A stretch of DNA of 62,902 nt, counting the filler, from Globobulimina sp. (lineage: Eukaryota), in assembly GCA_003354225.1 (NCBI GenBank). It is 38 parts of 38 records of this genome, joined end to end, with 100 filler letters (N's around TTAATTAATTAA, not from the genome) between each part and the next. Parts side by side here need not be neighbours in the genome. Positions count along the whole stretch, not along the records: positions 16,591 to 18,149 come from PIVH01014835.1; 37 more parts are not named here. The stretch is one strand, 5' to 3'. The notes below the pieces were generated by a model that searched no databases, was not told where the DNA came from, and saw nothing but the letters and a program-made list of their open reading frames with translations. This document shows, piece after piece, positions 1 to 62,902 of this stretch. Positions within the stretch are counted from its first letter, which is position 1, and every line of letters begins with the position of its first letter. The translations under genes were made by a program, and so were the position numbers.

Positions 1-223
1 TCGGTATCATCATCATTTATCTCGGAATTAATTACATAATAAGTTGTAAATGAAAGCAATGCAATAAATGAATATAATAATCGTTTCCTATCATTGTTAT
101 ATTTAAGTTTTAATGATTCTTTTTCATCAATCGCATTATATGATGTTTGAAACGCTGACATTATTTGAATTCTTCCAAACTTGATTTTCTTAGATGCTAG
201 TTTTCCCATAAAATATTGTGAGA

Positions 224-1559
224 ATGAATGAAACAAATCCGTACTCTAGCGAGCTGATACCCAAACTGATGGTGAATCCATTGATTGTATTGAATATGGG
301 CACAGAAATGATCTATATATTACAAGAAAGATTGAGGGCACAAAAGATTGCAGCAGATAAAGCATCGCGAGTATTATTAGACACTGTATCATCTTTATTT
401 GGTTTAACAATGATTGATACAATATTTAAACAATCGCGAATCTACCAATCATCAGTGTTACGTGAATTATTTCATCAAATAACTCATTCATCGATAATGA
501 GATTAAATGGTCAATCAATGGATAAATTGTATGATTTGATGTTAATGGGACTAAAAGTACAATTGATAAGTTCGCGAGATTGTTATGAACTCATTGAATC
601 CACATTAAATCGCATTGATAATATTTATAGTATAATAAATAAGGGAGATTCAGCTAATTCCGATCAGAACAATATATCAAATATGATTTGCAATGTTCGA
701 GAAAGAATAATTCGAACATATTTGGTATCAATTTCATCATCAAAATTATTAGTAATACGGAAATATTTATTTCAATGGTTGCAAGACCGTCGAATTAAAG
801 TCTCCATTTTATTACAAAAAAATTTACAATCATTGGATGGTCACATTATCTCAAATACACAGGGCATTCTTCCAAAATATACACAAATTCCTGGCCAACA
901 GTATCGAATTACATTGCAAAATTTAAAAGAAAATAATGTTAATAAATTAAAACAAAATAATTTAATTTTATTAAATTCAAAATGTTGTTATCCAAATAAT
1001 CTAAAATATACATTTCAATTTCAGAAATTGCATACAAAAATCGGCGAAAATCTTTATCAAGTCAAAAATCAGAAAAACAAGAAAGGTTTTTCTGGTTTTA
1101 ACACTTCACCAAATACAGCACAAAATTCACAGAAACGAATTTTAATCTCAACGGCAGTAAAGAATCAATTAAATGATTTATCATCGATTATTAATGATAC
1201 TCAAACCATAACAAATCAGACAGCAAAAAAGAAAATAAATTCCAATCAAGATATAAAATTAAATTTATTTGATATAGACATTCATGACAAAAATGATAAA
1301 AACTCCGTACAAAATAATAAAAAAATCATAAGATTTGGCCGAACAACATCTGCGTTAAAAGATGCTTTGGCTAATTTAGATTTAGGTGATAATGATAATG
1401 ATAATGATAATGACTTTGATGAAATGAAAACAATGGATCATGCTACAAATGAAGAAAACAAGGCTCTTTTTCTTGATTATCTTAAAAATTCTTCTGTAAT
1501 TGATAAAGATATGGCAACAAAAGACCGACATGTTCAAGGTGAGCTATTTAAAAAGAATT
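224..1559 (+). CDS. OSCP1: OSCP1/NOR1-like protein (3' partial)
   Basis: PLIVLNMGTEMIYILQERLRAQKI, HSSIMRLNGQSMDKLYDLMLMGLKVQ and QDRRIKVSILLQ match the OSCP1 family. Confidence 0.85.
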
Positions 1560-1659
1560 NNNNNNNNNNNNNNNNNNNNNNNNNNNNNNNNNNNNNNNNN
1601 NNNTTAATTAATTAANNNNNNNNNNNNNNNNNNNNNNNNNNNNNNNNNNNNNNNNNNNN
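1560..1659. other. Artificial contig linker N44-TTAATTAATTAA-N44 (first of 37; recurs about every 1.66 kb)
   Basis: Identical 100-nt spacer with stops in all six frames. Contig lengths fall monotonically from 1559 to 1557 bp. Confidence 0.99.
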
Positions 1660-2431
1660 TTTTCAATTTGCCTGGTTTTTGTTTCCAACAATTTCTTTTC
1701 TGTCGCAGAAAGTGCTGGTTTCAAAGGTTTGCATTTCTTTTTGTTTCGTGACATTGTTCACTTTTTGATTCAAACCAAAAACACTTTTTTACTTTGAAAA
1801 TCTTTGGTGAAACATGCCCGTTGACAAAACACTTTATCATTTACCAATTGCATGCCAGGAAATCCATGGACGCGGCAAACAAAGACTCGAGCAGTCACTA
1901 TTGAGTACAGATCGATTATTTATAATTATAAAGCTAAAGTAAAATAAAAAAAAAAACATGATAAAGATACATTTCAACATTCAAAAAAAAATAAATAGGG
2001 CTGCTAGGCTCGTTGTTAATTTAAAAACAAACTTAAATAGAAAATTGTAAAATGAACAAAGAAAAAAAAACTTAAATAAAATAGAAATAGAATAACAAGA
2101 CGAGAGATAACAAGAAAAACCAAAGTAAAAAACAAGTACAAGATAAATATGTAAAAATAATAAACATAGATAGAAGGGCGAAAAAACAAAAAGTTTATTA
2201 ATTTTGACAAACAGAAAACGTTTCATCATTCACATATTTACACGTTGTAATTGTTTATTTTTGTATATTGCTCTTCAAACCAAAAATAAATAAACATATA
2301 TTATATACTCTATAATCCAAAAATAAAAAAACTATAATATATTATATACAGTATTCTATAAATTGATTATTGACCATTGTGTACAAAAAATATATTGTAT
2401 GAAGATTGAAGAGTTACAAAATTATAAAAAG

Positions 2432-2802
2432 TCACTTATTTACAACAGAATTTTGCTGTCGCTGCATTTTTTTAATTGCGTGAGTAAAATTTAGCCAATG
2501 ATTGGATAGTATTAACTGCCTAATTTCCCCTGCCACGGTATCAAATAACATCGAATCAATAACAAACTCATCAGAATTTGCATCATGTTTCCTTTGACAG
2601 CATCGTAATCGCGACCAAAACTCAGATATTGCAGTATACGACACATTGACCGGAAACTCACTGTTTGTTGAAAATGATATCTTAGCAATTTCGTTTGCTT
2701 TGTCTAATTTCTCAATATGATGTTGCGAGAATATATCCTTATATTCTTCATATAATTGCAAAAAAATAACGATTTCGCAACAATACATTGCCTCTAGATA
2801 TC
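2432..2802 (-). CDS. Eukaryotic RGS-domain-like protein, C-terminal fragment
   Basis: YLEAMYCCEIVIFL, SEFPVNVSY and LFDTVAGEIRQLILSNHWLNF resemble RGS helices. The 5' end is replaced by bacterial sequence. Confidence 0.5.
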
Positions 2803-2804
2803 GA

Positions 2805-3218
2805 TCAGGGTGAATTGTAATAGGATTCAGTGAAGGAAAAGTCACAGATCAGGGGGGAGTGATCGGATAGTTGCACATCTGGGATTGTAAAATTTTGTAC
2901 CAGAAGCTCTTTACTGTGAAGGATGAAGTCCAGTGGCCTATGTGGCGCATGGCTGTGGTGGGACGGGCTGTTATCAGGGTTTGCATTTTTCATGTTGGTA
3001 GCGGCTAGAAAAAGTTCAAGCTCTGTGGAGCCCCAGAAAGTGTTGAAATCCCCTCCGATTATCACAGGTTTGTCGGTCTCTTTGACTAGTTGGTGGAGAT
3101 ATTGCAACTGATGCTGACGATGTCGGAATTTTAATGAGAGGTGGACGATGAAAAAAACCACTGATTCAAACTCAGCCTGAATGATAAGACGCTTGATGCC
3201 TTCTTTGAAATAGTGGTA
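2805..3218 (-). CDS. Bacterial endonuclease/exonuclease/phosphatase (EEP) family protein (5' partial)
   Basis: VHLSL, PVIIGGDFN, LDFIL and SDHSPL motifs; higher GC than the rest of the contig. Confidence 0.9.
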   Translation of the reverse strand, partial: YHYFKEGIKRLIIQAEFESVVFFIVHLSLKFRHRQHQLQYLHQLVKETDKPVIIGGDFNTFWGSTELELFLAATNMKNANPDNSPSHHSHAPHRPLDFILHSKELLVQNFTIPDVQLSDHSPLICDFSFTESYYNSP

Positions 3219-3318
3219 NNNNNNNNNNNNNNNNNNNNNNNNNNNNNNNNNNNNNNNNNNNNTTAATTAATTAANNNNNNNNNNNNNNNNNNNNNNNNNN
3301 NNNNNNNNNNNNNNNNNN

Positions 3319-4877
3319 GCAGGCTTTGCCCAAACCGAAACCCAACAAAAAGCAGAAAAAGCAAAGCGACAGCAATGTGCATACAGTGTCTCCGAATAAG
3401 CGGTATCAGATTGCGATGCAGCATCAAATGATAAAACACCATCAACGGCATCAACGTACACTGCAGCCAGGCAACAAAAATCCAGCTACGATCACACGGA
3501 ATGATATAAATCTGCACGTTCTCGCACAAAAAAGAAAGAAAAAAAAGAATCGACATATGAGCGAACCATATATTATGTCGCCACCACAGCACAAACATAA
3601 CCATTTCGTGAATGGCGAAATGAAAGAAAATCCATTGTCTGAGTCTTCGCCGGAGATTACAATCACTCCCATTCAATTTATTGATGTTCAAAAGTCCAAA
3701 TCCGGCAATATTATGAATAAACGGTTGCGATCAAAGTCAAACCCCACGCAATTAGTTATATATTATATTTTTTGTTTGTATTCATATCCTCGCACTCGAT
3801 GCAATAAATTCGTTTTGCAGTCATATTCTGAGAAATATAGCAAAATTAATCTGTTTGCAATTTAATTTTTTCATATTTCGTATACAGGCAAAAGAAAACA
3901 AGGATGGATTTGTAATGGATAAATCCGCCAAAAAAAAGAAAAAAAAGCACAAAAAAAGGAAACCCGACGCCAACAAACGCAAATCGTCGACGCCCACTGT
4001 CAACCGCAAAAAACCGCGACGACGCAGAGAAGGCGCCGGCGAACATAATCCGTTTCAAACCGATGTCGCCACAGACGACCACACTCCAAATAAAAATAAA
4101 AATACACTCCACCCGTCCATGTACATAGAAAAAAACAAAAACCCTCGGAAAAGCTATTACGATTCCAATTATTACGCCAAATACGCAAAGCACAGTAAAT
4201 TGGAGGCTCAAAGCTCCGGCCATTCCAATCTGACCAACAGCACTCATTTCACGGCCACCACCATCAGCGAGACGCCGGTGCCACGCGAAGCCAGTTCGAC
4301 GCACAAAAAAACCATCACCATGACGCCCATCAACATCGAGCTGATCAACCAATCGCTAAACACGCAATTCCTGCAACAATCGCCCAACAAAACCACCACC
4401 ATTTCGAGTGCCATGGTGCCGCCGCCGCCCTCACCGCAATTAACCAAGAAAAAGTACAACAACTTATCGCCGTCACCCTCTCCCTCCTTCCGCCTCAACG
4501 ACAATCACCGCAAATCCACGGATAACAGCACCGTGACCGCCACCTTCGACGACGGCGCCTTACCAAACCACGACAGCGACAGTACGTTGTCGCAGGACAC
4601 AGCCAACAGCGGCACGAACAAAATAAATGGCCGAACGCCCACACCGCGGACCGACCGCTCCAACACAGAAACAGTAACGTACAGAAACGCAAAGTATTCG
4701 GTCGGATCACCAGTGCCCATCTCCGATATCGCCTTGTCTGACGATGGCAAAATATTTGAGATTCGCGTGGAAAAAGTAGCGCATATTATAGATGAAGCAA
4801 ACCAGAGCTCTGACACGGAAACGTTGATATCATCGTCGTCGTCATGCAGCTCATCGTCAGACAACAAGCAGATAATT
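3319..4877 (+). CDS. Low-complexity Lys/Ser/Thr/Pro-rich eukaryotic protein (partial); intron 3755-3887
   Basis: A GTTATA...TACAG phase-0 intron joins ORFs 3326 and 3855 in frame. Confidence 0.6.
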
Positions 4878-4977
4878 NNNNNNNNNNNNNNNNNNNNNNN
4901 NNNNNNNNNNNNNNNNNNNNNTTAATTAATTAANNNNNNNNNNNNNNNNNNNNNNNNNNNNNNNNNNNNNNNNNNNN

Positions 4978-5949
4978 ACAATATCAAGTTACGAAACCGA
5001 AGGTCATGATCAAGTCATGATTGTTGACAATGATTTTTCAAATGCTGATAATAACGTGATCTATGGTGGTTCAGAACAAATGGTACTTATGGGTAATCTG
5101 GTAGAAAATTCAAGTTTAACCCATGTTGTGAGAATCTGGCAGGCTTTTCGTAGTGTCATTAGTCACAATATTTTATCAGGAGCAAATTTAGACAATAGCA
5201 GTGGGCGGCATGCATTAAAGCTTCACGGTCCATTTGTGGAAACACTGGCAGATAATAGTGGAAATGAACACATTGTGAATCCTTCGCGTTATATAATGAT
5301 ATCAGATAATGTGTTCGGAGGTTGCGGACCATGGACAGTTGCCATCGGACCTCAAAATGCCAATTACGATGAACGGCTAAGTGATATCATTTTAGAAAAA
5401 AACAGATTTTTTGCAGACTATGGTTTGCAAAGTGTTAATGAAGTTTCCCGCTCACTCTTGGTTTGGGCACGCGACGTAACTATAAGAAATAACATTTTTG
5501 ACGGTAACGGATCTGGTCCCGCATATGTTGGAGTTACTGTTGAACAACGCGGTATTGAACCACCGCCTTTGCATGTCCAAATTTTCAACAATACAGTTTA
5601 CAAAACTGATGCAGCAGATGAAGACGCTTATAATATGTATCTTGCTGTAGACATTGCAGATACCGCCAATCAAATTTCGGTGCAAAATAATTTAGTTCAC
5701 TTACCGAATTCCGGTGATTTAGTAATGGTATTCCGAGATGAAAGTTCAGATCTTACTGAATCCAGTAATCTGCTAACCGACCTACCAGTCCTTACTGATC
5801 CCGATAATAGTTATCATTTTTTAAGAGATTATAGCTTACAAGCTGGCTCTCCAGCGATTGATGCAGGTGAAACGATTTCAGTATTGGATGACTTTGCTGG
5901 TAATGATCGGATAGGATCTTTTTATGAAATAGGCGCATTTTCGTATTAA
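4978..5949 (+). CDS. Bacterial right-handed beta-helix protein with choice-of-anchor-Q-like C-terminus (5' partial)
   Basis: Repeated I-x-NN-x-F beta-helix units; C-terminal YSLQAGSPAIDAG...DDFAGNDR...EIGAF. Confidence 0.75.
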   Translation, partial: TISSYETEGHDQVMIVDNDFSNADNNVIYGGSEQMVLMGNLVENSSLTHVVRIWQAFRSVISHNILSGANLDNSSGRHALKLHGPFVETLADNSGNEHIVNPSRYIMISDNVFGGCGPWTVAIGPQNANYDERLSDIILEKNRFFADYGLQSVNEVSRSLLVWARDVTIRNNIFDGNGSGPAYVGVTVEQRGIEPPPLHVQIFNNTVYKTDAADEDAYNMYLAVDIADTANQISVQNNLVHLPNSGDLVMVFRDESSDLTESSNLLTDLPVLTDPDNSYHFLRDYSLQAGSPAIDAGETISVLDDFAGNDRIGSFYEIGAFSY

Positions 5950-5989
5950 ACATTGCAAATGGAGATTGCTTAGAACGTAAATAGGAATC

Positions 5990-6421
5990 AGGGTGAATCA
6001 TATGCTGAATCCATTAAATCATTTACCTGGTGATTGGTAAGTTCCGCCAAGGGGCTGGTCAACCTGACTATCGTGTACTGAGGCGGATGTTAAAACACAG
6101 CTTATGGGGAATATGATCATCTGCCACATCAATTTGTAATTTGTACCCTGCCCTGGACTTTTTATAACCCTTACTGTTCATTTTAGTTCCCACATCACAA
6201 GCCTTGGGCAAGTCATCGAGCATTTCTTTGGTTTCCATGAATTGCTAACGTCCAAACGAGTTGGCTCCTTTATTCGCACTTCACCTTTTCCGGGACGACC
6301 TCTTTTTTTCTTTTGTTTCACAACTTTGACTTTTTTCATCGATTTTTCTCTGGCATCAATAGAGGTGGAATCCCTTGATATGTGACCGGCAATTTTATTT
6401 CCCATATGCTCTTTGATGACA
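5990..6421 (-). pseudogene. Degenerate DDE transposase (IS5/IS4-like), several frameshifts
   Basis: GHISRDSTSIDAREK and KRGRPGKGE, continuing in shifted frames as LPKACDVGTK..SKGY..GYKL, SASVHDSQV and DLMDSAYD. Confidence 0.75.
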
Positions 6422-6536
6422 CTAGTATAAAGTTTCATTAAAACATTTACATTTAATTCAATTTCGACTATCATAGCAAAAAACTGTGGAGATAGTCATG
6501 GCCCGAAAGACAAAACGAGCAAAACTGATATTGACG
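6422..6536 (+). mobile_element. Left end and transposase start of a probable IS630-family element
   Basis: CTAGTATAAAGTTTCATTAA end-like sequence at the point where the upstream transposase homology stops; GGAG RBS; ATG at 6498, MARKTKRAKLILT. Confidence 0.5.
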
Positions 6537-6637
6537 NNNNNNNNNNNNNNNNNNNNNNNNNNNNNNNNNNNNNNNNNNNNTTAATTAATTAANNNNNNNN
6601 NNNNNNNNNNNNNNNNNNNNNNNNNNNNNNNNNNNNT

Positions 6638-7600
6638 TGTTTTAAAATGTTTGTGGAGCCCGCTATTAAAAAATATTCCGGCATTGAAAGCAATTTCAAT
6701 TGTCAACATCCACCAATTTCGGTAGAAATCACCAAAGACATTAAGATGGATCCAAACCGACCCAATTATAGTCGATGCATTATTTATTGGGATAAAGCTA
6801 AAAATAAATTTGTTGGCGTCCCGACCGGCTCGCAGCGCTCATCGCGATTATTATCGTGTAAATCTGCAAATTGTTTATTGCGAATTCCGCAAAAAAAAGG
6901 TGTTTTGGCCAAAGGGACAATGGTGAAAGCACTGGTGATTGGCGATTTAATTCCAAATATGCCACCCGATGATGAGGAGGACGATAAAGCCGAGAATAAG
7001 GCGGATGAACATGAACATTTAATGGATTGCGATTGTGGTAAAAGCCATGCACCGCATACCAGCCATACCAGCCATGCCCATCCGACTGGCAATAAATTAA
7101 AAATGTCGTCCAATATAAATATCGGTGTATTGACGGTCAGTGATCGTGCCTCGAAAGGTATATATTCAGATAAAAGTGGGCCAATTTTGGTGGAGGGGTT
7201 AAAAGAAATATTCGATGCGAAATATATCAATTCGATGAATAATAAAATTGTGGCGGATAATTATGGCGAAATTGAAAGCATTTTGACTTTGTGGGATAAG
7301 CAATGTGACCTAATTATAACAAGTGGCGGAACAGGCTTTGGTGAAAGAGATATTACACCGGATGTCACAAAGCAATTTATTGAAAAAGATTGTCAAGGCC
7401 TTGTTTTTAAAATGATGCAATATGGTTTAAAGCAGACAAAATTTGCGTGTTTAAGTCGTTATCTCGCCGGCATTTCCAAAAATAAAACGCTAATTATTAA
7501 TATGCCGGGATCCACAAAGGCCGTCACTCAGTGTTTAGAGTCGATTAAAGAGGTATTGCCTCATGCTATCAATCAAATTCATGAAAGGAGCAAATTGTAA
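6638..7600 (+). CDS. Molybdenum cofactor biosynthesis protein CNX1/gephyrin-like, MoeA C-terminus followed by MogA domain (5' partial)
   Basis: RPNYSR..TGSQRSSRLLS..ANCLL (MoeA_C), then VLTVSDR, TSGGTGFGERDITPD and INMPGS (MogA). Confidence 0.9.
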   Translation, partial: CFKMFVEPAIKKYSGIESNFNCQHPPISVEITKDIKMDPNRPNYSRCIIYWDKAKNKFVGVPTGSQRSSRLLSCKSANCLLRIPQKKGVLAKGTMVKALVIGDLIPNMPPDDEEDDKAENKADEHEHLMDCDCGKSHAPHTSHTSHAHPTGNKLKMSSNINIGVLTVSDRASKGIYSDKSGPILVEGLKEIFDAKYINSMNNKIVADNYGEIESILTLWDKQCDLIITSGGTGFGERDITPDVTKQFIEKDCQGLVFKMMQYGLKQTKFACLSRYLAGISKNKTLIINMPGSTKAVTQCLESIKEVLPHAINQIHERSKL

Positions 7601-8312
7601 ATTTAATCAATATTAACGTATTTTTATGTAACTAATCACAGCTGACAGCTCTTTGTAGTGGTCTCATAGAAAAAAACGTATATATATTTTTTTATATATA
7701 TTTTTTTATATATATTTTTTTAGTGCAAGATTTGAGAGTTTTGAAAAGTTTTGAAGATTCGAGAGATTTCATTCGAAAAAGTTTCGAGAAAACAAAGATT
7801 TCATTCGAAGTTTTGAAAAGTTTTGAGTGAAGCGCTGGTCCGTCAAAGAACATCCAAATATATATGATTATGATATCGGATAAATTCAGGAGTCATATTG
7901 ATATAAAGAATTTGTTTATTGATTTGCGCCAATGTTTTGATTATGCAAATATGGATCACAAAGGGAATATCGATAAATATAATGGAATAGGTACGCCTCA
8001 TAAGTCCATAATGGCTCATATACTACAGATGATACTGACTGTTTTGTGTGTGTTCGAGTCTATTATGGAAAATAAGAGACATAGATAAAAGCAAAATAAG
8101 CGTAATCGGAGAGAAATCTTCAAACTCTAAGAAATCAATTGATATATTAAAAAGCTATTTGGACTATTTTGGAGAAGGGAAGAATGGCTTTATAGNNNNN
8201 NNNNNNNNNNNNNNNNNNNNNNNNNNNNNNNNNNNNNNNTTAATTAATTAANNNNNNNNNNNNNNNNNNNNNNNNNNNNNNNNNNNNNNNNNNNNCCTAA
8301 ACTCTAAAAATA

Positions 8313-8445
8313 ATTTTTTTCTGATTGATTGACTCGAACATATGTGTAATCACTTTATGACTAAATAGTTCCCGGAATAATCCTAACCTAAACTGTATTT
8401 TTTTCTGATTGGTTGACTCGAACATATGTGTAATCACTTTATGAC
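8313..8445. repeat. Direct repeat, 2 x ~49 bp, 84-bp period
   Basis: ATTTTTTTCTGATTG(A/G)TTGACTCGAACATATGTGTAATCACTTTATGAC at 8313 and 8397. Confidence 0.9.
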
Positions 8446-8551
8446 GCCAGAACACACCCCAGACAACACACACAAAAGAGCAGGCAGAACACCCCCCACA
8501 CAAAAGAGCAGACAGAGCCCACCCCACACAAAAGAACATTAATTATATTCG

Positions 8552-9854
8552 ATGTCTGACATGGATGTTTGTATTGGAGACCAAGTATTACTAACAAATC
8601 AATTAGTTGGTACAGTTGAGTTTATTGGGCACTTACATGACTACAATGAAATAGATGTTGAAGAATATGTTTTTGATGAAGCAACAACATATGAGATTAA
8701 ATATGGAATATTAATAGATTTAAGCACGTATAAGAAATATCCATCATGTTTAGATAAAAAACGAAACTCAAAATATGGGACAATAAATAAAGTTTGTCGT
8801 ATTCCAATTGAATTGTTTAATATCGATAATATGAATGTATATTTTGAATCAGTTTTCATTGACATTGATGAGATTGTATATGTAAAGCGGAGAAAGCACA
8901 ATTTTCGAATTAAAATGAATGAAAAATATATAATTCCGACTGAGTTTGGTTCAATTTATGGTGCATGTCTTACTCAACTAAAATATGCCGGATATTTATG
9001 TGCACACAAAACAAAAACACATGACAATATATCCGATTATAACGAATATATCTCAAATAATGGGTTATTACAAAATTATTATGTCGGTTTCGTGGTAAAT
9101 AAACAATATAAAAATATGATAAATTGGGGCTGGGGCACTTATAATCCAAATAAGCGATGGTGCCGATTGTATCCACAAGATAGTCGAAGATATATTCATC
9201 ATAAATTCACGGCAAGTTTAGACTCAATACGGCCACAACCAAACGATGATATTGTTTTATTTATAAATTTATACGAATTAATTACAATGCTCAACGACAC
9301 AAAATGTGTTGTTAGCAATGACCATAATGACTTACATTTATATCAGTTTAGAAGATGCATTGCGTTCTATTTCGACGCAATTAAGAAACTACCCAAATTG
9401 CATAAGTTTGAGCAATTATCATTTAAAACATTCTTAGAATCCGTTTTATTGCGATATTGGAAATGTATTACTTACAAACAAAATATAAAGGATATAAATG
9501 TTTTAATTATTGATTATATTTCAATATATTTGCGCGATGATGTATTAATAGAGAGATCATCACTGATTACAGAGTTATATGAATGTGGTTTTATTGACAA
9601 ATTATTATCTCCAAACTATGGATTTGATAAATTGACAATTATCGATAATGAGAGTATGCGCGAATTAATTTATAAAAATGAGAAATGTTTATTGCATCCA
9701 TGGATTGAGGGACATGTATTTGACACAAAATTGTGGATCAAAACACAATGGAATAACGAGGATGGATACAGAGCGATTATACCAGCATTCAGGGGCAAGT
9801 TCCAAGGCAGCACAAATATAAAAGATGAGTTTAAAAATGGTGATATTAAATATC
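8552..9854 (+). CDS. Hypothetical protein with degenerate CAP-Gly-like N-terminus (3' partial)
   Basis: IGDQV..GTVEFIG..YGILID..GTI pattern; long ORF. Confidence 0.5.
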
Positions 9855-9954
9855 NNNNNNNNNNNNNNNNNNNNNNNNNNNNNNNNNNNNNNNNNNNNTT
9901 AATTAATTAANNNNNNNNNNNNNNNNNNNNNNNNNNNNNNNNNNNNNNNNNNNN

Positions 9955-11486
9955 GTTATTGTTATTGCAGATATGGCAAAACAATAACCAAATGACTCAG
10001 ATGATGATGATATTGTCATTGCAGATATGATTGCACCAACCCCAGGCAACGCAGATAATGCCAACATAACCACCATCCCTCCATCCAACGCAGATTCTGA
10101 CACACAACCCGATGATGACCCGTACCTTAAATATTCAGCAGTTGACACGGCGCTGAAGTACGCAAACACAAATTCCGCGCCGGGATATGACGGAATCAAA
10201 TCAATCCATCTTAAACTGAACAATGACACTCTTTTTAATGTCTGGAACGATACTTATGTCATCCCATTCTACTGTCGGTTAGGATCCATCATCGCCATTC
10301 TAAAACAGCCTGATGGTGATCACAAATTTAATATCCCCATCAATCTTTGCAAAATAATCAAATCAATCTATAACAATTCACACTCAGCCATACTAAATAT
10401 CCCATTCATCACTCAATTATTTAAACTGCATAACGGTGTGTTACAGGGTTCGGTGCTAAGCCCCATCCTCTTTGCTGCTTTCATAAATGATATGATTGAC
10501 GAATTACAGGATTCGAACAAAGGCGCCAACTCTCCAGACCCTCACGAACAAATAGCCTGCATCTTCTATGCAGATGATGTCATATTATTGGCCAATACGG
10601 TCGAAAATCTCCAATTCCTTCTCAAAATTTGTGAGAAGCACAGCAAAATATGGGCGTATATGTTTAATGCCAAAAAATGCAAAACCATCATTTATAATGA
10701 CCCCAATCTCCTTTATAACAACACAAATCATTATAACACTGATCAAAAAAAACAAATCAATAATGAATATTACACCAAAATCAATTATAATAACTACTTA
10801 CCTGCACCAATGGTCCTATTACAACAATCCAAAAACAAACAGACATTGGCAGTTGACATCAACGGCCATATACGCAGTTACTACAATGCTGACATCCCTG
10901 AACAGCATCGCCAACTCTTCAAAGAACACTGTGAATACTACAGAAACAATATCAGCAATAAACCATTTCATATAATATGGGATAACATCATATTCGATCC
11001 GACCTGGGCCCCGGGATCCCTTCGCCCATAGAAAGATGGACTGTGTTGAAATTATCTTTCTATTGGAAACTAATACACAACAAACCAATATCATACATGC
11101 ATAAATGGTGTACCCTCCCCAATATAGCCACATACACACTTTATAAACAATACATTGATCTAAAAAATAAATGGCTGCCAATTGAACAGCAACTCAATGA
11201 AGACAACATCATAACATCTGATCCTTTCAATGAGGCATTAAATCCAACTGAATTGCGTCCATCTATTGTCCTAAAACAACACAAAGGCATTGTCCACTCC
11301 TTCAACAACTACCATCCATTAAGAATCCTCAAACACCATCTATCCGATTATAAAGCTATGAACACGTACGAGGTCCCTGACTTAGATGATTATGTTAAGG
11401 GTATTGATACGCCGAATTTCTCGTCTTTTTCCATTATTGTGTCCATAATATTTGATGTTTTTGTTTCGAGATCTTGTCCTAATTAA
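9955..11486 (+). mobile_element. Degenerate non-LTR retrotransposon reverse transcriptase
   Basis: APGYDGI, GVLQGSVLSP, YADD and FNAKKCK motifs. Part of RT domains 2-3 appears deleted, and the ORF is broken at about 11031. Confidence 0.85.
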
Positions 11487-11826
11487 TTGCTAATGCTTTA
11501 AATATTGAACATTNNNNNNNNNNNNNNNNNNNNNNNNNNNNNNNNNNNNNNNNNNNNTTAATTAATTAANNNNNNNNNNNNNNNNNNNNNNNNNNNNNNN
11601 NNNNNNNNNNNNNCAAGAAGTTTAGTGGCGAGAAAATTATATGTGTATTGAAATAGTGATCACATTTGGAAAAATAACCAAAAACAAGGAATTTAACCTA
11701 AATAATTTGACGACTTGCAGCCAGTTCTGGGCAAATCCGTCTCCTGTAGTCGCCCTTTAACGATCATTTAACTAAACAATATACTAATTTTCAACAAACT
11801 AAACACCTTCAAATCATCAAACTAAC

Positions 11827-13172
11827 ATGGCAGAAGAAAAGAAAGTTGAGGTTGGATACAGTGACAAAGAACCATGGAATGATTGGGATTCTGAAATGCC
11901 ATCTTGTTCTCATTTGCCATGGCATCCAAAACATTAAAACACAACAAAAATGGCAAATCATCGACATTTAATTTCTACGACAACGACACCAATATCAGTT
12001 ACTTTCGCCAAGAACCATTTTTCCGATACATTTTCGGCTGCAACGAAGCAGATTTAATGGGCTTATATATTAGATTTAGCCAAACAAGAAATAATTTTAT
12101 TGGTCACGCCCTTACCGCTGGACGCCGAACGCTGGCAGGGACCACGCAAAACATTCTCTTATTATGAGAAAGAATATGCATTAAACGGAGCAGCAGCCGT
12201 ACAGCATTTGGATGTGATATTAAAACAAAGGAATATCAAATATTTATACTTATTGCATGGAGAAAACAGCGATTCCAACCTACTTACAACGACTACTGCG
12301 CACTTTGCCAATATTAAAGAATATGTGCTCGATTACACCTCTTTGTACGGCCTGTTATGCGAAGCTCGAGTCATTAAGACGCGCACTGAGATTGCCTTGA
12401 TGCGGCGCGCTTGTTTGGTCTCTTCGAAAGCGCACGTTTTTGTGATGCGGCATATCAAAGCAGCAATGACTGAGAGACAGTTGGAAGCACTGTTTAAAGG
12501 CTATACGTATTACTTTGGCGGCGCGCGACATCAGGCTTATGAATGTATTTGTGGCTCGGGCTCGAATGGCAGCATTTTGCATTATGGACATAGCGGATAT
12601 CCCAATGACAAAGTATTAGTGGATGGGGACACTTGTGTGCTGGATATGGGCGGTGAATATTTGGGCTATGCCACGGATATTACGTGCTCATATCCGGTGA
12701 ATGGCCGTTTTACTTTGAAGCAGAGCCTGATTCATAAGGCCGTGGTGGACGCAAATCGCACGGTTTGTAATGCGATGAAGGCCGGCGTGTTGTGGCCAGA
12801 CATGCATAGATTGTCTGAGCGGGTGTTGTTGAAACATTTATATTTGAATATGAAGATATTGAGGTATCCGCTGGTTGGAGTTAGAGGGAAGAGTTTGGAG
12901 GAGGTTGTTGATTATTTTATGAGTTTGTATGTGGCGTCGGTGTTTATGCCGCATGGTTTGGGACATTTGCTGGGGATCACTGTGCATGATGTTGGTGGCT
13001 TTAATGAGGAATATGGTGCTTCGGAGGAATTGGGTTTGTGCTGGTTGCGGACAACAAGGAAATTGCAAGAAGGCATGGTTATCACTGTGGAGCCAGGATT
13101 GTATTTTATGAGTCGTGGATAAAACAATAAAATGATGCAAAAATATCCAAAGGTGGAGGATTGCATAGATTT
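11827..13172 (+). pseudogene. PEPD: Xaa-Pro dipeptidase (prolidase) with frameshifts
   Basis: FRQEPFFRY, LHYGH, DMGGEY, DITCSYP, PHGLGH, VHDVGG and TVEPGLYF motifs. Frame breaks near 11903, 12068 and 13108. Confidence 0.8.
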
Positions 13173-13272
13173 NNNNNNNNNNNNNNNNNNNNNNNNNNNN
13201 NNNNNNNNNNNNNNNNTTAATTAATTAANNNNNNNNNNNNNNNNNNNNNNNNNNNNNNNNNNNNNNNNNNNN

Positions 13273-14831
13273 TGCACAGCTAACACCACTTAACAAAGGT
13301 GACATTTATACAGTAATTTCACATTGTTTAGATGGCAGTCTTGGACATGCAGCCAGATTCACGGCTATGCAAACAATGACATATTTTCCAAATGTTTATG
13401 ACAAAGAGATTTGCGCAGTGGAGAAAGAACGTGTTATGCGCATTACAATCGGTAATTGGTCATCAACCACCACCAGAGATAACCAATGTCATCAACCGAG
13501 AAACACACAGAATGGAGGAAGTCATTTATATGATACAAATCGATCAAGAAATCCACCTGAGGTTGGTTATACATGTCATACATGTCATAAAGCAGGTCAT
13601 TGGCGTTCAGAATGCCCAGAAGAACAATTGGACGAAGAACAACAACCATTAGAGAGACAGTCAGCCTGGTCAACTTCATATGTGGGACTGACAGAAGCTA
13701 AAAAGAAAGTTACAATAACAAAGAAAGAAATTGCTAACATCGAATGGGAACTTGTAAGTTGCAATGGTATTATAGGTGAAGGACCAACAAATTACCTTGA
13801 TTATTTGCATCAATTTGCCATGGCCACAGGACGTGCATATCCGATTGAAAATTGGGATAATTTGCCAACAGCCAAACCGAACTTGGTCCCCAATTCGAAT
13901 TATCCAGACTTGAAACTCGATAATGAGAACTGGATTTACTGGAGCGAGATAGGACGACAAGAGGACGAAAGGTATGCAGTAAATAAAAATAGAATTGTAA
14001 TAAGAGAGACTAAGATACAAATAGATAAATACAATGTAGAGATGGCGAGACTCAAGAATGAGGCTACGGGAACATCAACAGTAGAATTAGAATTTTCTAG
14101 TCGTTCAGTAGAGTCTAATGGTAACAAGAAGACTTACAAGTTTGCTTCTTCAGGGCCAGGAGTATGTACAGCCCGGTCGAATCGGTTGAATGAAAATACA
14201 CTAAATGCAACTGTGTTGACAGCATTGCCTGAGGGCGAAATTGATTCTGATTCCGTTATTGTGTTACAACCCATGGAATTAGCACTTTATGTACTCCGGC
14301 AGCGTGTCCCAGTATGCAAATTAGCCGCATTAGCCGACACTGGCTCTAGACTTACTATCGCACAAAAATCAGTTTGCCAAATTGCTCGCATTCCTATGTC
14401 CGAATTGCGTAGTTCCCATCACAAACAAATTGTTGGTCTTGGGGGTTCGATTGATATTTTGGGCAAAGTTGTAATGACTTTTTCTATTGGTGATATGGTA
14501 GTAGAACAAATAGTACATGTTATACCCGACGACCCTCGTGTGCCACTGGTCATATTGGGCATAGACTTTTTCCAACGTCATAAAGTCGGATTCGATTTTG
14601 CGGAATCAACTATGGCATTGTACGGGCAAAAGCATCCACTGGGACGATACAGAGTTAAAGGTACAGCAGTTAGTTATGCAGCTGCATGGCCAGAGATGCC
14701 AGGACTTCAACAAGATGAACAAGACAGTGAAGAAGAGTCCGATCGAATGTCATCACAGGACTTGCACAGCATCAACCAGATAAAGAAAAATGCTTTAAAA
14801 ATAAGCGATCAAAGAAAGAAACAAAAACAGC
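13273..14831 (+). mobile_element. LTR retrotransposon (Ty3/gypsy-like) gag-protease region
   Basis: Zinc knuckle CHTCHKAGHWRSEC; aspartic protease ALADTGS...ILGIDF. Confidence 0.8.
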
Positions 14832-14931
14832 NNNNNNNNNNNNNNNNNNNNNNNNNNNNNNNNNNNNNNNNNNNNTTAATTAATTAANNNNNNNNNNNNN
14901 NNNNNNNNNNNNNNNNNNNNNNNNNNNNNNN

Positions 14932-15153
14932 ACAAATACTTGCATATTGTGATGCATGTTGAATAGCTATTAATGTATTTTCTGGAACCTCGCAGCAACC
15001 TCCACGGTGTGCAATTAGTTGCCGGCTGTTTGACATAAGTTTACTTTTTTTGTCCAAACAAACATATTTTAGAGGATATCGTCGAAAGAAGAATGATGCA
15101 ATGCAGCACAATCCAAACGAAGTGAATATTGTGGTGTATGGTAAACTAGCCAT
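14932..15153 (-). CDS. Glycerophosphodiester phosphodiesterase GDPD1/3-like, N-terminus (3' partial)
   Basis: N-terminal TM helix, then IAHRGG..EVPENT. Confidence 0.85.
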
Positions 15154-15266
15154 GCTCAAACCGTCAAAGAGATTTTCTAGTCAAATCATACCAAATCATC
15201 AAATGCCAAATCATGAATGATACATCAAATGCCAATGTATCAAACAATCAAAAAAAAACCCATCAA

Positions 15267-16490
15267 TTAAGTGGGATGCGTCTCATTCTGCCAGCCTTCA
15301 TCTTTATCACTGTTATCATCATGACAGCCTTCATTATCAATTGCTTCCACAACATCTTCCATCAAAACATCCTGCACACCCACAGAGTTTCTCATCATTT
15401 GTTTGAATGGCTCAGCACTCCACGCGCTTGCTTCTATTCTCGTGTCTTTTGTGTTTACAGCGTTATCCGTAATTTGTGTGTTGACTGATGCAGCCACTTG
15501 CTTTTCCTTATTTAAATGTATTACATTTCTTAATCGCAACACCTCCCATCTTTGTTTCTGATATGAATGGTAAACAAAAAAAACACCACACATAATCACA
15601 GCGGTTACAACAGCAACAATCCCAATTATACCATACCGCATAAAATATGATGTGTCATCAACAACGTTAACAGGAACCTGCTCCTTTCCCCATTGCTCCT
15701 GTTTCAATTTAATCCATTGCTGAACCAATTTGTCAGGCTCTATCTGCAAATAAAAAGGAACCTTTAGTATTTTCAGGATGTTTCTATAATAATCATGTTC
15801 CTTCAACAATTTACCATGATCATTATCTTCGAGCTCTGAGCTTGATATGCTTGTAATCGCCACAGTACGCTCTGAACTTAATAGGTTTGCCTCAGTCCGC
15901 GTAGTCATATTAAACTTACGCGGCATGCCTGAAAAAGATAAAAGTGGCACGAGAGTTTTTTTATTCGTATTCGCATTCAATGCAACCTCCAATGGTTGTT
16001 TCTTGTTTTGTGTTGAATTTAATTTAAATTTTAATGCATTTAATTCTTGAGCCATAGCAGAAACCAGACCGCTTGTCTCATTTAATTGAAGTTGTAATGC
16101 ATTTGTTGTGTTTTTGAGTGCCTCGACACGCTCTTTATCTTTGCGTAATGCACGAAACCCACGGTTGTGTAAACTCACTTTATTCACTAGTCTCACTTTC
16201 CATAAGCTCTGCGGTGATTTGTCTTGTTCTGGTAAACAATAATGCTCTGTACGTGCGGAGAAAATAGATTCTTTTGTTCTTACATTCAGAAAAGAAACGA
16301 TTCGCCATAACATTTGCTGATCGTGAATACGAAATAAATGTAAATAATAATGACTTTGTTGCCATGATTTTTGCAATTCAGAATCAGGGTTCATTTGTTT
16401 TAACCAGTCTTTGTGAGTTCGGTCTAGTTCTTGATTTATAACTTTATAATCTCCTGAAACACGTTGTTGATAGTGACTTCCGTTGATAGT
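15267..16490 (-). CDS. Single-pass membrane protein with coiled coil (probably 5' partial)
   Basis: 375-aa ORF with hydrophobic GIIGIVAVVTAVIMCGVFFVY segment. Confidence 0.65.
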   Translation of the reverse strand, partial: TINGSHYQQRVSGDYKVINQELDRTHKDWLKQMNPDSELQKSWQQSHYYLHLFRIHDQQMLWRIVSFLNVRTKESIFSARTEHYCLPEQDKSPQSLWKVRLVNKVSLHNRGFRALRKDKERVEALKNTTNALQLQLNETSGLVSAMAQELNALKFKLNSTQNKKQPLEVALNANTNKKTLVPLLSFSGMPRKFNMTTRTEANLLSSERTVAITSISSSELEDNDHGKLLKEHDYYRNILKILKVPFYLQIEPDKLVQQWIKLKQEQWGKEQVPVNVVDDTSYFMRYGIIGIVAVVTAVIMCGVFFVYHSYQKQRWEVLRLRNVIHLNKEKQVAASVNTQITDNAVNTKDTRIEASAWSAEPFKQMMRNSVGVQDVLMEDVVEAIDNEGCHDDNSDKDEGWQNETHPT

Positions 16491-16648
16491 NNNNNNNNNN
16501 NNNNNNNNNNNNNNNNNNNNNNNNNNNNNNNNNNTTAATTAATTAANNNNNNNNNNNNNNNNNNNNNNNNNNNNNNNNNNNNNNNNNNNNCCCACCCCCC
16601 TACCACGAGAGCACCTATGCCCCCTATGGTATTATGCTATGAGGTTTA

Positions 16649-16734
16649 ACTTGATAGTAGTCTACTGACGAGGTCCCCTATCAAGTGTATTTAATTGTGA
16701 ATTGGGTCTAGTACTATAATGGACCGAAACCTAA
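16649..16734 (+). ncRNA. Non-circularly permuted hammerhead ribozyme, copy 1; predicted cleavage after C16708
   Basis: Core CTGACGA 16665-71 and GAAA 16726-29. Stem II GGTCC/GGACC. Stem III TTGGGT/ACCTAA. Stem I TAGTCTA/TAG(T)ACTA. Extra helix ACTTGATAG/CTATCAAGT. GUC triplet. Confidence 0.85.
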
Positions 16735-17169
16735 CCATATATTTATAATGTTATTTTTCTACATGTATGTATTTATTTATATTTATTTTTATTATTGCCT
16801 ATTGGAATAGTTTTGCTATGTTTTTATTATTACTATATTATTTATAGATTATATAATATAGATTTTGAATAGTTTATTAAAACTTTTAGTATGTTTTGTT
16901 AATGCATTATCATTTCGACAAGGCAAATATTGTATAGTTTCCAACTTTTTTGTACAAATTTCAGCATAAAATCTTATTCCCAGAATTAATTCTCTTTTTC
17001 CAAAAAACAATTCACTAAATATTTTCCACTTCTTGTGACCCCGAGTCCCGACCTTCGGAGGGGCCACTGTTGTCGTCACCACTGTCCCGTGTTTTTCTTT
17101 CTTTCTTCCTCTGTGCAGGCCATAGCTAGTTATAATTATCTACTGAGCCGATTTACTAAAAGTACTTTT

Positions 17170-17915
17170 TTTGTTTTTCAATCCGACCTCCGATCGCCCG
17201 AAAACAGGGAAATCGTCATACATTTTTACTGAGTAGACCGACCGGGCTGAAAATTTAATGGTAGTTAGGCGACGACATGCAGTTTAACTATTTAGCTTTC
17301 GGTTTTTTCACAATGAAATGATTACCGAATCTGGCGTGAGCTGCCAAATCTTCAAATTTTGGAATATCGACCCGATCGCTGAAAATCGACTTTTAATCCG
17401 TTAAAACTAGTTAAAAACGTTTTAGACCTATACGAGCGACGCGACATGTTCGGATCACGAAATCACCAAAATCGTGAGCCGTTTCGGCCGTGGGCTGACA
17501 AATCTTCGAATATCGACCCGATCGCCGAAAATCGACGTTTAATCCATTAAAATGAGTTAACAACGTTTTAGAACTATGCATACTACATAATGGGGTATAA
17601 ATAGGGAAGGACGTTTGTCGCGATCGTGGCAAAACGCTTTTAGTTTTTAACTAGGAATATCGCGATTTTTTCGATTTTATGCAGCGATTTTGCCCATTTT
17701 TTGCCGCAATTTGACACGATTTTGCCCATTTTTTTGCCGCGATAAACGCCCTTCCCTAGGTATAAATCACCAAAATCGCAGCTGTTTCGGCCGTGAGCTG
17801 TCAAATCTTCGAATTTCCTCGATTCTTTTGGGAATAAGATTTTATAGTGACATCCAACAAAATTTTTTGGAAAACCAAAATTAATTCTGCTAAATTTTGG
17901 GAATAAGATTTTATA
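17170..17915. repeat. Degenerate complex interspersed/tandem repeat region
   Basis: Recurring CGTG(A/G)GCTG(C/A/T)CAAATCTTC, ATATCGACCCGATCGC(T/C)GAAAATCGAC, CGATTTTGCCCATTTTTTGCCGC and TTTTGGGAATAAGATTTTATA blocks. Confidence 0.75.
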
Positions 17916-18737
17916 ACAAAATAGAACAAAAGATTTGAAGGTGCCATGCAAATGCATGGAGCCAAAAAAAGTAGGAAAAAAGTATTAAAGTAAAGTGAGA
18001 GTAAAGTGAGAGAACTCTTCGATTCTTCTTGGAATTAGATTTTATGGTGACATAGAGCCAAAACATTTTGAAAAATGTCCTTGTTTCTTTTGGGTATTAA
18101 ATTATTTTAGCTTAAATATGCAAATTCTTCCATAAATGGTTATAAAATTNNNNNNNNNNNNNNNNNNNNNNNNNNNNNNNNNNNNNNNNNNNNTTAATTA
18201 ATTAANNNNNNNNNNNNNNNNNNNNNNNNNNNNNNNNNNNNNNNNNNNNTTACACAATGCAATGCGACCATAATATGTGCAAGGATATGCATTAAAACTG
18301 TTTATAATTTCTCCTTGCACAAACTTCAAATCTTTTTCTTCTCCAACCTCAAATCTTTTCAGTATCATCGCGTCGTGCAGTTGGCAGTTGAAAAGTGTCC
18401 GCAGTTAATTACAACTCGCACAATTTATTAGGTATCGTTTTAATTACAACTTTATGCTGCGCACATTCGCAATGTATTGTTATTAGGATTTGATTTATGT
18501 GACATTAACATTTTTATGTTTATTAAATCTTTGTTCTGCTATTCTGTGATTCTGTGATTAAATAATGATGCTGTCGCCGTACTTGCTTATGTACATTATA
18601 CGTTTGATTAAAATGCAGTGCACCTATTAACAATTTAATTATACAAAATTAGAGATTTTTTGCTCCAAAACAAAAAATAAAAAAATACAAACAATTATTC
18701 ACAAACATTATGCAAACAAATACAAACAAAAATTAGT

Positions 18738-19807
18738 ATGGCAGCAGCAGCAGCCGCAGCCGTAGCCGTAGCGGTCGCACAAACAGCCACAGAAACATCC
18801 ACAGCCACAGCCACAGCAACAATAACAACCGTAAAAGTACAAGAAACCGCAGCCACAGCCACAGCAACAGCAACAGCAACACCCGCACCAGCGCCAACAT
18901 CGCAGGATGAAGATAATTTTTTACAATTATTACACGAATTGGCATTGAATGAGACAGAGCCACTATTTCACTCCAAATCTAAATGGCAGGATCTATGCAA
19001 AGTAGATAAATTTAGAAACGATATTCGATTTAAAATATTTAATTCTCCAAAATATTGTCAGATCGCACATGATCATTTTGAGAAATTCTGTTGGAACATC
19101 AATGATGAATTAATTGAACCAAAGAAGAAACTGAAACAATTATTAAAAAAAGAAAACTATACCATCTCACCAAACGATACCACTCCACAATTAATGAAAA
19201 TGTTTAGCAATAAAAACACATTCAATGACACGCATTTAAGGCTACTATTTAAAGAAATGATCGCTAAACAACAATATTTAAGTAATAAAAGGGGGCAAAT
19301 CATATCTCAAACACGTACACATTCGCATACACTACAAACACATACAACACATACACATACACCGCATACCACACATACTACGCATGTACACGCACTCACT
19401 GCGCATGCAACCACCACAAATAACAACAGCAACAGCCACAACCACAATAATAACAATAACAGCAACAGCAGAGGGAACCACGTGCACAAAAGTCATAGAA
19501 ACGAGAGACACAGAGACAGAGACAGTGAGAGAGAAAGAGAAAGAGAAAGAAACAGAGAGCATATTACTACCAACGCGGCTGGGAAGAAGGTGAAACTATC
19601 CTCATTTGATAGAATTGATAGAGAGAGGGACAGAGAGAGGGAGCGAAGAGGCAGAGATAGAAGGGATAGGGATAGGGATCGATCCAGATCCCGATCCCGA
19701 TCCAGAGAGAATAATAAATCATCGAGTAAATCCTATCCAACCTTACCGCCACCATTCCCACCGCCGCAAGCATACTTGGAAATGATGCACAGACATCACG
19801 AGAATTT
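18738..19807 (+). CDS. FF-domain-like protein with RD/RS-rich tail (PRP40/TCERG1-like; partial)
   Basis: FLQLL..SKWQD..DIRF..FEKF FF-like segment; Ala/Thr, His/Thr and RD/RS low-complexity tracts. Confidence 0.5.
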
Positions 19808-20096
19808 NNNNNNNNNNNNNNNNNNNNNNNNNNNNNNNNNNNNNNNNNNNNTTAATTAATTAANNNNNNNNNNNNNNNNNNNNNNNNNNNNNNNNNNNNN
19901 NNNNNNNTCGTTTGTTCATGTTCGATTGCAATTTGCAACCAAGATGTAAACCCTCAATACAGAAAGGGAGCACAGTCTATAAAGCAATAAAACTTTTAGT
20001 CAAATTTGTCATCACTGAACATATCGTCATCTCTGGCACACAATTCGTTTGTGTAACATCCAACAAATATTAAACAGAAACAGGAATAAAAACAGA

Positions 20097-21465
20097 ATGT
20101 CAGTCGTAGGCTTTGATCTAGGCACTGATTACTCAAAGATAGCAGTAGCATACAAGAAAAAAATCCAAGTCGTCCCCAACGAAATAACCAAATTAATAAC
20201 TCCATCCTTAACCGCATTTTCGCCAAAAGAGCGATCATTCGGCGATGTCGCAAAAACACAATGGGGCCGAAACTATAAAAATACAATCTCGCAAATGAAG
20301 AGATGGTTGGGCCGTAACGCAAACGATCCCAAATTGCAGCAAGAAGCCTCCTTTTGGTTACCCGGCATCACCACCGGCACCCTCGCCGACGGCCGATTTG
20401 GTATAAACGTCGACACTTCGCAGGGACAGTTATGCTTAGCACCCGAACAAATCTTATGCGGCTTACTGGGCCAATTGAAAAAAGTTAAGTGCACCGCTTG
20501 CGATTTTGCGAATTGCCATCCATACTCAAACCCATTTGATTTGCTTACACATAGTTTACGAGCACGTTTTTAAACGGCCTGAAAATCACCGACTGCGTCA
20601 TCGCCTGTCCCACCTTCTACGACGATGCACAGCGAAGAGCCTTATTAAACGCCGCAAAATTGGCCGAGTTAAAGGTATTGCGCCTATTGGAGGAGTCCAC
20701 CGCCATCGCTCTCAATTACGGCATCTTGCGCAATTTGCCTGAAAACGAAACGCAACGCGTCATCTTCGTCGACATCGGCTACGCCTCCACGCAGGTGGCC
20801 ATTGTGGATTTTGTGCGCGGCAAACTGTCGGTACGCTACAAGGCCTCCAACCCCTTCGTAGGTGGCCGCGACTTCGACAACGCGCTCTACCAAGTTTTCA
20901 GGAAGACATGGCAACAAAAACACAACACCGACGTGGACACTTTGCCCAAACAGAAATTGAAATTATTGCGCGCCTGCACCGCCATCAAGAAGTTGCTGAC
21001 CGGCAACCGCGACGCGCATTGGGTGCTCGACTGCTTCCACGACGTTAAGTACTGTACTGTGGCGGGCGAGGCCTGCACACAAATTCCGGAAAATTCTCAC
21101 CGAAAACGCTTGCTTTTGCATGTACTGTACATAGGATCACGACTTTCCATTAGAAATCCATCGGCACGAAATGGAGGAATCTGCCACCAAACTGGGCCTC
21201 TATGCGGCTATGTTGCAGCCTTTAATCGAGGCGCTCGACGCCACCAAAGCCGACAAGATCAAGATCCATTCGTGCGAGATCGTGGGCGGCCCCTCGCGCA
21301 TCATCTCCATCCAGACGGCAATGCTCGCTTTGGTGCAAAAGTACGAGCCAGACATCAAGAACTTGTCCACCACGCTCAACGGCGACGAGTGCGTGGCGAG
21401 AGGCTGTGCCTTAATGTGTGCGATGCTGTCGCCTAATTTCCGTGTCCGCGAGTTCCAAGTCCAAG
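20097..21465 (+). CDS. Hsp110/SSE-type Hsp70 family chaperone (3' partial); introns 20484-20554 and 21044-21134
   Basis: MSVVGFDLG, DCVIACPTFYDDAQRR, ALNYGI, GGRDFD and TTLNGDECVARGCAL..AMLSP. Both GT-AG introns restore the frame. Confidence 0.92.
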
Positions 21466-21767
21466 NNNNNNNNNNNNNNNNNNNNNNNNNNNNNNNNNNN
21501 NNNNNNNNNTTAATTAATTAANNNNNNNNNNNNNNNNNNNNNNNNNNNNNNNNNNNNNNNNNNNNTCAGTGGTGTTATTGATGTTGAAATTCCAATTCAA
21601 TTTATTCTAATTATAATACAAACATATTTTCTATTTCTAATATTAAATATTCGTCATTTGAGACTTATGTCCTTAAAACAATGTTTGTATAAACTTACGT
21701 TTGAACAAATTCTTAAAAACGTAGATTATATTATTCAAATAAGCTGAAACCTTTTCATCTATAAAAC

Positions 21768-22660
21768 ATGTCGACCACCCAACGTTTATCAGCCAGCAAA
21801 TTAAAAGAATTGGAAGCAAAGTTTGCTTCCATTTTGATTGTATCTTCTCTACTCTCAAAACGTGGAATAGCATCAACTATTTCAAATCTTAACAAACAAG
21901 TTTCTAAAATGTGTAATAATAAAGAATTGACTTTGACGGATTTACAAAGCATTCATAATATCATACCATCTCTTTGCTGGATTAAACCGGTTATACCAAC
22001 GGATGAAATACAAATTATTTATGATAATAACAACACAGCTGATGACAATAACGATTGCTATCAACTTACATTTTCTTTTCCAATCACACCCAATAATATT
22101 GGCATGTTACTGAATAAATTTAAAAAGGCAATCTCAAGCAAAAAGAGAAAATTCTCCCAAAATAACGAGAATTCCAACAAACATAAAAAAAAACGCAAAT
22201 TGAATGACGATATCGATATTGAATTGAATTTAAAAGCATTGCCTCCCAAAGATATCTCAAAAGCATCCAAGAAATTAAAACAAGTCAACTTTAATCCATT
22301 AACCTTCATCCAACAAAGCAAGAATTTTATATTTTGGTCTGATGGGAATATCGTATCACATAAATTATTACCATCAAAATTACCAAAATATGACACCTTA
22401 CAACTTACAAAAAACAACAACAACAACAACAATGCGCCAACACCCATTCGTATCACACAAATTCCATCCATTTTAATCTCAACTTATAACAGAAAGAAAA
22501 ACATTGACATTTTAAATAAATTATACTCGCATCAAAGCAGTGCAATTTCTTCCATTTGTAAGGGATATCACAACATCATAGCAACATCAACTGATAGTGG
22601 GAAGTCATTAATTTATAACGTTTGCGTGTTATCCTACATTTTGAACAATATAAAAACTAG
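21768..22660 (+). CDS. Hrq1/MrfA-like DEAH helicase, N-terminal part (truncated by chimeric junction)
   Basis: KLYSHQSSAI..IIATSTDSGKSLIY (Q motif and motif I). Confidence 0.7.
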
Positions 22661-22661
22661 C

Positions 22662-23123
22662 TCTTTCTTTAGGCTCTTAACGTTTCCTATTAAAGGGTGG
22701 TTCTACCTAGGCTCCCTTCGCTCCACGGACGTTACTCCGCTTCATCACTACTATGGGCCATCTGACTCCCTGCCTTAAAACCTTCTCAGGTTCCTCGCTT
22801 TTATACTTGTCACCTGATACTTCATCCTTGAAGAGCCGGCAGGGTCTCCCACGTTCATCTAATTACTTTAGTTGCATGCCATGCTCTCTGACTCCGGAGA
22901 TGCCTATCTCTTCTTCCCTGTATCGTTAAGATAGATATTGTCTTCGCATATGTTCCGAACATCTCGACCATCTCTCATAATCCCCATAACGGAGCTCTAT
23001 CACTTCAGCCTTCCGGCTTACGGCCTACAACCTCCCTGTCTACGCTTAGCCATAACTGTTACCAGTTACCACTCAAGACTCGGTAGTAATGTATTGGGTC
23101 TATACTTTTTACATGGATCTATC
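22662..23123 (-). mobile_element. Bacterial-type group II intron, 5' RNA domains I-III (partial)
   Basis: Minus strand has CCGAG..GGTAAC..AAGCGTAGACAG, GAACGTGGGAGACCC and GGAGTCAGATGGCCCATAGTAGTGATGAAGCGGAGTAACGTCCGTGGAGCGAAGGGAGCC, typical of DI to DIII. Confidence 0.85.
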
Positions 23124-23356
23124 NNNNNNNNNNNNNNNNNNNNNNNNNNNNNNNNNNNNNNNNNNNNTTAATTAATTAANNNNNNNNNNNNNNNNNNNNN
23201 NNNNNNNNNNNNNNNNNNNNNNNTATTTGTCCATGGCACTTATATTTGCTCGCCATAGCCTCATAATGGCCCCATCTATGCCACGTTATAAAGTAGAATG
23301 ACAAAAAAACACTGAAGATGATGATGATGAATTTCTCTTCGTTATATATTTAGATT

Positions 23357-24745
23357 GTGGTTAAATTCGATATTAGTAGTTATGGATACATCGGCAGTCC
23401 AGATTATTGTCAATTAATATACACAATTAACGCTGGCATTTCATGGACACCATTTGGCCCTCAATATACATCAGATACGTCTGATACACTCACTTTAACG
23501 CCTCCAAAAGTTGAAGATTCAGATTATTTTGGTTTTGGTTGGCAGAATTTTGCTTCAACTGAATCTAAATTATGTTTTGTAAGCAATGTGATACTTTTAG
23601 GAACATCACCAAATACAAACAATCCAACAACTGAACCAACCAAAGCGCCCAGCCATTATCCAACACAAAATCCATCACAATCGCCTACAATAAATACAAA
23701 AACAGTTAAACATTATATATATATTATAAATTGTTTGAAAAACGCTCTCCGATAATTTAAATTAAAGCCATCTGTTCATCCAACATTACTCCCAACAAAC
23801 AATCCAATAATTACCAGCAATCCAACAAATAATCCATCAATAAACCCGTCAAATAATCCATCAATTATCCCAACAAATAATCCAACAATTAATCCTTCAA
23901 TGCATCCAACCAATAATCCATCAAATAATCCTTCCATGGATCCAACAGACCATCCAACAAATACTGCAAACGTAGACACTACATTTACATCAACGCCCAT
24001 TGTATCTACAACTCCTTTTATTGAAGTAAATGGGAAAGAAAATATGAGTGGTAAAGGATTACAGATGTCATGGCATAATTATATACCAGCAATTGGAGTA
24101 GGTTTATTTTTTGTATTAATGTGTTTTTTAGGCATTTATCACTCCAACAAACATGATTACCATTTTTTGGCATCAAATGTGATTTGGTTTGGCTATCATT
24201 CATTGGATTTTTTAACCGATTTATTGTTTATTTTGTTTTTATTCTATGACGGAGAAACTGGTTTGTTTGCCATTGCATTGATATTTGTGGTCATATCATC
24301 GGTGGTAAGTGTGATTCAGTTAAATCTCAATATGAAAGTATGGATTGCTGATTCTGCAGATAATACTGAATGGTTGCAAGAATATGCAACATTTCTATAT
24401 GCAATTTGTTTTATTTGTGGATGTCAACCAGCGATGCATTTATGCACTTCAAATTTTATGAATTTAAGAGCTTTTAGGTTGAGTTTGAGCAAATATCACC
24501 AAACAAAATTGTATAATGCACATTTATGGAGCATGGTTGTTTGTGAAAATATTCCCCAGTTGGCATTGGAGATAATTTATATCGCGGTTGTAAATAAAGG
24601 GAAAGTGAATGATATTACACTGTTGGCAATGATATTTAGTGGATGTTCTATATTGATGGCGCCATGCATTTATCTCACTCGCCGTCAATTGATGATTCAA
24701 CATAAAATCATTGAAAGCCAAAAGCATTATGTTGAATTGCAATGA
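23357..24745 (+). CDS. Membrane protein with PTxxPS mucin-like repeats and multi-TM C-terminus (probably 5' partial); intron 23705-23767
   Basis: A GTTAAA...TAAAG 63-nt intron with an in-frame stop joins the ORFs. LDFLTD and ENIPQL motifs resemble XK-related TM domains. Confidence 0.7.
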
Positions 24746-25114
24746 TAATGACACAATTGTTCAATAAATGTAAAATAAAATNNNNNNNNNNNNNNNNNNN
24801 NNNNNNNNNNNNNNNNNNNNNNNNNTTAATTAATTAANNNNNNNNNNNNNNNNNNNNNNNNNNNNNNNNNNNNNNNNNNNNCAGAGACAAAAGTTAATCC
24901 CGACTCACCTCGAAGCAATCCAGTTTGGTAACGACAAAAAATCAATCAAAAGTAAATCAGTTAGAAACATAATAATGGCTGATCGTCCAAAAATATACCG
25001 TCGCAATTATATAGAATGATAATATATTTTTTTGTGGTGCCAGTACAACTGATTCTGATTCACTTTCCATTGATTTTTTGTTACATATTTTTGTAAATAT
25101 ATAAACAGATAATT

Positions 25115-26433
25115 ATGAACAAGAAAGTATTTAAAACTGCTATTGGTTTTATATTAATATTACTTTCTATCATTTTTTATAATCTGTTGAATGGATCATC
25201 AAATTTTAATTTTGCAGTTATTGACTTTGTCAATTCCAAATCAAGTGTAAACGAAGCAAATCTGAATGCGAATTCAAATGGAAGTCATATCCATTTACAA
25301 AACGTATTCAATAAATATGTTGACACATTCTCCGAATTGCTCTCAAATGATTCTTTTGATCACAACAATCATAATGATATAATTATTGACGAATACAAAT
25401 TTGCGCCCATTTCCAAGCAATTTATTATTGACACTTTATCAAATAAAACAATTTTATTCTTTGGCGATTCATTGGAATTTTGGTTAGGTTCATACATTGT
25501 ACATGTGTTGGATTTATGCATTGAAAATAATTTGAATAAACATAATTTTTCCAATAATTTTACCAATAATTCCAAACTTTTTATATGTCCGACATTCTGT
25601 GACCATCTCACCCAAAATACATCGAGTCAAATATCATTAATTTTGGATGAATGCGACATGGAAATGCTTCTAAATCGGGATAATTTGCATGAAATAATAT
25701 ATCCTTCGCACAAACACAAAGGAAGAATGACAACACGAACAAAAGATGGATTTATTTATTTTGAGAAATATAACATAACCATCCGTTTATATTATATGTG
25801 GTCGATGTTTTTGGATCACAATAATGGCTCAAATGAAATAATTTCAGATTTCGACCATATTAATTTGTATGACATTGTCATTACAAACCTAATGATGACT
25901 CATTCAATGTATTATGTTTGCAAATTTAACTGCAATTTCGCAGTCGATATGACATTGAATATGGAAAAATTCATGAAACAAATGTTGCAAATCAAACCGA
26001 AAGAAAAATGTTTAATATTTGGTTTCCAAATAATCCTGTCTTAGCACCGGATGCTTCTCATCGAATTTATGCGTCATCGGATTTCAATCAAAGTGAATTA
26101 TGGAAAATATACAAAAACAAAACATTTGGAAAGATTGCTCGCTGTGAAGAGAAAATAAATAATAGCACAATGAATATGAATATCACTGAATATGAACTGG
26201 ATTTAATCTGTACAGTATATGATAATCACCAAACGCATTTCAATTTGATTGCACAAAGAATGAAGAAATTTGTAGAAAATATCAAAACAGAAAAGGTTCA
26301 TTATCACAATCAATATCAGCTATATTTGTCAATCAATCAGTTGCGAACATATAATTTTCGTGGGGTTCATTATCCAGCACTTTTGCCCATTGCATGGACC
26401 AATTTGTTGAATATCATTGAAAAAGGGTGTTAA
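25115..26433 (+). CDS. Type II membrane SGNH/PC-esterase-like protein; 1-nt frameshift near 26026
   Basis: N-terminal TM, ILFFGDS and C-terminal GVHY; two overlapping ORFs. Confidence 0.5.
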
Positions 26434-26539
26434 ATGAATNNNNNNNNNNNNNNNNNNNNNNNNNNNNNNNNNNNNNNNNNNNNTTAATTAATTAANNNNN
26501 NNNNNNNNNNNNNNNNNNNNNNNNNNNNNNNNNNNNNNN

Positions 26540-26727
26540 AATAACAACTTATCCAAAGCAACATTTATCTTTATTTCGTGAGGATTTCTATAATCTTTTC
26601 CATGCAAAACATAATAATTCTCAACTCCCATCGACTTATAATTGTTACGAATTGCTGAGGATGCTGAAATGAGAATGTTTTCTTCTTTATGCTGTGATTT
26701 CTCTTCCAGAGTTTTTTGCGATGCCAT
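26540..26727 (-). CDS. Hypothetical protein N-terminus (partial), divergent from the methyltransferase
   Basis: ATG at 26727, open to the contig end. Confidence 0.4.
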
Positions 26728-26797
26728 GTATATTGCTGTCTAAAATAACAAAAAACGTCAGTTGAGTTGGAAAGTAGTGTATTAAGCATACTTTACT

Positions 26798-27928
26798 ATG
26801 TTAGGATTGAAACGCTCGTCAAAACTTGCTAATTCAAGTATTTTGAAACAGAAAGGACTAAATAAGTTGCAAAATAATGCATTTAACAATGTTGATTATG
26901 AGGAAAAATCAACAGAAACGGCGCCAGCAAATACTGCATCATGTTCATTTTCAATTGATTCAGCCGCATATTGTGATGGATACAATGACTCTATTTATCA
27001 AATCATGAAAGATGATACATACCGAACATCTTTTTATCGTCAATCTATCTCCAAATATTGCAAAAATAAAACTGTAATAGATATTGGATGTGGCAGCTTC
27101 TGTTTGTTAAGTATCATGGCAGCAAAATGTGGTGCAAAGAAAGTGTATGCGATAGAAACCAATCAAGAATCATTCAAAAACGCAAACAACTTAATTTCCG
27201 AAAAACGAAAGAATGACACAAATTATAACAAAATTGAATTAATTAATGCACACTCAATGCAGTTAAACAACATAAAATGTGATGTTATCGTTCATGAAAT
27301 AATTGGCGAATTTGCTTCATCTGAAGGTGTGTATGCAGTGATTAAAGATGCGAGGAAAAGATTGTTATCTTATTGTGACGAGTCAGCAAATGATAGTAAT
27401 ATAATATGGTCAATTCCCGATTATGCAGAGACGTATTTGACTCCGGTTGAATTTCCTGATTATAATTACTGGAATTCATTGCCAAATAAAGTCATTGTGA
27501 ACCGAGATATTGTTTCTATGAATCTATGGAATTTCCCACAAAGACACTTTTTGGCGAACGTACATTGCAATGATAATAATAATAAAGTGCAAATTGAATG
27601 GGCGCTGTGGGAACATATTAATTTCAATCAAATAACGTGTAATGAGAAACAACAGTTTATACTCGATAATTATACATTTATTGTACAGAAAAATGGAATA
27701 TTGGGTGGTCTTTTATCGTGCATTAAACTTGTAATTGATCCTTGTGACGAATCATCAGTTTTATGTAATGCACCAAATGAGAATATTAATAATTGTCATT
27801 GGGCGAATAAATTAATTATTTTGGATAAAAAAATCAATGTTAAAAAAGGACAAAAAATAATTGTTTATGCTAAAACTGAACCAAATGATTGTATCTTGAA
27901 ATATGAATTTAAAGTTATGGTACAATAA
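26798..27928 (+). CDS. PRMT-like class I SAM-dependent methyltransferase
   Basis: IMKDDTYRTSFY, VIDIGCGS, KVYAIE, DVIVHEIIG..SEG double-E loop and CHW loop. Confidence 0.85.
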   Translation: MLGLKRSSKLANSSILKQKGLNKLQNNAFNNVDYEEKSTETAPANTASCSFSIDSAAYCDGYNDSIYQIMKDDTYRTSFYRQSISKYCKNKTVIDIGCGSFCLLSIMAAKCGAKKVYAIETNQESFKNANNLISEKRKNDTNYNKIELINAHSMQLNNIKCDVIVHEIIGEFASSEGVYAVIKDARKRLLSYCDESANDSNIIWSIPDYAETYLTPVEFPDYNYWNSLPNKVIVNRDIVSMNLWNFPQRHFLANVHCNDNNNKVQIEWALWEHINFNQITCNEKQQFILDNYTFIVQKNGILGGLLSCIKLVIDPCDESSVLCNAPNENINNCHWANKLIILDKKINVKKGQKIIVYAKTEPNDCILKYEFKVMVQ

Positions 27929-28729
27929 AAATTATAAAATATGAATGATTTTTTCTACCATTTCTACTAACTAGCTTCCATCCTTTCGCGATTTCCAAAT
28001 AACTGTTAATAATGCAATTATTCCGTAGCAAACAAGCCATGGCCATCCGTGTAATATCCCGGCCAATGTATCATCAAAGTTATATGTTTGCATCGAGNNN
28101 NNNNNNNNNNNNNNNNNNNNNNNNNNNNNNNNNNNNNNNNNTTAATTAATTAANNNNNNNNNNNNNNNNNNNNNNNNNNNNNNNNNNNNNNNNNNNNTGG
28201 TCTAGCAATCAGTCTTTGCAAATCGAGTAACAGCTTGTGCTCGGCAAATGACTGACATACGGTAGTTTTGTGTATAGACTGTGCCCACTTTACTTTTACA
28301 TGCAATTGACGGTCCTTGAAAATTTAAATTCACGGTCTTTGATTTCATGTAATTTACGGTCTGTACTTTTTTCTACATTACTTTTACTTTTAGATACTAT
28401 TACCTTTTGTTCTTTGGTACTATACTTTCATTCTTTTCATACTTCATCAACTGTGACCAGATATTTATGTATTGTGAACAAGACAAGTCAACTTGTGGAC
28501 AACTGTTTGTTATTTCAAGTGCCTTTTCAAGCAATTTGTGTTTCTTTCAAAACGAACTTTTGTAAGTTACTTCTTTCCATTTATTGTGTATTTCTACAGT
28601 ACTGTACTTTATATTTCTATTGTTTTGGTAATACATATGGTAATTTTATAAATAACTGTAAAAGTAATAAGCAATTTGTAGTTACATTTTTCCAACTTTA
28701 CATTGAAACATTTTTAAAATTTTTCAGTT

Positions 28730-28945
28730 TTTTCAAACTTGTCCATTTCTTTTCTTGTCCACTTCAACTTGTTCACTTGATATCTTGTCCATTTTGCAAC
28801 TTGACCACTTCATCAACTTGTCCACTTGTCCACAAAGGCAACTTGTCCAAATTTTCAAACTTGTCCATTTCAAAAAAAAAAAATTTTTTTTTCCAAACTT
28901 GTCCATTTTTTGGAAAAAATTTTTTCCAACTTGACCAACTTTCAA
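28730..28945. repeat. ACTTGTCCA-type short repeat array in the retrotransposon 5' leader
   Basis: About ten AACTTGTCCA/AACTTGACCA variants separated by A/T runs. Confidence 0.85.
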
Positions 28946-29015
28946 AAAAAATTTTTTTCTTTTGCAGTCATTTATATACTTATAAATTTACAAACAATAA
29001 TACTTGTTCTTCATC

Positions 29016-29755
29016 ATGGCTCCAACTGCTGCTTCTTTGAAATCGGCTCGTACCAGAACAAGAAATGCTTTTGCCAAAACTTTTAAGTTAGTTAGTCCAC
29101 TTCTTCAAGATAAGTCAACAACTGAGGATCTCTCTTGTGATGAATTAGGTAGTCAACTTGACAAGTTTAGTGTTCTTCAAGCTACATTTAAACAAACTTT
29201 GGACAAATTCGAACTTGCTCAACTTACCCTACGGGAATATTATGATGAACATCCTGATGAAATGTTCCCGGCAGATCTTCAAAAGGAAGTCGATGATGAT
29301 GATGACTCAATGCATCTCTACCACGAACGTCATTTGGAATTTATGGCCTTTACTCAAAGAATGCATTTAAAGTATAAGCATCTTTTGACAGTCCAAGAAG
29401 ATATCCAACCAAAAGAAGAAGGTGGTCAAATTCAATTAGCCGAATTAATACAACAGTTTACAACTGCTTTGAATACACGTACTCCGCCTCCAGGTGTTGC
29501 TGGTGCTGGTAATGCACAGCCAGCAGTCAGAACTCGGTTACCAAAACTCGAAATTCCCAAATTTTCTGGTGATATCATGCAATGGACTGGTTTTTGGGCT
29601 CAATTTTCTTCCGCTGTACATACTGTCACTAATATGTCAGACATTGACAAATTTAACTACTTTAAGTCACAGCTTGAAGGTGATGCAAAACGAACCATCG
29701 AAGGTCTTCCATTTACTGCAGCCAATTATCAAGTTGCTATTGATCTAGTTACCAG
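29016..29755 (+). mobile_element. BEL/Pao LTR retrotransposon gag (DUF1759), 3' partial
   Basis: RLPKLEIPKFSGDIMQWTGFWAQFSSAVH..DKFNYFKSQLEGDAKRTIEGL..NYQVA. Confidence 0.9.
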
Positions 29756-29855
29756 NNNNNNNNNNNNNNNNNNNNNNNNNNNNNNNNNNNNNNNNNNNNT
29801 TAATTAATTAANNNNNNNNNNNNNNNNNNNNNNNNNNNNNNNNNNNNNNNNNNNN

Positions 29856-31259
29856 ACGAACTATTTTGTCTGCAAAGTGGGCAAATTGTTTAATTAATTG
29901 ATGACAAAACTGGTCCACTGCAGCGTGTGTATGCGCAGTCATTAATATTCGTCGAGCTAATTTTTCCGATAATAAATATTTGATAATATGAGCAGCTGTG
30001 TATGTTTTACCGGTGCCCGGCGGGCCCTGTATTAATGATATTGGATATTGAATAACTTTGGATATTGCTGTAATTTGCGAATCATTCATGACCATATTGT
30101 TTAATTTATGTCTTATTTGTTGATTATTGATGTTATGATTTGCGTGATTAATAGTTGGGAGATCTGAAAATTGAAAAAAATGATGAAACCATGTATCGCT
30201 AAATTGATTAAAAAATGTTTCGATGCCTCGCAATTGTATTTGAATGGTAATAAATCTGAATTTATCTTCATTTATTCTGAACTTACATTCATTATTATGA
30301 TAATTGCCAGCTTTGCTTTGAATTTGCGGATCATTTGAAAATTGATGCAAATTTGCACAAAATTTGCGAATTCGAATTACAAATTGTTGACAGTTGTCAT
30401 TAATGTCCATTGATATTACTTTTCCTTCCAAAATGCGATTATTTCTTAGCAATGATTCATATGAACACTCATTTACATCATGACACAATGAGCACGAACA
30501 AAATAACAATACTTCGCCACCAACTGTAATATTTACATTATCGTTCTTGTATTTGCTATAATTATCATTCTGAGCGTTTTTATATTTTGATAATGTGAGA
30601 ATTTGTTTTGTTTCAAGAGAATAATCGTATTGTTCCAAAGTATAAGCAAACATTTTCCTTCTTGTATTTGTATTGCTTAATTTGTTATTAATTGTTGTTA
30701 ATTCATCTTTATATTTTTGAAATAAATGTGTTTGATGCGATCTTATTTGTTGTTCCATCAATTTACAATATTCTCTCTTTTCCATATTATTTTGCAATGC
30801 ATCCGATTCGTAATTTATTTCATGATCTAAAGGGATATGCTCTTCTTCTTCTTGTTTCAATTCACGATTTTTATATTGACTTAACATTAAAATATCAAAG
30901 TCTTCGTCGTCTTGTATCTCATCAATACCATTATTATTATTTGCATTTGCCATCGGAATCGGAATTATGTTTTTAACATTTTGGTTTGTTTTAATTTTTT
31001 TGGCCAATGGCAGTAAATCCATATTTATTTTTTTATCATCATTTAATTGATTCCTGTTCCTCTTTCTTGATTTATTTTGAATTGTGTTAAATTTCAATGG
31101 TGAAAAAGTTAATTTTTTAAATTTGGAGGTTTTTGATTTGTAATCCTTGTGACTTGTATATGCATCTTTGTAATGAGATATCGGATCTGTGAATATATTA
31201 TTTAGTGTTTCTAAATTGACATAATATAGAAATCGTTGTGGTGACGATTTTCCTTTCAA
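29856..31259 (-). CDS. UPF1/DNA2-like superfamily 1 helicase (partial)
   Basis: MNDSQITAI, LIQGPPGTGKT and ILMTAHTHAAVD. Confidence 0.85.
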
Positions 31260-31513
31260 ACTGATTGTAGCGATTGATACTGTGTTTTTTTTGCTTGTAT
31301 GATATATTTGGATTTTGCAATTAATTGACAGGTTTCGGAATGATAAAAGCCTATTTTTGCTCTTTTCCTTTGTAATCGATTCATATGAATGTTTTTTTGC
31401 AATCTGATAAACANNNNNNNNNNNNNNNNNNNNNNNNNNNNNNNNNNNNNNNNNNNNTTAATTAATTAANNNNNNNNNNNNNNNNNNNNNNNNNNNNNNN
31501 NNNNNNNNNNNNN

Positions 31514-32739
31514 GGTAAATATTCACCATTTGTTATGTCAGATATCACAAACGCATTCCTCAATACATTTAAATATTTAACAAATCGGCCATTCTCAATA
31601 CTTGCAAGCCACATTATCATCATATCAATATTCCAATCTTTATATTCATTTTGATTCGGCGATGCTACATTATTCATCATTAATTTTCTACTCTCAATAT
31701 ATTGTTTAAATGAATGCAGTGATTTCAGCATATTTCCAATATTATTTTCACATCTTTTTATATCTCGATGTAACCACGAATTTGCATCTAATATATCTCG
31801 CGGATTATCTTTACATATTTTTGTTATTGCTGTCTCATTAAATGTTTGCTTATATTTTATCATTTCCTTATTTATTTCTTCATTAATATTTATATTTTCT
31901 TCTTTATTCTCGCTCTCAAAGGCATCAATTTCCTTTTTTAACGATAAAATTGTGCTTTGCTGTCGTAAATTGACCTGATTTAATTCATCAATTTTATCAT
32001 TATATTCATCATTTTGTTGCAAAATATTTTTAATTTCTTTCTTCAATGACAATATTTCTCCTGATAACATGCCATTTTTTTGCATTATAGAATTTATATC
32101 GATATCTTGTGATGATTGCTGTGTTTGACATTTATTATTAATTTTCGTGTTCAATCAGCTATATACGAAACATACTTGTTTTATATCATCATTATTCAAA
32201 TCGTTTTGCGATATCGATTTCATATTAAAATCCAAAATGCCAACTGTTGCATCCTTGACAGAAATAGCTAATCGATATATTAATTGTGGGCCTGTTTTAA
32301 TGTTAAATGAATGTTGCCGTAGTTTTTCTGCATTCGTATATTTATAAAAAGTTAATAATCCTAAACCAGTATTTAGTTCCATTTCTACCAAATCACCTTT
32401 GTAATATCCAATTGATAGTTTTTCATACTTAATTTGACCAAATTCATACATTTTTCCGGTACATTGATATCCGTAATTTGGTGATTGTGTATTGTGATAA
32501 AACTTGGTATCAGTTTGTTGAATTGAATCAATTGCAATTCCCACACAAACATATCCAGTGTCAGCATTAAGATCAATGATTTTAATTTTCCAAGTTACCA
32601 CAGCATTGTTGTTTGATGGTATTTTAACACTGCCATAACAAGTTCGATGGTAAGTCCATAAACTGACATTCATGGCTGTCCTGGATGCATTTGTGATTTT
32701 ACAATCTTTATGCCATGCTCCAAACTTCTCTGTAGCCAT
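31514..32739 (-). CDS. SPRY/B30.2-like + coiled-coil + SAM-like protein (3' partial); intron 32119-32175
   Basis: WKIKI..VGI..GDLVEMELN..LTFY. A 57-nt GTATGT..CAG intron removes the TGA between the two same-frame ORFs. C-terminal YKDWNIDMMIMWL. Confidence 0.7.
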
Positions 32740-32863
32740 AGTTATCTTGTGTCCGACCAGTTTTTGCTCTCAAGTGTGTCCGACCAGTTTAAAACTATAA
32801 TTTTGATAATGTACAAACAAAAAAAAATGACATAAGTCATAAGTGTGCCGTTTCAATTATATA

Positions 32864-33070
32864 TTAAATATTACCAGTTGACACTGTTTGCATTTCAGTA
32901 ACAATGTCCACCACAACCTCTTCCACTTCCTCGTGAAAATCACTATCAGTCCCCACATCATCTGAAGATTCTGCTTCCTGTTCGGTTGCATTTTCCTTTC
33001 CTTTGCTATCAGTTGTTTCATTTTGTTGACCAGCAGCATCTTTAAAAATATTTCTTGATGTTTTTTGCTT
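32864..33070 (-). CDS. Acidic C-terminal fragment of an upstream gene
   Basis: Frame open from the contig edge (KQKTSRNIFKDAAG...EEVEEVVV...TGNI*), different from the frame in the ORF track. Confidence 0.45.
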   Translation of the reverse strand, partial: KQKTSRNIFKDAAGQQNETTDSKGKENATEQEAESSDDVGTDSDFHEEVEEVVVDIVTEMQTVSTGNI

Positions 33071-33171
33071 TNNNNNNNNNNNNNNNNNNNNNNNNNNNNN
33101 NNNNNNNNNNNNNNNTTAATTAATTAANNNNNNNNNNNNNNNNNNNNNNNNNNNNNNNNNNNNNNNNNNNN

Positions 33172-34012
33172 TAGAAAGTTTTGTGTTGGGACAGGATGAG
33201 CTCCAGAGCCAAACACCACCAGCTTGTGTTGTTGCTTGATTATATACAATAGTGTTATTAGCATACGCTCCATCTGAGTTATAAAAAGAAATTCCTCCTC
33301 CCCATGTTGCATGATTATGAGCTACAACATTCCTTTCAAAAATAAATTCGCCAGCATTGAAACTGTCCGTTCCCCCACCATGAACACCTGCTACATTATG
33401 TATGATAATATTATTACGTATTACAGGGGAAGACTGACTATATATTGCTATTGCTCCAGCATCTTCTTCAGCGAAATTATATGCTAATGTAGAATTAACA
33501 ATTTCGGGGTGAGTATTAAAACATCCTATTCCACCTCCTCGGTATGCATTGTTATGTTGAATTTCGCAATTGCTTATAGTAATTGAAGCATTCGGAGATG
33601 CATAGCACAAAATTCCACCACCAGCATATTCAGGAAAACTTGACGAACCCAAATCAGTTAATCCATAACTTACGATGCAATAATCAAGTATGGAAGTTTC
33701 ATTCGTTCCCAGGAACCTGATTCCATGCCATCGATTATTAGTATCTACAGCTGTAAAAAGGATCTTGTCTGTTTCATTTCCTTCAGCCAATAATGATCCT
33801 TCTACAATAAACTTAAACCATCCGTTAAATTTGACTTGTACACCGGGCTCCACAATTAAAGATGTGAGTGGAATAATAGTAATTTCTCCGTTAACGATAT
33901 AGGGTGACCCAGAAAGGGTCCATGTTCCAGAAACAGGCCCCGGAGGGACTTGCGTTTGGGCAAAACTTAAAAGTGGAACCGTCATGATGATAATTAGTAG
34001 AATTTTTTTCAT
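33172..34012 (-). CDS. Secreted Bacteroidota-like right-handed beta-helix protein (3' partial)
   Basis: Signal peptide MKKILLII..SFAQ, VSGTWT..SPY and repeated N-A..GGGI units. Confidence 0.8.
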
Positions 34013-34276
34013 AATATCTATTTTTATGATTAAAGTTTCCAGGCTTGAATTTTTTGAGATTATTAATACATTGATTTTCAATGTTCAAGCACAATGTAAA
34101 ATAACTACAAATTTACCATGGGTACATAGTAAGATCGTAGCAATCTATGGTAAATCCGGAAGGAAAATTGTAGACTTCTGGTATATAATATGAATCTTAT
34201 AAATATTCAGATAAGTTTTGGATTTCCAGAAGTTACCATCAACACGACACTTTAAGATTCATTTTTATTAAATCTT

Positions 34277-34729
34277 TCATATCTGCTGATAATCAGGTTT
34301 AGAAGCCAGTATTGTTTTATAGGGAAGGTTCATCTTTTGAAATAACATTCTGTAACGAGGATCATCACGAATGAATTCAACACCAGGAAAAAAGTCAATA
34401 AAATTTGATGGATAATATTTATTCTCTATAGCTTCATTCAGAAGTTCAAAAGCTTTGTCATTAAACCCAAGTATTCCTGCCAGCAACCCTCTGTGAAATG
34501 GATTCACCCAGTTTTTTTTAGAATATTCTTCCCACTCATTCCAAATGTCCAAAGCTTTATCCCTATTACCTGAAACAACATAAGTATAACCAATAAACAT
34601 TTTATAGTAATCGCCGTATTTAGGCAATTTGTTATGAAGCTCAATGGCTTTATCGTATTGGTCACTATTAATATATGTCCATCCCAGAGCCAGATTTCCA
34701 TAACGGATATTATTCTCCAATTAAAGAGC
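34277..34729 (-). CDS. Bacterial TPR protein C-terminus (TolB-like/TPR regulator type)
   Basis: TPR helices; C-terminal DKAFELLNEA..IRDDPRY..L..MNLP. Confidence 0.7.
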
Positions 34730-34910
34730 NNNNNNNNNNNNNNNNNNNNNNNNNNNNNNNNNNNNNNNNNNNNTTAATTAATTAANNNNNNNNNNNNNNN
34801 NNNNNNNNNNNNNNNNNNNNNNNNNNNNNGAAAACACAGGTCAAATAGTAGCAATTTATGAATCCATTGATACAAATATCAATCATACATCAATATCGAA
34901 TGTTTCATTC

Positions 34911-36107
34911 ATGATGAATTTCCAAACTAACATCAATTTTGTTGATATTTTTAATCTGACTATAACTCAAAAATACAAACAAAATAAAATAAACATCAAT
35001 GCAGCTGCTGGCATTGCATCATTTATCATATTGGGCCCACCCAAAACAGGAACATCTTCAATGGCTCAGCTGTTATATCAATGGGATGATTTTTTGTGGA
35101 CAACAAAAGAAACTCATACCTTCGATTGGTGCAATGCTGGTCAGTTTGGGCAAACTCAATGGATAAAATGGATAAATAATTACAAATTAAATATTATTAA
35201 TTTATCAGCCATAATACCATTTATTCAAAAGCCAGGTTCCAAGCACTGCACTGCAATGGCTTTGAATCATAGCTTTAAGAATTCAAACAAAAAAAAATGC
35301 ATTGTTAGCAATAGTTGCATTTTAATGGATAAATCACCGGCATATTCCAGAAAGGTTACAGCTGCGATATTATTAACAAATATTTTGCCCCAAACTAAAT
35401 TGCTAACTATTATACGTGAACCATATGGTCATTCATATTCATTTTGTTTTCATTTTCAAAGAGAATATGGCTTCAAATGCCAGGATGAAGGATGGTTATT
35501 GGATCAATATAAAGACACTGAAGAAAGTTGGAGTAAATTAAATTTGATCTGTGAAAATATCAACACTCAATGGGTTAATATGTCATTTATGAACAGTTAC
35601 AATCGTTATATTTTTATGCGAGATAATTATTATAAAAAACTTTTGATTGAATATTTATTTTTACGGTACGTTTCGCCAAAACAAATTGAACCAAAAAAGC
35701 GTATTAATGGCGTGGTATTTGTTCCATTCATGTTTCCAAATGTTTTGTCGTGGATTCTATCGATAGAGGAACATTATAAAAATGAGGACATTTATATTTG
35801 GGATCAATTTAGAATGATACAATTTGATTATATTTATAAGATGGATAACATTGGGAAATCAATGAATATTTTACGATGTTGGATTACAAATTATAACGAT
35901 TGTGATCATCAAAAGGATAATTTAGATATTTTTAAAATGAACAAACCGATTCGAGCAAGAACACCAAAAGGAATTACTGCATCTGATGAATACAAACGTG
36001 CAGTCAGAGATATATACAAACCATGCTACACCTCATTGATTTATCTATTAATAGATCGGCCTGATTTGTTGTTGGGAAAGTGGATAACTTGGGATTTTCT
36101 TGCTTGA
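34911..36107 (+). CDS. Heparan-sulfate-type sulfotransferase family protein (probably 5' partial)
   Basis: 5'-PSB GPPKTGTSS, KETHTF, DKSPAY and 3'-PB IREP..SF. Confidence 0.85.
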   Translation: MMNFQTNINFVDIFNLTITQKYKQNKININAAAGIASFIILGPPKTGTSSMAQLLYQWDDFLWTTKETHTFDWCNAGQFGQTQWIKWINNYKLNIINLSAIIPFIQKPGSKHCTAMALNHSFKNSNKKKCIVSNSCILMDKSPAYSRKVTAAILLTNILPQTKLLTIIREPYGHSYSFCFHFQREYGFKCQDEGWLLDQYKDTEESWSKLNLICENINTQWVNMSFMNSYNRYIFMRDNYYKKLLIEYLFLRYVSPKQIEPKKRINGVVFVPFMFPNVLSWILSIEEHYKNEDIYIWDQFRMIQFDYIYKMDNIGKSMNILRCWITNYNDCDHQKDNLDIFKMNKPIRARTPKGITASDEYKRAVRDIYKPCYTSLIYLLIDRPDLLLGKWITWDFLA

Positions 36108-36508
36108 TTTAACTTTACTTTTTTTGTTTTGTACCATGTCTTTTTATTGTATACCGAGTCTGAAAAAGAAGCTGCAAAATATGGATCTCTACTCGAAGTA
36201 ATATATATTATTATGACATTATCATACAATCGATTGCAAATATTACATACATTGCTAAATCGCGATGGATTCGCTTATTTCAATATTCATTTAAGGTACA
36301 ATGCAGCACAGGAATTAAATCGAGAAATTGCATAATGTTACTTGTACTGCATTGAGCTAAATATTCAATTTTAATTACAAGCAAATCNNNNNNNNNNNNN
36401 NNNNNNNNNNNNNNNNNNNNNNNNNNNNNNNTTAATTAATTAANNNNNNNNNNNNNNNNNNNNNNNNNNNNNNNNNNNNNNNNNNNNACAGAGCGCATCT
36501 ACAACGCT

Positions 36509-37714
36509 ATGATTAACAGTCAATTTCCAATTTCTTTCAGCTCAAAAAGGGAAAACTATTGGATTTCTTCAATGGAATGGAAATCTGGTCTTGGATGGCA
36601 AATACACGCATTGGCAATATCGTTGCTTACAGCAATAGCACAGAATAAAATATTTATTTGGGCTGATAATTATGATAAATGGCCATTTATTCAATCACCA
36701 TTTTGTAAGACAATGGAATGTTATTTCGAACCAATTACAAACTGCTCCCTTCCAAACAGTCAAAGCACAAAGTTTGACAAAACTGGATTGCAAATAACTA
36801 CACAAATGCAAAGTTTTTGGAACTCTATTTTGGAAATTGACAGTCAACCAAAAAATGCATTTTTCTCACGAAGTAGTTTCGAATATACTTTATTAGTAAC
36901 AATCGGCGAATGGTATTTACTGCGATATAACCATCGCACACAACATATCATCGCAAATAATATCGAGGCTACATTGTCATTAATGGATTTAAAACAAAAT
37001 GAAATGCCAAACCCAAATGAAATGATATCGATTCCAATTCGACATAGTGACAAATGTTATGACAAATCGTATGCTAATCCGGGTGCGGAAATGCTGTGTT
37101 TTGACGCAAAACATATAATTATTATTGCTCAACAAATACAATTTTTATATAAATATGTTGGTGATGGTGATGGTGGTATAAAATATGGAATTGTCAATTC
37201 CGAGGACAGCAATGTTGTGCAACAAGTTACCAATTCAACGCAGAGAACTTTCCATATTTTGACAAATATAAATGACATACGGCCTGAAAGTGGCGATCCA
37301 AAAGTTTGGGATATGAATAAAAACATAACTGATGAGTTTGGAAATGATTATATGACATCAATGCTAACTGTGGCTCAAATGTCGTCAATGCCAAGATATT
37401 GGCTATATATCTTCAGTTCAAATTGGTTTTTTTATTTATCCCATTTTCGAAGTGTATTGAAATGTTATCCAAATAATCTAAGTAAACATGGCGATGTACA
37501 GATTGAGTTAAAAAGCTATTGCAGAAGATGTGCATCGAGGGGCAATCCTGGTGCCCGACATGTTATATATAGATCTATACAAAAGGATGTGTATAACAAT
37601 CAATTTCTAGTCAATATGCTGGATTTGCAATGTATTAAATGGACACAAAAACATTATCCAACAAACCTGCGCAATAAATATGAAATACATTGCCAGCTCA
37701 CTGATGAGTTTTAA
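36509..37714 (+). CDS. Alpha-1,6-fucosyltransferase-like (GT23) protein (probably 5' partial)
   Basis: SGLGWQIH, ECYFEPITNC, IPIRHSDK, NSED and FSSNW motifs. Confidence 0.75.
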   Translation: MINSQFPISFSSKRENYWISSMEWKSGLGWQIHALAISLLTAIAQNKIFIWADNYDKWPFIQSPFCKTMECYFEPITNCSLPNSQSTKFDKTGLQITTQMQSFWNSILEIDSQPKNAFFSRSSFEYTLLVTIGEWYLLRYNHRTQHIIANNIEATLSLMDLKQNEMPNPNEMISIPIRHSDKCYDKSYANPGAEMLCFDAKHIIIIAQQIQFLYKYVGDGDGGIKYGIVNSEDSNVVQQVTNSTQRTFHILTNINDIRPESGDPKVWDMNKNITDEFGNDYMTSMLTVAQMSSMPRYWLYIFSSNWFFYLSHFRSVLKCYPNNLSKHGDVQIELKSYCRRCASRGNPGARHVIYRSIQKDVYNNQFLVNMLDLQCIKWTQKHYPTNLRNKYEIHCQLTDEF

Positions 37715-38145
37715 TTTTTTTTCGAAAAGGCTCGAACTACTATGATTTGTTTCGAAATAATCTTAGTATTAATTAGAAGTTTTTTAGTAAAAACCCTAGC
37801 TTCAACTACAATGGGCGAAAACATATCTTCAATGTATGAATCCATGTGTGGAACATCTGATGATGCAGAAGTTGAAGAAGAACAAAGTATTTAATATGTT
37901 TATATTGTGTAAACAGTCGAACACTTAACCAACAACAATTTATCCCACAGTCGATGAGCAAACACAAACCAAAATTAATTTTGTTAACAAAATTGACAAA
38001 AAGATATCCGATGGGACATTCACAATTGACATTTATAAGAACAATNNNNNNNNNNNNNNNNNNNNNNNNNNNNNNNNNNNNNNNNNNNNTTAATTAATTA
38101 ANNNNNNNNNNNNNNNNNNNNNNNNNNNNNNNNNNNNNNNNNNNN

Positions 38146-39703
38146 CTTTCGTACAATGCGTGGACAATAAACTGGGCAAAATATTTCGATTGAATTTTGA
38201 TAAATAATTGCCATTAAAAATAATACCACCAATTGCATTCGCAATGCTTTCAGCCGCACTCTATTATCATCGTAATCTTCTCGCGAATCAAAAAAAGCAA
38301 TATAGAATAATGAATAAAATGAATTGATCACTATAAAGGATATCCGTTTGATAACCAACTGATCGTAATATTCTTCCTGCAATCGATGACCTTCCCAGTC
38401 ATTTAAGAAGAGAGCTAGCATCGTATATAACTTATTAAACAACAGAATTTGCACAGAATTTATCATTCCAATGGCTAGCGACAAATATTGACTTTGCTGT
38501 CTGGATTCATTTTGAAAGCTCCATATAATTACAGTCACCGCCACGACTAACAAGACACAAATAAGCGAGATGCAAATTGAAATGATGCGTTTAAACCAAT
38601 ATAAACATATATTGCTATGTGTTTCAATGCGCAAACCATTTATTGTGGAGATAATATATCTGCCACGGAAGGTTGGTCTGGGTATCTCCGTTTGTTTATG
38701 TCTCAGCATTCCCCATCGAAACCTAGTGAGATAACAAATAATTTTATTCTAACTACAGTAACTAATGCATTAACAATCATACCTTAATTTCCATTGTCTA
38801 CGGAACCAATTCTCGATCATCAATGTGCTCCATAATATAGTAATAATTACAAGCAATAAAGAGCCGGAAGATGTTACCTCCACAATGGCCATTTCAATGA
38901 TCCACCAGATAAGTCCCAACAGTGCGATAGGATACAACCACACCGTATAATGGATTAAAAAAGCAAAGTAATAAGCAATTTGTTCACCATAATATCTCCT
39001 CATTCCATCTAAAAACTTTGTATTTCTCCCTTTTGACTGCCATCTACAAGCTACACACTTAAAAGCATCAAAGCTTGCAAACATTCGTTGCTGTGCATCT
39101 TGTTGGTGCATAGCAAAAAATTGGCATAGCGGATGGTACTTATTTGCAAACATTTTCTCGATCACAAAATCAGCACCGTCCAATGCTTCATCATCTGTTA
39201 ATATTTCATACAAAATACGTAAGTATAACACATGTGATATGGCGGATGGCACCGGATGTTGTGTTCGTACATTGAATGGTTTACCATATATATTGATCTC
39301 TGCACTGTGCAGTTTCGAGTCATATCCAATGTGGATATGTTCCCACTTTTCGCAGTCCACTAAAGGTTCTCTCACAGACTCATCCACTGTATATTTGAAG
39401 TCATCGTCGTCCTCATCGTCTTCATCGAGTATCAGCTGTGGAACTTTGGTCCTTTTTGCTAATAAAAATCCTGCAAATATGAAAACGATTTGTTTTATAG
39501 AAACTATTTGAATTAATTTGCACATAACAAAAAGAATAAAAAACCTGGTAAATATTTTTTAGAACATTTGATTGAGTTTTTCGCATTAATTGGAAGATGA
39601 ACATGTCGCTCTTCTGCCCATTTTTCAATTAATGATTCTTGCGCAGAGATAACTACATAAATATGTTCCTCGTCATATTCTGATTCGATTATTCTATATT
39701 GGA
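38146..39703 (-). CDS. Anoctamin/TMEM16 family protein (partial); introns 39471-39544 and 38723-38782
   Basis: MRRYYGEQIAYYFAFL, RPTFRG, LNDWEGHR..Y and INSFYSLFYIAF. Both introns restore the frame. Confidence 0.9.
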
Positions 39704-39848
39704 NNNNNNNNNNNNNNNNNNNNNNNNNNNNNNNNNNNNNNNNNNNNTTAATTAATTAANNNNNNNNNNNNNNNNNNNNNNNNNNNNNNNNNNNNNNNNN
39801 NNNTCGAATATTTATTTACATACAAACCAAATTAAATGCATTTCAGCA

Positions 39849-41336
39849 ATGAATAAATATATAAAATTTACAAAAGCAATGGCTGGCACATTTAGCACTG
39901 GCCTCATTTTTTATTATTGGCCATATTTTAAACCAAAACAAAATGCCGATAATGAAAAACAAGAAAAACAAATTTTTTTCAATATCAATGATTATTCAGG
40001 TTATAAGAGAGCAAATTTATTTATTCCATCCGCTAAATATCGCAATTTGAAACAAGAAGTTATAAATTCTGATTATTGCATTTGGACAGAGTTCAACGAG
40101 AAAGTGATCAAAGCCACACAATATATGCAATCCAATGCGGTCAAAAAATGCAAAGCAAGATTTAGTGGAAAGTGCCAAGCCAATCATTATGAAATAAAAA
40201 GAGGACAACAAATATCATTGCAACATTTAAAGAGCGTTATTTTATATACGGATTTTTCGGATTTATGTTCCTCATTTTCAGCCACATTCAGACCAATTTA
40301 TTTCGGTGAATCATTGCAAGAAATAAAAAAACGAAATCGAAGTTATTTTCATTTATCCAAATTGTTGCGGGAAACAGTCGAATGTTTTGGATATGCGAGT
40401 CGTGAAGAAAAGGGTCCATTTTATTGTGGCATGAATCGTGTAATGGTAATACCGACGTTTTCCATTCGTTTATGTGGTCCCGTTTCGACCTCAAAGCAAA
40501 AAGAAATTGGTGTACGATTTGCGGATGAACGCGGAATTGTGATTCGATTGAATAATAATGGCGACATTTACAGCAGTAATCATTTGAAATTTTTCAATTG
40601 TAGTTTTATTTCTTGTTTTAAGGAAGAAGCTGAACGGCTATTTTTTGGCGGAATGTGGCTAATCAGAGTGGAAACCATTATTAATGTTGTCACAAAAAAC
40701 AATTTCAGTGTATTTTTTAAGCCACTCTTTTGCTTTGATTCTATGATAAATGGCAGTAATATGCAATATAATAATTTAATAAAAAGAGTGAATAAGAAAG
40801 ATATCGATGTTTTGGAGCATTTATTTTGTTATTCATTGAATAAAATATCAGATATTAAATATGATGAATATATTTATAAAACATGGCAAATATTTACACA
40901 AAATAAAAAAAATATTATTATAAATGTAAGTTTGTTGGATCGGGATTTTCCCTCAGAATTATTAGGTTTATTGATGTATCCATTGGAAAGGGGTGAAAAT
41001 AAAGTATCAAATAACAATATTTTTAAACCATTCATATTATCATTATTTACAAACTTAGAAAAAGTCTTATTTTATACAAGCAGTGGTTATGGCTCTGAAA
41101 CATATCCATTTTTATTATCATCATTTTTTAGTTTATTTTGGGGAGATATTTTGTTTAAACATAAATCATTGAAAAGTATACAAATAAAAGCAAGGCATAA
41201 AGATAATGGAGGTAGTAGCTGGATATATAATGAATATATTGTAATGGACAAAGACTTAAATCAAACACAATTTAAAATATCATTAAATATCGCAAAAGAT
41301 AGGAAAGAAGATACTTTATGTATTGACAGATTGTAA
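39849..41336 (+). CDS. Hypothetical protein with ADP-ribosyltransferase-like motifs
   Basis: VILYTD, FYCGM, GPVSTS and KEEAERLF are spaced like the R-S-E motifs of ART domains. Confidence 0.55.
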   Translation: MNKYIKFTKAMAGTFSTGLIFYYWPYFKPKQNADNEKQEKQIFFNINDYSGYKRANLFIPSAKYRNLKQEVINSDYCIWTEFNEKVIKATQYMQSNAVKKCKARFSGKCQANHYEIKRGQQISLQHLKSVILYTDFSDLCSSFSATFRPIYFGESLQEIKKRNRSYFHLSKLLRETVECFGYASREEKGPFYCGMNRVMVIPTFSIRLCGPVSTSKQKEIGVRFADERGIVIRLNNNGDIYSSNHLKFFNCSFISCFKEEAERLFFGGMWLIRVETIINVVTKNNFSVFFKPLFCFDSMINGSNMQYNNLIKRVNKKDIDVLEHLFCYSLNKISDIKYDEYIYKTWQIFTQNKKNIIINVSLLDRDFPSELLGLLMYPLERGENKVSNNNIFKPFILSLFTNLEKVLFYTSSGYGSETYPFLLSSFFSLFWGDILFKHKSLKSIQIKARHKDNGGSSWIYNEYIVMDKDLNQTQFKISLNIAKDRKEDTLCIDRL

Positions 41337-41461
41337 TCTTGTTTTGTTATTACGCTTTTCGNNNNNNNNNNNNNNNNNNNNNNNNNNNNNNNNNNNNNNN
41401 NNNNNTTAATTAATTAANNNNNNNNNNNNNNNNNNNNNNNNNNNNNNNNNNNNNNNNNNNN

Positions 41462-43018
41462 GCTTTGTTCATGGGCTGTAAGCAGTCAATATCAATATGG
41501 AAGCGTACCATGTGGAACATTGCGGCAAGCTGTGGGCGCAGCTTCAATCGCTGTCGGCTATTATAATGTATCAAGAGTTGAAATAATTGTTCAGGGACAA
41601 AATCCAAGTGACATTAAAGATTATACAGACACATTTGGTGTGAATCCATGCATCCCAGCTACGTTTATGATTGCTCCTTTGACATATTTCAGTGAGATAA
41701 CAATTACGTTTGATCCTGACTACATCAATGAAATGAAGGATTGGTATGCTACAGATTTATGTGAATCAGGTTACCGTTCAACACTGACAACACATGGATT
41801 CTTTGCGCAACGCGCAACTCCATTATTCGGGATTACAATTAATAATATGATTTTTGATTCGTATGTCTTTGAAGGACGAAGTGTTCAGCCATTTTATATT
41901 GCAAATATGCATACATTTACATGTAACAATTGTGTATTTTCTAATATTACGATATCATCCGATCATCATACATTGGATGAATTTACCAAAAACGATCGCG
42001 AGCAATTCCCTTCCTTAATTTCTTCATCAATCGTAGAACTGATCAATTGTGAATTTCATAACATTGTTTATGCAGCAAATAGTGATGGTGATGGATATAA
42101 TTATTCGTTTCTTCATATTAATACATTATTCACCAATACAAACAAAGATGTAGAATTATATTCGTTGACCATGACCAATGATATAATAACAGGTATTAGC
42201 AAATTAAATAGATTTATTGATATATATATGTATGCCGCAGCTTCTACTCCTTATGGACAATTTTTCATTGACAACACTACATTTGATGGCATATTTGTAT
42301 TTGACGCAATATTTTATCGCAATTCGTATTCTGGCGTAACATATTTTGATATTTCCAATTCGAATTTTTTGAATGTTAACGTTGGTTCTATTTTACATAT
42401 GCTTGAGGACAAATCATTTGTTACTTTATCAAATGTTAATATTTCAACACCGCAAACCATTCAAAAATACATTGAGACCAAAGAATTATACGGAATTACA
42501 AGTGATGACTATTATTCATTATTTATATTTGAATCGAAAATAGATATCATAACCATCAGTGATGTGAATATTGAATTTTATTATGGGCATTACCTTGGTC
42601 AGAATTGTGATTCTGATGACCCTCCTATTTTGGAATATATATTTGCATGGCATCTATTTGAAAAAAAAATAGGAAAATATTTGGATTTTTTATATTTCAA
42701 GTTTTACTGTGCAGTTCCAATACAATTTCTGCATTCGTTTGGTACGGTTGATATCAATCATTTAACAGTTTCAAATGACATAACAGATATTTTAGTTGCA
42801 GACTACAAAAAGTTTTTCATTGATGAAGTTCGAACCTTGGCTGCACATTCAAAAGATACAATATATATTAATTTGGCGTATAACTTTGACGATGATACAG
42901 GATTTATCTATAATGATGGTGGTGAGCTAACTATTGAAGAGTTTTATGTATATGGAGTTGGAATACATGACTATATCATATTCAATCCAAACGGAGATCT
43001 ATCTGTGACTCGAATGAA
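41462..43018 (+). CDS. Large extracellular beta-helix-like protein, internal fragment
   Basis: Over 500 aa open frame with repeated I-x-N-x-x-F-x-N-I units. Confidence 0.55.
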
Positions 43019-45064
43019 NNNNNNNNNNNNNNNNNNNNNNNNNNNNNNNNNNNNNNNNNNNNTTAATTAATTAANNNNNNNNNNNNNNNNNNNNNNNNNN
43101 NNNNNNNNNNNNNNNNNNTTGGACTTGATCACAGTCTGTCACATCTTTGAAAGATATGTCAAGCGCATGAGAAGCTGATTTCGCCCAGAAGTATGCAGCT
43201 TTGTTGATTGCCTGTGTTCGGGCAAGAATCGGATGTCGATTAAAGGGCATAAAAACAGGATGCTCAATTGTTACTGAAAATGATTACTATATACATTTTT
43301 TGGTATATTAAAGAACTAATGCACTATTCAGGAGGTAGTGTGAGAAAATTGAAGCACAAATGGAATTTGCGAGTCATCAGGATATGATAATAAAACAACT
43401 CCTCAGCTGTAGTTGGTTACATCATTATAATATAATTTGAAAAAGGTTTTGTGGTATAAAATACCAATGTAGAATAAAAGGAAAAAGTTAATAGGTGGAG
43501 TACGCCTTCACAAAAGTATAAAATAAACAGATATTTTAAAAATACCGACTGTATGCGATGATAACATTTTAAAACCAAATGGTTGTCTCAAAATTTCAAA
43601 TCCAGCGCTTAGTTCTTTTCTGAGGGGGCATAGAAATGTTTTCTCCTGTCTGTACCATATGGTTTTCATAACCACTGAATGTTTTGAATGTTTCACATAT
43701 CTGAAGAACAAAGATAGCAAATTAATACAGTTATTGTCCAGATTTTTTACAAATGATATACCTTTGAACCAAATTGTGAAGCCTGTCATAGAAATTACCA
43801 TAGACGCCAGGTCTTGTAACAGAATTGAGCAACAGAGTCAATCCAAAACGAAAAGAATTAATTTTCGATAATATCGACTCTGTGTCTAAAAGAATGTTTT
43901 GAAATAGATTGCAAATACCTTCTCGTTGTTATTGACCATCATAATTACCTCCAAAAGAAGCTCTCAATTGCTTTGTTCGCCTTTTATGATGAAGTACCAT
44001 CGATCTTTTCACACCACTTGAGCTATAATCCCTGTATGACTCTGGGATAACGGCAGTTGGTGAAGGGGAATGATCTATTACAGGATAAAATGTTTCCTCA
44101 ATAGGACATTTTCCCAATAAATGTTCAACCCAGGTCAAAGGATCTCTTGTTCTAAAAATATAATATATGTCTGGCTTCATGTCTCATATATAAAGAAAAA
44201 GAAATTGCATTACAGAATTTAAACTAAAAGTTGAAATCATACCTGTTTTCCCAACATGTAAGCATTGAGGCAATATCAGAAGCAATTACAGCATCAAGCA
44301 AGGCATACATTATAGATGACATTGATGGGTTCTTTGATGCAAAATTTGTTCTAATATCGAACTGTTCCAGTCGAATTCCGCATTTTGCTGCCATAGACTT
44401 AAGTCCTTGTCCGACTCCGCCTTAAAATAAAATCAATTTTTATAATATTCAATTCCTGAAATGATTTGATTGTTTGTATTGAAACGTCGTACTGTTCAAC
44501 TGGTATACACATGATGAATTGCTTTTTAATACCTATACGACCAAGATGATTATTTTCACCATCCTCATCAATGTTGAATCCAAGGCTCTCTGCCGAAAGA
44601 TTAATCTCTATCCACCCAACAACATCGATACCATATTGAGACAACAATGGAACAGTATCACTTTGAACGTTGCTGNNNNNNNNNNNNNNNNNNNNNNNNN
44701 NNNNNNNNNNNNNNNNNNNTTAATTAATTAANNNNNNNNNNNNNNNNNNNNNNNNNNNNNNNNNNNNNNNNNNNNAGTCGTTTGTCGTGAGGTAGATTGG
44801 ATAATTCCTGTTGTAACTGTAGAGTCAAATATATTGTCTGGATGTAAACAGCAGCAATTACTTGCAAATGCATATTCTGTTTCCAAATCTGAAGTCGCTG
44901 TGCCCATTGTTTAAATATACTTTTTGTAGTCTCCTTGTCGAAAGTGTTAAAAAATCTTTGTGTTTCACGAATAGCTTATTAAAAAAGTCAGTTGTTATTA
45001 TTTTACACAAAAGTTATGGCTGATATTACAACTCCGACAATCAATTTTCGGCGTTTAATCTTAG

Positions 45065-46332
45065 CTATTTTTTAAGCGCAATTATCTTGATTCGAAACGA
45101 ATTCCATTGTTTGCATGTCTTTAATTGTAACGTTGCACGTTGATCCTCGACAAAACTGATGACTTTAGCAATATTTACACCATTCCCATCACTGACATCA
45201 TTTAATATTATCATATCAGAATCATCCATCTCCACATTTATTTGTTTCAATGCTGAAATAAATGTCTCCTTTCCCAAACACCCACTCTTGTCCTTATCAA
45301 ATTGTTTCAATATTTTCGACAATAAACCGCTATTAATATGCAACGATTTCCTTCTCTGCCGAACTTGATTTGCTTCCCTTTCCGTCTCAACAGGATTAGT
45401 AATAGTAATCCCCGCAGACAATGACGGTGAGCGACTATGTTTCCGTGGCAAGTCAGCGGGCTGTTCGTGTAATTGAGTGTCGGGAAGAAGGAAAAAGTCT
45501 GGCAAATGGTCCTGTGGCGAAGGCGAATCACCAGGCGAACGCGGTACGGCTAAATGCAAAGATCCCGATGACGTCCTTCTGTGCGCATGTCGCGAAACTA
45601 TTTATTATGTTATATTAAAATTATTGGTTTAACGTACGTTCTACTAAAAAAACACAAAAAAAAGTCAAGAATAAAACAAATCACACGGAACTATGTAATA
45701 TATCTTCATTCACTTCCACCGCCTTCGGATTTATCATTCTTGCCTTGTCGTTCAAAAACTGAATACGTGCAATCAATGCATTTTGTTTCCTCTCTAAATC
45801 ATCATACATCGGTCCAAGATGTTTGTCGATCGCTTCACTCTCTAATTCCACACCGTATTGTTTCGCAGTCGACTGCACAGACTCGGCAATCTGCGCCAAA
45901 CTCGCAAATACATCGTCATATTGTTTGTTCAACGCAACAATATCGACCACACCCTCACTCTCACTCAGATCCACTTTACTTTTTACGCTATGCAACACCT
46001 CCAAACTGACACCTTTTTGCTTGGCCAATATCTCTAATCGTTTTCGTGTTTTATGAATATCTGATAATAATTCTAATTGCCGCTGTTCCAATGCTTGCGG
46101 AGTGATACTAACATTTACATCTTCCGACTGTTTCTGCATTATTATATCGCCGGACTTTAAATAATTTTGCAAATCCGTCTCAGATTGCCGCCGTGCGGAC
46201 GCATTGATATCAGATACGACATTTACGTCTAAATTGATAATACTCGCAATGTCATGCAACGAAGCCAAGGTTGATAGTTGTCGTTGCTTCAATTTTTGCA
46301 GATTTTGCGGTAAAAACTTGTCCGTTTGTTTT
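45065..46332 (-). CDS. Coiled-coil protein with C-terminal EF-hand (5' partial); probable intron 45598-45691
   Basis: FDKDKSGCLGKETF EF-hand. A GTTCCG..AATAG phase-1 intron joins ORFs 45681-46292 and 45065-45559. Confidence 0.6.
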
Positions 46333-46837
46333 NNNNNNNNNNNNNNNNNNNNNNNNNNNNNNNNNNNNNNNNNNNNTTAATTAATTAANNNNNNNNNNNN
46401 NNNNNNNNNNNNNNNNNNNNNNNNNNNNNNNNCTATTAACAATAGCACCACTACATTGGACATTTTTTTTGGTTGCGTTTCAAAATATCTTCCGGCAGAC
46501 ATCGAGAGAAGGACTAGAAACATAGGTTGTCCTGAGCGTCCGGGTATACGTCATGGGTCAAATCCAACCAATGTTGAATCACGACAAAAATTATTATGGG
46601 GCCGCTGTCAAACGACAAATCGATACATACCCCGGTTTCAAGGAAACGACATTCGGATACAGTTTTAAAGTAAGAAGTTAGGAAAAGAATAGAAACTTTT
46701 AGTAAATTAAACAAATATAATTATTAAAAGGCAGAAAAGTAATAATAGAAGGTCGGTAAATAACGCTCTTATAAATAGAAATAATTTAAATTAACGTATT
46801 TGATAGTTAAAACCAAACATAGACGATAATAGTAGGA

Positions 46838-46929
46838 AAAAATTGAGTTTCGGTCCTTATTTCTTGACCCAATTTTTACCGTATATGATTTATTGGCAGG
46901 ACCATCTTCAGAAGAAACCAATAAATCAT
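46838..46929 (-). ncRNA. Non-circularly permuted hammerhead ribozyme, copy 2; predicted cleavage after the C at 46866
   Basis: Minus strand: ATGATTTATTGG TTTCTT CTGAAGA T GGTCCT G CCAATAAATCAT ATACGGT AAAAATTGGGT C AAGAAA TA AGGACC GAAA CTCAATTTTT. All four helices pair. Confidence 0.9.
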
Positions 46930-47183
46930 TTATAAAGCCATGTACTACCTACCGTACATGAATAATAATATATAGACCACTGAATAAATAAACTAACTGT
47001 TATGCTATCAGTAGCATGTCTTTTACTAGTGGCCAATTCCTTTCTGCTTGGACCAAATCCACGTTGACCACCACGTCCACTCGGACCCCCACGTCCACCA
47101 CGTCCACTCGGACCACCCCGTCCTCTTGAACCACCGCCACCACGGAAATCCGTACCACGATTGCCTCTGCCACCACGAGCCAT
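46926..47183 (-). CDS. RGG/GR-rich ORF start, preceded by a 5' UTR intron (47189-47274); possible donor at 46997
   Basis: MARGGRGNRG...RGGRGGPSGRGG. A GTGAGT...TTTTTAG intron ends 5 nt before the ATG. Confidence 0.6.
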   Translation of the reverse strand: MARGGRGNRGTDFRGGGGSRGRGGPSGRGGRGGPSGRGGQRGFGPSRKELATSKRHATDSITVSLFIQWSIYYYSCTVGSTWLYK

Positions 47184-47467
47184 TGTTCCTAAAAAAACAG
47201 CAAAAGAGGAGCCAGCCAGAAGAGTTCAGAAAAATTAGAAAATTAAACAGATTAAAGTAGACTGAATTACTCACCGCAAGACTTTATTTTCCTGTCATTC
47301 TTTAAGCAACTGGATTTGCATAATAATCATAATTTATGCCAGTGATAACCAAATTTATTTATCAATCCAAGTCCCTAGTCCAAATAATCAGGCCATGCTG
47401 TAAATTCGCCCATGTGGCTGTGTATTCGTATAGGCAGCCAAGACGCCAGATGACGCCAAAGTGAATA

Positions 47468-47746
47468 TTAAACAACTGGTTTGCCCTGTAGAGATACACC
47501 CCAGCTATGTGTATCGGCAACATTTGCTATATGCTTATTTAGCATATAATTAGACTACTGGTTAGGCCATTAAGAGATACATTCCCAGCAAAATGTATCG
47601 GCAATGAAACGGTATCGCTAAAAATAGCGTTAATTAAACAACTGGTTATGCCATTGGTATATACACACCCAGCAATGTGTATTGGCGGTAATTAAACAGC
47701 TGGATGCTATAGGATAAAGTACACCCCCAGCTAGGTGAACCAGCAG
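47468..47746 (-). ncRNA. Four tandem ~54-nt pseudoknot RNA motifs (47692-47746, 47634-47688, 47550-47604, 47468-47520)
   Basis: Each copy: P1, P2 hairpin with loop ending GCTGGG, 7-9 nt bulge, P1', then CCAGY..TYTAA. Compensatory changes between copies. Confidence 0.8.
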
Positions 47747-47774
47747 GTACTGTGTAAAACGGTTAGGTATGTCA

Positions 47775-47989
47775 TTATTTGGTAAAGGTGCAAATAAACT
47801 TTGCAATGTTATTTTTATCCGTTAGACCATATTTAAGTAATTGCATTTTATGCTTTTCATAAAATTTAAATGAGCAAGCGATTAAATCATATCTATTAAA
47901 TCCATTAATAATCAAACTGAGAAAAATTTCTCTATTCCTGGCTATAAGATCATTAAGACGATTGCAAATCCTAAGAAATCGCAGCAACT
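47775..47989 (-). mobile_element. C-terminus (RT thumb) of a Penelope-like retroelement with C-terminal RT (Naiad/Chlamys-like)
   Basis: (Q)LLRFLRICN..D...R....L..NGF....L...FKFY..H...L.KY resembles the PLE thumb consensus (SQLxRYxRxC). The ORF stops with no downstream GIY-YIG domain. Confidence 0.7.
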
Positions 47990-48521
47990 NNNNNNNNNNN
48001 NNNNNNNNNNNNNNNNNNNNNNNNNNNNNNNNNTTAATTAATTAANNNNNNNNNNNNNNNNNNNNNNNNNNNNNNNNNNNNNNNNNNNNGTTTTTCTTTG
48101 TTGTTTTCGTGTGATTGCATTTGCTTTACATTGTACGAATGGTTTGAGCTTAATCTATTTAATTAAATTCATGGATACCATAGTTTTAAATGGTTCTTTC
48201 TCCTAAAAAGTTAATTCATATTTGGCAGTATCATAGTTATTGTTAGTGACATGACGTTACCTCTCCTAGAAACTAACACCAATACAAAATTAAATTATGA
48301 CAACAATTATCTACTTTCCTCATTAGACTATGTCCAACTAACGGTTTTTTGAAACGTTAACTTTTAGTGTTAACTTATCTTTAAGAGGATTGCTTGCCAG
48401 CTGCGTGGATTAATAATTTGTCTTCATAGTATGTCCTCAGCTGTTTCTCTGTCTGGTTTATAATTCATTTGAAAAATAAACCTCCACATAAAAAATCAAT
48501 AATGGTAAATGCAATAAAAAT

Positions 48522-48590
48522 GGTCGCATAGCGCTCAAGCAGAGCATTGGATCAATCCAGAAGATTCAGGTTCAAATCCTGAGGCGACAG
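48522..48590 (+). pseudogene. Degenerate tRNA-like sequence (tRNA pseudogene or SINE head)
   Basis: Perfect T arm TCAGG-TTCAAAT-CCTGA, acceptor core GTCGC/GCGAC and anticodon stem TTGGA/TCCAG, but only a 4-nt anticodon loop. Confidence 0.7.
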
Positions 48591-49410
48591 CGATATCGAT
48601 TTGGATGCAATGCCGCCTATTCAGAAGATTGACATTAATCGAAAGCTATTCAAACAAACATAAAATTTACAATGCATCAATATTTTACAAAATATATTGT
48701 TTATACCTATCCAAACAAAACAAACAGGCACAAGCCGTCATCACTGAAAAAATAAAAAACGCAAACTCAATTTAACCAATAATGCAGTAACTACATTTAA
48801 CTGTTACTTTTTCCGTATTTGTAGTATATTTAGCTTTATCCCATTCATAATCATTATATTTGTTTCCTAATGATTCTTTACAATCTACACCAGGCGCTAC
48901 GCACTCTTTTTTTGCATTGCTTGCATCCCAAACCACCTCTGCCATTCACATGAGAATTTAATCTCGTTGGAAAATGTACACAATTATTATCTGTCGAGCA
49001 TACTAAACATTGGAATTTATATTTTGCGGCATGTCCCATATAATTATCAACGGTAAATGACTCTTCATAACCAACAGTTTCTGCATTTTTCTTCATCAAA
49101 TCTGATAACATTGTATCAATTACTTTTTGTATTGTTTTTCCTACATTTTTTCGCAGAATATCGTCCTGTTTTACTAGATCTATGTGTCGGTATTTTCTCT
49201 AATGAGCAATTTAATCGTCGTTTTTTTTTTTGTTTTATTATTATCCATTTTTCTTTGCGATTTTGTACATATATAATACAGGCAAATAGAAATATGATTT
49301 TATTACAAAATAAATTCCTGAATTATTTGAAATATTTTCATTGAATACAACAATTTTGATGCGATTTCAATTTGAATAATCTCAATTTGAATAATGAATA
49401 GCGGTTCTTA

Positions 49411-49646
49411 TTGCATATATATATATATTATGGTGGCCGCGTGTATTGGTACCAAGAGTTTGCAAACACTGTGACGAGCTATATGTATTACGATGCGACC
49501 TGGAGATATTGGGTCATCCATTCACAATTTACATCCGATGAAACGCAATTTGATTTACGATGTCTTCATTGGGATGAATTTGAGCCATTTAATTGCAATG
49601 AATGGTATACTATCGACGGCAGTGTGGTTACTATGGATCGACAATG
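49411..49646 (+). CDS. Exon fragment of an extracellular repeat-domain protein
   Basis: YMYYDATWRYWVI..C..PFNCNEWY resembles YLYFDAFFGYWQI..C..PIDCNKWY in the 54867-56274 gene. Confidence 0.45.
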
Positions 49647-50299
49647 NNNNNNNNNNNNNNNNNNNNNNNNNNNNNNNNNNNNNNNNNNNNTTAATTAATT
49701 AANNNNNNNNNNNNNNNNNNNNNNNNNNNNNNNNNNNNNNNNNNNNTATGGATATTCAATAATTAAAGATATATATTTAAGTAAAGAGAATAGTATCAAG
49801 TTCAAGGTAATTAAACAATTATTTCCAATATTAACTTGTATTTATATTCAACGTATTGATAAAATTGAAAATAAGAGGAATGGCTATCAAACAATTGCAT
49901 CAATATTAATAACAGATGGGTTTTTATTGCAAATATTATCGTGTTTATCAAATAAAAATAATACATGGAAATGGATTGATATTTGGAATCCAAAAAATAG
50001 TATGAAATCATTAAATAAATTAATAAATAAACATTCAATCAAATATGCTAAATATAATTATCAATTAGATATTGAACAAAATAATCATCCTCGATATGGT
50101 CAATTTTATTCTTTTTGTGTGAATCCATCATCGGATACCAGCATAAACTTTTGAACTTTTGTTTCTATCGAGTGCAATTGAGTGATTTTTACTAATTATT
50201 CAGCTTTTTTTTTCAAACTAACTTCTATTTTCATCTCGATCATCCTTGCGTTAATTAAATAGCAATCGTACTTTTTTCATTTGAAAAGAAGACCTTCAA

Positions 50300-51303
50300 A
50301 TGTCACGTAAAAAAAGGGTTGAGGAGATATATCAGAAAAAGGTATTACATTTACAATCCACAAGAAAAAAACACAAACCATAAACAATAAAGAGTCCTCG
50401 CGAACATGTTCTATTACGACCCGATACGTACGTCGGTTCCATAGAACGTGATACCGAGAAAGTATTCGTGATGAACGAAGAAAAGGGCTGCATGGAAGAG
50501 CAAGAAATTGAATACGTCCCCGCTTTGTATAAAATCTTCGACGAAATCCTAGTCAACGCCGCCGATAACCGCCAACGGGACGGCTCCATGAAAGAAATTA
50601 AGGTGAAAATCGACGCCGAAAATGGATTTATCAGCGTTAGAAACGACGGCAAAGGAATCCCAATCGAAATGCACAAAGAGCACAACATGTACATTCCCCA
50701 ACTGATATTCGGTAATTTATTGACGTCCTCCAATTACAACGACGCCGACTTGAAAACCGTGGGAGGCCGCAACGGTTTCGGTGCCAAATTGGCCAACATA
50801 TTCAGCAAGAAATTCACGGTGGAAACCGTGGATACGGAGAATGGCAAAAAATATAAGCAAACGTGGACCAACAATATGTCCAAGATACAAGAGCCTCAAA
50901 TCAGTTCCTTGCAAAGTAAGCGCTCTCGCGATTACACAAAAATCACCTTTTACCCCGATTTTGCCCGGTTTGGCATGGAGTCGTTTCGCGGCGAAGGTAT
51001 CCTAAAATTATTTGTAAAACGAGTGTACGACATCGCTGGCACCACGCCCTCCGATTTGAAAGTGTATTATAATGGCATCCAATTAAAAGTGAAATCTTTT
51101 ATAGAATACGCCAAATTATTCATCGGTCCGTCTGCGAAGTCAAAAACCGATTATTTTCACGCCAAAGTCAACGATAACTGGGAAATCATACTCTCTCTGT
51201 CCAAGGACCACGAATACCGTCAGATGACGCACGTGAACAACATCTGGACCATCAAAGGTGGCTCACACGTCAAATACATCGAAAATCAGTTCATCAATTA
51301 TTT
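50300..51303 (+). CDS. TOP2: DNA topoisomerase II (3' partial); intron 50342-50392
   Basis: MSRKKRVEEIYQKK/SPREHVLLRPDTYVGS, KIFDEILVNAADN, FGNLLTSSNY and GGRNGFGAKLANIFS. Confidence 0.95.
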
Positions 51304-51453
51304 NNNNNNNNNNNNNNNNNNNNNNNNNNNNNNNNNNNNNNNNNNNNTTAATTAATTAANNNNNNNNNNNNNNNNNNNNNNNNNNNNNNNNNNNNNNNNN
51401 NNNGTAAATTTGAAACAGAGACAATAAATGACAGTAAACAACAATATATTGAC

Positions 51454-52960
51454 TTGAATGAAGTGGAAATAAAAGCAATCGATGACATTCCAGACACAGA
51501 GTATACGGTGAAAGCTGATGCATATTTTCGGTATGAACTATGGTATGAAGCTCAAATATTATACTCCGAGGCAATACGCAAAGCCATTCAGGAAAGAAAT
51601 GATAAAGAAAAACATTTGAATCATGAATCCGATGTATCCGATGTAGGCGAACTGGATAAAGAGATGGAAAAATTGAAATCGTTGCATGAGGTAACCAGTT
51701 TAATAGATTTCTGGGAGGACGACGAGGAGGACAATAAAGCGGAGGATAAAGATTTTATGGACGACAGGAAAGAGAATGATGATATGTATAAGTTACATTG
51801 TCATCGATCTGAATGTTATCGGCGATTAAATAAATATGAACAGGCTGTGAACGATACAAAGGTATGGATGGATATGGTATTTGATGACGATGCGTTTTCC
51901 TTTGTGGCCGGCTGTGTGATTGCAAGCAGTATTTATATTGATTTGAAACGATTTGTCAAAGCAAAGCTGTGTATTGAGAGAGGATTAGATTTGGATGGAA
52001 ATAATAAATTATTGCTACAGAGGTTATTGATGGTGGACAGAGAAATTATTAAAGAATTACGACAATTGAGTTTGGAGTTTGACCGAAAGCATTTAGAATG
52101 GCAGGAAACTGAAGAAAAATATGATCCTCGTTCGGTGTTCATTATGTTAAGAAATAAGTATTCGTGGAAAGATATTTATTGTGACTGGAATGACTCTGTG
52201 AATAATGGAGGCGCGACAACAAAACAATTGTTTAATGAATCAGCAGATGTTGTTGGTGCACCAGATGATATTTCACAAAATAAATGTGTACAGAGGTTAA
52301 TATTTGTGATGAGAGTGTATGGGAAATGGTGTCGGAAACGAGCAGGGAAACAATCAATGTATGACATATTAAGTGTGTTAAATGGATATTCGTTGCATCA
52401 ATTGTTAAATGACTGTATTCATATTCGCGAGGTATATGACGATGTTAGCTATTTGAAGTCGGCCATTGATGATTGTTTCCCTGCAAAAGTTGTAAAGGCA
52501 ATCAATGAAAGACAGTTTAGAGATAAATGTGTGAGTGATTGTGATAAACAGTTGAGAGAGAAATTGTATTTTGGATATAATGAGTGTACGAATATTGTTA
52601 CATTACAAATATTAGATTCTATTTATTCATTCATCTGTTATGCAAAAGATATGAAAGTTAAAGTCGATGATAGCAAATATATTACAAATATATCAGCAGA
52701 AAACAAGAAATTAGCATCAATTAATATTGGTTATACAGATAAGAATATTAATAGAAAAAGAAAATATAAAACGCTCAAACAAGAGTTATTTGAGAATAAA
52801 GTGTGTAAAGTAAATGAATTTGAATGGAATGATACTTTATATAAAGCTACAATGTTTAAAAAAACATATAAAGTAAGAAATAAAAATTGGAACAAACCAA
52901 TAGCATTGACACATTTATTTGTATTATTACTATATACCAATAATAACATCTTATGTCAAA
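51454..52960 (+). CDS. TPR-containing hypothetical protein (partial)
   Basis: ADAYF..YSEAI and HRSECYRRLNKYEQA TPR-like helices; 500-aa ORF. Confidence 0.65.
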
Positions 52961-53183
52961 NNNNNNNNNNNNNNNNNNNNNNNNNNNNNNNNNNNNNNNN
53001 NNNNTTAATTAATTAANNNNNNNNNNNNNNNNNNNNNNNNNNNNNNNNNNNNNNNNNNNNGCTTACTTTGAGATTATGATAAAGTCAATCTATCGTTTAA
53101 CAGTACGCCAGGAAGAAAATAAACCCTTTAAATAAAAACTGAAAGAATAGTAAAAAAATAAAAAAATAAAACAAAACATGGAA

Positions 53184-54338
53184 TCAAATCAAAGTAATAT
53201 TGAGCTCCTTTTCTAACTTCCAAATATCGGCATTTTGAGGGATATATTTAATCCATAAACGAGTTAAAGGCGCGTTTGACTCAATCCATGGTTTGCAAGT
53301 TCCAGCCCAATGAATAATACTAGCTTCAGCAAATTTCCTTTTATCTGTCAATGATTTAAATATTTTTGGTGCACATGTCTTTACATAATCCTTCACCACA
53401 AAATTCCAATTTTTATCCAACTCTCCAATTTGCAAATTATTTATAATAAATAACATGTTTATCACAGGCTGCGTCACTCCACGCCAAGGCCTGTCATGCC
53501 ACTTCTTTTTGAATATCGTATCAAATTTAAACAATTCAAGACTTTGTTGTGTGAGCTGATATTCTCTCCATACATCCAAATCAAACATTAATATTCCACC
53601 GTTAAACATTGCTCCAATATTTGCTAAATTTATTGGTTGCGATGACACGGATTCATACATTTTATGCAAATCATTGTTTATATACTTATTTATAAACCTT
53701 ACTTTATCAGAATCTGCAAAAGATTTTCTTGTAATTCGCATTCCATCGCGATTCATAACACTCCATACTTTATAATTATGTGTATTATAATATTTGTCAT
53801 ATAATTTGGAAACACTGTCTTGAGCAACCATGTCGACATCAAAATAAATGCCAACTGATACGTGTTTGAAAATATTTGGTAAGCAAAAGCGCGCAAAATT
53901 CATTGGATGATTCAATAGTTTTTTGTAGATATGTGCCGATGCGATGTTATTATATTCGACACATTCTGGGTGCTCATCGATGATTGATTTAAATTCAAAA
54001 CTAATTCGATCCAAATATTCACTGAAATATTGTACGAATTCTTTATGAAATAATGGCACATTTTGCAATACTAAAATATGAAAATACAGTCGATCAATAT
54101 ACATCTCGTTAATAATAATGGAATTAATCAATGTGTACATTGCTAACCTGTCCTCTTCATCGGAACATAATAGTATATGGAGGTTATGCTGCGTTTCACT
54201 GATCACTTGCTGTGGTATAGTCATATCAGATGGACCTATTGGTAACATCGAGGTATACCGATATTGAATGATGACCACAATAATACACAGATTTATTAGG
54301 AAGGCCAACGAGCATTGTTTCTGTGTTAGGAGCACCAT
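53184..54338 (-). CDS. Glycosyltransferase family 8 protein
   Basis: N-terminal TM, NFARFCLP, IYFDVD, FNGGILMFDL, TQPVIN and IIHWAG..KPW. Confidence 0.92.
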   Translation of the reverse strand: MVLLTQKQCSLAFLINLCIIVVIIQYRYTSMLPIGPSDMTIPQQVISETQHNLHILLCSDEEDRLAMYTLINSIIINEMYIDRLYFHILVLQNVPLFHKEFVQYFSEYLDRISFEFKSIIDEHPECVEYNNIASAHIYKKLLNHPMNFARFCLPNIFKHVSVGIYFDVDMVAQDSVSKLYDKYYNTHNYKVWSVMNRDGMRITRKSFADSDKVRFINKYINNDLHKMYESVSSQPINLANIGAMFNGGILMFDLDVWREYQLTQQSLELFKFDTIFKKKWHDRPWRGVTQPVINMLFIINNLQIGELDKNWNFVVKDYVKTCAPKIFKSLTDKRKFAEASIIHWAGTCKPWIESNAPLTRLWIKYIPQNADIWKLEKELNITLI

Positions 54339-54866
54339 TATAGTGCAGTTTTTTTTTATATATATCTTAATTTAAAGCTTAATCGTTTTTTTCATTTCTC
54401 AATCCGTTTTTGCATACGGCAATTGCAATTGTTTGTAAATTTCAGAAAAATATAGTTATAAGTAAATATAATCTATATACGAAACACAAAAGTTACATTT
54501 TTGAGTCAATTACATCATATTTTTCAAGATACTTCTTGAAATTTTGCCATATTCCAACATTGATATCTAACTGTTTTAAAGTGGATTTTAGGTGAATTTT
54601 ATAAGGTTTATACAACANNNNNNNNNNNNNNNNNNNNNNNNNNNNNNNNNNNNNNNNNNNNTTAATTAATTAANNNNNNNNNNNNNNNNNNNNNNNNNNN
54701 NNNNNNNNNNNNNNNNNTTTTGATATTATAAGTTTCAGGAAAATGAGAAACAATGCCTAACACTAATTAACCCTTAAATCATGAAACAAAAATAGATAAA
54801 TGAAGTATATTTAATACAATATTAAGATTACCAATAAACACACAACAATAAATCACATAAAAAACA

Positions 54867-56274
54867 TTAAAATTCTGTCCATTCCGGAGGTTTATCATCC
54901 TCACTATTATCCTCATCCACTATCGGCACAATATCATCAGTTAAATTTATCACATTCTCATCATTATTTTCAACCACCTCCTTACCACCGCTCTCATTCG
55001 TATTACTATCCAAACATTCTTTACTTTCATCTTTTTTCTTCAACTCATCCAAGGTTTTATCACTCATAACATCCATTACAAACTTTGACTCATTCTGCGA
55101 ATGTCTTGAATATCTCCGCGAGGCCGATGCTGGATCGCTGACCAATGCCTTGGTCCATTCATCCAAATCAGACTGCATAGCCACAATCATTTGTTGCGAC
55201 ATTCTCCGCGGATCAATCCCTTGCTCATCTTCCTGTTTCTTCTCCTCATCATCTTCAATCTGTGACTCGTCCTCCAACTCCTCACTGATTGTAGCCGTAT
55301 CGCTACGCTTTGTATTTATAATCAGTTTCGAATTGCTATCAACATCCAATAAATCGTTATCCGGCAATGAGTCTTCCGGTGTTCTCGGCGTTTCTTCTGC
55401 ATTTATCATAGTAAACGCCGCCTTTTGTAGCCCTTGCACAGCATTTAAGGTCAACGCAGCGCCGGAATCTGTCCTTATGGCATGACCCGAAACACTGCTA
55501 TTTCTATCGTCTGTATTTGCATTAGTTTCTACGACTTGTTTGCTTGAGATAGCGTTTTTGTTATAGAACCAGTATAAAACAGCCATGCAACAAAGAAGGA
55601 ATACAATGACACATATAATGCCAGCAATTTCGCCGGGATTTAGGGCTTTCGATTCAGATAATCGGAGAATATCATTTTCGGTGCATTCATATAAATACAT
55701 ATTGTCCATAGAGGTTAGATATATATCATACCATTTATTGCAATCAATGGGTAAATAATCCGCCCCGCCTTGGAAGCAGACCAATACTGAGCCTTTATCG
55801 ACGTGTAAACCATCCCCGATTTGCCAATATCCGAAAAATGCATCAAAATATAAGTATATTTGGGAATGCCGCCAGTTGTTATTTTTTGGTTTAATCCAAT
55901 GTGGATATCCATTACTTTACACAGTGGTGACATGTCTCACACTAAAAAGCATTTCATGAAAAAACTTTGCCTTACAACATTTGCAACATGTCGCCACTAC
56001 GTACTCATGCAAACCTACCTTAAACTTGTAGCTGTCGTGTTTATTTCATACGCACCGATAAATAACGCATCTTGTAACCTGGCACTATCACTGCCAACAC
56101 TCTGATTCACAAAAGCCACGCAAATATAATCCGGCCACACGTACTCTTCCGGTGCCGGAGCCTCATCGCAATCACCAGCTTGCACTTTAAAACTGTCATC
56201 AAAATGAAACGCATTTATAAAATAAAACTTCCATTTCGCAGCGCAATGGGCCGGACTATTGGTGGCCGACTCGC
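54867..56274 (-). CDS. Single-pass membrane protein with acidic cytoplasmic tail (5' partial); intron 55915-56018
   Basis: A GTAGGT..TAAAG intron gives a continuous frame (TSLS/NGYPHW). TM segment GIICVIVFLLCCMAVLYWF. Confidence 0.7.
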
Positions 56275-56374
56275 NNNNNNNNNNNNNNNNNNNNNNNNNN
56301 NNNNNNNNNNNNNNNNNNTTAATTAATTAANNNNNNNNNNNNNNNNNNNNNNNNNNNNNNNNNNNNNNNNNNNN

Positions 56375-57931
56375 GAGAAAAAATATAACGCAAATATTTG
56401 TTTACCATATCATTTCAACTAGTGTAAAAGTGTAAAAATTAGTTCTTTATTTAAATTGTTATACATTCAGGGTTGGGTTTTTCCAAATGCTCTTCAACTA
56501 GTTTTTCTTTCGAAAACTTTGTCTGAAAGAAAGAGTTACTAAATATAATTAAATAAAACACGCCCAAATAACAATTCAAGAAGTACAAAGTAAACTGTTT
56601 GCATTTTTGTCAATAGTCATATTACAATATGAAGGACATGATATGTTGGAATTATGATTTTGATGATTATTTTTCCATTCGATTTGTATGGTTGAATGAT
56701 AAATATTGAATTTCTGACTTAACATATTTTGTGCTGTCCGTAATATAGAATCAGAACAAGCAGTAATTATTGCATCATCACAATCTAATGTTGACGATTG
56801 AAGTACTAAATGAACAGACAATACTGGTCTATTTACGGATATATCCCAAATATGCAAATCATGTATTTCTGCAACATCTGTTAACTTATTTAATTCCGAT
56901 CTTATATCATTATAATTTATATGCAATGGCACTGATTCCATTAAAACTGATAATATATCACGCAATAATTTAACTGTTGTAAACATAACAATGACTGAAA
57001 ATATTAAAGTGCAAATCGGATCAAATATGCGATATCGTTTATTGTCATACCATATTAATGCCGCAGCTATCAACACACCAATGGATTGCAATAAGTCACC
57101 CAATGCATGAATAAATGCAGAACGTACATTAATATTAACATTGTCATTCTCAGTTATTGACATTTCATAATCTGAATGATCTGAATCGGAATTATGTTGT
57201 TGGTGATGGTGTTGGTGATGTTGTTGGTGTAATATCTTAGACATTACAATATTAACAAGGATACCAACACAAGCAATACCAAACATGATTTTGCCATTTA
57301 CAGTCTGTGGATGGAATATGCGATCAATCGCTTCATAAACTAACCAAACGGTTAACAACCAAATCAAGAATACACTGAAAAGTGCGCCAATAATCTCTGC
57401 TCTGTGATATCCGAATGTTAATGTATTTGTTGCTTTTTTTGAAGAAATCCAGAAAGAAATTATTGAAATCATAATTCCACCACAATCTGACAATAAATGC
57501 AATGCATCAGACATTAATGCAATAGAATGGGCCATATAGCCACCAATTAATTCAACGCACATAAATATCAAACAAAATATTAATGCAGAAAATAATTTAT
57601 TTCTGGCTTTTTGTCTCATCACAATATTTTGCTGAGTTTTCTTTTCAAAATAACAACCAAATTCACATTGATATCTTGTCACATTATCTGACTGTGATAC
57701 TGATACACATAGATCATCACTTGAACATAGAGTTGAATTATCATTTGATATCAATTGCTCATATTTTGAATTGTGTGTTGATACTGATACATCACAGTCT
57801 TGTGTTGTACTCGAGAAAAAATATAACGCAAATATTTGTTTACCATATCATTTCAACTAGTGTAAAAGTGTAAAAATTAGTTCTTTATTTAAATTGTTAT
57901 ACATTCAGGGTTGGGTTTTTCCAAATGCTCT
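56375..57931. repeat. Exact 119-bp terminal direct repeat (56375-56493 = 57813-57931): circular or tandem 1438-bp unit
   Basis: Both contig ends read GAGAAAAAATATAACGC...CCAAATGCTCT. Confidence 0.95.
56576..57754 (-). CDS. Cation diffusion facilitator zinc transporter (SLC30/ZnT2-like)
   Basis: SDALHLLSD, FGYHRAEIIGA, His-rich loop, HALGDLLQS and HDLHIW. Confidence 0.95.
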   Translation of the reverse strand: MISNDNSTLCSSDDLCVSVSQSDNVTRYQCEFGCYFEKKTQQNIVMRQKARNKLFSALIFCLIFMCVELIGGYMAHSIALMSDALHLLSDCGGIMISIISFWISSKKATNTLTFGYHRAEIIGALFSVFLIWLLTVWLVYEAIDRIFHPQTVNGKIMFGIACVGILVNIVMSKILHQQHHQHHHQQHNSDSDHSDYEMSITENDNVNINVRSAFIHALGDLLQSIGVLIAAALIWYDNKRYRIFDPICTLIFSVIVMFTTVKLLRDILSVLMESVPLHINYNDIRSELNKLTDVAEIHDLHIWDISVNRPVLSVHLVLQSSTLDCDDAIITACSDSILRTAQNMLSQKFNIYHSTIQIEWKNNHQNHNSNISCPSYCNMTIDKNANSLLCTS

Positions 57932-58032
57932 NNNNNNNNNNNNNNNNNNNNNNNNNNNNNNNNNNNNNNNNNNNNTTAATTAATTAANNNNNNNNNNNNN
58001 NNNNNNNNNNNNNNNNNNNNNNNNNNNNNNNC

Positions 58033-58164
58033 GGCGGGCTCGGCATCGTCTGGTTCGCCGGATGGTTGTTCACACTGGGCTATCTTGATCTGTCATTTTG
58101 GCGTGGCCTTTTGGCGATTGTATTCTGGCCCTATTATCTCGGCGTCGATATCGCCGCTGGATAA
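58033..58164 (+). CDS. GC-rich small bacterial membrane protein C-terminus
   Basis: GGLGIVWFAGWLFTLGYL..FWRGLLAIVFWPYYLG..*; composition differs sharply from the rest of the contig. Confidence 0.6.
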   Translation, partial: GGLGIVWFAGWLFTLGYLDLSFWRGLLAIVFWPYYLGVDIAAG

Positions 58165-58194
58165 CGTCGGCCCAATATCCGCGCTGTAACCAAG

Positions 58195-59048
58195 TTTGGC
58201 TCTAAACCTTTTCCACGGGCGAGAGCCATCATTAACAATATTTCAGCCATCAAATCAATTGTTTCCTCATTATATTTGAGTTTGATACAACAATATCGAT
58301 CTAAATGTTCAAATGCAATCTTTGTTTGTTGCGTCACATGTTTGCTTTTACCAAACTGCAAATCATATAATATAATATGTGTCAGATAATATCCATACAT
58401 TAAATGGTTTAATTTCCTCCGGAGAGCTGGTACATTGTGCAACAAATTGTGATATCTATTATAATCACAGAATGTTAATATTCGGATGTAAACGTACATA
58501 GTAACTGCGTCATTTGCGTGCATTATCCGTTTTATGTTGTCACCAGAAATGAACTGGTCAATTATTTGGGTCTTTGGTTTATATTTATCGCCAAAACCAA
58601 GTAGTTTTGTGAAATACCAATAATCCAAAATCGGTTGTAAATCAATCAAAAAAAGTGGCATGTCTGACGGTAATTTATTGATTTTGTTGATTGTTGAATT
58701 GAGATGTAATTGCAGTTGCTTTCTATGGTAAATATCAGGAGCTCCATGCTTTAGAATAAATAAAGTGATCAATTGATTTGAATATACCTCGTTGGTAATT
58801 TCTTTTGGGTTCAGAAACTTTTCTAAATATTCATCAAATTCCGCATTCAATGGTGATTTGTTGGCCATGGCCATGGTATCAACAGGTGATGGCACTGGAA
58901 TATTGGAAACGGATTCGAATGAACCAGAATGATGGTGATTTAAGTTCTCACTGTTAAATAAATACAACGCAGATAGTAAAACAATTGATATTAGGCTTAA
59001 CACCACAATCAACAGTAATCTGTGTATCAGATCTTTATTGCTTTTCAT
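58195..59048 (-). CDS. Type II membrane protein, DUF3541-like; 3' end replaced by bacterial sequence
   Basis: N-terminal TM; YYLTHIILYD..IDLMAEI motif. Confidence 0.5.
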
Positions 59049-59219
59049 GTTTCTTTAATCAGTATATACTGCATATTTTTGTATGACATAATCACCTTAA
59101 ATATTATGAGTACTTGGAGATTATCGGCCGGGTCAATTCTTCTCGTATACTTTGTAATAAACTAGTTTTTTTTATTTAAGAAGTGCGCTCTTTATCATTG
59201 TGACTGCAAGCAAGTATAA

Positions 59220-59588
59220 ATGCGGCTGCTCGTCACTTTATGTTTATGGTTATTTTATGTGAATGCAGGACAAGAGGACGTTCAAACAGTAGAAGTTGAT
59301 AGCAGCGGACAACAATCTGACGATCCAAATGCATTGACTGTAATATTTGAAAATCAATCCGGTGGAACTGTGGAATTGTGGTCAGATAATGCTACCACAG
59401 TTTCATTTAAAGCTAAATTGGAGAATACAGATAAAATCACCAGAAAAGCAACAATTGGACAGAATTTTTATTTTACTGTGCCAAATAGCGGTGGGTCTAA
59501 AGAGCGTGTTTTGTATCAAAAAATAATGAAAAAATTAACCAAAAAAGTGGTATTATTTGATAGGAAAAAAATGAAAACAGTCGAACAA
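59220..59588 (+). CDS. Secreted protein with VHL-beta-like segment (3' partial)
   Basis: Signal peptide, then VIFENQSGGTVELW..GQNFYF. Confidence 0.5.
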
Positions 59589-59688
59589 NNNNNNNNNNNN
59601 NNNNNNNNNNNNNNNNNNNNNNNNNNNNNNNNTTAATTAATTAANNNNNNNNNNNNNNNNNNNNNNNNNNNNNNNNNNNNNNNNNNNN

Positions 59689-59969
59689 TCAAGATATTTT
59701 AATTTATCTTTAATAACGATTCTATGTGATTCTAGAACTCGCCTATGTGCGGCTACCAGATTGGTGTAAAGTGCTTGGGTATCGTTATTATATGATTGTG
59801 ATATATTTTCGGTTAGGTCTTTCACGTCTTCATGTTCGAAAATGTCATTATATTTGAAATAGAAAGAAACGTCAGCTATATACTCAAGTTCATTAAATTT
59901 ATCCATTTCACCTAGTTTTCGATATAGAAAGTTAATTTGATTGTATAGTTGTTCTTTTTTAGTTTTCAT
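59689..59969 (-). CDS. Phage-like hypothetical protein (3' partial)
   Basis: Last of five tightly packed co-oriented short ORFs; AAGGA upstream. Confidence 0.65.
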
Positions 59970-59973
59970 TGTA

Positions 59974-60204
59974 TTATTCCTTTAATTTAAAAGATATGCC
60001 AAGTTCTACCCATTCGAATTCAGCGTCACATTCTTCGCATGAGAATCCTTCGGGACAATCGTACATTTGACAGTACATTGAAGTACCGGCATTAATGTCA
60101 TTGCAGATAGGGCAGTCGAAATGGTTGTGTATGATTTCACCACAAATTTCACAACATTCTTCAGGTGTGAAATCTACATCGTCCCAAACTTTATATATTT
60201 CCAT
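59974..60204 (-). CDS. Small Cys-rich zinc-ribbon-like phage protein
   Basis: CEIC, CPIC and CEEC pairs; AAGGGG RBS-like sequence before the ATG at 60204. Confidence 0.65.
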   Translation of the reverse strand: MEIYKVWDDVDFTPEECCEICGEIIHNHFDCPICNDINAGTSMYCQMYDCPEGFSCEECDAEFEWVELGISFKLKE

Positions 60205-60214
60205 TGTGATCCCC

Positions 60215-60484
60215 TTACCAAGAATTGGCAAATTCTATGAATTTGATATCTTTATCAATTTTTGTAAGATCGACACGAATACCTTCTGTCATCTCTCCTT
60301 CAAAGTCTTCATGTGTTATGTCTACAATTACCCCTAGATCATTTGGTGGTTCACCTTCAAAGAAATCATCTACTTCGTCTGGTATTTCTATATTAGCTTC
60401 GTAGCAACAATCATAAACTCTTTTCATCTTTATCCACTTTTCATCTGGTGGTTTAATTCCTCTTATATATGTACTCATTCCCAT
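60215..60484 (-). CDS. Phage-like hypothetical protein
   Basis: AAGGAG RBS; MGMSTYIRGIKPPDEKW..IEFANSW. Confidence 0.75.
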   Translation of the reverse strand: MGMSTYIRGIKPPDEKWIKMKRVYDCCYEANIEIPDEVDDFFEGEPPNDLGVIVDITHEDFEGEMTEGIRVDLTKIDKDIKFIEFANSW

Positions 60485-60496
60485 TATATCACTCCT

Positions 60497-60901
60497 TTAA
60501 CTTTCGTATTTTGCTTTTAATTCTTTTAAGAGTTCTAGTTCTTGTAATTGTTTTATGTAAGCGGCATCTTCTTTTTGTTCTTTACGATCTTGTACTTGTT
60601 TAAGGTAAGCGGCTTCTATTTTAGCTTCTAGTTCTCTAGCCGCTGTATCAAAATCAGTAAAGAATTTAATATCGATGGATTCATATTCAGTATTATCACA
60701 ACAACTACATCCACCAATTTCATATTCTACTGTTATGTTCCCATATTCATCGACATACCAATCGTTTATAGATATATAGCTCATGCTTCTTAGATCAAGA
60801 TATTTACCAATGATATATTCAGTCTGTGCGTCAATTTGTTCTTTGATATCGGCAACATCTATTAATTTTTGTAAAAGTTCTTTATATGTTTCGTTGTTCA
60901 T
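60497..60901 (-). CDS. Phage-like hypothetical protein
   Basis: AAGGA RBS; ATGA overlap with the upstream ORF. Confidence 0.75.
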   Translation of the reverse strand: MNNETYKELLQKLIDVADIKEQIDAQTEYIIGKYLDLRSMSYISINDWYVDEYGNITVEYEIGGCSCCDNTEYESIDIKFFTDFDTAARELEAKIEAAYLKQVQDRKEQKEDAAYIKQLQELELLKELKAKYES

Positions 60902-61245
60902 TCTACTATTTCCTTAAATATGTCTTCTTTAGGCCATCCACATTTAAGTTTTTGTGGGTATGTCCAAAATGGTCTATGTTTAACTAATAATACTTCCCCA
61001 TTAATAGAATTCACGATATATAAGCATAATTCATAATCTGATTGATTTTCGTAATGATTATCAGAAGTAATATCTAGATTCCTAGCTTTCTCACCTTCTG
61101 GATCAGTCTCTGGGTATACTATATCATTATCATCCCATTGTTGTCTAGTACAATTCCATAGGGCAAGTTCCCTATCACTAGGCGTATTGGTTTCATCTTC
61201 ATTCCATACAGAGATTTTACAATTTTTGTATTTCTTTGTATCTGA
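60898..61245 (-). CDS. Phage-like hypothetical protein (5' partial)
   Basis: Open from the contig edge to a TGA overlapping the next ATG. Confidence 0.6.
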   Translation of the reverse strand, partial: SDTKKYKNCKISVWNEDETNTPSDRELALWNCTRQQWDDNDIVYPETDPEGEKARNLDITSDNHYENQSDYELCLYIVNSINGEVLLVKHRPFWTYPQKLKCGWPKEDIFKEIVE

Positions 61246-61513
61246 NNNNNNNNNNNNNNNNNNNNNNNNNNNNNNNNNNNNNNNNNNNNTTAATTAATTA
61301 ANNNNNNNNNNNNNNNNNNNNNNNNNNNNNNNNNNNNNNNNNNNNGTATTTTAAGATTGGTTGCAGTCAGCATGGATTTGTTGTAATCTTTCTGGCGCAT
61401 AAAAGAAGGGATTGAACAGTCTGAAGTTGATAGTTCAGCCATGGTTTTTTTTTTTTAACTTGAAAAACGTTAAACGAAATATTCCAAAACTTGAAGTTAA
61501 ATCAATTCAGATC

Positions 61514-62902
61514 ATGGGCAGTTGCATTACAACTGAATCGAATGTAAATATACCAGCAATTTCAAATGTAAATCCAGAGGATTGGAGCAGAAACGATGTG
61601 ATAGACTGGTTATCATCAATATGTGATGGTGACTTATCTGCTCTTATTGACCCATTTACAAGGCATCAAATATGCGGGATAAGTTTTATTAAAATAACAA
61701 ATGCTGAGTTGAATCATGAATTAGAAATAAAAGAATTTGGTTTAAGAGAACAATTTATTTATGAGAGAAACAAAGTGCTTCACAATTATCAAACCTCCAG
61801 CTCACAAAGCAATGCCTTAAAAACAACAAATCAAAGAAGCGATATTGCAGATAACGCACAGGATAACATAGAGGTACACACTAAACAAGATTCTCATGAA
61901 ATGGTATCATTAAACGTCGAACCGTCAAATGAAAACCCTAGACCTGAATCAATATCATGTTCATCATTAGTTCCTAAGTTACCAATCGTATCCAAACCAT
62001 TGGTAACATACACATCCCACCAACCGGTTAAATATAGCCCTCGCAATTTACATTTAAAGCAATATATTCCAACCAAATTGAATCACTATGAATGGAATTA
62101 TTTACACTCATTTTCTCGCAACAAAACAAAAGAGATAACACATATTAAATATGACATTTCCACGGATTGTTACGTTTTACAACAATATAAAAACCATTGC
62201 TATTTGTTCTGCAATAAACTAGTCATTGATGGTTTTGCCAATCAAACTGAAAAGGAAATATCAGTGATCATTCCACACGAAATCAGAAACATTTGTTACG
62301 AATATTATTTTGAGTACGAATGGCATATATTGCAGTTTGCTTTCGATGTATCGAAGCTTTTAAGTCATATGGTTGTAAATAATGGCACAGCTCGGCCAAC
62401 TTTGTCTAATAGATTTACGGGAATAGGTTTGTCTATTAATAAGAATAGATTTACGGGAAATGCATTGCTCAATATTCTGTATTGCAGCAAATTCAACAAA
62501 AAGTATAGATTACAGCAAAAAACCTCTGTTGATATGGTCAATGATTATTGCAATGAATTGATAGATTATGGTTTTATTCAAGTTGTAGCTACAAAGTATC
62601 TGCTTTACAGAGATTGCGAGGATATTCGAAATATGTTATATAGTTTTGATGAGAATAAAAAAGAAGAATTTGAAAGGTATAAAGAGTTTATCGATAGTAA
62701 ACTGGATAGAAATGCGTGGACATTAGGCACAATCATAGAGATATTTTCGTGTTCATTAGGTGGATGGCAAAAGGGTGAAATAATTAACATTGATCCATAT
62801 CATCCAAAAGCGCATGATATTGTTATTGAATATGGAAAGAAGAAACGAGTGCTAGTGGGTAGATATGACGATAGAATGGTTAAATCGACAAGAAAATTCC
62901 TA
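61514..62902 (+). CDS. SAM-domain signalling-type protein with possible DEP- and Tudor-like segments (3' partial; absent from the ORF track)
   Basis: Frame read by hand, open to the window end. MGSC acylation-like start; PEDWSRNDVIDWL..F..HQICG..L..ELEIKEFG SAM motif. Confidence 0.75.
   Translation, partial: MGSCITTESNVNIPAISNVNPEDWSRNDVIDWLSSICDGDLSALIDPFTRHQICGISFIKITNAELNHELEIKEFGLREQFIYERNKVLHNYQTSSSQSNALKTTNQRSDIADNAQDNIEVHTKQDSHEMVSLNVEPSNENPRPESISCSSLVPKLPIVSKPLVTYTSHQPVKYSPRNLHLKQYIPTKLNHYEWNYLHSFSRNKTKEITHIKYDISTDCYVLQQYKNHCYLFCNKLVIDGFANQTEKEISVIIPHEIRNICYEYYFEYEWHILQFAFDVSKLLSHMVVNNGTARPTLSNRFTGIGLSINKNRFTGNALLNILYCSKFNKKYRLQQKTSVDMVNDYCNELIDYGFIQVVATKYLLYRDCEDIRNMLYSFDENKKEEFERYKEFIDSKLDRNAWTLGTIIEIFSCSLGGWQKGEIINIDPYHPKAHDIVIEYGKKKRVLVGRYDDRMVKSTRKFL

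Follow-up and report, generated by a model that had tools for sequence, protein, structure and literature searches.

The three strands of a hammerhead ribozyme normally keep to a single cyclic order, from which types I, II and III result. In the hammerhead reaction a 2′-OH attacks the 3′ phosphate, which yields a 2′,3′-cyclic phosphate and a 5′-OH. Natural hammerheads with a non-circular permutation of the strands have been described by Eckert, Friedrich, Weinberg and Weinberg (Nucleic Acids Res 2023; PMC10085705). In their nomenclature, Block C denotes CUGAnGA, Block S the cleavage site and Block G the GAAA. Almost all of the motifs presented there, type SGC included, are exclusive to metatranscriptomes, i.e. 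RNA, and type SGC typically has a linker of three nucleotides from stem I to stem II. Type CSG comprises two similar sequences, named CSG-1 and CSG-2, reported from metagenomic DNA only and from no known organism, with no deviation at conserved core positions and with a helix that joins stems I and II. Cleavage of both in vitro occurred at the predicted site, releasing 5′ products of 48 and 49 nt and 3′ products of 29 nt at the slow rates of 0.004 and 0.026 per min. The authors consider the evidence for biological relevance to be weaker for type CSG than for type SGC, on account of the modest covariation. A literature search for "type-CSG" or for a hammerhead "non-circular permutation" returned only PMC10085705 and papers citing it; within the literature searched, no other paper employs the term "type-CSG".

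The stretch that we analysed (hereafter the window) is 62,902 bases long and consists of 38 unrelated contigs of 1557-1559 nt each, with N/TTAATTAATTAA spacers between them. Near the start of the contig at 16591-18149 lies a candidate ribozyme, copy 1 (16649-16734, +). Its layout had been set out in an earlier note and was borne out exactly when the sequence was re-read. The parts are:

16649-16657 (+), 5′ strand of helix X (ACTTGATAG in DNA, ACUUGAUAG in RNA), partner of 16678-16686
16658-16664 (+), 3′ strand of stem I (TAGTCTA; UAGUCUA in RNA), start of Block C, 7 pairs with 16709-16716
16665-16671 (+), catalytic core strand CTGACGA (CUGACGA in RNA, C3-A9), as read from the sequence
16672-16676 (+), 5′ strand of stem II, GGTCC (GGUCC in RNA), end of Block C, 5 of 5 pairs with 16721-16725
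16677 (+), unpaired C between stem II and the 3′ strand of helix X
16678-16686 (+), 3′ strand of helix X (CUAUCAAGU), pairing with 16649-16657
16687-16701 (+), unpaired linker of 15 nt from helix X to stem III, with which the variable sites G16687 and T16686 are listed
16702-16708 (+), first half of Block S, namely stem III strand TTGGGT (UUGGGU in RNA, 16.6-16.1) and C17, 6 pairs with 16729-16734
16709-16716 (+), 5′ strand of stem I (TAGTACTA in DNA, UAGUACUA in RNA) with T16712 (U16712 in RNA) bulged, end of Block S
16717-16720 (+), 4-nt linker TAAT (UAAU in RNA), leading from distal stem I directly to distal stem II
16721-16725 (+), Block G, 3′ strand of stem II, GGACC
16726-16729 (+), Block G, GAAA, with A16729 as A15.1
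16729-16734 (+), Block G, partner strand of stem III

A second candidate, copy 2 (46929-46838, −), lies on the contig at 46433-47989, which is unrelated to that of copy 1. The two copies have no flank in common, and the strand order of copy 2 is that of copy 1:

46929-46918 with 46896-46885 (−), helix X, 12 bp
46917-46912 (3′ strand) and 46865-46860 (5′ strand) (−), stem I, 6 bp
46911-46905 (−), core strand CUGAAGA
46904 (−), extra U between CUGAAGA and stem II
46903-46899 with 46856-46852 (−), stem II, GGUCC/GGACC as in copy 1
46866 (−), C17, with the predicted cut between 46866 and 46865
Between stem I and stem II (−), UAA linker
46851-46848 (−), GAAA
46877-46867 with 46848-46838 (−), stem III, extendable to 11 bp

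The strand order in these sequences is non-cyclic, so that each of stems I, II and III crosses the other two. In copy 1 the blocks run C (16658-16676), S (16702-16716) and G (16721-16734), copy 2 is arranged alike, and Block C is flanked directly by helix X (9 and 12 bp, in copies 1 and 2 respectively). The core bases are complete in both copies, comprising CUGANGA, GAAA, A15.1-U16.1, C17 and a GUC cleavage site; copy 1 has CUGACGA, GAAA and a GUC cut before U, copy 2 CUGAAGA, GAAA and a GUC cut before A. Block order, core positions, paired stems with covariation and a helix joining stems I and II all agree with type CSG. From these sequence features we consider it likely that copies 1 and 2 are type-CSG hammerhead ribozymes, a non-circular permutation of the hammerhead. 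The novelty that the earlier note implied for the permutation was too high, because the permutation had already been published as type CSG (PMC10085705). It is a rare permutation known since 2023, and the present copies are further examples of it, not a new kind. They supply new sequences for assays and for the building of search models, and reveal no new mechanism.

If copy 1 acts in this way, its + strand RNA would form two hairpins, namely hairpin X (16649-57/16678-86) and a hairpin closed by stem III (16702-07/16729-34). The first would display a 20-nt loop holding the 3′ strand of stem I, CUGACGA, the 5′ strand of stem II and the unpaired C16677, and the second a 21-nt loop holding C17, the 5′ strand of stem I, UAAU, the 3′ strand of stem II and GAA. 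Pairing between the two loops would make stems I and II and restore the ordinary three-helix hammerhead junction with all of its core bases. Stems I and II are presumably clamped at their distal ends by helix X, which together with the linker of 3-4 nt would keep the two stems side by side, replacing the usual loop-loop contact. The 2′-OH of C16708 would then attack its own 3′ phosphate, and the RNA would be cut between C16708 and U16709. Placing the cut after C16708 is what the hammerhead rule predicts, and it fits the site logic experimentally established for CSG-1 and CSG-2. The upstream RNA would keep about 60 nt of the ribozyme and the downstream RNA 26 nt.

The present copies resemble CSG-1 and CSG-2 (PMC10085705) in block order, in the conserved core, in the helix that ties stems I and II, in having two pseudoknots in place of the three-way junction, and in being found in metagenome DNA and not in the genomes of known organisms. 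In contrast to those two similar sequences, we have here two lineages whose stems I and X are wholly different and whose genomic setting is visible. Counted from the start of stem I, the cut lies 51 nt away in copy 1 and 52 nt away in copy 2; counted from the start of helix X, it lies 60 and 64 nt away. Since stem I to the cut already takes 51-52 nt, compared with published 5′ products of 48-49 nt, copies 1 and 2 probably differ in sequence from CSG-1 and CSG-2, which by their product lengths would be the shorter ones. Type SGC (the HRIMA-1 motif and its variants), as the same source presents it, is likewise a non-circular permutation with a short linker between stems I and II and an extra helix opposite; its order, however, is S-G-C as opposed to C-S-G, and the present copies are in DNA.

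The type III hammerhead (Rfam RF00008) has the same catalytic core, and in both forms the RNA runs in and out through stem III, the open helix. It differs in that here the 3′ strand of stem I, CUGANGA and the 5′ strand of stem II have been moved upstream of the cleavage-site strand, and that helix X and the 3-4-nt linker take the place of loops 1 and 2. Martick et al. are said to have reported, in 2008, a discontinuous hammerhead in the 3′ UTRs of mammalian Clec2 genes, in which the strand order is circular with a long insertion. This ribozyme reportedly resembles ours in that its substrate and enzyme parts are set apart and that it is positioned after a coding region, whereas in the present copies the strand order departs from circularity and the complete unit measures 86-92 nt.

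To weigh chance resemblance in AT-rich DNA we used a generic type-CSG descriptor, comprising CUGANGA, 0-1 nt, a stem II of at least 4 bp, GAAA, a stem III of at least 4 bp that includes A15.1-U16.1, an H17 that is not G, and a stem I of 5 bp or more containing no more than 1 bulge, with the blocks in the order C-S-G. Stem sequences were free and helix X was not demanded. In favour of chance, short strings such as AATTGGGTC with 1 mismatch occur in the window as often as chance would have it (17 found, 17.05 expected). The full descriptor, however, matched the window twice, at exactly copy 1 and copy 2, against 0.03 expected: when all contigs were shuffled 300 times with dinucleotides preserved, 291 rounds had 0 matches, 9 had 1 and no round reached 2 (mean 0.03). 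In 1.04 Mb of other sequence, made up of 152 loci from other collections, it matched only two loci, L015 and L017, both homologues of copy 1. Moreover, helix X is present in both copies though it stands outside the descriptor, and a covariance model that drew on no sequences but those of the copy-1 family, with helices X and III only, recovered copy 2 at 35.1 bits (E 6e-6). An origin by chance is accordingly a reading to which we give next to no credence. These results, with the pairing counts below, uphold the earlier description of a hammerhead in non-circular order closed by an extra helix. With filters off, the same model found no third copy in the window, the next best match having E 0.37. 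This match, at 48241-48336 (−) with 13.9 bits, contains strings like the stem I and linker of copy 1, has AUGAGGA instead of CUGANGA and is without the GAAA block; it is probably a chance match.

The pairing was counted by coordinates, the MAFFT alignment of all four sequences being out of structural register. In the three copy-1 sequences (window, L015 and L017) the 27 pairs of the four helices are all standard (81/81 cells), and standard pairs fall to 25-37% when partners are slid by 1-3 columns. Helix X contributes 9/9 standard pairs in 3/3 of these sequences. The only paired site that varies among them is U16732 (T16732 in DNA), which is C in both L015 and L017, turning a G.U of stem III into G-C. 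In copy 2, 34/34 listed pairs are standard. When the two copies are compared, 17 of the 26 comparable pairs are the same, 2 are changed on one side, 7 are changed on both sides and 0 are broken. The double changes fall in stem I (3) and in helix X (4), and the one-sided changes swap G-C and G.U at two places in stem III. As stem II does not vary, it says nothing on covariation. The claim of two independent copies with compensatory changes in stems I and X is borne out by these counts; as they come from two independent lineages only, the covariation is good qualitative support and does not amount to a statistical test. What is new here is the existence of two mutually divergent type-CSG lineages, with 7 pairs of stem I and helix X changed on both sides and none broken, and the case for non-circular RNA permutations as real, selected natural forms is strengthened. 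The strings GGTCC, AATTGGGTC and GGACCGAAAC are, as claimed, common to both copies. The single unpaired nucleotide said to lie between stem II and the 3′ strand of helix X exists in copy 1 (C16677); copy 2 has two (UG), unless a sixth U-A pair is counted.

The helices differ in predicted strength. In copy 1 the duplex of helix X amounts to −9.6 kcal/mol and that of stem II to −7.1 kcal/mol; stem I is weak, the values for copies 1 and 2 being about −2.5 and −2.2 kcal/mol. Helix X of copy 1 appears in the nested minimum-energy fold. In both copies, this fold has GGGUC, the cleavage-site strand, paired with GGACC of stem II, as follows:

16705-16710 with 16720-16725 (+), competing GGGUC/GGACC hairpin of copy 1
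46870-46867 with 46855-46852 (−), competing GGGUC/GGACC hairpin of copy 2

According to the fold models, this hairpin would hide C17 and the cleavage site. It may be the reason why the strings are identical in both copies, or it may be a conformational switch.

We then sought relatives. A metagenome scan with the pattern CTGANGA..GGTCC..GGACCGAAAC returned 24 stretches, of which L015 and L017 are homologues of copy 1 and the other 22 fail the CSG descriptor; none of the 24 matches copy 2. The window contig is about 90% identical to L017 over 430 nt and about 94% identical to L015 over 165 nt, beyond which L015 diverges. L015 differs at 2/86 sites of the ribozyme compared with 19/97 aligned downstream sites and a further 40 gap columns (Fisher p = 0.0003), and both of its ribozyme changes are structure-neutral or improving. 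For L017 the corresponding figures are 1/86 in the ribozyme and 4/99 in the flank, a difference that is not significant (p = 0.37). These paralogous or allelic loci show the ribozyme kept while the flank decays.

One DNA run, X1, and no RNA run is listed as containing the stretch; X1 contains 0.34 of the sampled words, and part of the copy-1 contig. In this run, eight contig pieces cover the ribozyme region at ≥80% likeness. One contig of 255 nt has only 16650-16739 in common and other DNA outside, and one of 652 nt has 16698-16734 in common, preceded by a different block that contains CUGAAGA. The change G16687C is seen in L015 and in the majority of the contig depth of this run. Two variant contigs of the run lack the bulged T16712, so that stem I would be a perfect 7-bp stem in them. 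The contig variants show that the sample contains several diverged copies. New here, too, are these variant copies and, for the first lineage, the two loci L015 and L017. The string of Blocks S and G occurs in at least 119 stretches of prokaryote genomes. None passes the descriptor among the matches listed, and we therefore take these to be chance matches. In viral contigs the same string gave 9 stretches, none passing the descriptor, and the full pattern gave 0. The abundant family proposed in the earlier note is only weakly supported, the tally being two further loci among the 24 metagenome stretches, several variant contigs of run X1 and 0 viral matches.

Five of the stretches that fail the descriptor have related arrangements. 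L004 2157-2238 (−), L005 148-229 (+) and L024 54-135 (+) have a common repeated unit with CUGAnGA-U-GGUCC, in which the extra U and stem II are the same as in copy 2; the last unit reads CUGAnGA-U-GGUCC, a 4-nt loop and GGACC-GAAAC, like the stem II hairpin of a conventional hammerhead. L006 1568-1644 (−) and L023 1042-1120 (+) are related to each other and have similar flanks, with an insert of 50-60 nt between CUGAUGA-U-GGUCC and GGACC-GAAAC. A search of L004, L006, L023, L015 and L017 returned nothing from Rfam at threshold.

Two other readings of the locus have to be weighed against an active type-CSG ribozyme. A conventional type III hammerhead would have its stem III at 16639-16645/16729-16735, its cut after U16646 and the interval between GGUCC and GGACC as a large stem II insertion. 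Rfam Hammerhead_3 does align copy 1 so, with an alternative GUU at 16644-16646, but at 14.6 bits against a cut-off of 48.5 (E 2.5) and with non-standard pairs in stems III and I. No Rfam 15 family reaches threshold on copy 1 or copy 2, and the alternative fold exists for copy 1 only, Rfam giving no hammerhead match on copy 2. Moreover, T16732C, as found in L015 and L017, abolishes the type III pair A16642-U16732 and improves stem III of the CSG fold, and the type III fold is incompatible with helix X, whose pairing survives 4 double changes. On the low score, the missing match in copy 2, T16732C and helix X, the type III fold at 16646 was rejected and appears to us highly improbable.

The other reading accepts the fold and denies it a function. 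Copies 1 and 2 would be structurally intact but biologically idle relics, either passengers of a young repeat or too slow or prone to misfolding, and their conservation would reflect recent copying. Copy 2 speaks against this, as it has no common flank and yet keeps all core bases and helices through 7 double changes, an outcome hard to obtain without selection on the fold. Furthermore, the flank of L015 has decayed about 8-fold faster than the ribozyme, although the L017 comparison, which falls short of significance, and the 98-99% identity of the three copy-1 loci over the ribozyme, with 14 aligned bases just upstream identical too, are what recent copying would leave. The low rates published for type CSG and the competing GGGUC/GGACC hairpin in the minimum-energy folds also count in favour of idleness. 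On balance we regard a relic as improbable, and we retain the type-CSG ribozyme as the preferred reading.

The copies offer a first view of the genomic setting of type CSG, namely long, ORF-free, repeat-rich, AT-rich and eukaryotic-looking DNA. The copy-1 contig (16591-18149), L015 and L017 have many short repeats and a longest stop-to-stop frame of 114 aa. Copy 1 is preceded by G/C-rich and tandem-repeat DNA. In L015 (1-170) the ribozyme is immediately preceded by a G/C-rich tract, and this in turn by two to three tandem units of ~73 nt; the window contig begins too late to show such units. An ORF upstream of copy 1 was considered and rejected as coding, because the homologous DNA of L015 follows the tandem repeat and consists of tandem repeat and a C-rich tract. 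Copy 2, on the minus strand, begins at the TGA stop (46928-46926) of an RGG-rich ORF of 85 aa (47183-46926, −), and this stop codon sits within the 5′ strand of helix X. The ORF contains in-frame 27-nt repeats, and no Pfam family was found in it. A possible mini-intron (GTTAGT...CAG) is present about 70-90 nt before copy 2. Should the ORF be a real gene, copy 2 might sit in its 3′ UTR or in one of its introns.

Hammerheads of Penelope-like elements are accompanied by a neighbouring RT/GIY-YIG ORF or occur as tandem minimal type I hammerheads in terminal repeats. Here L015 and L017 have no long frames, and there is one ribozyme per contig. The earlier remark that no Penelope-like ORF is visible on the copy-1 contig holds, the 114-aa frame being the longest on its 1.56 kb; the link to such elements finds no support within contigs of this length. 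As each 1.56-kb contig carries one ribozyme, no circular-RNA unit is visible. Judging from their ORF-free, repeat-rich nature, the ribozyme contigs would belong to an AT-rich eukaryote. A tentative suggestion, which we put forward with some doubt, is that an AT-rich microbial eukaryote transcribes a dispersed non-coding repeat and that the type-CSG ribozyme processes the resulting RNA. It is a good deal more speculative, and rather unlikely, that type CSG as a whole is a DNA-encoded, multi-copy family of a microbial eukaryote that serves as transcript-end processing modules with the GGGUC/GGACC hairpin as an on/off switch. If true, such a family would give the C-S-G permutation its first host setting.

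The other contigs of the window are varied. Found on them are a reverse transcriptase (RVT_1), a gag-like zinc knuckle accompanied by a weak aspartyl-protease match, as well as an endonuclease/exonuclease/phosphatase domain and two right-handed beta-helix proteins of bacterial appearance (contigs listed jointly as 9988-11031, 13274-14830, 2805-3218, 33173-34084 and 4978-5949). A fragment of Hsp70, one of a topoisomerase-like ATPase and a prolidase are present as well. The prolidase is 78% identical to EukProt proteins, which signals a protist-like eukaryote in the assembly and not the origin of the ribozyme contigs. With eukaryote-like and bacterial-looking proteins side by side, the contents of the window point to a mixed metagenome with an AT-rich eukaryote. 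Lastly, the only Rfam family above threshold in the window is the group II intron domain D1-D4 (RF02005), found at 22882-23122 (−) with 125 bits (E 4.9e-35) at the end of the contig at 21566-23123.

What the first reader, a model, noticed from the sequence alone, without database searches (positions are those of the whole stretch)
46433..47989. Candidate undescribed RNA module in a Naiad/Chlamys-like Penelope retroelement: RT end, four pseudoknots, intron, RGG ORF, permuted hammerhead
Seen, all on the minus strand and in this order: an ORF ending in a PLE RT-thumb-like motif (stop at 47775); four tandem pseudoknots starting about 30 nt later; a GC-richer stretch with two TGGCGTC boxes; a GT-AG intron; an RGG-rich ORF start; and a rearranged hammerhead. 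Established: PLEs form partial tandems in which a pseudo-LTR repeats the 5' region (often with an intron) after the ORF, and canonical PLEs carry hammerheads there. As I recall, the clades with C-terminal RT were described as lacking canonical hammerheads. Inference: this is such a pseudo-LTR, and its ribozyme would be missed by type I/II/III searches because the strand order is permuted. The pseudoknots and the RGG peptide could be further RNP components.
Basis: partly seen in the sequence, partly recalled or inferred. Interest (0 to 1): 0.92.

Follow-up and report, generated by a model that had tools for sequence, protein, structure and literature searches.

The report
Permuted hammerhead ribozyme in Naiad retroelement
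This short contig holds the tail end of a Naiad-type Penelope-like retrotransposon, followed by four repeated RNA pseudoknot units and a hammerhead ribozyme whose three parts lie in a rare rearranged order, which may be the "missing" ribozyme of this retroelement group.

Summary
The stretch is one whole 1557-nt contig; its neighbours in the window are unrelated contigs.

- **RT end.** The ORF end is the last ~67 residues of a Naiad-type Penelope-like element protein (family profile E 3.3e-13).
- **Pseudoknot units.** Four tandem units follow, 30 nt after the stop codon. Covariation among the units supports the fold, but folding energy does not, and no relative carries them.
- **Hammerhead.** It is real: it was the only hit in the 62.9-kb window, and 0 of 4000 shuffles gave a hit. 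Its block order is C-S-G. That permutation is already published (Eckert et al. 2023, "type CSG"), from two metagenomic sequences, with no genomic context mentioned in the parts I read.
- **What seems new is the context.** An independent Naiad element (L007) has the same ribozyme at the same place, with 18 compensatory pairs. A second (L006) has a variant inside its pseudo-LTR, in an intron that follows a short first exon. The RGG exon here sits in the same position.
- **Limits.** Only 1 clean example, 1 variant and 2 weak or degenerate ones were found in 18 related loci. Self-cleavage, splicing and the contig joins are untested.

The parts
47775..47987 (-). Last 70 codons plus stop of a Naiad-type PLE protein (RT thumb / C-terminus). 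TAA at 47777-47775 is followed by TGA.
   Evidence: phmmer against 1.84 billion representatives matched P0007 residues 784-844 of 854, E 4.8e-5, and the fragments P0006 and P0008. A profile of 51 family members (927 positions) hits this ORF at positions 858-924, E 3.3e-13, and nothing else in the window. A 152-nt contig of a marine metagenome run (X2) matches 47742-47889 with no differences.
47687..47748 (-). Pseudoknot unit U1 (divergent; its outer helix is shifted by 2 nt)
   Evidence: Repeat family D2; alignment A1; pair counts.
47625..47690 (-). Pseudoknot unit U2, followed by a spacer hairpin at 47629-47616
   Evidence: In another genomic copy a U.U mismatch in the loop-to-tail helix becomes U-A (47640, table 3).
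47541..47606 (-). Pseudoknot unit U3, followed by a spacer hairpin at 47548-47528
47457..47522 (-). Pseudoknot unit U4
   Evidence: No contig of run X1 was laid on 47473-47524.
47442..47458 (-). Two TGGCGTC boxes; GGCGUC-AUCU-GGCGUC can form a small hairpin
   Evidence: Sequence; centroid fold. Function unknown.
47293..47344 (-). Possible relic of a fifth unit (3' half only)
   Evidence: Covariance model R1, 11.6 bits, E 1.3; repeat families D4 and D12. Weak.
47189..47274 (-). Candidate 86-nt GT-AG intron in the 5' UTR
   Evidence: GTGAGT donor, polypyrimidine tract and AG, 5 nt before the ATG. No RNA evidence.
46998..47183 (-). RGG-rich first coding exon (62 codons, phase 0), ending at a GTTAGT donor at 46997-46992
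   Evidence: Translation; tandem 27-nt repeat. Analogous ATG-exon-plus-donor arrangements lie 40-60 nt before the ribozyme in L006 and L007. No Pfam hit.
46835..46932 (-). Type-CSG hammerhead ribozyme motif. In 5'-to-3' order:
- bridging helix 5' arm, 46932-46918
- stem I 5' strand UUUCUU, 46917-46912
- CUGAAGA, 46911-46905
- extra U, 46904
- stem II 5' strand GGUCC(U), 46903-46898
- bridging helix 3' arm, 46896-46882
- stem III 5' strand, 46880-46867
- C17, 46866 (predicted cleavage between 46866 and 46865)
- stem I 3' strand AAGAAA, 46865-46860
- UAA linker
- stem II 3' strand GGACC, 46856-46852
- GAAA, 46851-48
- stem III 3' strand, 46847-46835
   Evidence: Other genomic copies in run X1 match only 46838..46918/46930, which are the motif's own limits, at summed depth 38 against 8.5 in the flanks. 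One copy lacks the extra U. One turns a U.G pair of stem III into U-A.

Best explanation
The contig is a piece of a Naiad-type Penelope-like retrotransposon, read on the minus strand.

**Layout.**
- The end of the EN-RT ORF comes first.
- A 3' UTR follows that opens with four tandem units. Each unit is an outer helix enclosing a hairpin whose loop pairs with the sequence just 3' of the outer helix. Two of the three gaps between units hold a spacer hairpin.
- The pseudo-LTR / 5' region of the element comes next: a 5'-UTR intron, then a short first coding exon (RGG-rich) that ends at a 5' splice site.
- About 60 nt into that second intron lies a hammerhead ribozyme of the non-circularly permuted type CSG.

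**How the ribozyme is built.** It folds as two hairpins: a 15-bp 'bridging' helix and an 11-14-bp stem III. Their large loops pair with each other through stems I and II, which assembles the standard hammerhead core. It should cleave after C46866.

**Inferred function, by analogy with canonical PLE hammerheads (whose own role is still unclear).** It cuts read-through or tandem transcripts inside the pseudo-LTR. Splicing from the upstream pseudo-LTR copy would remove the ribozyme from the mRNA.

**The pseudoknot array.** It is most likely a lineage-specific 3'-UTR element that the RT recognises, or that stabilises the RNA. This step is the weakest.

**Shown:** homology of the ORF end, motif statistics, covariation with L007, the position in relatives, and the direct repeat in L006.

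**Inferred:** self-cleavage, splicing, that the RGG exon belongs to the element, and every functional role.
For: **ORF end.**
- E 4.8e-5 to the C-terminus of P0007.
- P0007 has 73 relatives of 490-1270 aa. Six of six tested carry GIY-YIG in the N-terminal part, and five of those six also match RVT_1 further on (E 6e-5 to 8e-3, all below Pfam's cut-off).
[quoted passage not shown] These are the Naiad hallmarks named by Craig et al..
- The family profile hits the ORF end at E 3.3e-13.

**Ribozyme.**
- All core nucleotides and three adjoining stems are present. It is the single hit in 62.9 kb, and 0 of 4000 shuffles gave a hit.
- The order is C-S-G. It has a 3-nt stem I-to-II linker, a helix bridging stems I and II, and a 1-nt join to distal stem III. 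These are features Eckert et al. describe for their permuted ribozymes (the linker and the join for type SGC; a stem I-II helix for types SGC and CSG).
- L007 is an independent Naiad contig with the same architecture, 554 nt after its ORF2 stop, on the same strand. Pairs changed on both sides with pairing kept: 5 of 6 in stem I, 2 of 5 in stem II, 5 of 10 in stem III, 6 of 11 in the bridging helix. A model built from our copy alone finds it at E 2.8e-6.
- L006 has a C-S-G variant (stems 6/6/6, with a 30-nt insert after CUGAUGA). It lies inside a 99%-identical direct repeat, 1-102 = 5008-5108.
- In L006 an exon ending ...CAG|GT lies about 40 nt upstream. An acceptor ...catAG| opens the ORF1 frame exactly at 524.
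- In run X1 the motif is multi-copy, and homology stops at the motif's borders.

**Pseudoknot units.** (88% of cells paired, 5 pairs changed on both sides). The spacer hairpins have three unrelated sequences, one of them from another genomic copy.
Against: **Activity.** Self-cleavage is untested. An extra U sits between CUGAAGA and stem II. L007 has it too, and one X1 copy lacks it.

**How general it is.** Of the 18 related loci with at least 500 nt after the ORF:
- 1 has a clean C-S-G ribozyme (L007);
- 1 has a variant (L006);
- 1 has degenerate S and G blocks with a CGGAAGA box downstream (L029);
- 1 has a weak S-G-C candidate (L022; 0.025 expected by chance per set);
- 14 have nothing.
The association therefore holds for a sub-lineage at most.

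**This contig.**
- The nearest protein relatives of this ORF end (P0006-P0008) could not be inspected as DNA.
- No endonuclease, ORF1 or other PLE coding sequence is detectable in the 1340 nt after the stop. That the RGG exon and ribozyme belong to the same element rests on analogy with L006 and L007.
- X1 unitigs break between modules, so the joins rest on the assembly alone.
- The ribozyme module is deeper than its flanks, so it also occurs in other contexts.

**Pseudoknot units.** There is no thermodynamic support, no Rfam match, and no occurrence in 38 related loci. The structure was derived from the same four paralogous units on which it was then counted.
Confidence: 0.68

Rival explanations
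1. The RGG exon and its introns belong to an ordinary host gene. A 5'-truncated Naiad copy (RT end plus 3' UTR) inserted upstream of it. The hammerhead belongs to a separate small dispersed repeat (a retrozyme-like or SINE-like non-autonomous element) that landed in the gene's intron.
For: - The ribozyme module has summed depth 38 against 8.5 for its flanks. Other copies diverge exactly at its borders.
- No PLE coding sequence follows it within the contig.
- RGG N-termini are common in host RNA-binding proteins (my own knowledge).
- A 2026 preprint reports animal retrozymes as non-autonomous derivatives of PLEs (passages).
Against: - The same order is seen in L006 and L007: RT ORF end, a few hundred nt, a short ATG exon with a phase-0 donor, then a C-S-G hammerhead, all on one strand.
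- In L006 the exon splices in frame to the element's own ORF1, and the ribozyme lies in the element's flanking direct repeat.
Confidence: 0.15
2. The contig is an assembly chimera that joins unrelated repeats: PLE end, tandem array, and ribozyme-bearing repeat. The co-occurrence would then be an artefact.
For: - The assembly is very fragmented.
- In run X1 the stretch is split into unitigs of different depth, and no listed piece spans the whole stretch.
- RT-end and array pieces exist in several variants.
Against: - One X1 unitig spans 46663-47462, covering the boxes, intron, RGG exon and ribozyme.
- An independent metagenome contig spans the stop codon and the start of U1.
- The same module order occurs in two independent assemblies (L006, L007).
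Confidence: 0.1
3. The tandem units are plain satellite-like repeats of the 3' UTR with no RNA-level function. The apparent pseudoknot is a by-product of short internal palindromes.
For: - Energies are no better than shuffles.
- No relative carries the motif.
- L007 has a different tandem repeat (26-nt hairpins) at the same place, so the theme may be only 'repeats after the stop'.
- Four paralogous units can outscore the shuffle control without any structure (caveat stated).
Against: - Five pairs change on both sides, and 88% of cells are paired against 28-42% in the slid controls.
- Another genomic copy repairs a mismatch in the loop-to-tail helix.
- Spacer hairpins keep their pairing with unrelated sequences.
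Confidence: 0.35

Closest known systems
Type-CSG hammerhead ribozymes (Eckert, Friedrich, Weinberg & Weinberg, NAR 2023, PMC10085705). I read the abstract, sections 7, 13, 15, 18 (part 1) and passages.
   Same: - The block order is C (CUGAnGA), S (cleavage site), G (GAAA).
- All conserved core nucleotides are present.
- A helix ties stems I and II together (stated for types SGC and CSG).
- A roughly 3-nt linker joins stem I to stem II, and the distal bridging helix joins almost directly to distal stem III (both described for type SGC).
- The sizes are comparable: published fragments are 48-49 + 29 nt, against 52 + 28-31 nt here counted from stem I.
   Different: - The published set is two similar sequences found only in metagenome DNA. 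The parts I read mention no genomic context for them.
- Here the motif is in a eukaryotic contig, multi-copy, and downstream of a Naiad RT ORF.
- An extra U follows CUGAAGA.
Hammerheads of canonical Penelope-like elements. Sources: Cervera & de la Pena 2014 and Lunse et al. 2017, both seen only as citations; Frangieh et al. 2024, PMC11167929, abstract and main text read.
   Same: It is a self-cleaving hammerhead core in the pseudo-LTR, in sense orientation, near the start of the element's coding region.
   Different: - Canonical PLE hammerheads are described as minimal variants that cleave as dimers (title of Lunse et al. 2017, seen as a citation; that they are type I is my recollection).
- In the anole element the ribozyme overlaps the ORF start.
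- Here the strand order is non-circularly permuted, stem III is long, and the motif sits in an intron after a first exon.
Naiad clade of PLEs (Craig, Yushenova, Rodriguez & Arkhipova, MBE 2021, PMC8557442; passages read)
   Same: - The RT is C-terminal.
- Relatives carry an N-terminal GIY-YIG with CCHH and CX2-5CxxC, a CxC linker, and DKA.
- Relatives have pseudo-LTRs, and no canonical hammerhead is present.
- The paper notes 'HHR_core' and 'HHR_half_core' cases, with cuganga and gaaa 35-50 nt apart, that fit no descriptor.
   Different: The paper does not interpret those half-cores as permuted ribozymes. It predates the 2023 description. Here cuganga and gaaa are 53 nt apart (46 nt in L007), and they do form a complete C-S-G ribozyme. 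The annotated half-core list is in supplements I could not open.
Plant-virus exoribonuclease-resistant RNAs (xrRNA-D; Steckelberg et al. mBio 2018, PMC6299227, passages read), as a structural analogue of the tandem units
   Same: - The predicted helix order, as I recall the published fold: P1 encloses P2, and the P2 apical loop pairs with the sequence just 3' of P1. The passages I read name P1, P2 and a pseudoknot but not their order.
- The units lie in a 3' UTR. Flavivirus xrRNAs also occur in tandem (my recollection).
   Different: - The published class has near-invariant L1 and L2B sequences, which I could not compare.
- There is no Rfam match at E<=10.
- No test of exonuclease resistance has been made. 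This is a resemblance, not membership.

Membership tests
Hammerhead ribozyme (catalytic core) | A CUGAnGA box directly flanked by stem I (5') and stem II (3') | tested here: met
   UUUCUU-CUGAAGA-U-GGUCCU at 46917-46898, with stems of 7 and 6 bp. One extra U precedes stem II. Eckert et al. state that insertions of one or two nucleotides occur there.
Hammerhead ribozyme (catalytic core) | A GAAA box flanked by stems II and III, with A15.1 paired to U16.1 and followed by a non-G cleavage-site nucleotide | tested here: met
   GGACC-GAAA-CUCAAUUUUUU pairs with ...AAAAAUUGGGU-C. C17 is at 46866.
Hammerhead ribozyme (catalytic core) | Site-specific self-cleavage | not testable with these tools
   Needs in vitro transcription of 46932-46835 alongside a core-mutant control.
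Hammerhead types I/II/III (Rfam families) | Block order is a circular rotation of C-G-S, and the sequence matches an Rfam hammerhead model | tested here: not met
   The order is C-S-G. Rfam gave 0 matches at E<=10 on the contig, and 0 at E<=1 on seven related loci.
Type-CSG hammerhead (Eckert et al. 2023) | Blocks in the order C, S, G, with stems I-III mutually crossing | tested here: met
   The same holds in L007.
Type-CSG hammerhead (Eckert et al. 2023) | A helix that brings stems I and II together | tested here: met
   There is a 15-bp helix, 46932-46918 with 46896-46882 (93% complementary). The nested fold has z -3.27, and 0 of 200 shuffles fold as well. L007 has an 11-bp counterpart, with 6 pairs changed on both sides.
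Type-CSG hammerhead (Eckert et al. 2023) | Sequence or alignment relationship to the published CSG-1 and CSG-2 | not testable with these tools
Naiad Penelope-like element | RT at the C-terminus, homologous to Naiad proteins | tested here: met
   The family profile (51 sequences) hits 47778-47987 at profile positions 858-924 of 927, E 3.3e-13.
Naiad Penelope-like element | N-terminal GIY-YIG with CCHH and an upstream CX2-5CxxC, a CxC linker, and DKA in place of DKG | not testable with these tools
   The contig holds only the last 70 codons. The features are present in the relatives (A2 consensus and invariant D-K-A; GIY-YIG positions).
Naiad Penelope-like element | Pseudo-LTR / partial tandem structure | tested here: inconclusive
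   A 1557-nt contig cannot show it. Relative L006 has a 99%-identical direct repeat on both sides of the element, and so does L008.
Plant-virus-type xrRNA (for the tandem units) | P1/P2 stack with the apical loop pairing to the 3' tail, plus conserved L1/L2B sequences and Xrn1 resistance | tested here: inconclusive
   The helix order fits my recollection of that fold, by prediction and covariation. There is no Rfam match. The conserved loop sequences were not compared and resistance is untested.

The most novel reading that the evidence does not exclude
Non-circularly permuted hammerheads (type CSG, and perhaps its circular relative SGC) are the long-missed ribozymes of at least one Naiad sub-lineage. 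They sit in a pseudo-LTR intron just after a first coding exon. The two orphan type-CSG ribozymes from metagenomes, and the 'HHR half-cores' noted in Naiads in 2021, would be the same thing. In this element the ribozyme would be combined with a private array of ring-forming pseudoknots in the 3' UTR. These would protect or mark the RNA for the telomerase-related RT.
Probability: 0.4. Interest if true: 0.8.

Novelty: new variant of a known kind. Interest (0 to 1): 0.7.

Why it matters
Two published loose ends meet here.
- Naiads are among the most abundant Penelope-like elements in invertebrates. They were reported to lack canonical hammerheads, although some carry unexplained core halves.
- Type-CSG hammerheads were reported from only two metagenomic sequences, and the parts I read mention no genomic context. 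Their authors judged the evidence for biological relevance to be weaker.

If Naiads carry type-CSG ribozymes, three things follow:
- The ribozyme-PLE association extends to the N-terminal-EN clade.
- The rare permutation gains a natural context and many more sequences for covariation and structure work.
- Ribozyme surveys of retroelements need descriptors for all six block orders.

The position inside an intron next to the first exon also offers a testable link between splicing and self-cleavage.

Tried and rejected
**Genome and earlier notes**
- No whole genome is held for this window.
- Earlier-findings look-ups by place, sequence and words returned nothing.

**Protein searches**
- Pfam on the ORF end and on the RGG peptide gave 0 families.
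- A word-indexed search of the ORF end against longer proteins gave nothing.
- The top phmmer hits P0003-P0005 are repetitive proteins matched in many stretches. I did not use them.

**Collection scans with DNA patterns**
- A strict pattern for the pseudoknot unit in metagenome contigs gave 1 hit. It lies in a bacterial histidine-kinase gene and is chance.
- Ribozyme-derived patterns: viral contigs gave 0 and 1 hit. Genome contigs gave 4 hits and then 3. All are coding-sequence or chance matches except the L007 contig itself.
- The family alignment found no relatives in viral contigs.

**Sequencing runs**
- No RNA holder is listed.
- Runs X3 and X4, from the same sample as X1, had nothing laid.
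- Bins 47473-47524 had no cover in X1.

**Searches for more ribozyme copies**
- L038 gave a C-S-G hit with stems 5/5/5 and an offset of 24. It lies antisense inside the ORF, and 0.125 such hits are expected per locus set, so I rejected it.
- A DNA search of the two MAG assemblies behind L006 and L007 for further copies of the L006 ribozyme region found only the L006 contig itself.
- Model R2 in five more assemblies gave two matches without hammerhead cores.

**Other negative results on the contig**
- ORF1 of L006 and L007 has no counterpart in the contig.
- The stretch 46500-46680 shows no structure signal (z +0.43).
- MAFFT alignment A3 of the two ribozymes was out of register, so I tabulated the pairs by script instead.

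**Not run or not available**
- The look-up of the contigs that encode P0006-P0009 is closed.
- I ran no structure or complex prediction.
Full report
**What the stretch is.** The window is not a continuous locus. It is 38 contigs of 1557-1559 nt, sorted by length and joined by N runs with a TTAATTAATTAA linker. The finding covers exactly one contig, 46433-47989. No whole genome is held, so its neighbours are irrelevant and the contig ends are assembly ends. All features below are on the minus strand.

**The ORF end.**
- The frame is open from the contig edge and ends with TAA at 47777-47775, then TGA.
- Pfam and a word-indexed search found nothing.
- An exhaustive phmmer search of 1.84 billion representatives gave six hits. 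Three are repetitive proteins. The other three are P0006 (118 aa), P0008 (117 aa), and P0007, an 854-aa protein matched at its extreme C-terminus (residues 784-844, E 4.8e-5).
- P0007 has an RVT_1 match at 622-713 and 73 relatives of 490-1270 aa.
- Six of six relatives tested carry GIY-YIG in the N-terminal part. Five of those six also match RVT_1 further on, at E 6e-5 to 8e-3, all below Pfam's cut-off.
- Craig et al. 2021 (passages) name exactly these as the marks of Naiads: an N-terminal EN with CCHH and CX2-5CxxC, a CxC linker, and DKG changed to DKA. Chlamys elements lack both zinc-finger motifs.
- A profile of 51 family members (927 positions) hits the contig's ORF end at positions 858-924 with E 3.3e-13, and nothing else in the window.
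- The ORF fragment is therefore the C-terminus of a Naiad-type PLE protein.

**The tandem units.**
- Four units follow with spacing 84, 84 and 58 nt. The first helix starts 30 nt after the stop.
- Each unit can form an outer helix (such as UUGCC/GGCAA) that encloses a 7-8-bp hairpin (such as GAUACAC/GUGUAUC). The hairpin's loop (AGCUGG) pairs with CCAGUU one nucleotide after the outer helix.
- On the four units, 88% of cells pair, against 28-42% when the partners are slid by 1-3 columns. Five pairs change on both sides, against 0-1 in the slid controls.
- The gaps after U2 and after U3 each hold a spacer hairpin of unrelated sequence. U1 and U2 abut without one. Another genomic copy, seen in run X1 at depth 29, has a third spacer that is again an inverted repeat (table 5c).
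- A variant copy turns a U.U mismatch in the loop-to-tail helix into U-A (47640) and keeps G.U at 47699.
- Against this, nested energies are no better than shuffles and Rfam has no match.
- A covariance model of the unit finds only three of the four units it was built from, plus a weak relic at 47344-47293. It finds nothing in 38 related loci.
- L007 has a different tandem repeat, three 26-nt hairpins, right after its stop codon.
- The units are therefore a real repeat with comparative support for a pseudoknot fold, but they are private to this lineage and their function is unknown.
- As I recall the published fold, the helix order is that of plant-virus xrRNAs. The passages I read name P1, P2 and a pseudoknot but not their order. 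This is a resemblance only.

**The hammerhead.**
- CUGAAGA lies at 46911-46905 and GAAA at 46851-46848. They are joined by stem II (GGUCCU/AGGACC).
- UUUCUU, just before the first box, pairs with AAGAAA, just after C46866 (stem I).
- The 11-14 nt before that C pair with the nucleotides after GAAA (stem III, with A15.1-U16.1).
- The three blocks lie in the order C-S-G, which is not a rotation of types I, II or III.
- A scan that allows any order found this as the only hit in 62.9 kb. At looser thresholds, 0 of 4000 dinucleotide shuffles gave a hit.
- A 15-bp helix (46932-46918 with 46896-46882) ties the free sides of stems I and II together. A UAA linker ties the other sides. One nucleotide joins the distal end of that helix to distal stem III.
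- Seen as a nested fold, the motif is two hairpins whose loops pair with each other (z -3.27).

**This kind of ribozyme is already described.**
- Eckert et al. 2023 defined blocks C, S and G. They showed natural type-SGC ribozymes and two similar type-CSG sequences, found 'exclusively in metagenomes'. Both cleave at the expected site, giving fragments of 48-49 + 29 nt.
- They note the roughly 3-nt linker and the near-direct join to distal stem III for type SGC, and a stem I-II helix for types SGC and CSG. They rate the evidence for type CSG as weaker because covariation was modest.
- Four full-text searches found no paper linking these permutations to Penelope-like elements.

**Relatives.**
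- Scans of contigs filed under prokaryote MAGs recovered Naiad-like loci.
- *L007* (4584 nt) has ORF1 and ORF2. A clean C-S-G hammerhead lies 554 nt after the ORF2 stop, on the same strand, at 4354-4436. It has the same CUGAAGA-U, the same UAA linker and an 11-bp bridging helix, but different helix sequences. Pairs changed on both sides with pairing kept: 5 of 6 in stem I, 2 of 5 in stem II, 5 of 10 in stem III, 6 of 11 in the bridging helix. A model made from the window's copy alone finds it at E 2.8e-6.
- *L006* has a C-S-G arrangement with a 30-nt insert after CUGAUGA (stems 6/6/6). Positions 5008-5108, which start within the motif, are repeated 99% at the contig start (1-102). This marks a pseudo-LTR.
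- About 40 nt upstream of the L006 ribozyme, a short ORF (MDSLQ...SSLQ) ends at CAG|GT. In the element body, an acceptor ...catAG| opens the ORF1 frame exactly at 524. The L006 ribozyme therefore lies in an intron that spans the boundary between pseudo-LTR and body.
- *L007* has ATG-four codons|GTAAGC about 45 nt before its ribozyme.
- In the window, the RGG exon (47183-46998, 62 codons, phase 0) ends at GTTAGT, 60 nt before the bridging helix.
- *L029* keeps well-matched S and G blocks but has CGGAAGA downstream, so it is degenerate.
- *L022* has a weak S-G-C candidate.
- Overall, by my count from the tables, 18 distinct loci have at least 500 nt after the ORF. Of these, 1 is clean, 1 is a variant, 2 are weak or degenerate, and 14 have nothing.
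- Shuffled sets of the 38 loci gave 0 strict hits in 40 sets.

**Reads.**
- Run X1 holds 68% of the sampled words.
- Its unitigs show several variants over the RT end and the array. One unitig spans 46663-47462.
- Summed depth is 38 over the ribozyme against 8.5 beside it. Other copies stop matching at 46838 and at 46918 or 46930, which are the motif's borders.
- One copy lacks the extra U at 46904. One changes a U.G pair of stem III to U-A.
- A marine-metagenome run (X2) has an identical 148 nt across the stop codon.
- No listed piece spans the whole stretch, so the module order rests on the assembly plus the analogy with L006 and L007.

**How it probably works.**
- Canonical PLEs are transcribed as tandem or pseudo-LTR read-through RNAs, and their hammerheads lie in the pseudo-LTR. 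Their role is unsettled. In the anole element, cleavage needed the protein and was not required for insertion in vitro (Frangieh et al. 2024, main text).
- By analogy, I infer that the C-S-G ribozyme cuts read-through RNA inside the pseudo-LTR after C46866.
- Transcripts that start in the upstream pseudo-LTR would lose the ribozyme by splicing.
- The RGG exon would be the N-terminus of an upstream ORF of the element.
- The pseudoknot array may serve RT recognition or RNA stability.
- None of these steps is shown.

**Verdict.** The ribozyme class is known. Its home in Naiad elements appears to be new and is testable.

Noticed in passing
window 1-62902: The window is an artificial concatenation of 38 contigs of 1557-1559 nt, separated by N runs and a six-frame-stop linker. 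Adjacency between contigs carries no information. GC content of the contigs ranges from 0.28 to 0.49.
   Followed up: yes
L007 3820-3894: There are three tandem 25-27-nt units right after the ORF2 stop. Each is a 5-bp hairpin (CAGGG...CCCUG), and one unit has a U-A in place of C-G at the base. It is a different motif from the window's units but sits at the same place.
   Followed up: partly
L006 1-102 and 5008-5108; L008 1-91 and 3502-3592: 99%-identical direct repeats flank the elements, as pseudo-LTRs do. L006 and L007 also share a homologous ORF1 (blastp E 6.6e-10) upstream of the EN-RT ORF.
   Followed up: partly
L022 3346-3400 (+): A possible type-SGC hammerhead (stems 6/3/4) lies about 370 nt after a Naiad-like ORF end. 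By chance, 0.025 such hits are expected per set of loci. No bridging helix was identified.
   Followed up: partly
L029 2246-2345 (+): Well-conserved S and G blocks (a 14-bp stem III, and AAGGGCC-GAAA) are followed downstream by GUUCAC-CGGAAGA-U. This looks like a C block with a mutated core and a non-matching stem II. It is a decayed or rearranged relative of the ribozyme.
   Followed up: partly
L006-L050 (record titles): Naiad-like retroelement contigs are filed under bacterial and archaeal MAGs, several of them named in their titles as invertebrate symbionts (Bathymodiolus, Lucinoma). They are most likely host DNA binned by mistake.
   Followed up: no
L010 1-2637; P0039: One relative's ORF runs on from the RT into a ubiquitin-hydrolase-like C-terminus. 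P0039 carries PF00443. This is either a fusion or an insertion into a host gene.
   Followed up: no
window 46610-46661 (-): Two direct copies of an 18-nt box (78% alike, spacing 34) lie near a long-range complementarity, CCGGGGUAU...AUACCCGG. The fold of 46500-46680 is no better than shuffles (z +0.43). Unexplained.
   Followed up: partly
window 47067-47123: Two contigs of the marine-metagenome run X2 match the RGG-coding repeat at under 90% likeness. This is probably an unrelated low-complexity match.
   Followed up: no

What the first reader, a model, noticed from the sequence alone, without database searches (positions are those of the whole stretch)
46838..46929. Non-circularly permuted (pseudoknotted) hammerhead ribozyme, copy 2
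The strand order is X, stem I, CUGAAGA(U), stem II, X', stem III, GUC cleavage site, stem I', stem II', GAAA, stem III'. The cleaved strand therefore lies inside what is normally loop II, which fits none of types I, II or III. Helices: X ATGATTTATTGG/CCAATAAATCAT (12 bp), I TTTCTT/AAGAAA (6 bp), II GGTCCT/AGGACC (6 bp), III AAAAATTGGGT/ACTCAATTTTT (11 bp, one G-U). Inference: helix X tethers the distal ends of stems I and II in place of the usual loop-loop contact, and the products would stay paired after cleavage. Natural non-circular hammerhead permutations have been reported, so the topology itself may be known.
Basis: partly seen in the sequence, partly recalled or inferred. Interest (0 to 1): 0.88.

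Follow-up and report, generated by a model that had tools for sequence, protein, structure and literature searches.

The report
Type-CSG permuted hammerhead ribozyme copies
This 92-base stretch has every part of a hammerhead self-cutting RNA in the rare rearranged order called type CSG, known before only from two metagenome sequences, and here it sits as one of several copies in what looks like a eukaryote's nuclear genome.

Summary
On the minus strand, 46929-46838 carries CUGAAGA, the GUC cleavage site and GAAA.

The 5'-to-3' block order is C, S, G. That is the "type-CSG" non-circular hammerhead permutation of Eckert et al. 2023 (PMC10085705). That paper found only two such sequences, both metagenomic, and both cleaved in vitro.

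- **Second copy:** a diverged copy lies at 16649-16734 (+).
- **Pair comparison:** across 26 comparable pairs, the two copies show 7 double compensatory changes, 2 wobble changes and 0 broken pairs.
- **Chance:** a descriptor set at the weaker copy's level hit twice in the window. It hit 0 times in 400 dinucleotide shuffles and 0 times in 3.19 Mb of other DNA.
- **Paralogs:** short contigs from the probable source sample match only the ribozyme span, so more copies exist.
- **Host:** neighbouring genes are eukaryotic.

Verdict: real new members of a known, very rare ribozyme type, here with a host and gene context. Cleavage itself is untested.

The parts
46838..46929 (-). Copy 2: complete type-CSG hammerhead, 92 nt. 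Predicted 5' product 64 nt, 3' product 28 nt.
   Evidence: Paralogous contigs match this span only.
46918..46929 (-). Helix X, 5' arm (12 nt), directly abutting stem I strand b.
   Evidence: duplex -12.6 kcal/mol; inverted repeat I1; present in the MFE and centroid folds.
46912..46917 (-). Stem I, strand b (positions 2.x).
46905..46911 (-). Core block C, CUGAAGA (C3-A9).
46904..46904 (-). Extra U between A9 and G10.1. Absent in copy 1 and deleted in one paralogous contig.
   Evidence: A nucleotide at this place is conserved in PLE hammerheads (PMC4209133).
46898..46903 (-). Stem II, strand a (10.x).
46885..46896 (-). Helix X, 3' arm (X'), 1 nt after stem II strand a.
46878..46884 (-). Unpaired 7-nt linker. 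Hypervariable among the paralogous contigs.
46867..46877 (-). Stem III, strand a, ending in U16.1.
46865..46866 (-). C17 (46866) and N1.1 (46865). The predicted scissile phosphate lies between them.
   Evidence: Structural analogy with hammerheads. Position.
46860..46865 (-). Stem I, strand a (1.x), followed by a 2-nt linker (46859-46858) to stem II strand b.
46852..46857 (-). Stem II, strand b (11.x).
46848..46851 (-). Core block G, GAAA (G12 A13 A14 A15.1).
46838..46848 (-). Stem III, strand b (15.x).
   Evidence: Lower edge of similarity in the paralogous contigs.
16649..16734 (+). Copy 1: second type-CSG hammerhead, 86 nt. X 16649-57 pairs with 16678-86 (9 bp). Stem I is 16658-64 with 16709-16 (7 bp plus a 1-nt bulge). 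Core CUGACGA is 16665-71. Stem II is 16672-76 with 16721-25 (5 bp). Stem III is 16702-07 with 16729-34 (6 bp). C17 is 16708, so the cut is 16708/16709. GAAA is 16726-29.
   Evidence: Weak sub-threshold Rfam Hammerhead_3 match, 14.6 bits, E 6.4.

Best explanation
Both elements are type-CSG (non-circularly permuted) hammerhead ribozymes.

Each RNA first forms two hairpins, helix X and stem III. Their loops then pair with each other through stems I and II. This brings CUGANGA, GAAA and the GUC site into the normal hammerhead core. Helix X and the 2-4-nt I-to-II linker take the place of the usual loop I-loop II contact.

By the standard hammerhead reaction, the 2'-OH of C17 attacks its 3' phosphate. 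The chain is cut at 46866/46865 in copy 2 and at 16708/16709 in copy 1. The products carry a 2',3'-cyclic phosphate and a 5'-OH.

- **Shown here:** the sequence anatomy, compensatory change between the copies, the improbability of a chance match, and multi-copy presence.
- **Inferred:** catalysis, the site of the cut, and the idea that the products stay held together by 23 pairs.

The copies lie in a eukaryote-like nuclear contig, and only the ribozyme itself is shared between them. I read them as self-contained RNA-processing modules within host transcripts. Their biological role is open.
For: 1. **Complete core in C-S-G order in both copies.** It has G10.1-C11.1, A15.1-U16.1 and C17. This matches the definition in PMC10085705, whose two type-CSG examples cleaved at the analogous site.
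2. **Pair comparison, copy 1 against copy 2.** Of 26 comparable pairs, 17 are identical, 7 changed on both sides and still pair (4 in X, 3 in stem I), 2 are G.U/G-C switches in stem III, and 0 are broken. The core letters are identical apart from N7. The flanks show no similarity.
3. **Chance is unlikely.** The descriptor gave 2 observed hits, 0 in 400 shuffles, and 0 in 434 other loci totalling 3.19 Mb.
4. **Folding of copy 2.** Its MFE and centroid folds are exactly the X and III hairpins, leaving the I, II and core strands in the loops (z = -2.6; 2 of 200 shuffles fold as well).
5. **Paralogs in run X1, the probable source sample.** Further short contigs match only 46838-46930 and 46838-46926, with 14 and 9 differences and unlike flanks. 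Summed depth over the ribozyme is 38, against 8.5 beside it. In these contigs the 7-nt linker is the most variable part, one lacks the extra U at 46904, and one turns the stem III G.U pair into A-U.
Against: - No cleavage assay was possible, and no RNA run was listed, so neither activity nor expression is shown.
- Only two full sequences could be compared. The counted covariation therefore rests on one pair.
- The paralogous contigs come from the same sample as the window and are seen only through summary tables.
- In copy 1, the MFE fold pairs the cleavage-site strand with stem II strand b instead of forming stem III (z = -0.9). Its stem I also has a bulge, so it may fold poorly.
- Stem I of copy 2 consists of A-U pairs plus one G-C and is weak on its own (-2.2 kcal/mol).
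- The published type-CSG ribozymes were slow (kobs 0.004 and 0.026 per min).
- Rfam gives no match at or above its thresholds.
- No relative was found outside this organism.
Confidence: 0.8

Rival explanations
1. Decayed or never-active hammerhead look-alikes. The copies descend from a ribozyme-bearing repeat but no longer cleave at a useful rate, or they now serve only as structured RNA or DNA.
For: - Copy 1 has a bulged stem I and a competing fold.
- Copy 2 has an extra U after A9 and an AU-rich stem I.
- The published type-CSG examples were slow.
- There is no expression evidence.
Against: - Every position needed for catalysis is intact in both copies.
- All 9 changed helix pairs keep pairing, with 0 of 26 pairs broken.
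- In the paralogs, variation is concentrated in the linker.
- This is the pattern of continued selection on the fold.
Confidence: 0.12
2. Part of a mobile element such as a retrozyme, a Penelope-like element or a SINE. The ribozyme would process the element's transcript, and the copies would mark insertions.
For: - Several copies occur in one genome.
- Eukaryotic hammerheads are often tied to retroelements (PMC4209133 passages; PMC13725137 introduction passage).
- The window holds retroelement ORFs: RVT_1 at 10027-11031, zf-CCHC plus aspartyl protease at 13367-14887, and DUF1759 at 29004-29807.
Against: - The two copies share no flank similarity.
- In the paralogous contigs, similarity stops at the structural edges of the ribozyme, not at the cut site.
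- No tandem, LTR-like or terminal repeats bracket either copy.
- The nearest RT ORF is more than 5 kb from copy 1, with a host MetAP gene in between.
- This reading is compatible with the best explanation for the molecule and differs only on its role.
Confidence: 0.15
3. Chance juxtaposition of two AT-rich inverted repeats with short core-like words.
For: - The genome is 32.5% G+C, so AU helices are cheap.
- CUGANGA occurs 32 times in the window.
Against: - 0 hits in 400 shuffles, against 2 observed.
- 0 hits in 3.19 Mb of other DNA.
- The two hits share architecture down to junction lengths: 0 nt between X and stem I, and 1 nt between stem II and X'.
- They also share stem II and the proximal stem III sequence.
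- Further paralogs exist.
Confidence: 0.02

Closest known systems
Type-CSG hammerhead ribozymes CSG-1 and CSG-2 (Eckert, Friedrich, Weinberg & Weinberg, NAR 2023, PMC10085705)
   Same: - Block order C-S-G.
- Full conserved core.
- Stems I-III, plus a helix that joins the distal ends of stems I and II.
- The cut lies late in the molecule, giving a long 5' product and a short 3' product. Published sizes are 48-49 nt and 29 nt, including up to 13 flanking nt. Here they are 64 and 28 nt for copy 2 without flanks.
   Different: - The published pair came from metagenomes only, and the paper states that no type-CSG RNA was found in a genome of a known organism. Here the host contig carries eukaryotic genes, and there are at least two full copies plus further paralogs.
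- The 5' part is longer here, with X of 9-12 bp and stem III of up to 11 bp.
- Copy 2 has one extra U after A9.
- The CSG-1/2 sequences are in figures and supplements that I could not see, so sequence relatedness is untested.
Type-SGC hammerhead ribozymes (HRIMA-1 motif and variants; same paper)
   Same: - Circular permutation of the same pseudoknotted topology.
- Stem I strand a is joined to stem II strand b by a short linker, typically 3 nt there and 2 and 4 nt here.
- A fourth helix ties the other strands together.
- In SGC-3, all four helices were shown by mutation and rescue to be needed.
   Different: - In type SGC the ends open between G and C, so the order is S-G-C.
- Type SGC was found in metatranscriptomes, probably in circular RNA agents, not in DNA.
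Classical type I/II/III hammerheads (Rfam Hammerhead_1, Hammerhead_II, Hammerhead_3, HH9 and HH10; family names other than Hammerhead_3 are recalled)
   Same: The same 15-nt catalytic core, and presumably the same 3D core and chemistry.
   Different: - The classical forms are an unknotted three-way junction with a loop I-loop II tertiary contact. Here stems I and II cross each other and both hairpins.
- No Rfam hammerhead model reaches its threshold. Copy 1 scores 14.6 bits against a gathering score of 48.5, and copy 2 scores nothing.
Hammerheads of Penelope-like retroelements (Cervera & de la Pena 2014, PMC4209133; passages only)
   Same: - Eukaryotic and multi-copy, with high sequence variability and compensatory changes within one genome.
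[quoted passage not shown]
   Different: - PLE hammerheads are minimal type I motifs in the element's terminal repeats and act next to a reverse transcriptase.
- Here the topology is permuted and no element is shared around the copies.

Membership tests
Type-CSG hammerhead ribozyme (PMC10085705) | 5'-to-3' order is block C (I-CUGAnGA-II), then block S (III-cleavage site-I), then block G (II-GAAA-III). | tested here: met
   Both copies. Coordinates; definition read.
Type-CSG hammerhead ribozyme (PMC10085705) | All highly conserved hammerhead core nucleotides are present (CUGAnGA, GAAA, A15.1-U16.1, H17 not G). | tested here: met
   CUGAAGA and CUGACGA; GAAA; U-C at the cleavage site in both copies.
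Type-CSG hammerhead ribozyme (PMC10085705) | Stems I, II and III abut the core, with no insertion longer than 1-2 nt. | tested here: met
   Copy 1 has 0 inserted nt. Copy 2 has 1 (U46904). Stem lengths are 6/6/11 bp in copy 2 and 7(bulged)/5/6 bp in copy 1.
Type-CSG hammerhead ribozyme (PMC10085705) | A helix brings the distal ends of stems I and II together. | tested here: met
   Helix X is 12 bp in copy 2 and 9 bp in copy 1. Both copies have the same junctions: 0 nt to stem I and 1 nt from stem II.
Type-CSG hammerhead ribozyme (PMC10085705) | Covariation supports the helices. | tested here: met
   Of 26 shared pairs, 7 are compensated on both sides and 0 are broken. This rests on two sequences only, so no R-scape-type statistic was possible.
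Type-CSG hammerhead ribozyme (PMC10085705) | Site-specific self-cleavage that is abolished by mutating the core G. | not testable with these tools
   Needs an in vitro transcription assay. No RNA run was available.
Type-CSG hammerhead ribozyme (PMC10085705) | Sequence homology to CSG-1 / CSG-2. | not tested
Classical hammerhead types I-III (Rfam clan CL00010) | A nested three-way junction, with a match to an Rfam hammerhead model at its gathering score. | tested here: not met
   No gathering-level match. The best match is Hammerhead_3 at 14.6 bits against 48.5, on copy 1. The stems cross and cannot be nested.
Retroelement-borne hammerheads (retrozymes, PLEs) | The ribozyme lies inside repeated element sequence (tandem units or terminal repeats), usually with shared flanks. 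| tested here: not met
   No shared flanks. No bracketing repeats. Paralog similarity ends at the ribozyme edges. Only this window and short contigs were examined.

The most novel reading that the evidence does not exclude
These would be the first type-CSG hammerheads tied to an identifiable genome, and a eukaryotic nuclear one. They would form a dispersed family in which only the ~90-nt ribozyme is conserved. Because the 3' product stays clamped by three helices (23 pairs), the module could act as a reversible nick, a cleave/religate switch, in host transcripts rather than as a simple cutter. Alternatively, it could be the footprint of an undescribed ribozyme-only mobile unit.
Probability: 0.3. 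Interest if true: 0.75.

Novelty: new member of a known kind. Interest (0 to 1): 0.6.

Why it matters
Non-circular permutation of an RNA fold is documented for hammerheads alone. For type CSG it rests on two metagenomic sequences with 'modest covariation', which the authors themselves call weaker evidence. They also state that none of these RNAs was found in a genome of a known organism, apart from one doubtful type-GCS case.

This window supplies what was missing:

- a genomic host with eukaryotic genes;
- two diverged full copies with seven compensated pairs;
- signs of more copies in the same organism.

[quoted passage not shown] The window also shows that standard Rfam scans miss such ribozymes.

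Tried and rejected
**Searches for the element or its relatives**
- Rfam at gathering score over the whole window gave only a group II intron domain. At E<=10 around copy 2 there was nothing hammerhead-like.
- My first fixed pattern, with gaps of at most 30 nt, gave 0 matches because the real C-to-S gap is longer.
- No whole genome is held for the window.
- blastn against phage records found no match.
It returned 120 loci with 0 credible CSG folds; 2 weak hits were in 62%-GC DNA with I-to-II linkers of 20 and 64 nt.
- Two viral-contig scans and one prokaryote-genome scan returned 314 loci with 0 credible hits. Of the matches to the pattern in the viral loci, 31 had the same 47-nt span; most of these (27 of the 31 by my reading of the listing) are one conserved phage coding sequence with third-position variation. 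One marginal hit, identical in L166 and L188, has a wobble-rich 4-bp stem II and a 3-bp stem III, so I rejected it.
- Degenerate-copy searches with two conserved words found no further copy in the window.

**Descriptor hits set aside**
- The first descriptor scan (all stems >=3) also gave a third window hit at 43698-43907 (+). Its stems are 3/4/4 bp and its I-to-II linker is 106 nt, so I rejected it.
- The any-order descriptor gave three other weak hits at 2511-3156, with stem I of 3 bp and spans of 139-189 nt. I take these as chance.

**Expression and context**
- Sequencing runs: no RNA holder listed.
- Runs X3 and X4 laid nothing. Run X2 did not cover the ribozyme.
- The search of earlier findings gave nothing by place, by words or by sequence.
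- The protein atlas gave no usable hit for either neighbouring ORF.

**Steps not taken**
- MAFFT misaligned the core by one column because of the extra U. I therefore built no covariance model and did the pair counts by coordinates instead.
- I considered placing copy 2 in an intron of the RGG-ORF gene. Candidate GT and AG sites exist in the sequence (read), but the spliced frame stops after 14 codons. I dropped this as undecidable.

Full report
**1. What is in the sequence**

Read on the minus strand from 46929 to 46838, the RNA runs as follows:

- a 12-nt arm X (46929-46918);
- stem I strand b (46917-12);
- CUGAAGA (46911-05) and one extra U (46904);
- stem II strand a (46903-898) and one G;
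- arm X' (46896-885);
- a 7-nt linker;
- stem III strand a, ending in U16.1 (46877-67), then C17 (46866);
- stem I strand a (46865-60) and a 2-nt linker;
- stem II strand b (46857-52);
- GAAA (46851-48);
- the rest of stem III strand b, down to 46838.

X has 12 Watson-Crick pairs, stem I has 6 pairs and stem II has 6 pairs with G10.1-C11.1.

**2. Not chance**

I wrote a descriptor that asks only for CUGANGA, GAAA, a U-H site, contiguous stems next to the core and an I-to-II linker of at most 10 nt. Helix X is not required. Set at the level of the weaker copy (I>=3, II>=5, III>=6), it gives:

- 2 hits in the window;
- 0 hits in 400 dinucleotide-preserving shuffles, or 4 hits in 400 with II>=4 and III>=4;
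- 0 hits, at either setting, in 434 unrelated loci totalling 3.19 Mb, even though those loci were preselected for parts of the motif.

An any-order version of the descriptor finds only these two good hits. Its three other hits, at 2511-3156, are weak and long-span.

**3. The second copy and compensatory change**

The other hit is 'copy 1', at 16649-16734 on the plus strand. It has the same order of parts and the same junction lengths: X abuts stem I directly, and one nucleotide separates stem II from X'. The two copies share the core (N7 differs), stem II and the core-proximal part of stem III. Helix X and stem I have different sequences.

Counting pair by pair outward from the core, 26 pairs are comparable:

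| Class | Pairs |
|---|---|
| Identical | 17 |
| Changed on both sides and still pairing | 7 (4 in X, 3 in stem I) |
| G.U/G-C switches in stem III | 2 |
| Broken | 0 |

Outside the elements, the two regions share nothing above noise. This is the signature of selection on a fold. It rests on one pair of sequences.

**4. More copies in the same organism**

One public run, X1, is probably the sample the window came from, so it is not independent. It holds 68% of the sampled words of 46433-47989. I laid its contigs on that stretch at 80% likeness or better.

- Summed contig depth over the ribozyme is 38, against 8.5 on either side.
- Two listed short contigs match 46838-46930 (14 differences) and 46838-46926 (9 differences, 3 gaps), and run on into sequence unlike the window. 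A loose end at 46918 points to at least one more.
- Only 11 of 22 laid pieces were listed.
- The differences listed fit the fold. The 7-nt linker is the most variable stretch. One contig lacks the extra U at 46904. One turns the stem III G.U pair into A-U. Three carry a base change at 46898 (the strand-a side of the sixth stem II pair) that gives the base copy 1 has there.
- I could not see the full contig sequences, so compensation in X among these paralogs is unknown.

**5. Folding**

For copy 2, the nested MFE and centroid structures are exactly the X hairpin and the stem III hairpin. The stem I, core and stem II strands lie in the two loops (-22.1 kcal/mol; z = -2.6; 2 of 200 shuffles fold as well). 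The active fold is therefore a loop-loop complex of two hairpins, joined through stems I and II.

For copy 1, the X hairpin forms, but an alternative pairing of the cleavage-site strand with stem II strand b competes with stem III (z = -0.9).

Isolated duplex energies for copy 2 are X -12.6, I -2.2, II -8.7 and III -8.4 kcal/mol.

**6. What it is**

The order of parts is block C, block S, block G as defined by Eckert et al., NAR 2023 (PMC10085705). I read the abstract, sections 7, 13, 14, 15 and 17, part 1 of section 18, and 'find' passages. The supplements and figures were not available.

That paper names six possible block orders:

- Types I, II and III are CGS, GSC and SCG.
- The newly found non-circular forms are SGC, CSG and a doubtful GCS.

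Type CSG rested on two similar metagenomic sequences. They cleaved at the predicted site, with kobs of 0.004 and 0.026 per min. The authors call that evidence weaker than for type SGC. They write that type-CSG ribozymes 'occur exclusively in metagenomes' and that no RNA was found in a genome of a known organism, apart from the GCS candidate. They also note a helix joining stems I and II in the SGC and CSG forms. In SGC-3, all four helices were shown by mutation and rescue to be needed.

Full-text searches for 'type-CSG', 'type-SGC' and 'permuted hammerhead' returned only that paper, or nothing.

The single extra nucleotide after A9 lies within known natural variation. [quoted passage not shown]

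Rfam has no model that reaches its threshold on either copy. Copy 1 gets a sub-threshold Hammerhead_3 match of 14.6 bits against a gathering score of 48.5.

**7. Where it sits**

The window is 32.5% G+C and has no tRNA genes. Its ORFs carry eukaryotic domains:

- OSCP1, CDT1, arginine methyltransferase, Hsp70, methionine aminopeptidase;
- anoctamin, SPRY, a topoisomerase-II-type ATPase, a cation efflux transporter, GT8;
- retroelement pieces: RVT_1, zf-CCHC with aspartyl protease, and DUF1759.

I infer a eukaryotic nuclear contig. Its finer taxonomy was not determined.

The window is interrupted about every 1659 nt by masks of 44 N + 12 nt + 44 N. These truncate the ORFs.

Copy 2 lies on the same strand as two ORFs, and between them:

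- An 85-codon ORF with an RGG-rich start (46926-47183) has its stop codon inside arm X.
- A coiled-coil ORF runs from 46376 down to 45681.
- Whether copy 2 is intronic, in a UTR or intergenic cannot be told.

Copy 1 lies on the plus strand between two minus-strand ORFs, close to the upstream end of a 423-codon membrane/coiled-coil ORF. No tandem, terminal or LTR-like repeat brackets either copy.

**8. How it most likely works**

- **Shown:** the anatomy, the compensatory changes, and the multi-copy presence.
- **Inferred from established hammerhead chemistry and the paper's assays:** the two hairpins dock through stems I and II, with X and the short I-to-II linker holding these stems side by side. 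C17 is cleaved to give a 2',3'-cyclic phosphate and a 5'-OH.
- **Inferred from topology:** the 28-nt 3' product of copy 2 remains bound by 6+6+11 pairs. Release would be slow, and religation is conceivable.

The biological role is open. My best guess is a self-contained processing module in host transcripts. A role in an unrecognised mobile element is the main alternative. The evidence against that alternative is that similarity stops at the ribozyme's structural edges, not at the cut site.

**9. Verdict**

The precise name is a type-CSG hammerhead ribozyme: new members of a known but very rare kind. What is new is a genomic, eukaryote-like host, several diverged copies, and added covariation support.

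I put the probability that it is a fold-competent hammerhead of this type at about 0.8. Activity remains to be shown at the bench.

Noticed in passing
window 22882-23122 (-): Strong Rfam match to group II intron domains D1-D4 (RF02005, 125 bits, E 5e-35) inside a contig whose genes look eukaryotic and nuclear. No D5/D6 match at E<=0.1 within 20000-25000. It could be an organelle-derived insertion or a degenerate intron.
   Followed up: partly
window, about every 1659 nt (e.g. 16491-16590): Regular masks of 44 N + a 12-nt stop-in-all-frames spacer + 44 N. Many listed ORFs end in these spacers, so true genes are longer than the ORF table shows.
   Followed up: partly
window 56375-56493 and 57813-57931: A 119-nt exact direct duplicate. 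One copy starts right after a mask and the other ends right before the next mask. It may be an artefact of how the record was assembled or masked.
   Followed up: no
window 10027-11031 (+), 13367-14887 (+), 29004-29807 (+): Retroelement ORF fragments: RVT_1 reverse transcriptase, a zinc-knuckle plus aspartyl-protease gag-like ORF, and a DUF1759 (Pao-type gag) ORF. None is adjacent to a ribozyme copy.
   Followed up: partly
window 47295-47750: Tandem repeats of about 83-84 nt (166-nt super-period) upstream of the RGG ORF. Run X1 holds several diverged contigs over 47525-47989, so this repeat is multi-copy in the organism too.
   Followed up: no
window 46926-47225 (-): A short ORF opening with an arginine-glycine-rich (RGG-type) run built on 9/18/27-nt tandem repeats (47050-47139). 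Its stop codon overlaps the first helix arm of ribozyme copy 2. Whether it is a real exon is unknown.
   Followed up: partly
window 46837-46843 (-) and 16752-16756 (+): Runs of 5-6 U lie at or shortly after the 3' end of both ribozyme copies, and the 3' flanks of the paralogous contigs are U-rich as well. In DNA this AT-rich it may mean nothing.
   Followed up: no
loci L124-L237 (viral contigs): Most (27 by my reading of the listing) of the 31 matches with a 47-nt span share one conserved coding stretch that happens to contain the hammerhead-like words used in the scan. Variation is at third codon positions. It is not a ribozyme.
   Followed up: yes

What the first reader, a model, noticed from the sequence alone, without database searches (positions are those of the whole stretch)
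47468..47746. Four tandem covarying pseudoknots of a motif I do not recognise
Minus-strand copies in transcript order: TGCTG GTTCACC TAGCTGGG GGTGTAC TTTATCCTA TAGCA T CCAGCTG TTTAA; GCCA ATACACA TTGCTGGG TGTGTAT ATACCAA TGGC ATAA CCAGTTG TTTAA; GCC GATACATT TTGCTGGG AATGTATC TCTTAAT GGC CTAA CCAGTAG TCTAA; TTGCC GATACAC ATAGCTGGG GTGTATC TCTACAG GGCAA A CCAGTTG TTTAA. P1 and P2 change compensatorily. The loop GCTGG pairs with downstream CCAGY, and the G-U wobbles work only on the minus strand, indicating a functional RNA. Small hairpins (TATATGCT/AGCATATA, CGCTA/TAGCG) separate some copies. It does not match the hammerhead, HDV, twister or pistol cores as I know them. Hypotheses: exoribonuclease-resistant RNA (the topology recalls dianthovirus-type xrRNA), an RT-binding pseudoknot (PLE RTs are sister to telomerase RT), or a new ribozyme.
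Basis: partly seen in the sequence, partly recalled or inferred. Interest (0 to 1): 0.85.

Follow-up and report, generated by a model that had tools for sequence, protein, structure and literature searches.

The report
Pseudoknot repeats ending a Penelope-like retroelement
Four copies of a small folded-RNA motif lie just after the coding end of a Penelope-like jumping gene of the kind reported to lack the usual hammerhead ribozyme, so they are a testable candidate for the RNA signal this element family uses, though only one locus could be examined.

Summary
Four diverged units of 56-58 nt lie on the minus strand at 47465-47746, spaced 84, 84 and 58 nt apart. Each has a short outer helix P1, a 7-8 bp hairpin P2, and a loop (GCUGG) complementary to a downstream CCAGY. 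In the four-unit alignment 93% of pair cells are standard pairs, against 30-44% when partners are slid, and 5 pairs change on both sides. G-U pairs favour the minus strand (66 of 71 cells against 58 of 71). No Rfam family matches.

The window is 38 unrelated short contigs, so context is limited to 1557 bp. The new result is the upstream partial ORF. It is the C-terminal tail of a retroelement protein whose full-length relatives have an N-terminal GIY-YIG nuclease and a C-terminal reverse transcriptase. That is the Naiad/Chlamys type of Penelope-like element, reported to lack canonical hammerheads. The array starts 28 nt after its stop codon.

Best reading (about 0.35): a cis-acting 3'-UTR RNA module recognised by the element's reverse transcriptase and multiplied head to tail. 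Rivals are an Xrn1-blocking RNA, a new ribozyme, and a neutral tandem repeat. No homologous 3' UTR DNA and no RNA data could be obtained.

The parts
47778..47987 (-). Last 70 codons of a retroelement ORF, cut by the contig end. The stop codon TAA is at 47775-47777. It is the C-terminal tail of an N-terminal-GIY-YIG / C-terminal-RT (Naiad/Chlamys-type) Penelope-like element protein.
   Evidence: Exhaustive phmmer: P0004 (854 aa), query residues 2-62 against 784-844, E 4.5e-5; also P0005 and P0006. BLASTP to P0004 residues 783-842: 24 of 60 identical, E 4e-13. In tblastn, 7 family proteins hit only here, each with its extreme C-terminus. Domain order in relatives. No Pfam hit for the 70 aa alone.
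47689..47746 (-). Unit 1: P1 UGCUG/UAGCA, P2 GUUCACC/GGUGUAC (one U-U mismatch), loop UAGCUGGG, tail CCAGCUG UUUAAUUA. It starts 28 nt after the stop codon and has no spacer hairpin after it.
   Evidence: model R1 gives 71.0 bits.
47631..47688 (-). Unit 2: P1 GCCA/UGGC, P2 AUACACA/UGUGUAU, loop UUGCUGGG, tail CCAGUUG UUUAAUUA (one U-U mismatch in the loop-tail helix).
   Evidence: 78.9 bits.
47605..47630 (-). Spacer 1, with a 5-bp hairpin CGCUA/UAGCG.
   Evidence: -5.9 kcal/mol; 6 of 500 shuffles fold as well.
47547..47604 (-). Unit 3: P1 GCC/GGC, P2 GAUACAUU/AAUGUAUC, loop UUGCUGGG, tail CCAGUAG UCUAAUUA.
   Evidence: 80.7 bits.
47522..47546 (-). Spacer 2, with the hairpin UAUAUGCU/AGCAUAUA. 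Part of the stem overlaps the tail of unit 3.
   Evidence: -4.9 kcal/mol; 3 of 500 shuffles fold as well.
47465..47521 (-). Unit 4: P1 UUGCC/GGCAA, P2 GAUACAC/GUGUAUC, loop AUAGCUGGG, tail CCAGUUG UUUAAUAU. It is the last intact unit.
   Evidence: 72.4 bits. The run-X1 contig covering the unique flank stops at 47462 (table 8).
47290..47464 (-). Two probable decayed periods of the same repeat, in register (166 = 2 x 83 nt from unit 4). The P2 complementarity is lost, and the second keeps CCAGUUGCUUAA. Weak evidence.
   Evidence: a 1-mismatch copy of the tail at 47302-47313; D4 and D12; 47299-47342, 13.9 bits, E 0.53; local alignment scores reached by 6 of 300 shuffles for u2 against period 5, and 0 of 300 for u4 against period 6; other unit/period pairs are not significant.
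46985..47017 (-). Possible further relic of the 3' half of a unit, at the end of the first coding exon of the neighbouring RGG-rich gene. Very weak.
   Evidence: D6 (72% over 29 nt); (11.1 bits, E 2.5). It is on the same contig and strand as the array.
46926..47274 (-). Neighbour, not part of the motif. A putative 86-nt intron (GUGAGU at 47274, polypyrimidine tract plus AG at 47189) is followed by ATG at 47183 and an RGG-rich ORF, probably the first coding exon of a host gene.
   Evidence: Read from the sequence. No Pfam match. A single X1 contig with 3 differences covers 46663-47462. The splice sites are inferred only.

Best explanation
The array is the 3' untranslated tail of a Naiad/Chlamys-type Penelope-like retroelement (PLE). 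It is read on the minus strand, the same sense as the element's ORF.

Proposed fold of each 57-nt module (an H-type pseudoknot):
- Stem 1 is the 7-8 bp hairpin P2.
- Stem 2 is the 5-7 bp helix between the loop (U/A)GCUGG and the downstream CCAGY(A/U)G.
- Loop 1 is 1-2 nt, there is one G at the junction, and loop 3 is about 15 nt.
- Part of loop 3 can instead pair with the 5' flank to form P1 (3-5 bp). P1 and the pseudoknot are therefore probably alternative states.
- A conserved single-stranded A/U-rich tail (GUUUAAUUA) follows. In the full 84-nt period a hairpin of variable sequence comes after it.

Proposed mechanism (inferred, not shown):
- The element's reverse transcriptase recognises the pseudoknot.
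- It uses the A/U-rich tail to start target-primed reverse transcription, possibly on the (TA)n-type targets reported for Naiads.
- Head-to-tail copying, typical of PLEs, multiplies the module. This would happen both inside the element's 3' UTR and as module-only 84-nt arrays elsewhere in the genome, much as retrozymes derive from hammerhead-bearing PLE ends.

Shown here: position, repeat architecture, pairing with covariation, strand bias, and the existence of other diverged copies. Inferred: RNA function, RT binding and priming.
For: PLE context:
- The upstream ORF aligns to the last ~60 residues of P0004 (40% identity, E 4e-13; found by exhaustive phmmer).
- I queried the window by tblastn with the 103 of 105 stored proteins that are longer than 400 aa. 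Seven family members hit, all only at 47787-47987 and all with their own C-termini.
- The P0004 family comprises 100 proteins at E<=1e-5, carrying PF01541 and/or PF00078.
- It has GIY-YIG at the N-terminus and RT at the C-terminus: P0007 91-178 of 975; P0010 89-169 plus RT 719-811; P0030 152-237 plus RT 647-854.
- It has invariant C-x-C and D-K columns.
- Craig et al. 2021 (PMC8557442; passages read) define this permuted clade. They report that it lacks the canonical hammerheads that other PLEs carry near their 3' ends, that Naiads prefer (TA)n targets, and that non-autonomous Chlamys elements share 3' ends with autonomous ones and form head-to-tail multicopy insertions.

Structure:
- Covariation and slide controls.
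- Strand asymmetry.
- The junction J is the least conserved part, 1 of 7 columns invariant, against 6 of 7 in the loop strand and 5 of 7 in the tail strand of the pseudoknot.
- Spacer hairpins of unrelated sequence occupy the same position in the period.

Other copies, from contigs of run X1:
- There are diverged second versions of 47574-47989.
- In record 5, 9 listed changes fall inside u1 and u2. Seven are in unpaired positions. The two in paired positions keep or gain pairing: 47699 turns G-C into G-U, and 47640 turns u2's U-U mismatch into U-A.
- By my own arithmetic, 2 or fewer of 9 changes in the 64% of positions that are paired has binomial p about 0.013.
- A u3-spacer-u3 junction carries a different 24-nt spacer that reads by eye as a 7-bp hairpin. 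It gives the same 84-nt period at depth 29.3, against 3.5-8.5 for the unique flank.

Decay: downstream periods that have lost the complementarity show what the repeat looks like without maintenance.
Against: - Only four paralogous units at one locus were aligned, so related copies can exceed shuffle controls without any structure.
- No homologous PLE 3' UTR DNA could be fetched. It is therefore unknown whether the module is conserved beyond this family copy.
- Only 70 codons of the ORF are on the contig. Whether this copy is full length, and where exactly the element ends, is not known.
- Nested folding energy of the region is not exceptional (z -1.58).
- In u1 and u4 the nested minimum-energy fold uses the loop-tail helix as an ordinary stem instead of P2, so alternative folds compete.
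- Three of record 5's 14 substitutions are not listed and could fall in stems. Record 5 could also be a graph chimera between units.
- Compensatory changes in short palindromes can also arise at the DNA level by template switching, without selection on RNA.
- Nothing here bears directly on RT binding.
Confidence: 0.35

Rival explanations
1. Neutral tandem repeat. The array is a variable-number repeat in the retroelement's 3' UTR with no RNA function. Its palindromes persist because the copies are young, or because quasi-palindrome template switching and gene conversion repair both arms at the DNA level.
For: - Craig et al. note that tandem repeats lengthen several Chlamys families (passage).
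- The copies are 81% identical on average, so much of the pairing is simply inherited.
- The nested folding z-score is unremarkable.
- Array composition varies between copies in run X1, as expected for unequal crossing-over.
- The downstream units decay.
Against: - Five pairs change on both sides and a loop-tail pair switches A-U to U-A.
- Changes concentrate in unpaired parts, both among units and in the second copy.
- Seven G-U cells make the loop-tail helix good on one strand only (27 of 28 against 20 of 28). A double-stranded DNA process does not predict this.
- Three unrelated spacer sequences all form hairpins at the same place.
Confidence: 0.25
2. Exoribonuclease-stalling or RNA-stabilising element. 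It would work like the plant-virus (dianthovirus/polerovirus-type) xrRNA. P1 forms first; an approaching 5'-3' exonuclease unwinds it; the apical loop then pairs with the 3' flank to close a ring that blocks the enzyme. This would leave stable 3' fragments made of modules.
For: - The order of elements is the same: P1, P2, apical loop, then a 5-7 bp pairing to sequence just 3' of P1.
- The size from P1 to the end of the pseudoknot strand is about 48-51 nt, against 44 nt for the SCNMV xrRNA.
- In that family P1 must be unwound for the pseudoknot to form, and the pseudoknot is 4-5 bp (passages of bioRxiv 10.1101/2020.04.30.070631). This fits my steric inference that a 1-4 nt linker cannot span a stacked 11-12 bp P1+P2.
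- The position at the start of a 3' UTR matches where plant xrRNAs lie (same passages).
Against: - The family's >97% conserved J1/2 guanosine and L2B loop part have no counterpart. Here there are 0 nt between P1 and P2 on the 5' side, and the loop is almost wholly pseudoknot strand.
- No Rfam match.
- A stable 5'-truncated RNA is of no obvious use to the autonomous element.
- No RNA data exist for this organism in the runs offered.
Confidence: 0.12
3. A new self-cleaving ribozyme that takes the place of the hammerhead in this PLE clade. It would cut multimeric transcripts into 84-nt (or element-length) units, as hammerheads do in canonical PLEs and retrozymes.
For: - The array occupies the place where canonical PLEs carry hammerheads, in a clade reported to lack them (PMC8557442; PMC6765202).
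- There are head-to-tail arrays of a constant 84-nt period, including module-only junctions at higher depth. These recall retrozyme arrays derived from PLE ends (bioRxiv 10.64898/2026.07.22.740005; abstract and passages).
- The fold is pseudoknotted and compact, as in several small ribozymes.
Against: - No match to any Rfam ribozyme model.
- No CUGANGA/GAAA core in the array.
- By my manual check the order of helices does not fit the HDV-like nested double pseudoknot.
- The internal junction J is the most variable part (1 of 7 columns invariant), whereas ribozyme cores are usually the most conserved unpaired nucleotides.
- New ribozyme classes are rare a priori.
- Craig et al. note that the clade proliferates well without hammerheads.
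Confidence: 0.1
4. DNA-level regulatory repeats. The units would be protein-binding sites in a pLTR-like promoter or enhancer that drives a downstream element copy or the neighbouring RGG-rich gene. Alternatively they could be 3'-UTR sites for host single-strand RNA-binding proteins; UGUA is invariant in all four units.
For: - PLE terminal repeats carry the promoter, a transcription start and a short 5'-UTR intron (passages of PMC8557442 and PMC6765202).
- Here a putative 86-nt intron and an ATG follow the array.
- The conserved tail contains CAACTG on the plus strand and the P2 3' arm contains UGUA. That these resemble Myb and PUF/CFIm sites is my recollection, not a tool result.
Against: - Binding sites do not explain compensatory changes, G-U strand bias or hairpin-preserving spacer turnover.
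- UGUA lies inside a helix.
- tblastn found no PLE N-terminus downstream on the contig.
- The flank is single-copy in run X1, so the downstream gene is probably not an element copy.
Confidence: 0.08

Closest known systems
Hammerhead-ribozyme modules in the pLTR / 3' end of canonical Penelope-like elements, and the retrozyme arrays derived from them
   Same: A small structured RNA module lies in the non-coding tail right after the PLE ORF. It is repeated head to tail, and module-only tandem arrays occur elsewhere in the genome (PMC8557442, PMC6765202 and bioRxiv 10.64898/2026.07.22.740005, passages read).
   Different: There is no hammerhead core and no Rfam hammerhead match. The fold is a hairpin-type pseudoknot. 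The period of 84 nt is shorter than retrozyme monomers. Self-cleavage is untested. The host element belongs to the N-terminal-endonuclease clade reported to lack canonical hammerheads.
Plant-virus exoribonuclease-resistant RNA (xrRNA of dianthovirus / polerovirus type)
   Same: It shares the P1-P2 stem-loop whose apical loop pairs with sequence just 3' of P1, a pseudoknot of similar length, similar overall size, probable mutual exclusion of P1 and the pseudoknot, and a location at the start of a 3' UTR.
   Different: It lacks the conserved J1/2 G and the L2B docking loop. It has a 7-9 nt bulge on the 3' side only, a longer P2 (7-8 bp), and lies in a cellular retroelement rather than an RNA virus. 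There is no Rfam match, and resistance is untested.
3'-UTR RNA structures recognised by non-LTR retrotransposon reverse transcriptases (for example the R2 3' UTR) and the pseudoknot domain of telomerase RNA bound by TERT
   Same: It is a pseudoknotted RNA next to a single-stranded stretch, at the 3' end of the RNA that the RT must copy. PLE RTs are the closest relatives of TERT (abstract of PMC8557442). That R2 and telomerase RNAs use such structures is established knowledge that I recall; it was not tested here.
   Different: There is no sequence or model similarity. The modules are short (57 nt) and tandemly repeated, and binding has not been shown.
Upstream pseudoknot domains of tobamovirus-type 3' UTRs (several consecutive pseudoknots after the last stop codon)
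   Same: Consecutive small pseudoknots start a few tens of nucleotides after a stop codon (recalled; not tested here).
   Different: It is a different fold, there is no tRNA-like end, the source is a cellular DNA element, and there is no Rfam match.

Membership tests
Any Rfam 15 family (4227 models, including hammerhead, HDV-like, twister, twister-sister, pistol, hatchet and viral xrRNA/pseudoknot families where curated) | Covariance-model match at or near the family's gathering score | tested here: not met
   Whole window at gathering: only a group II intron on another contig. Contig at E<=10: 0 matches. The 341-nt array at E<=10: one hit, mir-492 on the plus strand, 13.8 bits against a gathering score of 76.
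Hammerhead ribozyme (canonical PLE type) | Catalytic core CUGANGA ... GAAA flanked by helices I-III | tested here: not met
   The regex found no CTGANGA in the array on either strand. The single CTGANGA on the contig is at about 46911, outside the array, and that region gave no Rfam hammerhead match.
Dianthovirus/polerovirus-type xrRNA | P1-P2 stem-loop with a 4-5 bp pseudoknot between the apical loop and sequence 3' of P1 | tested here: met
   P1 is 3-5 bp, P2 7-8 bp and the loop-tail helix 5-7 bp in all 4 units. Family description from passages.
Dianthovirus/polerovirus-type xrRNA | >97% conserved J1/2 guanosine (5'-side internal loop) and a conserved L2B loop segment that dock on each other | tested here: not met
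   There are no unpaired nucleotides between P1 and P2 on the 5' side, and the apical loop of 8-9 nt is almost all pseudoknot strand.
Dianthovirus/polerovirus-type xrRNA | Blocks Xrn1 in vitro | not testable with these tools
   Needs an enzyme assay.
HDV-like ribozyme | Nested double pseudoknot in the order P1, P2, P3-L3-P3', P1', P4, P2' | tested here: not met
   I compared the helix order by hand with the family's topology as I recall it. A 3-bp P3 directly before the CCAG strand can be drawn in u2 and u3 but not in u4, and there is no P2/P4 equivalent. No Rfam HDV-type match.
Naiad/Chlamys-type (N-terminal endonuclease) Penelope-like element, for the upstream ORF | N-terminal GIY-YIG endonuclease linked to a C-terminal RT | tested here: inconclusive
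   Met in the relatives (P0007, P0010, P0030). Only the last 70 codons of this copy are on the contig, and they align to the relatives' C-termini.
Naiad/Chlamys-type Penelope-like element | CxC motif in the linker; DK(G) motif; CCHH inside GIY-YIG (Naiad) or its absence (Chlamys) | tested here: met
   This was tested in relatives only. The 12-protein alignment A4 has invariant C263 and C265, invariant D388 and K389, and a consensus C..C...H...H around the YxG motif. The motif definitions come from passages of PMC8557442.
Naiad/Chlamys-type Penelope-like element | No canonical hammerhead in the terminal region | tested here: met
   for the 1557 nt available.
Naiad/Chlamys-type Penelope-like element | pLTR / partial tandem organisation and microsatellite target | not testable with these tools
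   The contig is 1557 nt and no whole genome is held.
Non-LTR retrozyme | Tandem monomers each with a type I hammerhead, giving circular RNA | tested here: not met
   The tandem monomers are present but carry no hammerhead. Circular RNA is not testable here.
SECIS element (reported just after the stop codon in some Naiads) | AUGA ... GA quartet in a long stem-loop | tested here: not met
   None of the four units contains AUGA (sequences). The location of SECIS in Naiads comes from a passage.

The most novel reading that the evidence does not exclude
The module is a new class of small functional RNA that replaces the hammerhead in the hammerhead-less Naiad/Chlamys clade of Penelope-like elements. 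It could be a new self-cleaving ribozyme that cuts head-to-tail transcripts into 84-nt or element-length units. It could equally be the first cellular, retroelement-borne RNA that works like a plant-virus exoribonuclease-resistant RNA, with P1 and the pseudoknot as its two states.
Probability: 0.2. Interest if true: 0.9.

Novelty: new variant of a known kind. Interest (0 to 1): 0.6.

Why it matters
Penelope-like elements are a major retrotransposon class and the closest relatives of telomerase reverse transcriptase. How their RT recognises its RNA is unknown, and so is what the terminal hammerheads are for. The N-terminal-endonuclease clade (Naiad/Chlamys) reaches tens of thousands of copies in some marine invertebrates yet was reported to lack hammerheads (PMC8557442). 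A compact, covarying pseudoknot module at exactly the place where other PLEs carry the hammerhead gives a concrete RNA to test for RT binding, priming, exonuclease resistance or cleavage. If the module recurs in related elements, it would also mark module-only arrays as their non-autonomous passengers.

Tried and rejected
**Searches for related DNA (all empty or chance)**
- Viral contigs, pattern 1: 7 loci, all one phage coding gene with no hairpin.
- Metagenome contigs: 2 single matches inside unrelated sequence.
- Genome contigs: 0 matches, then 5 single chance matches.
- Viral contigs, pattern 2: 0.
- The search for related loci in viral contigs: none with the C-terminal alignment and none with the 12-protein family alignment.
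- The genome search with P0008: 0 of 2 and 0 of 401 genomes.
- No whole genome is held for the window.
- As a result no homologous PLE 3' UTR could be read.

**Expression**
- No RNA holder was listed among the 4 runs.
- Contigs of runs X3 and X4 laid nothing.

**Protein searches**
- The word-indexed search with the 70-aa ORF found nothing.
- Of the 6 exhaustive-search hits, I discounted P0001-P0003. They matched in 5-14 stretches, and P0003 is visibly an internally repeated protein.
- phmmer of P0004 against PDB sequences: 0 hits.
- Pfam on the N-terminal 124 aa of P0004: 0 hits. P0004 seems to be cut inside its nuclease domain; its relative P0007 has the domain.

**Other checks**
- The other RT in the window (9988-11028) is unrelated to this family.
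- Model R1 found no further copy on the other 37 contigs. The remaining 7 weak matches there have E 1.2-9.6.

**Readings considered and dropped**
- Frameshift or readthrough signal: several stops follow in all frames.
- Box C/D or H/ACA snoRNA cluster: no boxes, and no two-sided pocket.
- tRNA-like or Pol III boxes: no tRNA.
- SECIS: no AUGA.
- Bacterial type III antitoxin repeats or CRISPR: the contig is eukaryote-like, with spliceosomal-type signals.

**Earlier notes of this scan**
- Nothing for this genome or sequence.
- One search returned only rotifer Athena hammerhead findings.

**Papers**
- Searches for a published pseudoknot or new ribozyme in Naiad/Chlamys tails found none in the held library.
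- Supplementary file S1 of PMC8557442 (consensus sequences, HHR_core notes, tandem repeats) could bear on this.
Full report
**What the window is**

The 62,902-base window is not one locus. It is 38 contigs of 1557-1559 bp joined by N44-TTAATTAATTAA-N44 linkers. GC content ranges from 0.28 to 0.49.

Long ORFs on other contigs hit eukaryotic families: Oscp1, CDT1, Hsp70, a topoisomerase-II-type ATPase, a PRMT-like methyltransferase, an LTR-retroelement gag-protease and an RT. At least one ORF has a bacterial look.

Only the contig 46433-47989 gives context for the finding. No whole genome is held, and earlier notes of this scan hold nothing on this genome or sequence.

**The observation**

On the minus strand there are four units:
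- u1 at 47689-47746
- u2 at 47631-47688
- u3 at 47547-47604
- u4 at 47465-47521

The repeat finder gives start-to-start spacings of 84, 84 and 58 nt. Tandem Repeats Finder missed the array.

The full period is 84 nt: a 57-nt unit plus a spacer of about 27 nt that holds a hairpin. u1 is followed directly by u2. The two spacer hairpins have unrelated sequences, and both fold better than nearly all shuffles (6 of 500 and 3 of 500 fold as well).

In the MAFFT alignment A2, 28 of 59 columns are invariant. Conservation by segment:

| Segment | Invariant columns |
|---|---|
| Loop strand of the pseudoknot | 6 of 7 |
| 3' strand of the pseudoknot | 5 of 7 |
| A/U-rich tail | 5 of 8 |
| Junction J between P2 and P1 | 1 of 7 |

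**Is the structure more than chance?**

For the 18 pairs of P1+P2+pseudoknot:
- 93.0% of 71 cells are standard pairs, against 29.6-44.3% when partners are slid by 1-3 columns.
- Five pairs change on both sides (10 of 500 shuffles reach this).
- The covariation score is 0.306 (2 of 500 shuffles reach it).

Two of the five unpaired cells come from a misalignment of u1's P1 3' strand. The real mismatches are a U-U in u1's P2 and a U-U in u2's loop-tail helix.

The loop-tail helix has one both-sided switch: A-U in u1 and u4, U-A in u3. Seven of its 28 cells are G-U, so it pairs in 27 of 28 cells on the minus strand but only 20 of 28 on the plus strand. Overall the figures are 66 of 71 against 58 of 71.

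Caveats:
- Only four related copies are available, and shuffle controls overstate significance for related sequences.
- The nested folding energy of the region is ordinary (z -1.58 and -1.12).
- In u1 and u4 the nested minimum-energy fold uses the loop-tail helix as a plain stem at the expense of P2.

**Geometry (inference)**

P1 and P2 are continuous on the 5' strand and together make 11-12 bp. The strand that pairs with the apical loop starts only 1-4 nt after the base of P1. A stacked P1+P2 could not be spanned by so short a linker.

The parts that fit together are P2 and the loop-tail helix, as a classical H-type pseudoknot: loop 1 of 1-2 nt, one junction G, and loop 3 of about 15 nt. P1 uses part of loop 3 and is more likely an alternative state.

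**What lies around it**

Upstream on the same strand, a partial ORF runs off the contig and stops at 47775-47777, 28 nt before u1.
- Pfam and the word-indexed search found nothing for its 70 residues.
- The exhaustive phmmer search found P0004, P0005 and P0006, each with a single C-terminal match. I discounted three multi-stretch hits to repetitive proteins.
- BLASTP aligns the ORF to residues 783-842 of the 854-aa P0004: 24 of 60 identical, E 4e-13.
- I queried the window by tblastn with the 103 of 105 stored proteins longer than 400 aa. Seven hit, all only at 47787-47987 and all with their own last 55-70 residues.

The P0004 family has these properties:
- 100 proteins at E<=1e-5, on contigs of about 2-7 kb with three exceptions (11.7 kb, 28 kb and 1.4 Mb).
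- A GIY-YIG domain near the N-terminus and an RT towards the C-terminus: P0007 91-178 of 975; P0010 89-169 and 719-811; P0030 152-237 and 647-854.
- Invariant C-x-C and D-K columns.

This is the permuted architecture that Craig et al. 2021 (PMC8557442; passages read) describe as the Naiad/Chlamys clade of Penelope-like elements. According to those passages:
- These elements lack the canonical hammerheads that other PLEs carry in their pseudo-LTRs near the 3' end.
- Naiads often insert at (TA)n.
- Non-autonomous Chlamys elements share the 3' ends of autonomous ones and make head-to-tail multicopy insertions.

[quoted passage not shown] Only 70 codons of this copy are visible, so its integrity is unknown.

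**Downstream of u4**

The repeat seems to continue in decayed form for two more periods. Evidence:
- A 1-mismatch copy of the tail at 47302-47313.
- Register of 166 = 2 x 83 nt from u4.
- R1 gives 13.9 bits, E 0.53, at 47299-47342.
- Local alignments are reached by 6 of 300 shuffles (u2 against period 5) and 0 of 300 (u4 against period 6), while other unit/period pairs are not significant.

In these relics the P2 complementarity is gone.

Then comes a putative 86-nt intron (GUGAGU ... polypyrimidine tract plus AG) and the ATG of an RGG-rich ORF. tblastn finds no PLE N-terminus there, so this is probably a host gene.

**Other copies**

The contigs of run X1, probably the source sample, were laid on the contig.
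- The flank 46663-47462 is covered by one contig with 3 differences.
- 47574-47989 (ORF end plus units) exists in several diverged versions.
- One version (record 5) has 9 listed changes inside u1 and u2. Seven lie in unpaired positions. The two in paired positions keep or improve pairing: G-C becomes G-U at 47699, and u2's U-U becomes U-A at 47640.
- By my own arithmetic that distribution has a binomial p of about 0.013. However, 3 of that record's 14 substitutions are not listed, and the record could be a graph chimera.
- Another contig joins u3 to u3 through a different 24-nt spacer that reads by eye as a 7-bp hairpin. This again gives 84 nt, at depth 29.3 against 3.5-8.5 for the flank. Module-only arrays therefore exist elsewhere.
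- A marine metagenome run (X2) holds 47742-47889 without a difference.
- No RNA run was offered.

**Known families**

Rfam gives nothing:
- Whole window at gathering: only a group II intron on another contig.
- Contig at E<=10: 0 matches.
- Array at E<=10: a chance miRNA hit on the other strand.

Other comparisons:
- There is no hammerhead core in the array.
- By hand, the helix order does not fit an HDV-like double pseudoknot, and no unit has the SECIS AUGA.
- The plant-virus xrRNA of the dianthovirus/polerovirus type shares the topology, the pseudoknot length, the size, the 3'-UTR position, and the feature that P1 must open for the pseudoknot to form (passages of bioRxiv 10.1101/2020.04.30.070631). 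Its highly conserved J1/2 G and L2B segment have no counterpart here, so this motif is not a member.
- Paper searches found no description of a pseudoknot module or new ribozyme in Naiad/Chlamys tails within the held library.

**Searches for homologues of the RNA**

- Pattern scans returned only chance matches: viral, 7 loci of one phage gene and then 0; metagenome, 2; prokaryote genomes, 0 then 5.
- Protein-guided locus searches found nothing.
- R1 found no further copy on the other 37 contigs.

**Verdict**

It is a repeated pseudoknot-type module at the start of the 3' UTR of a hammerhead-less, N-terminal-endonuclease Penelope-like element.

| Reading | Estimate |
|---|---|
| RT-recognition and priming module multiplied head to tail | about 0.35 |
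| Neutral repeat | 0.25 |
| xrRNA-like stabiliser | 0.12 |
| New ribozyme | 0.10 |
| DNA-level or host-protein sites | 0.08 |

Function is inferred in every case. I class it as a new variant of a known kind (structured RNA modules in retroelement tails), with interest 0.6. It gives a concrete, cheap-to-test candidate for an open question about this element class, but it rests on one short contig.

Noticed in passing
whole window; linkers for example at 47990-48089: The window is a concatenation of 38 unrelated contigs of 1557-1559 bp, joined by N44-TTAATTAATTAA-N44 and sorted by length. Features on different contigs must not be read as neighbours. GC ranges from 0.28 to 0.49, so more than one organism may be present.
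   Followed up: yes
window 22882-23122 (-), contig 21566-23123: A strong Rfam match to group II intron domains D1-D4 (RF02005, 125 bits, E 4.9e-35) lies at the end of a contig. The same contig carries a CDT1-like ORF (21765-22775, +) on the other strand. This is an odd pairing of a nuclear-type gene with an organellar- or bacterial-type intron piece.
   Followed up: no
window 46838-46932 (-), inside the putative intron after the RGG exon: A small repeated hairpin element with 15-nt arms, 93% complementary (I6). It is present in several diverged versions in run X1, with summed depth up to 38. It contains a CUGAAGA ... GGACC-GAAAC string, but no Rfam hammerhead match was found.
   Followed up: partly
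window 46926-47274 (-): An RGG/RG-rich ORF (MARGGRGNRG...) is preceded by a putative 86-nt 5'-UTR intron and followed by a GUUAGU splice-donor-like site. It has no Pfam match. Its identity (fibrillarin-, GAR1- or helicase-like N-terminus?) was not resolved.
   Followed up: partly
window 9988-11028 (+) and 13274-14830 (+): Two other retroelement pieces lie on separate contigs: an RVT_1 reverse transcriptase unrelated to the Penelope-like family, and a zinc-knuckle plus aspartyl-protease gag-pol fragment.
   Followed up: partly
proteins P0008 and P0009: Two members of this eukaryotic retroelement family are deposited as hypothetical proteins of bacterial MAGs (labelled Pseudoalteromonas sp. and Mesoflavibacter sp.). 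This points to eukaryotic contamination in those bins.
   Followed up: no
window 33173-34084 (-): An ORF with a bacterial-type signal peptide and a right-handed beta-helix domain. It suggests that bacterial contigs are mixed into the assembly.
   Followed up: no
window 47354-47359 (-): An AAUAAA lies about 105 nt downstream of unit 4, within the decayed repeat periods. It is a possible polyadenylation signal for read-through element transcripts. This was read by eye only.
   Followed up: no
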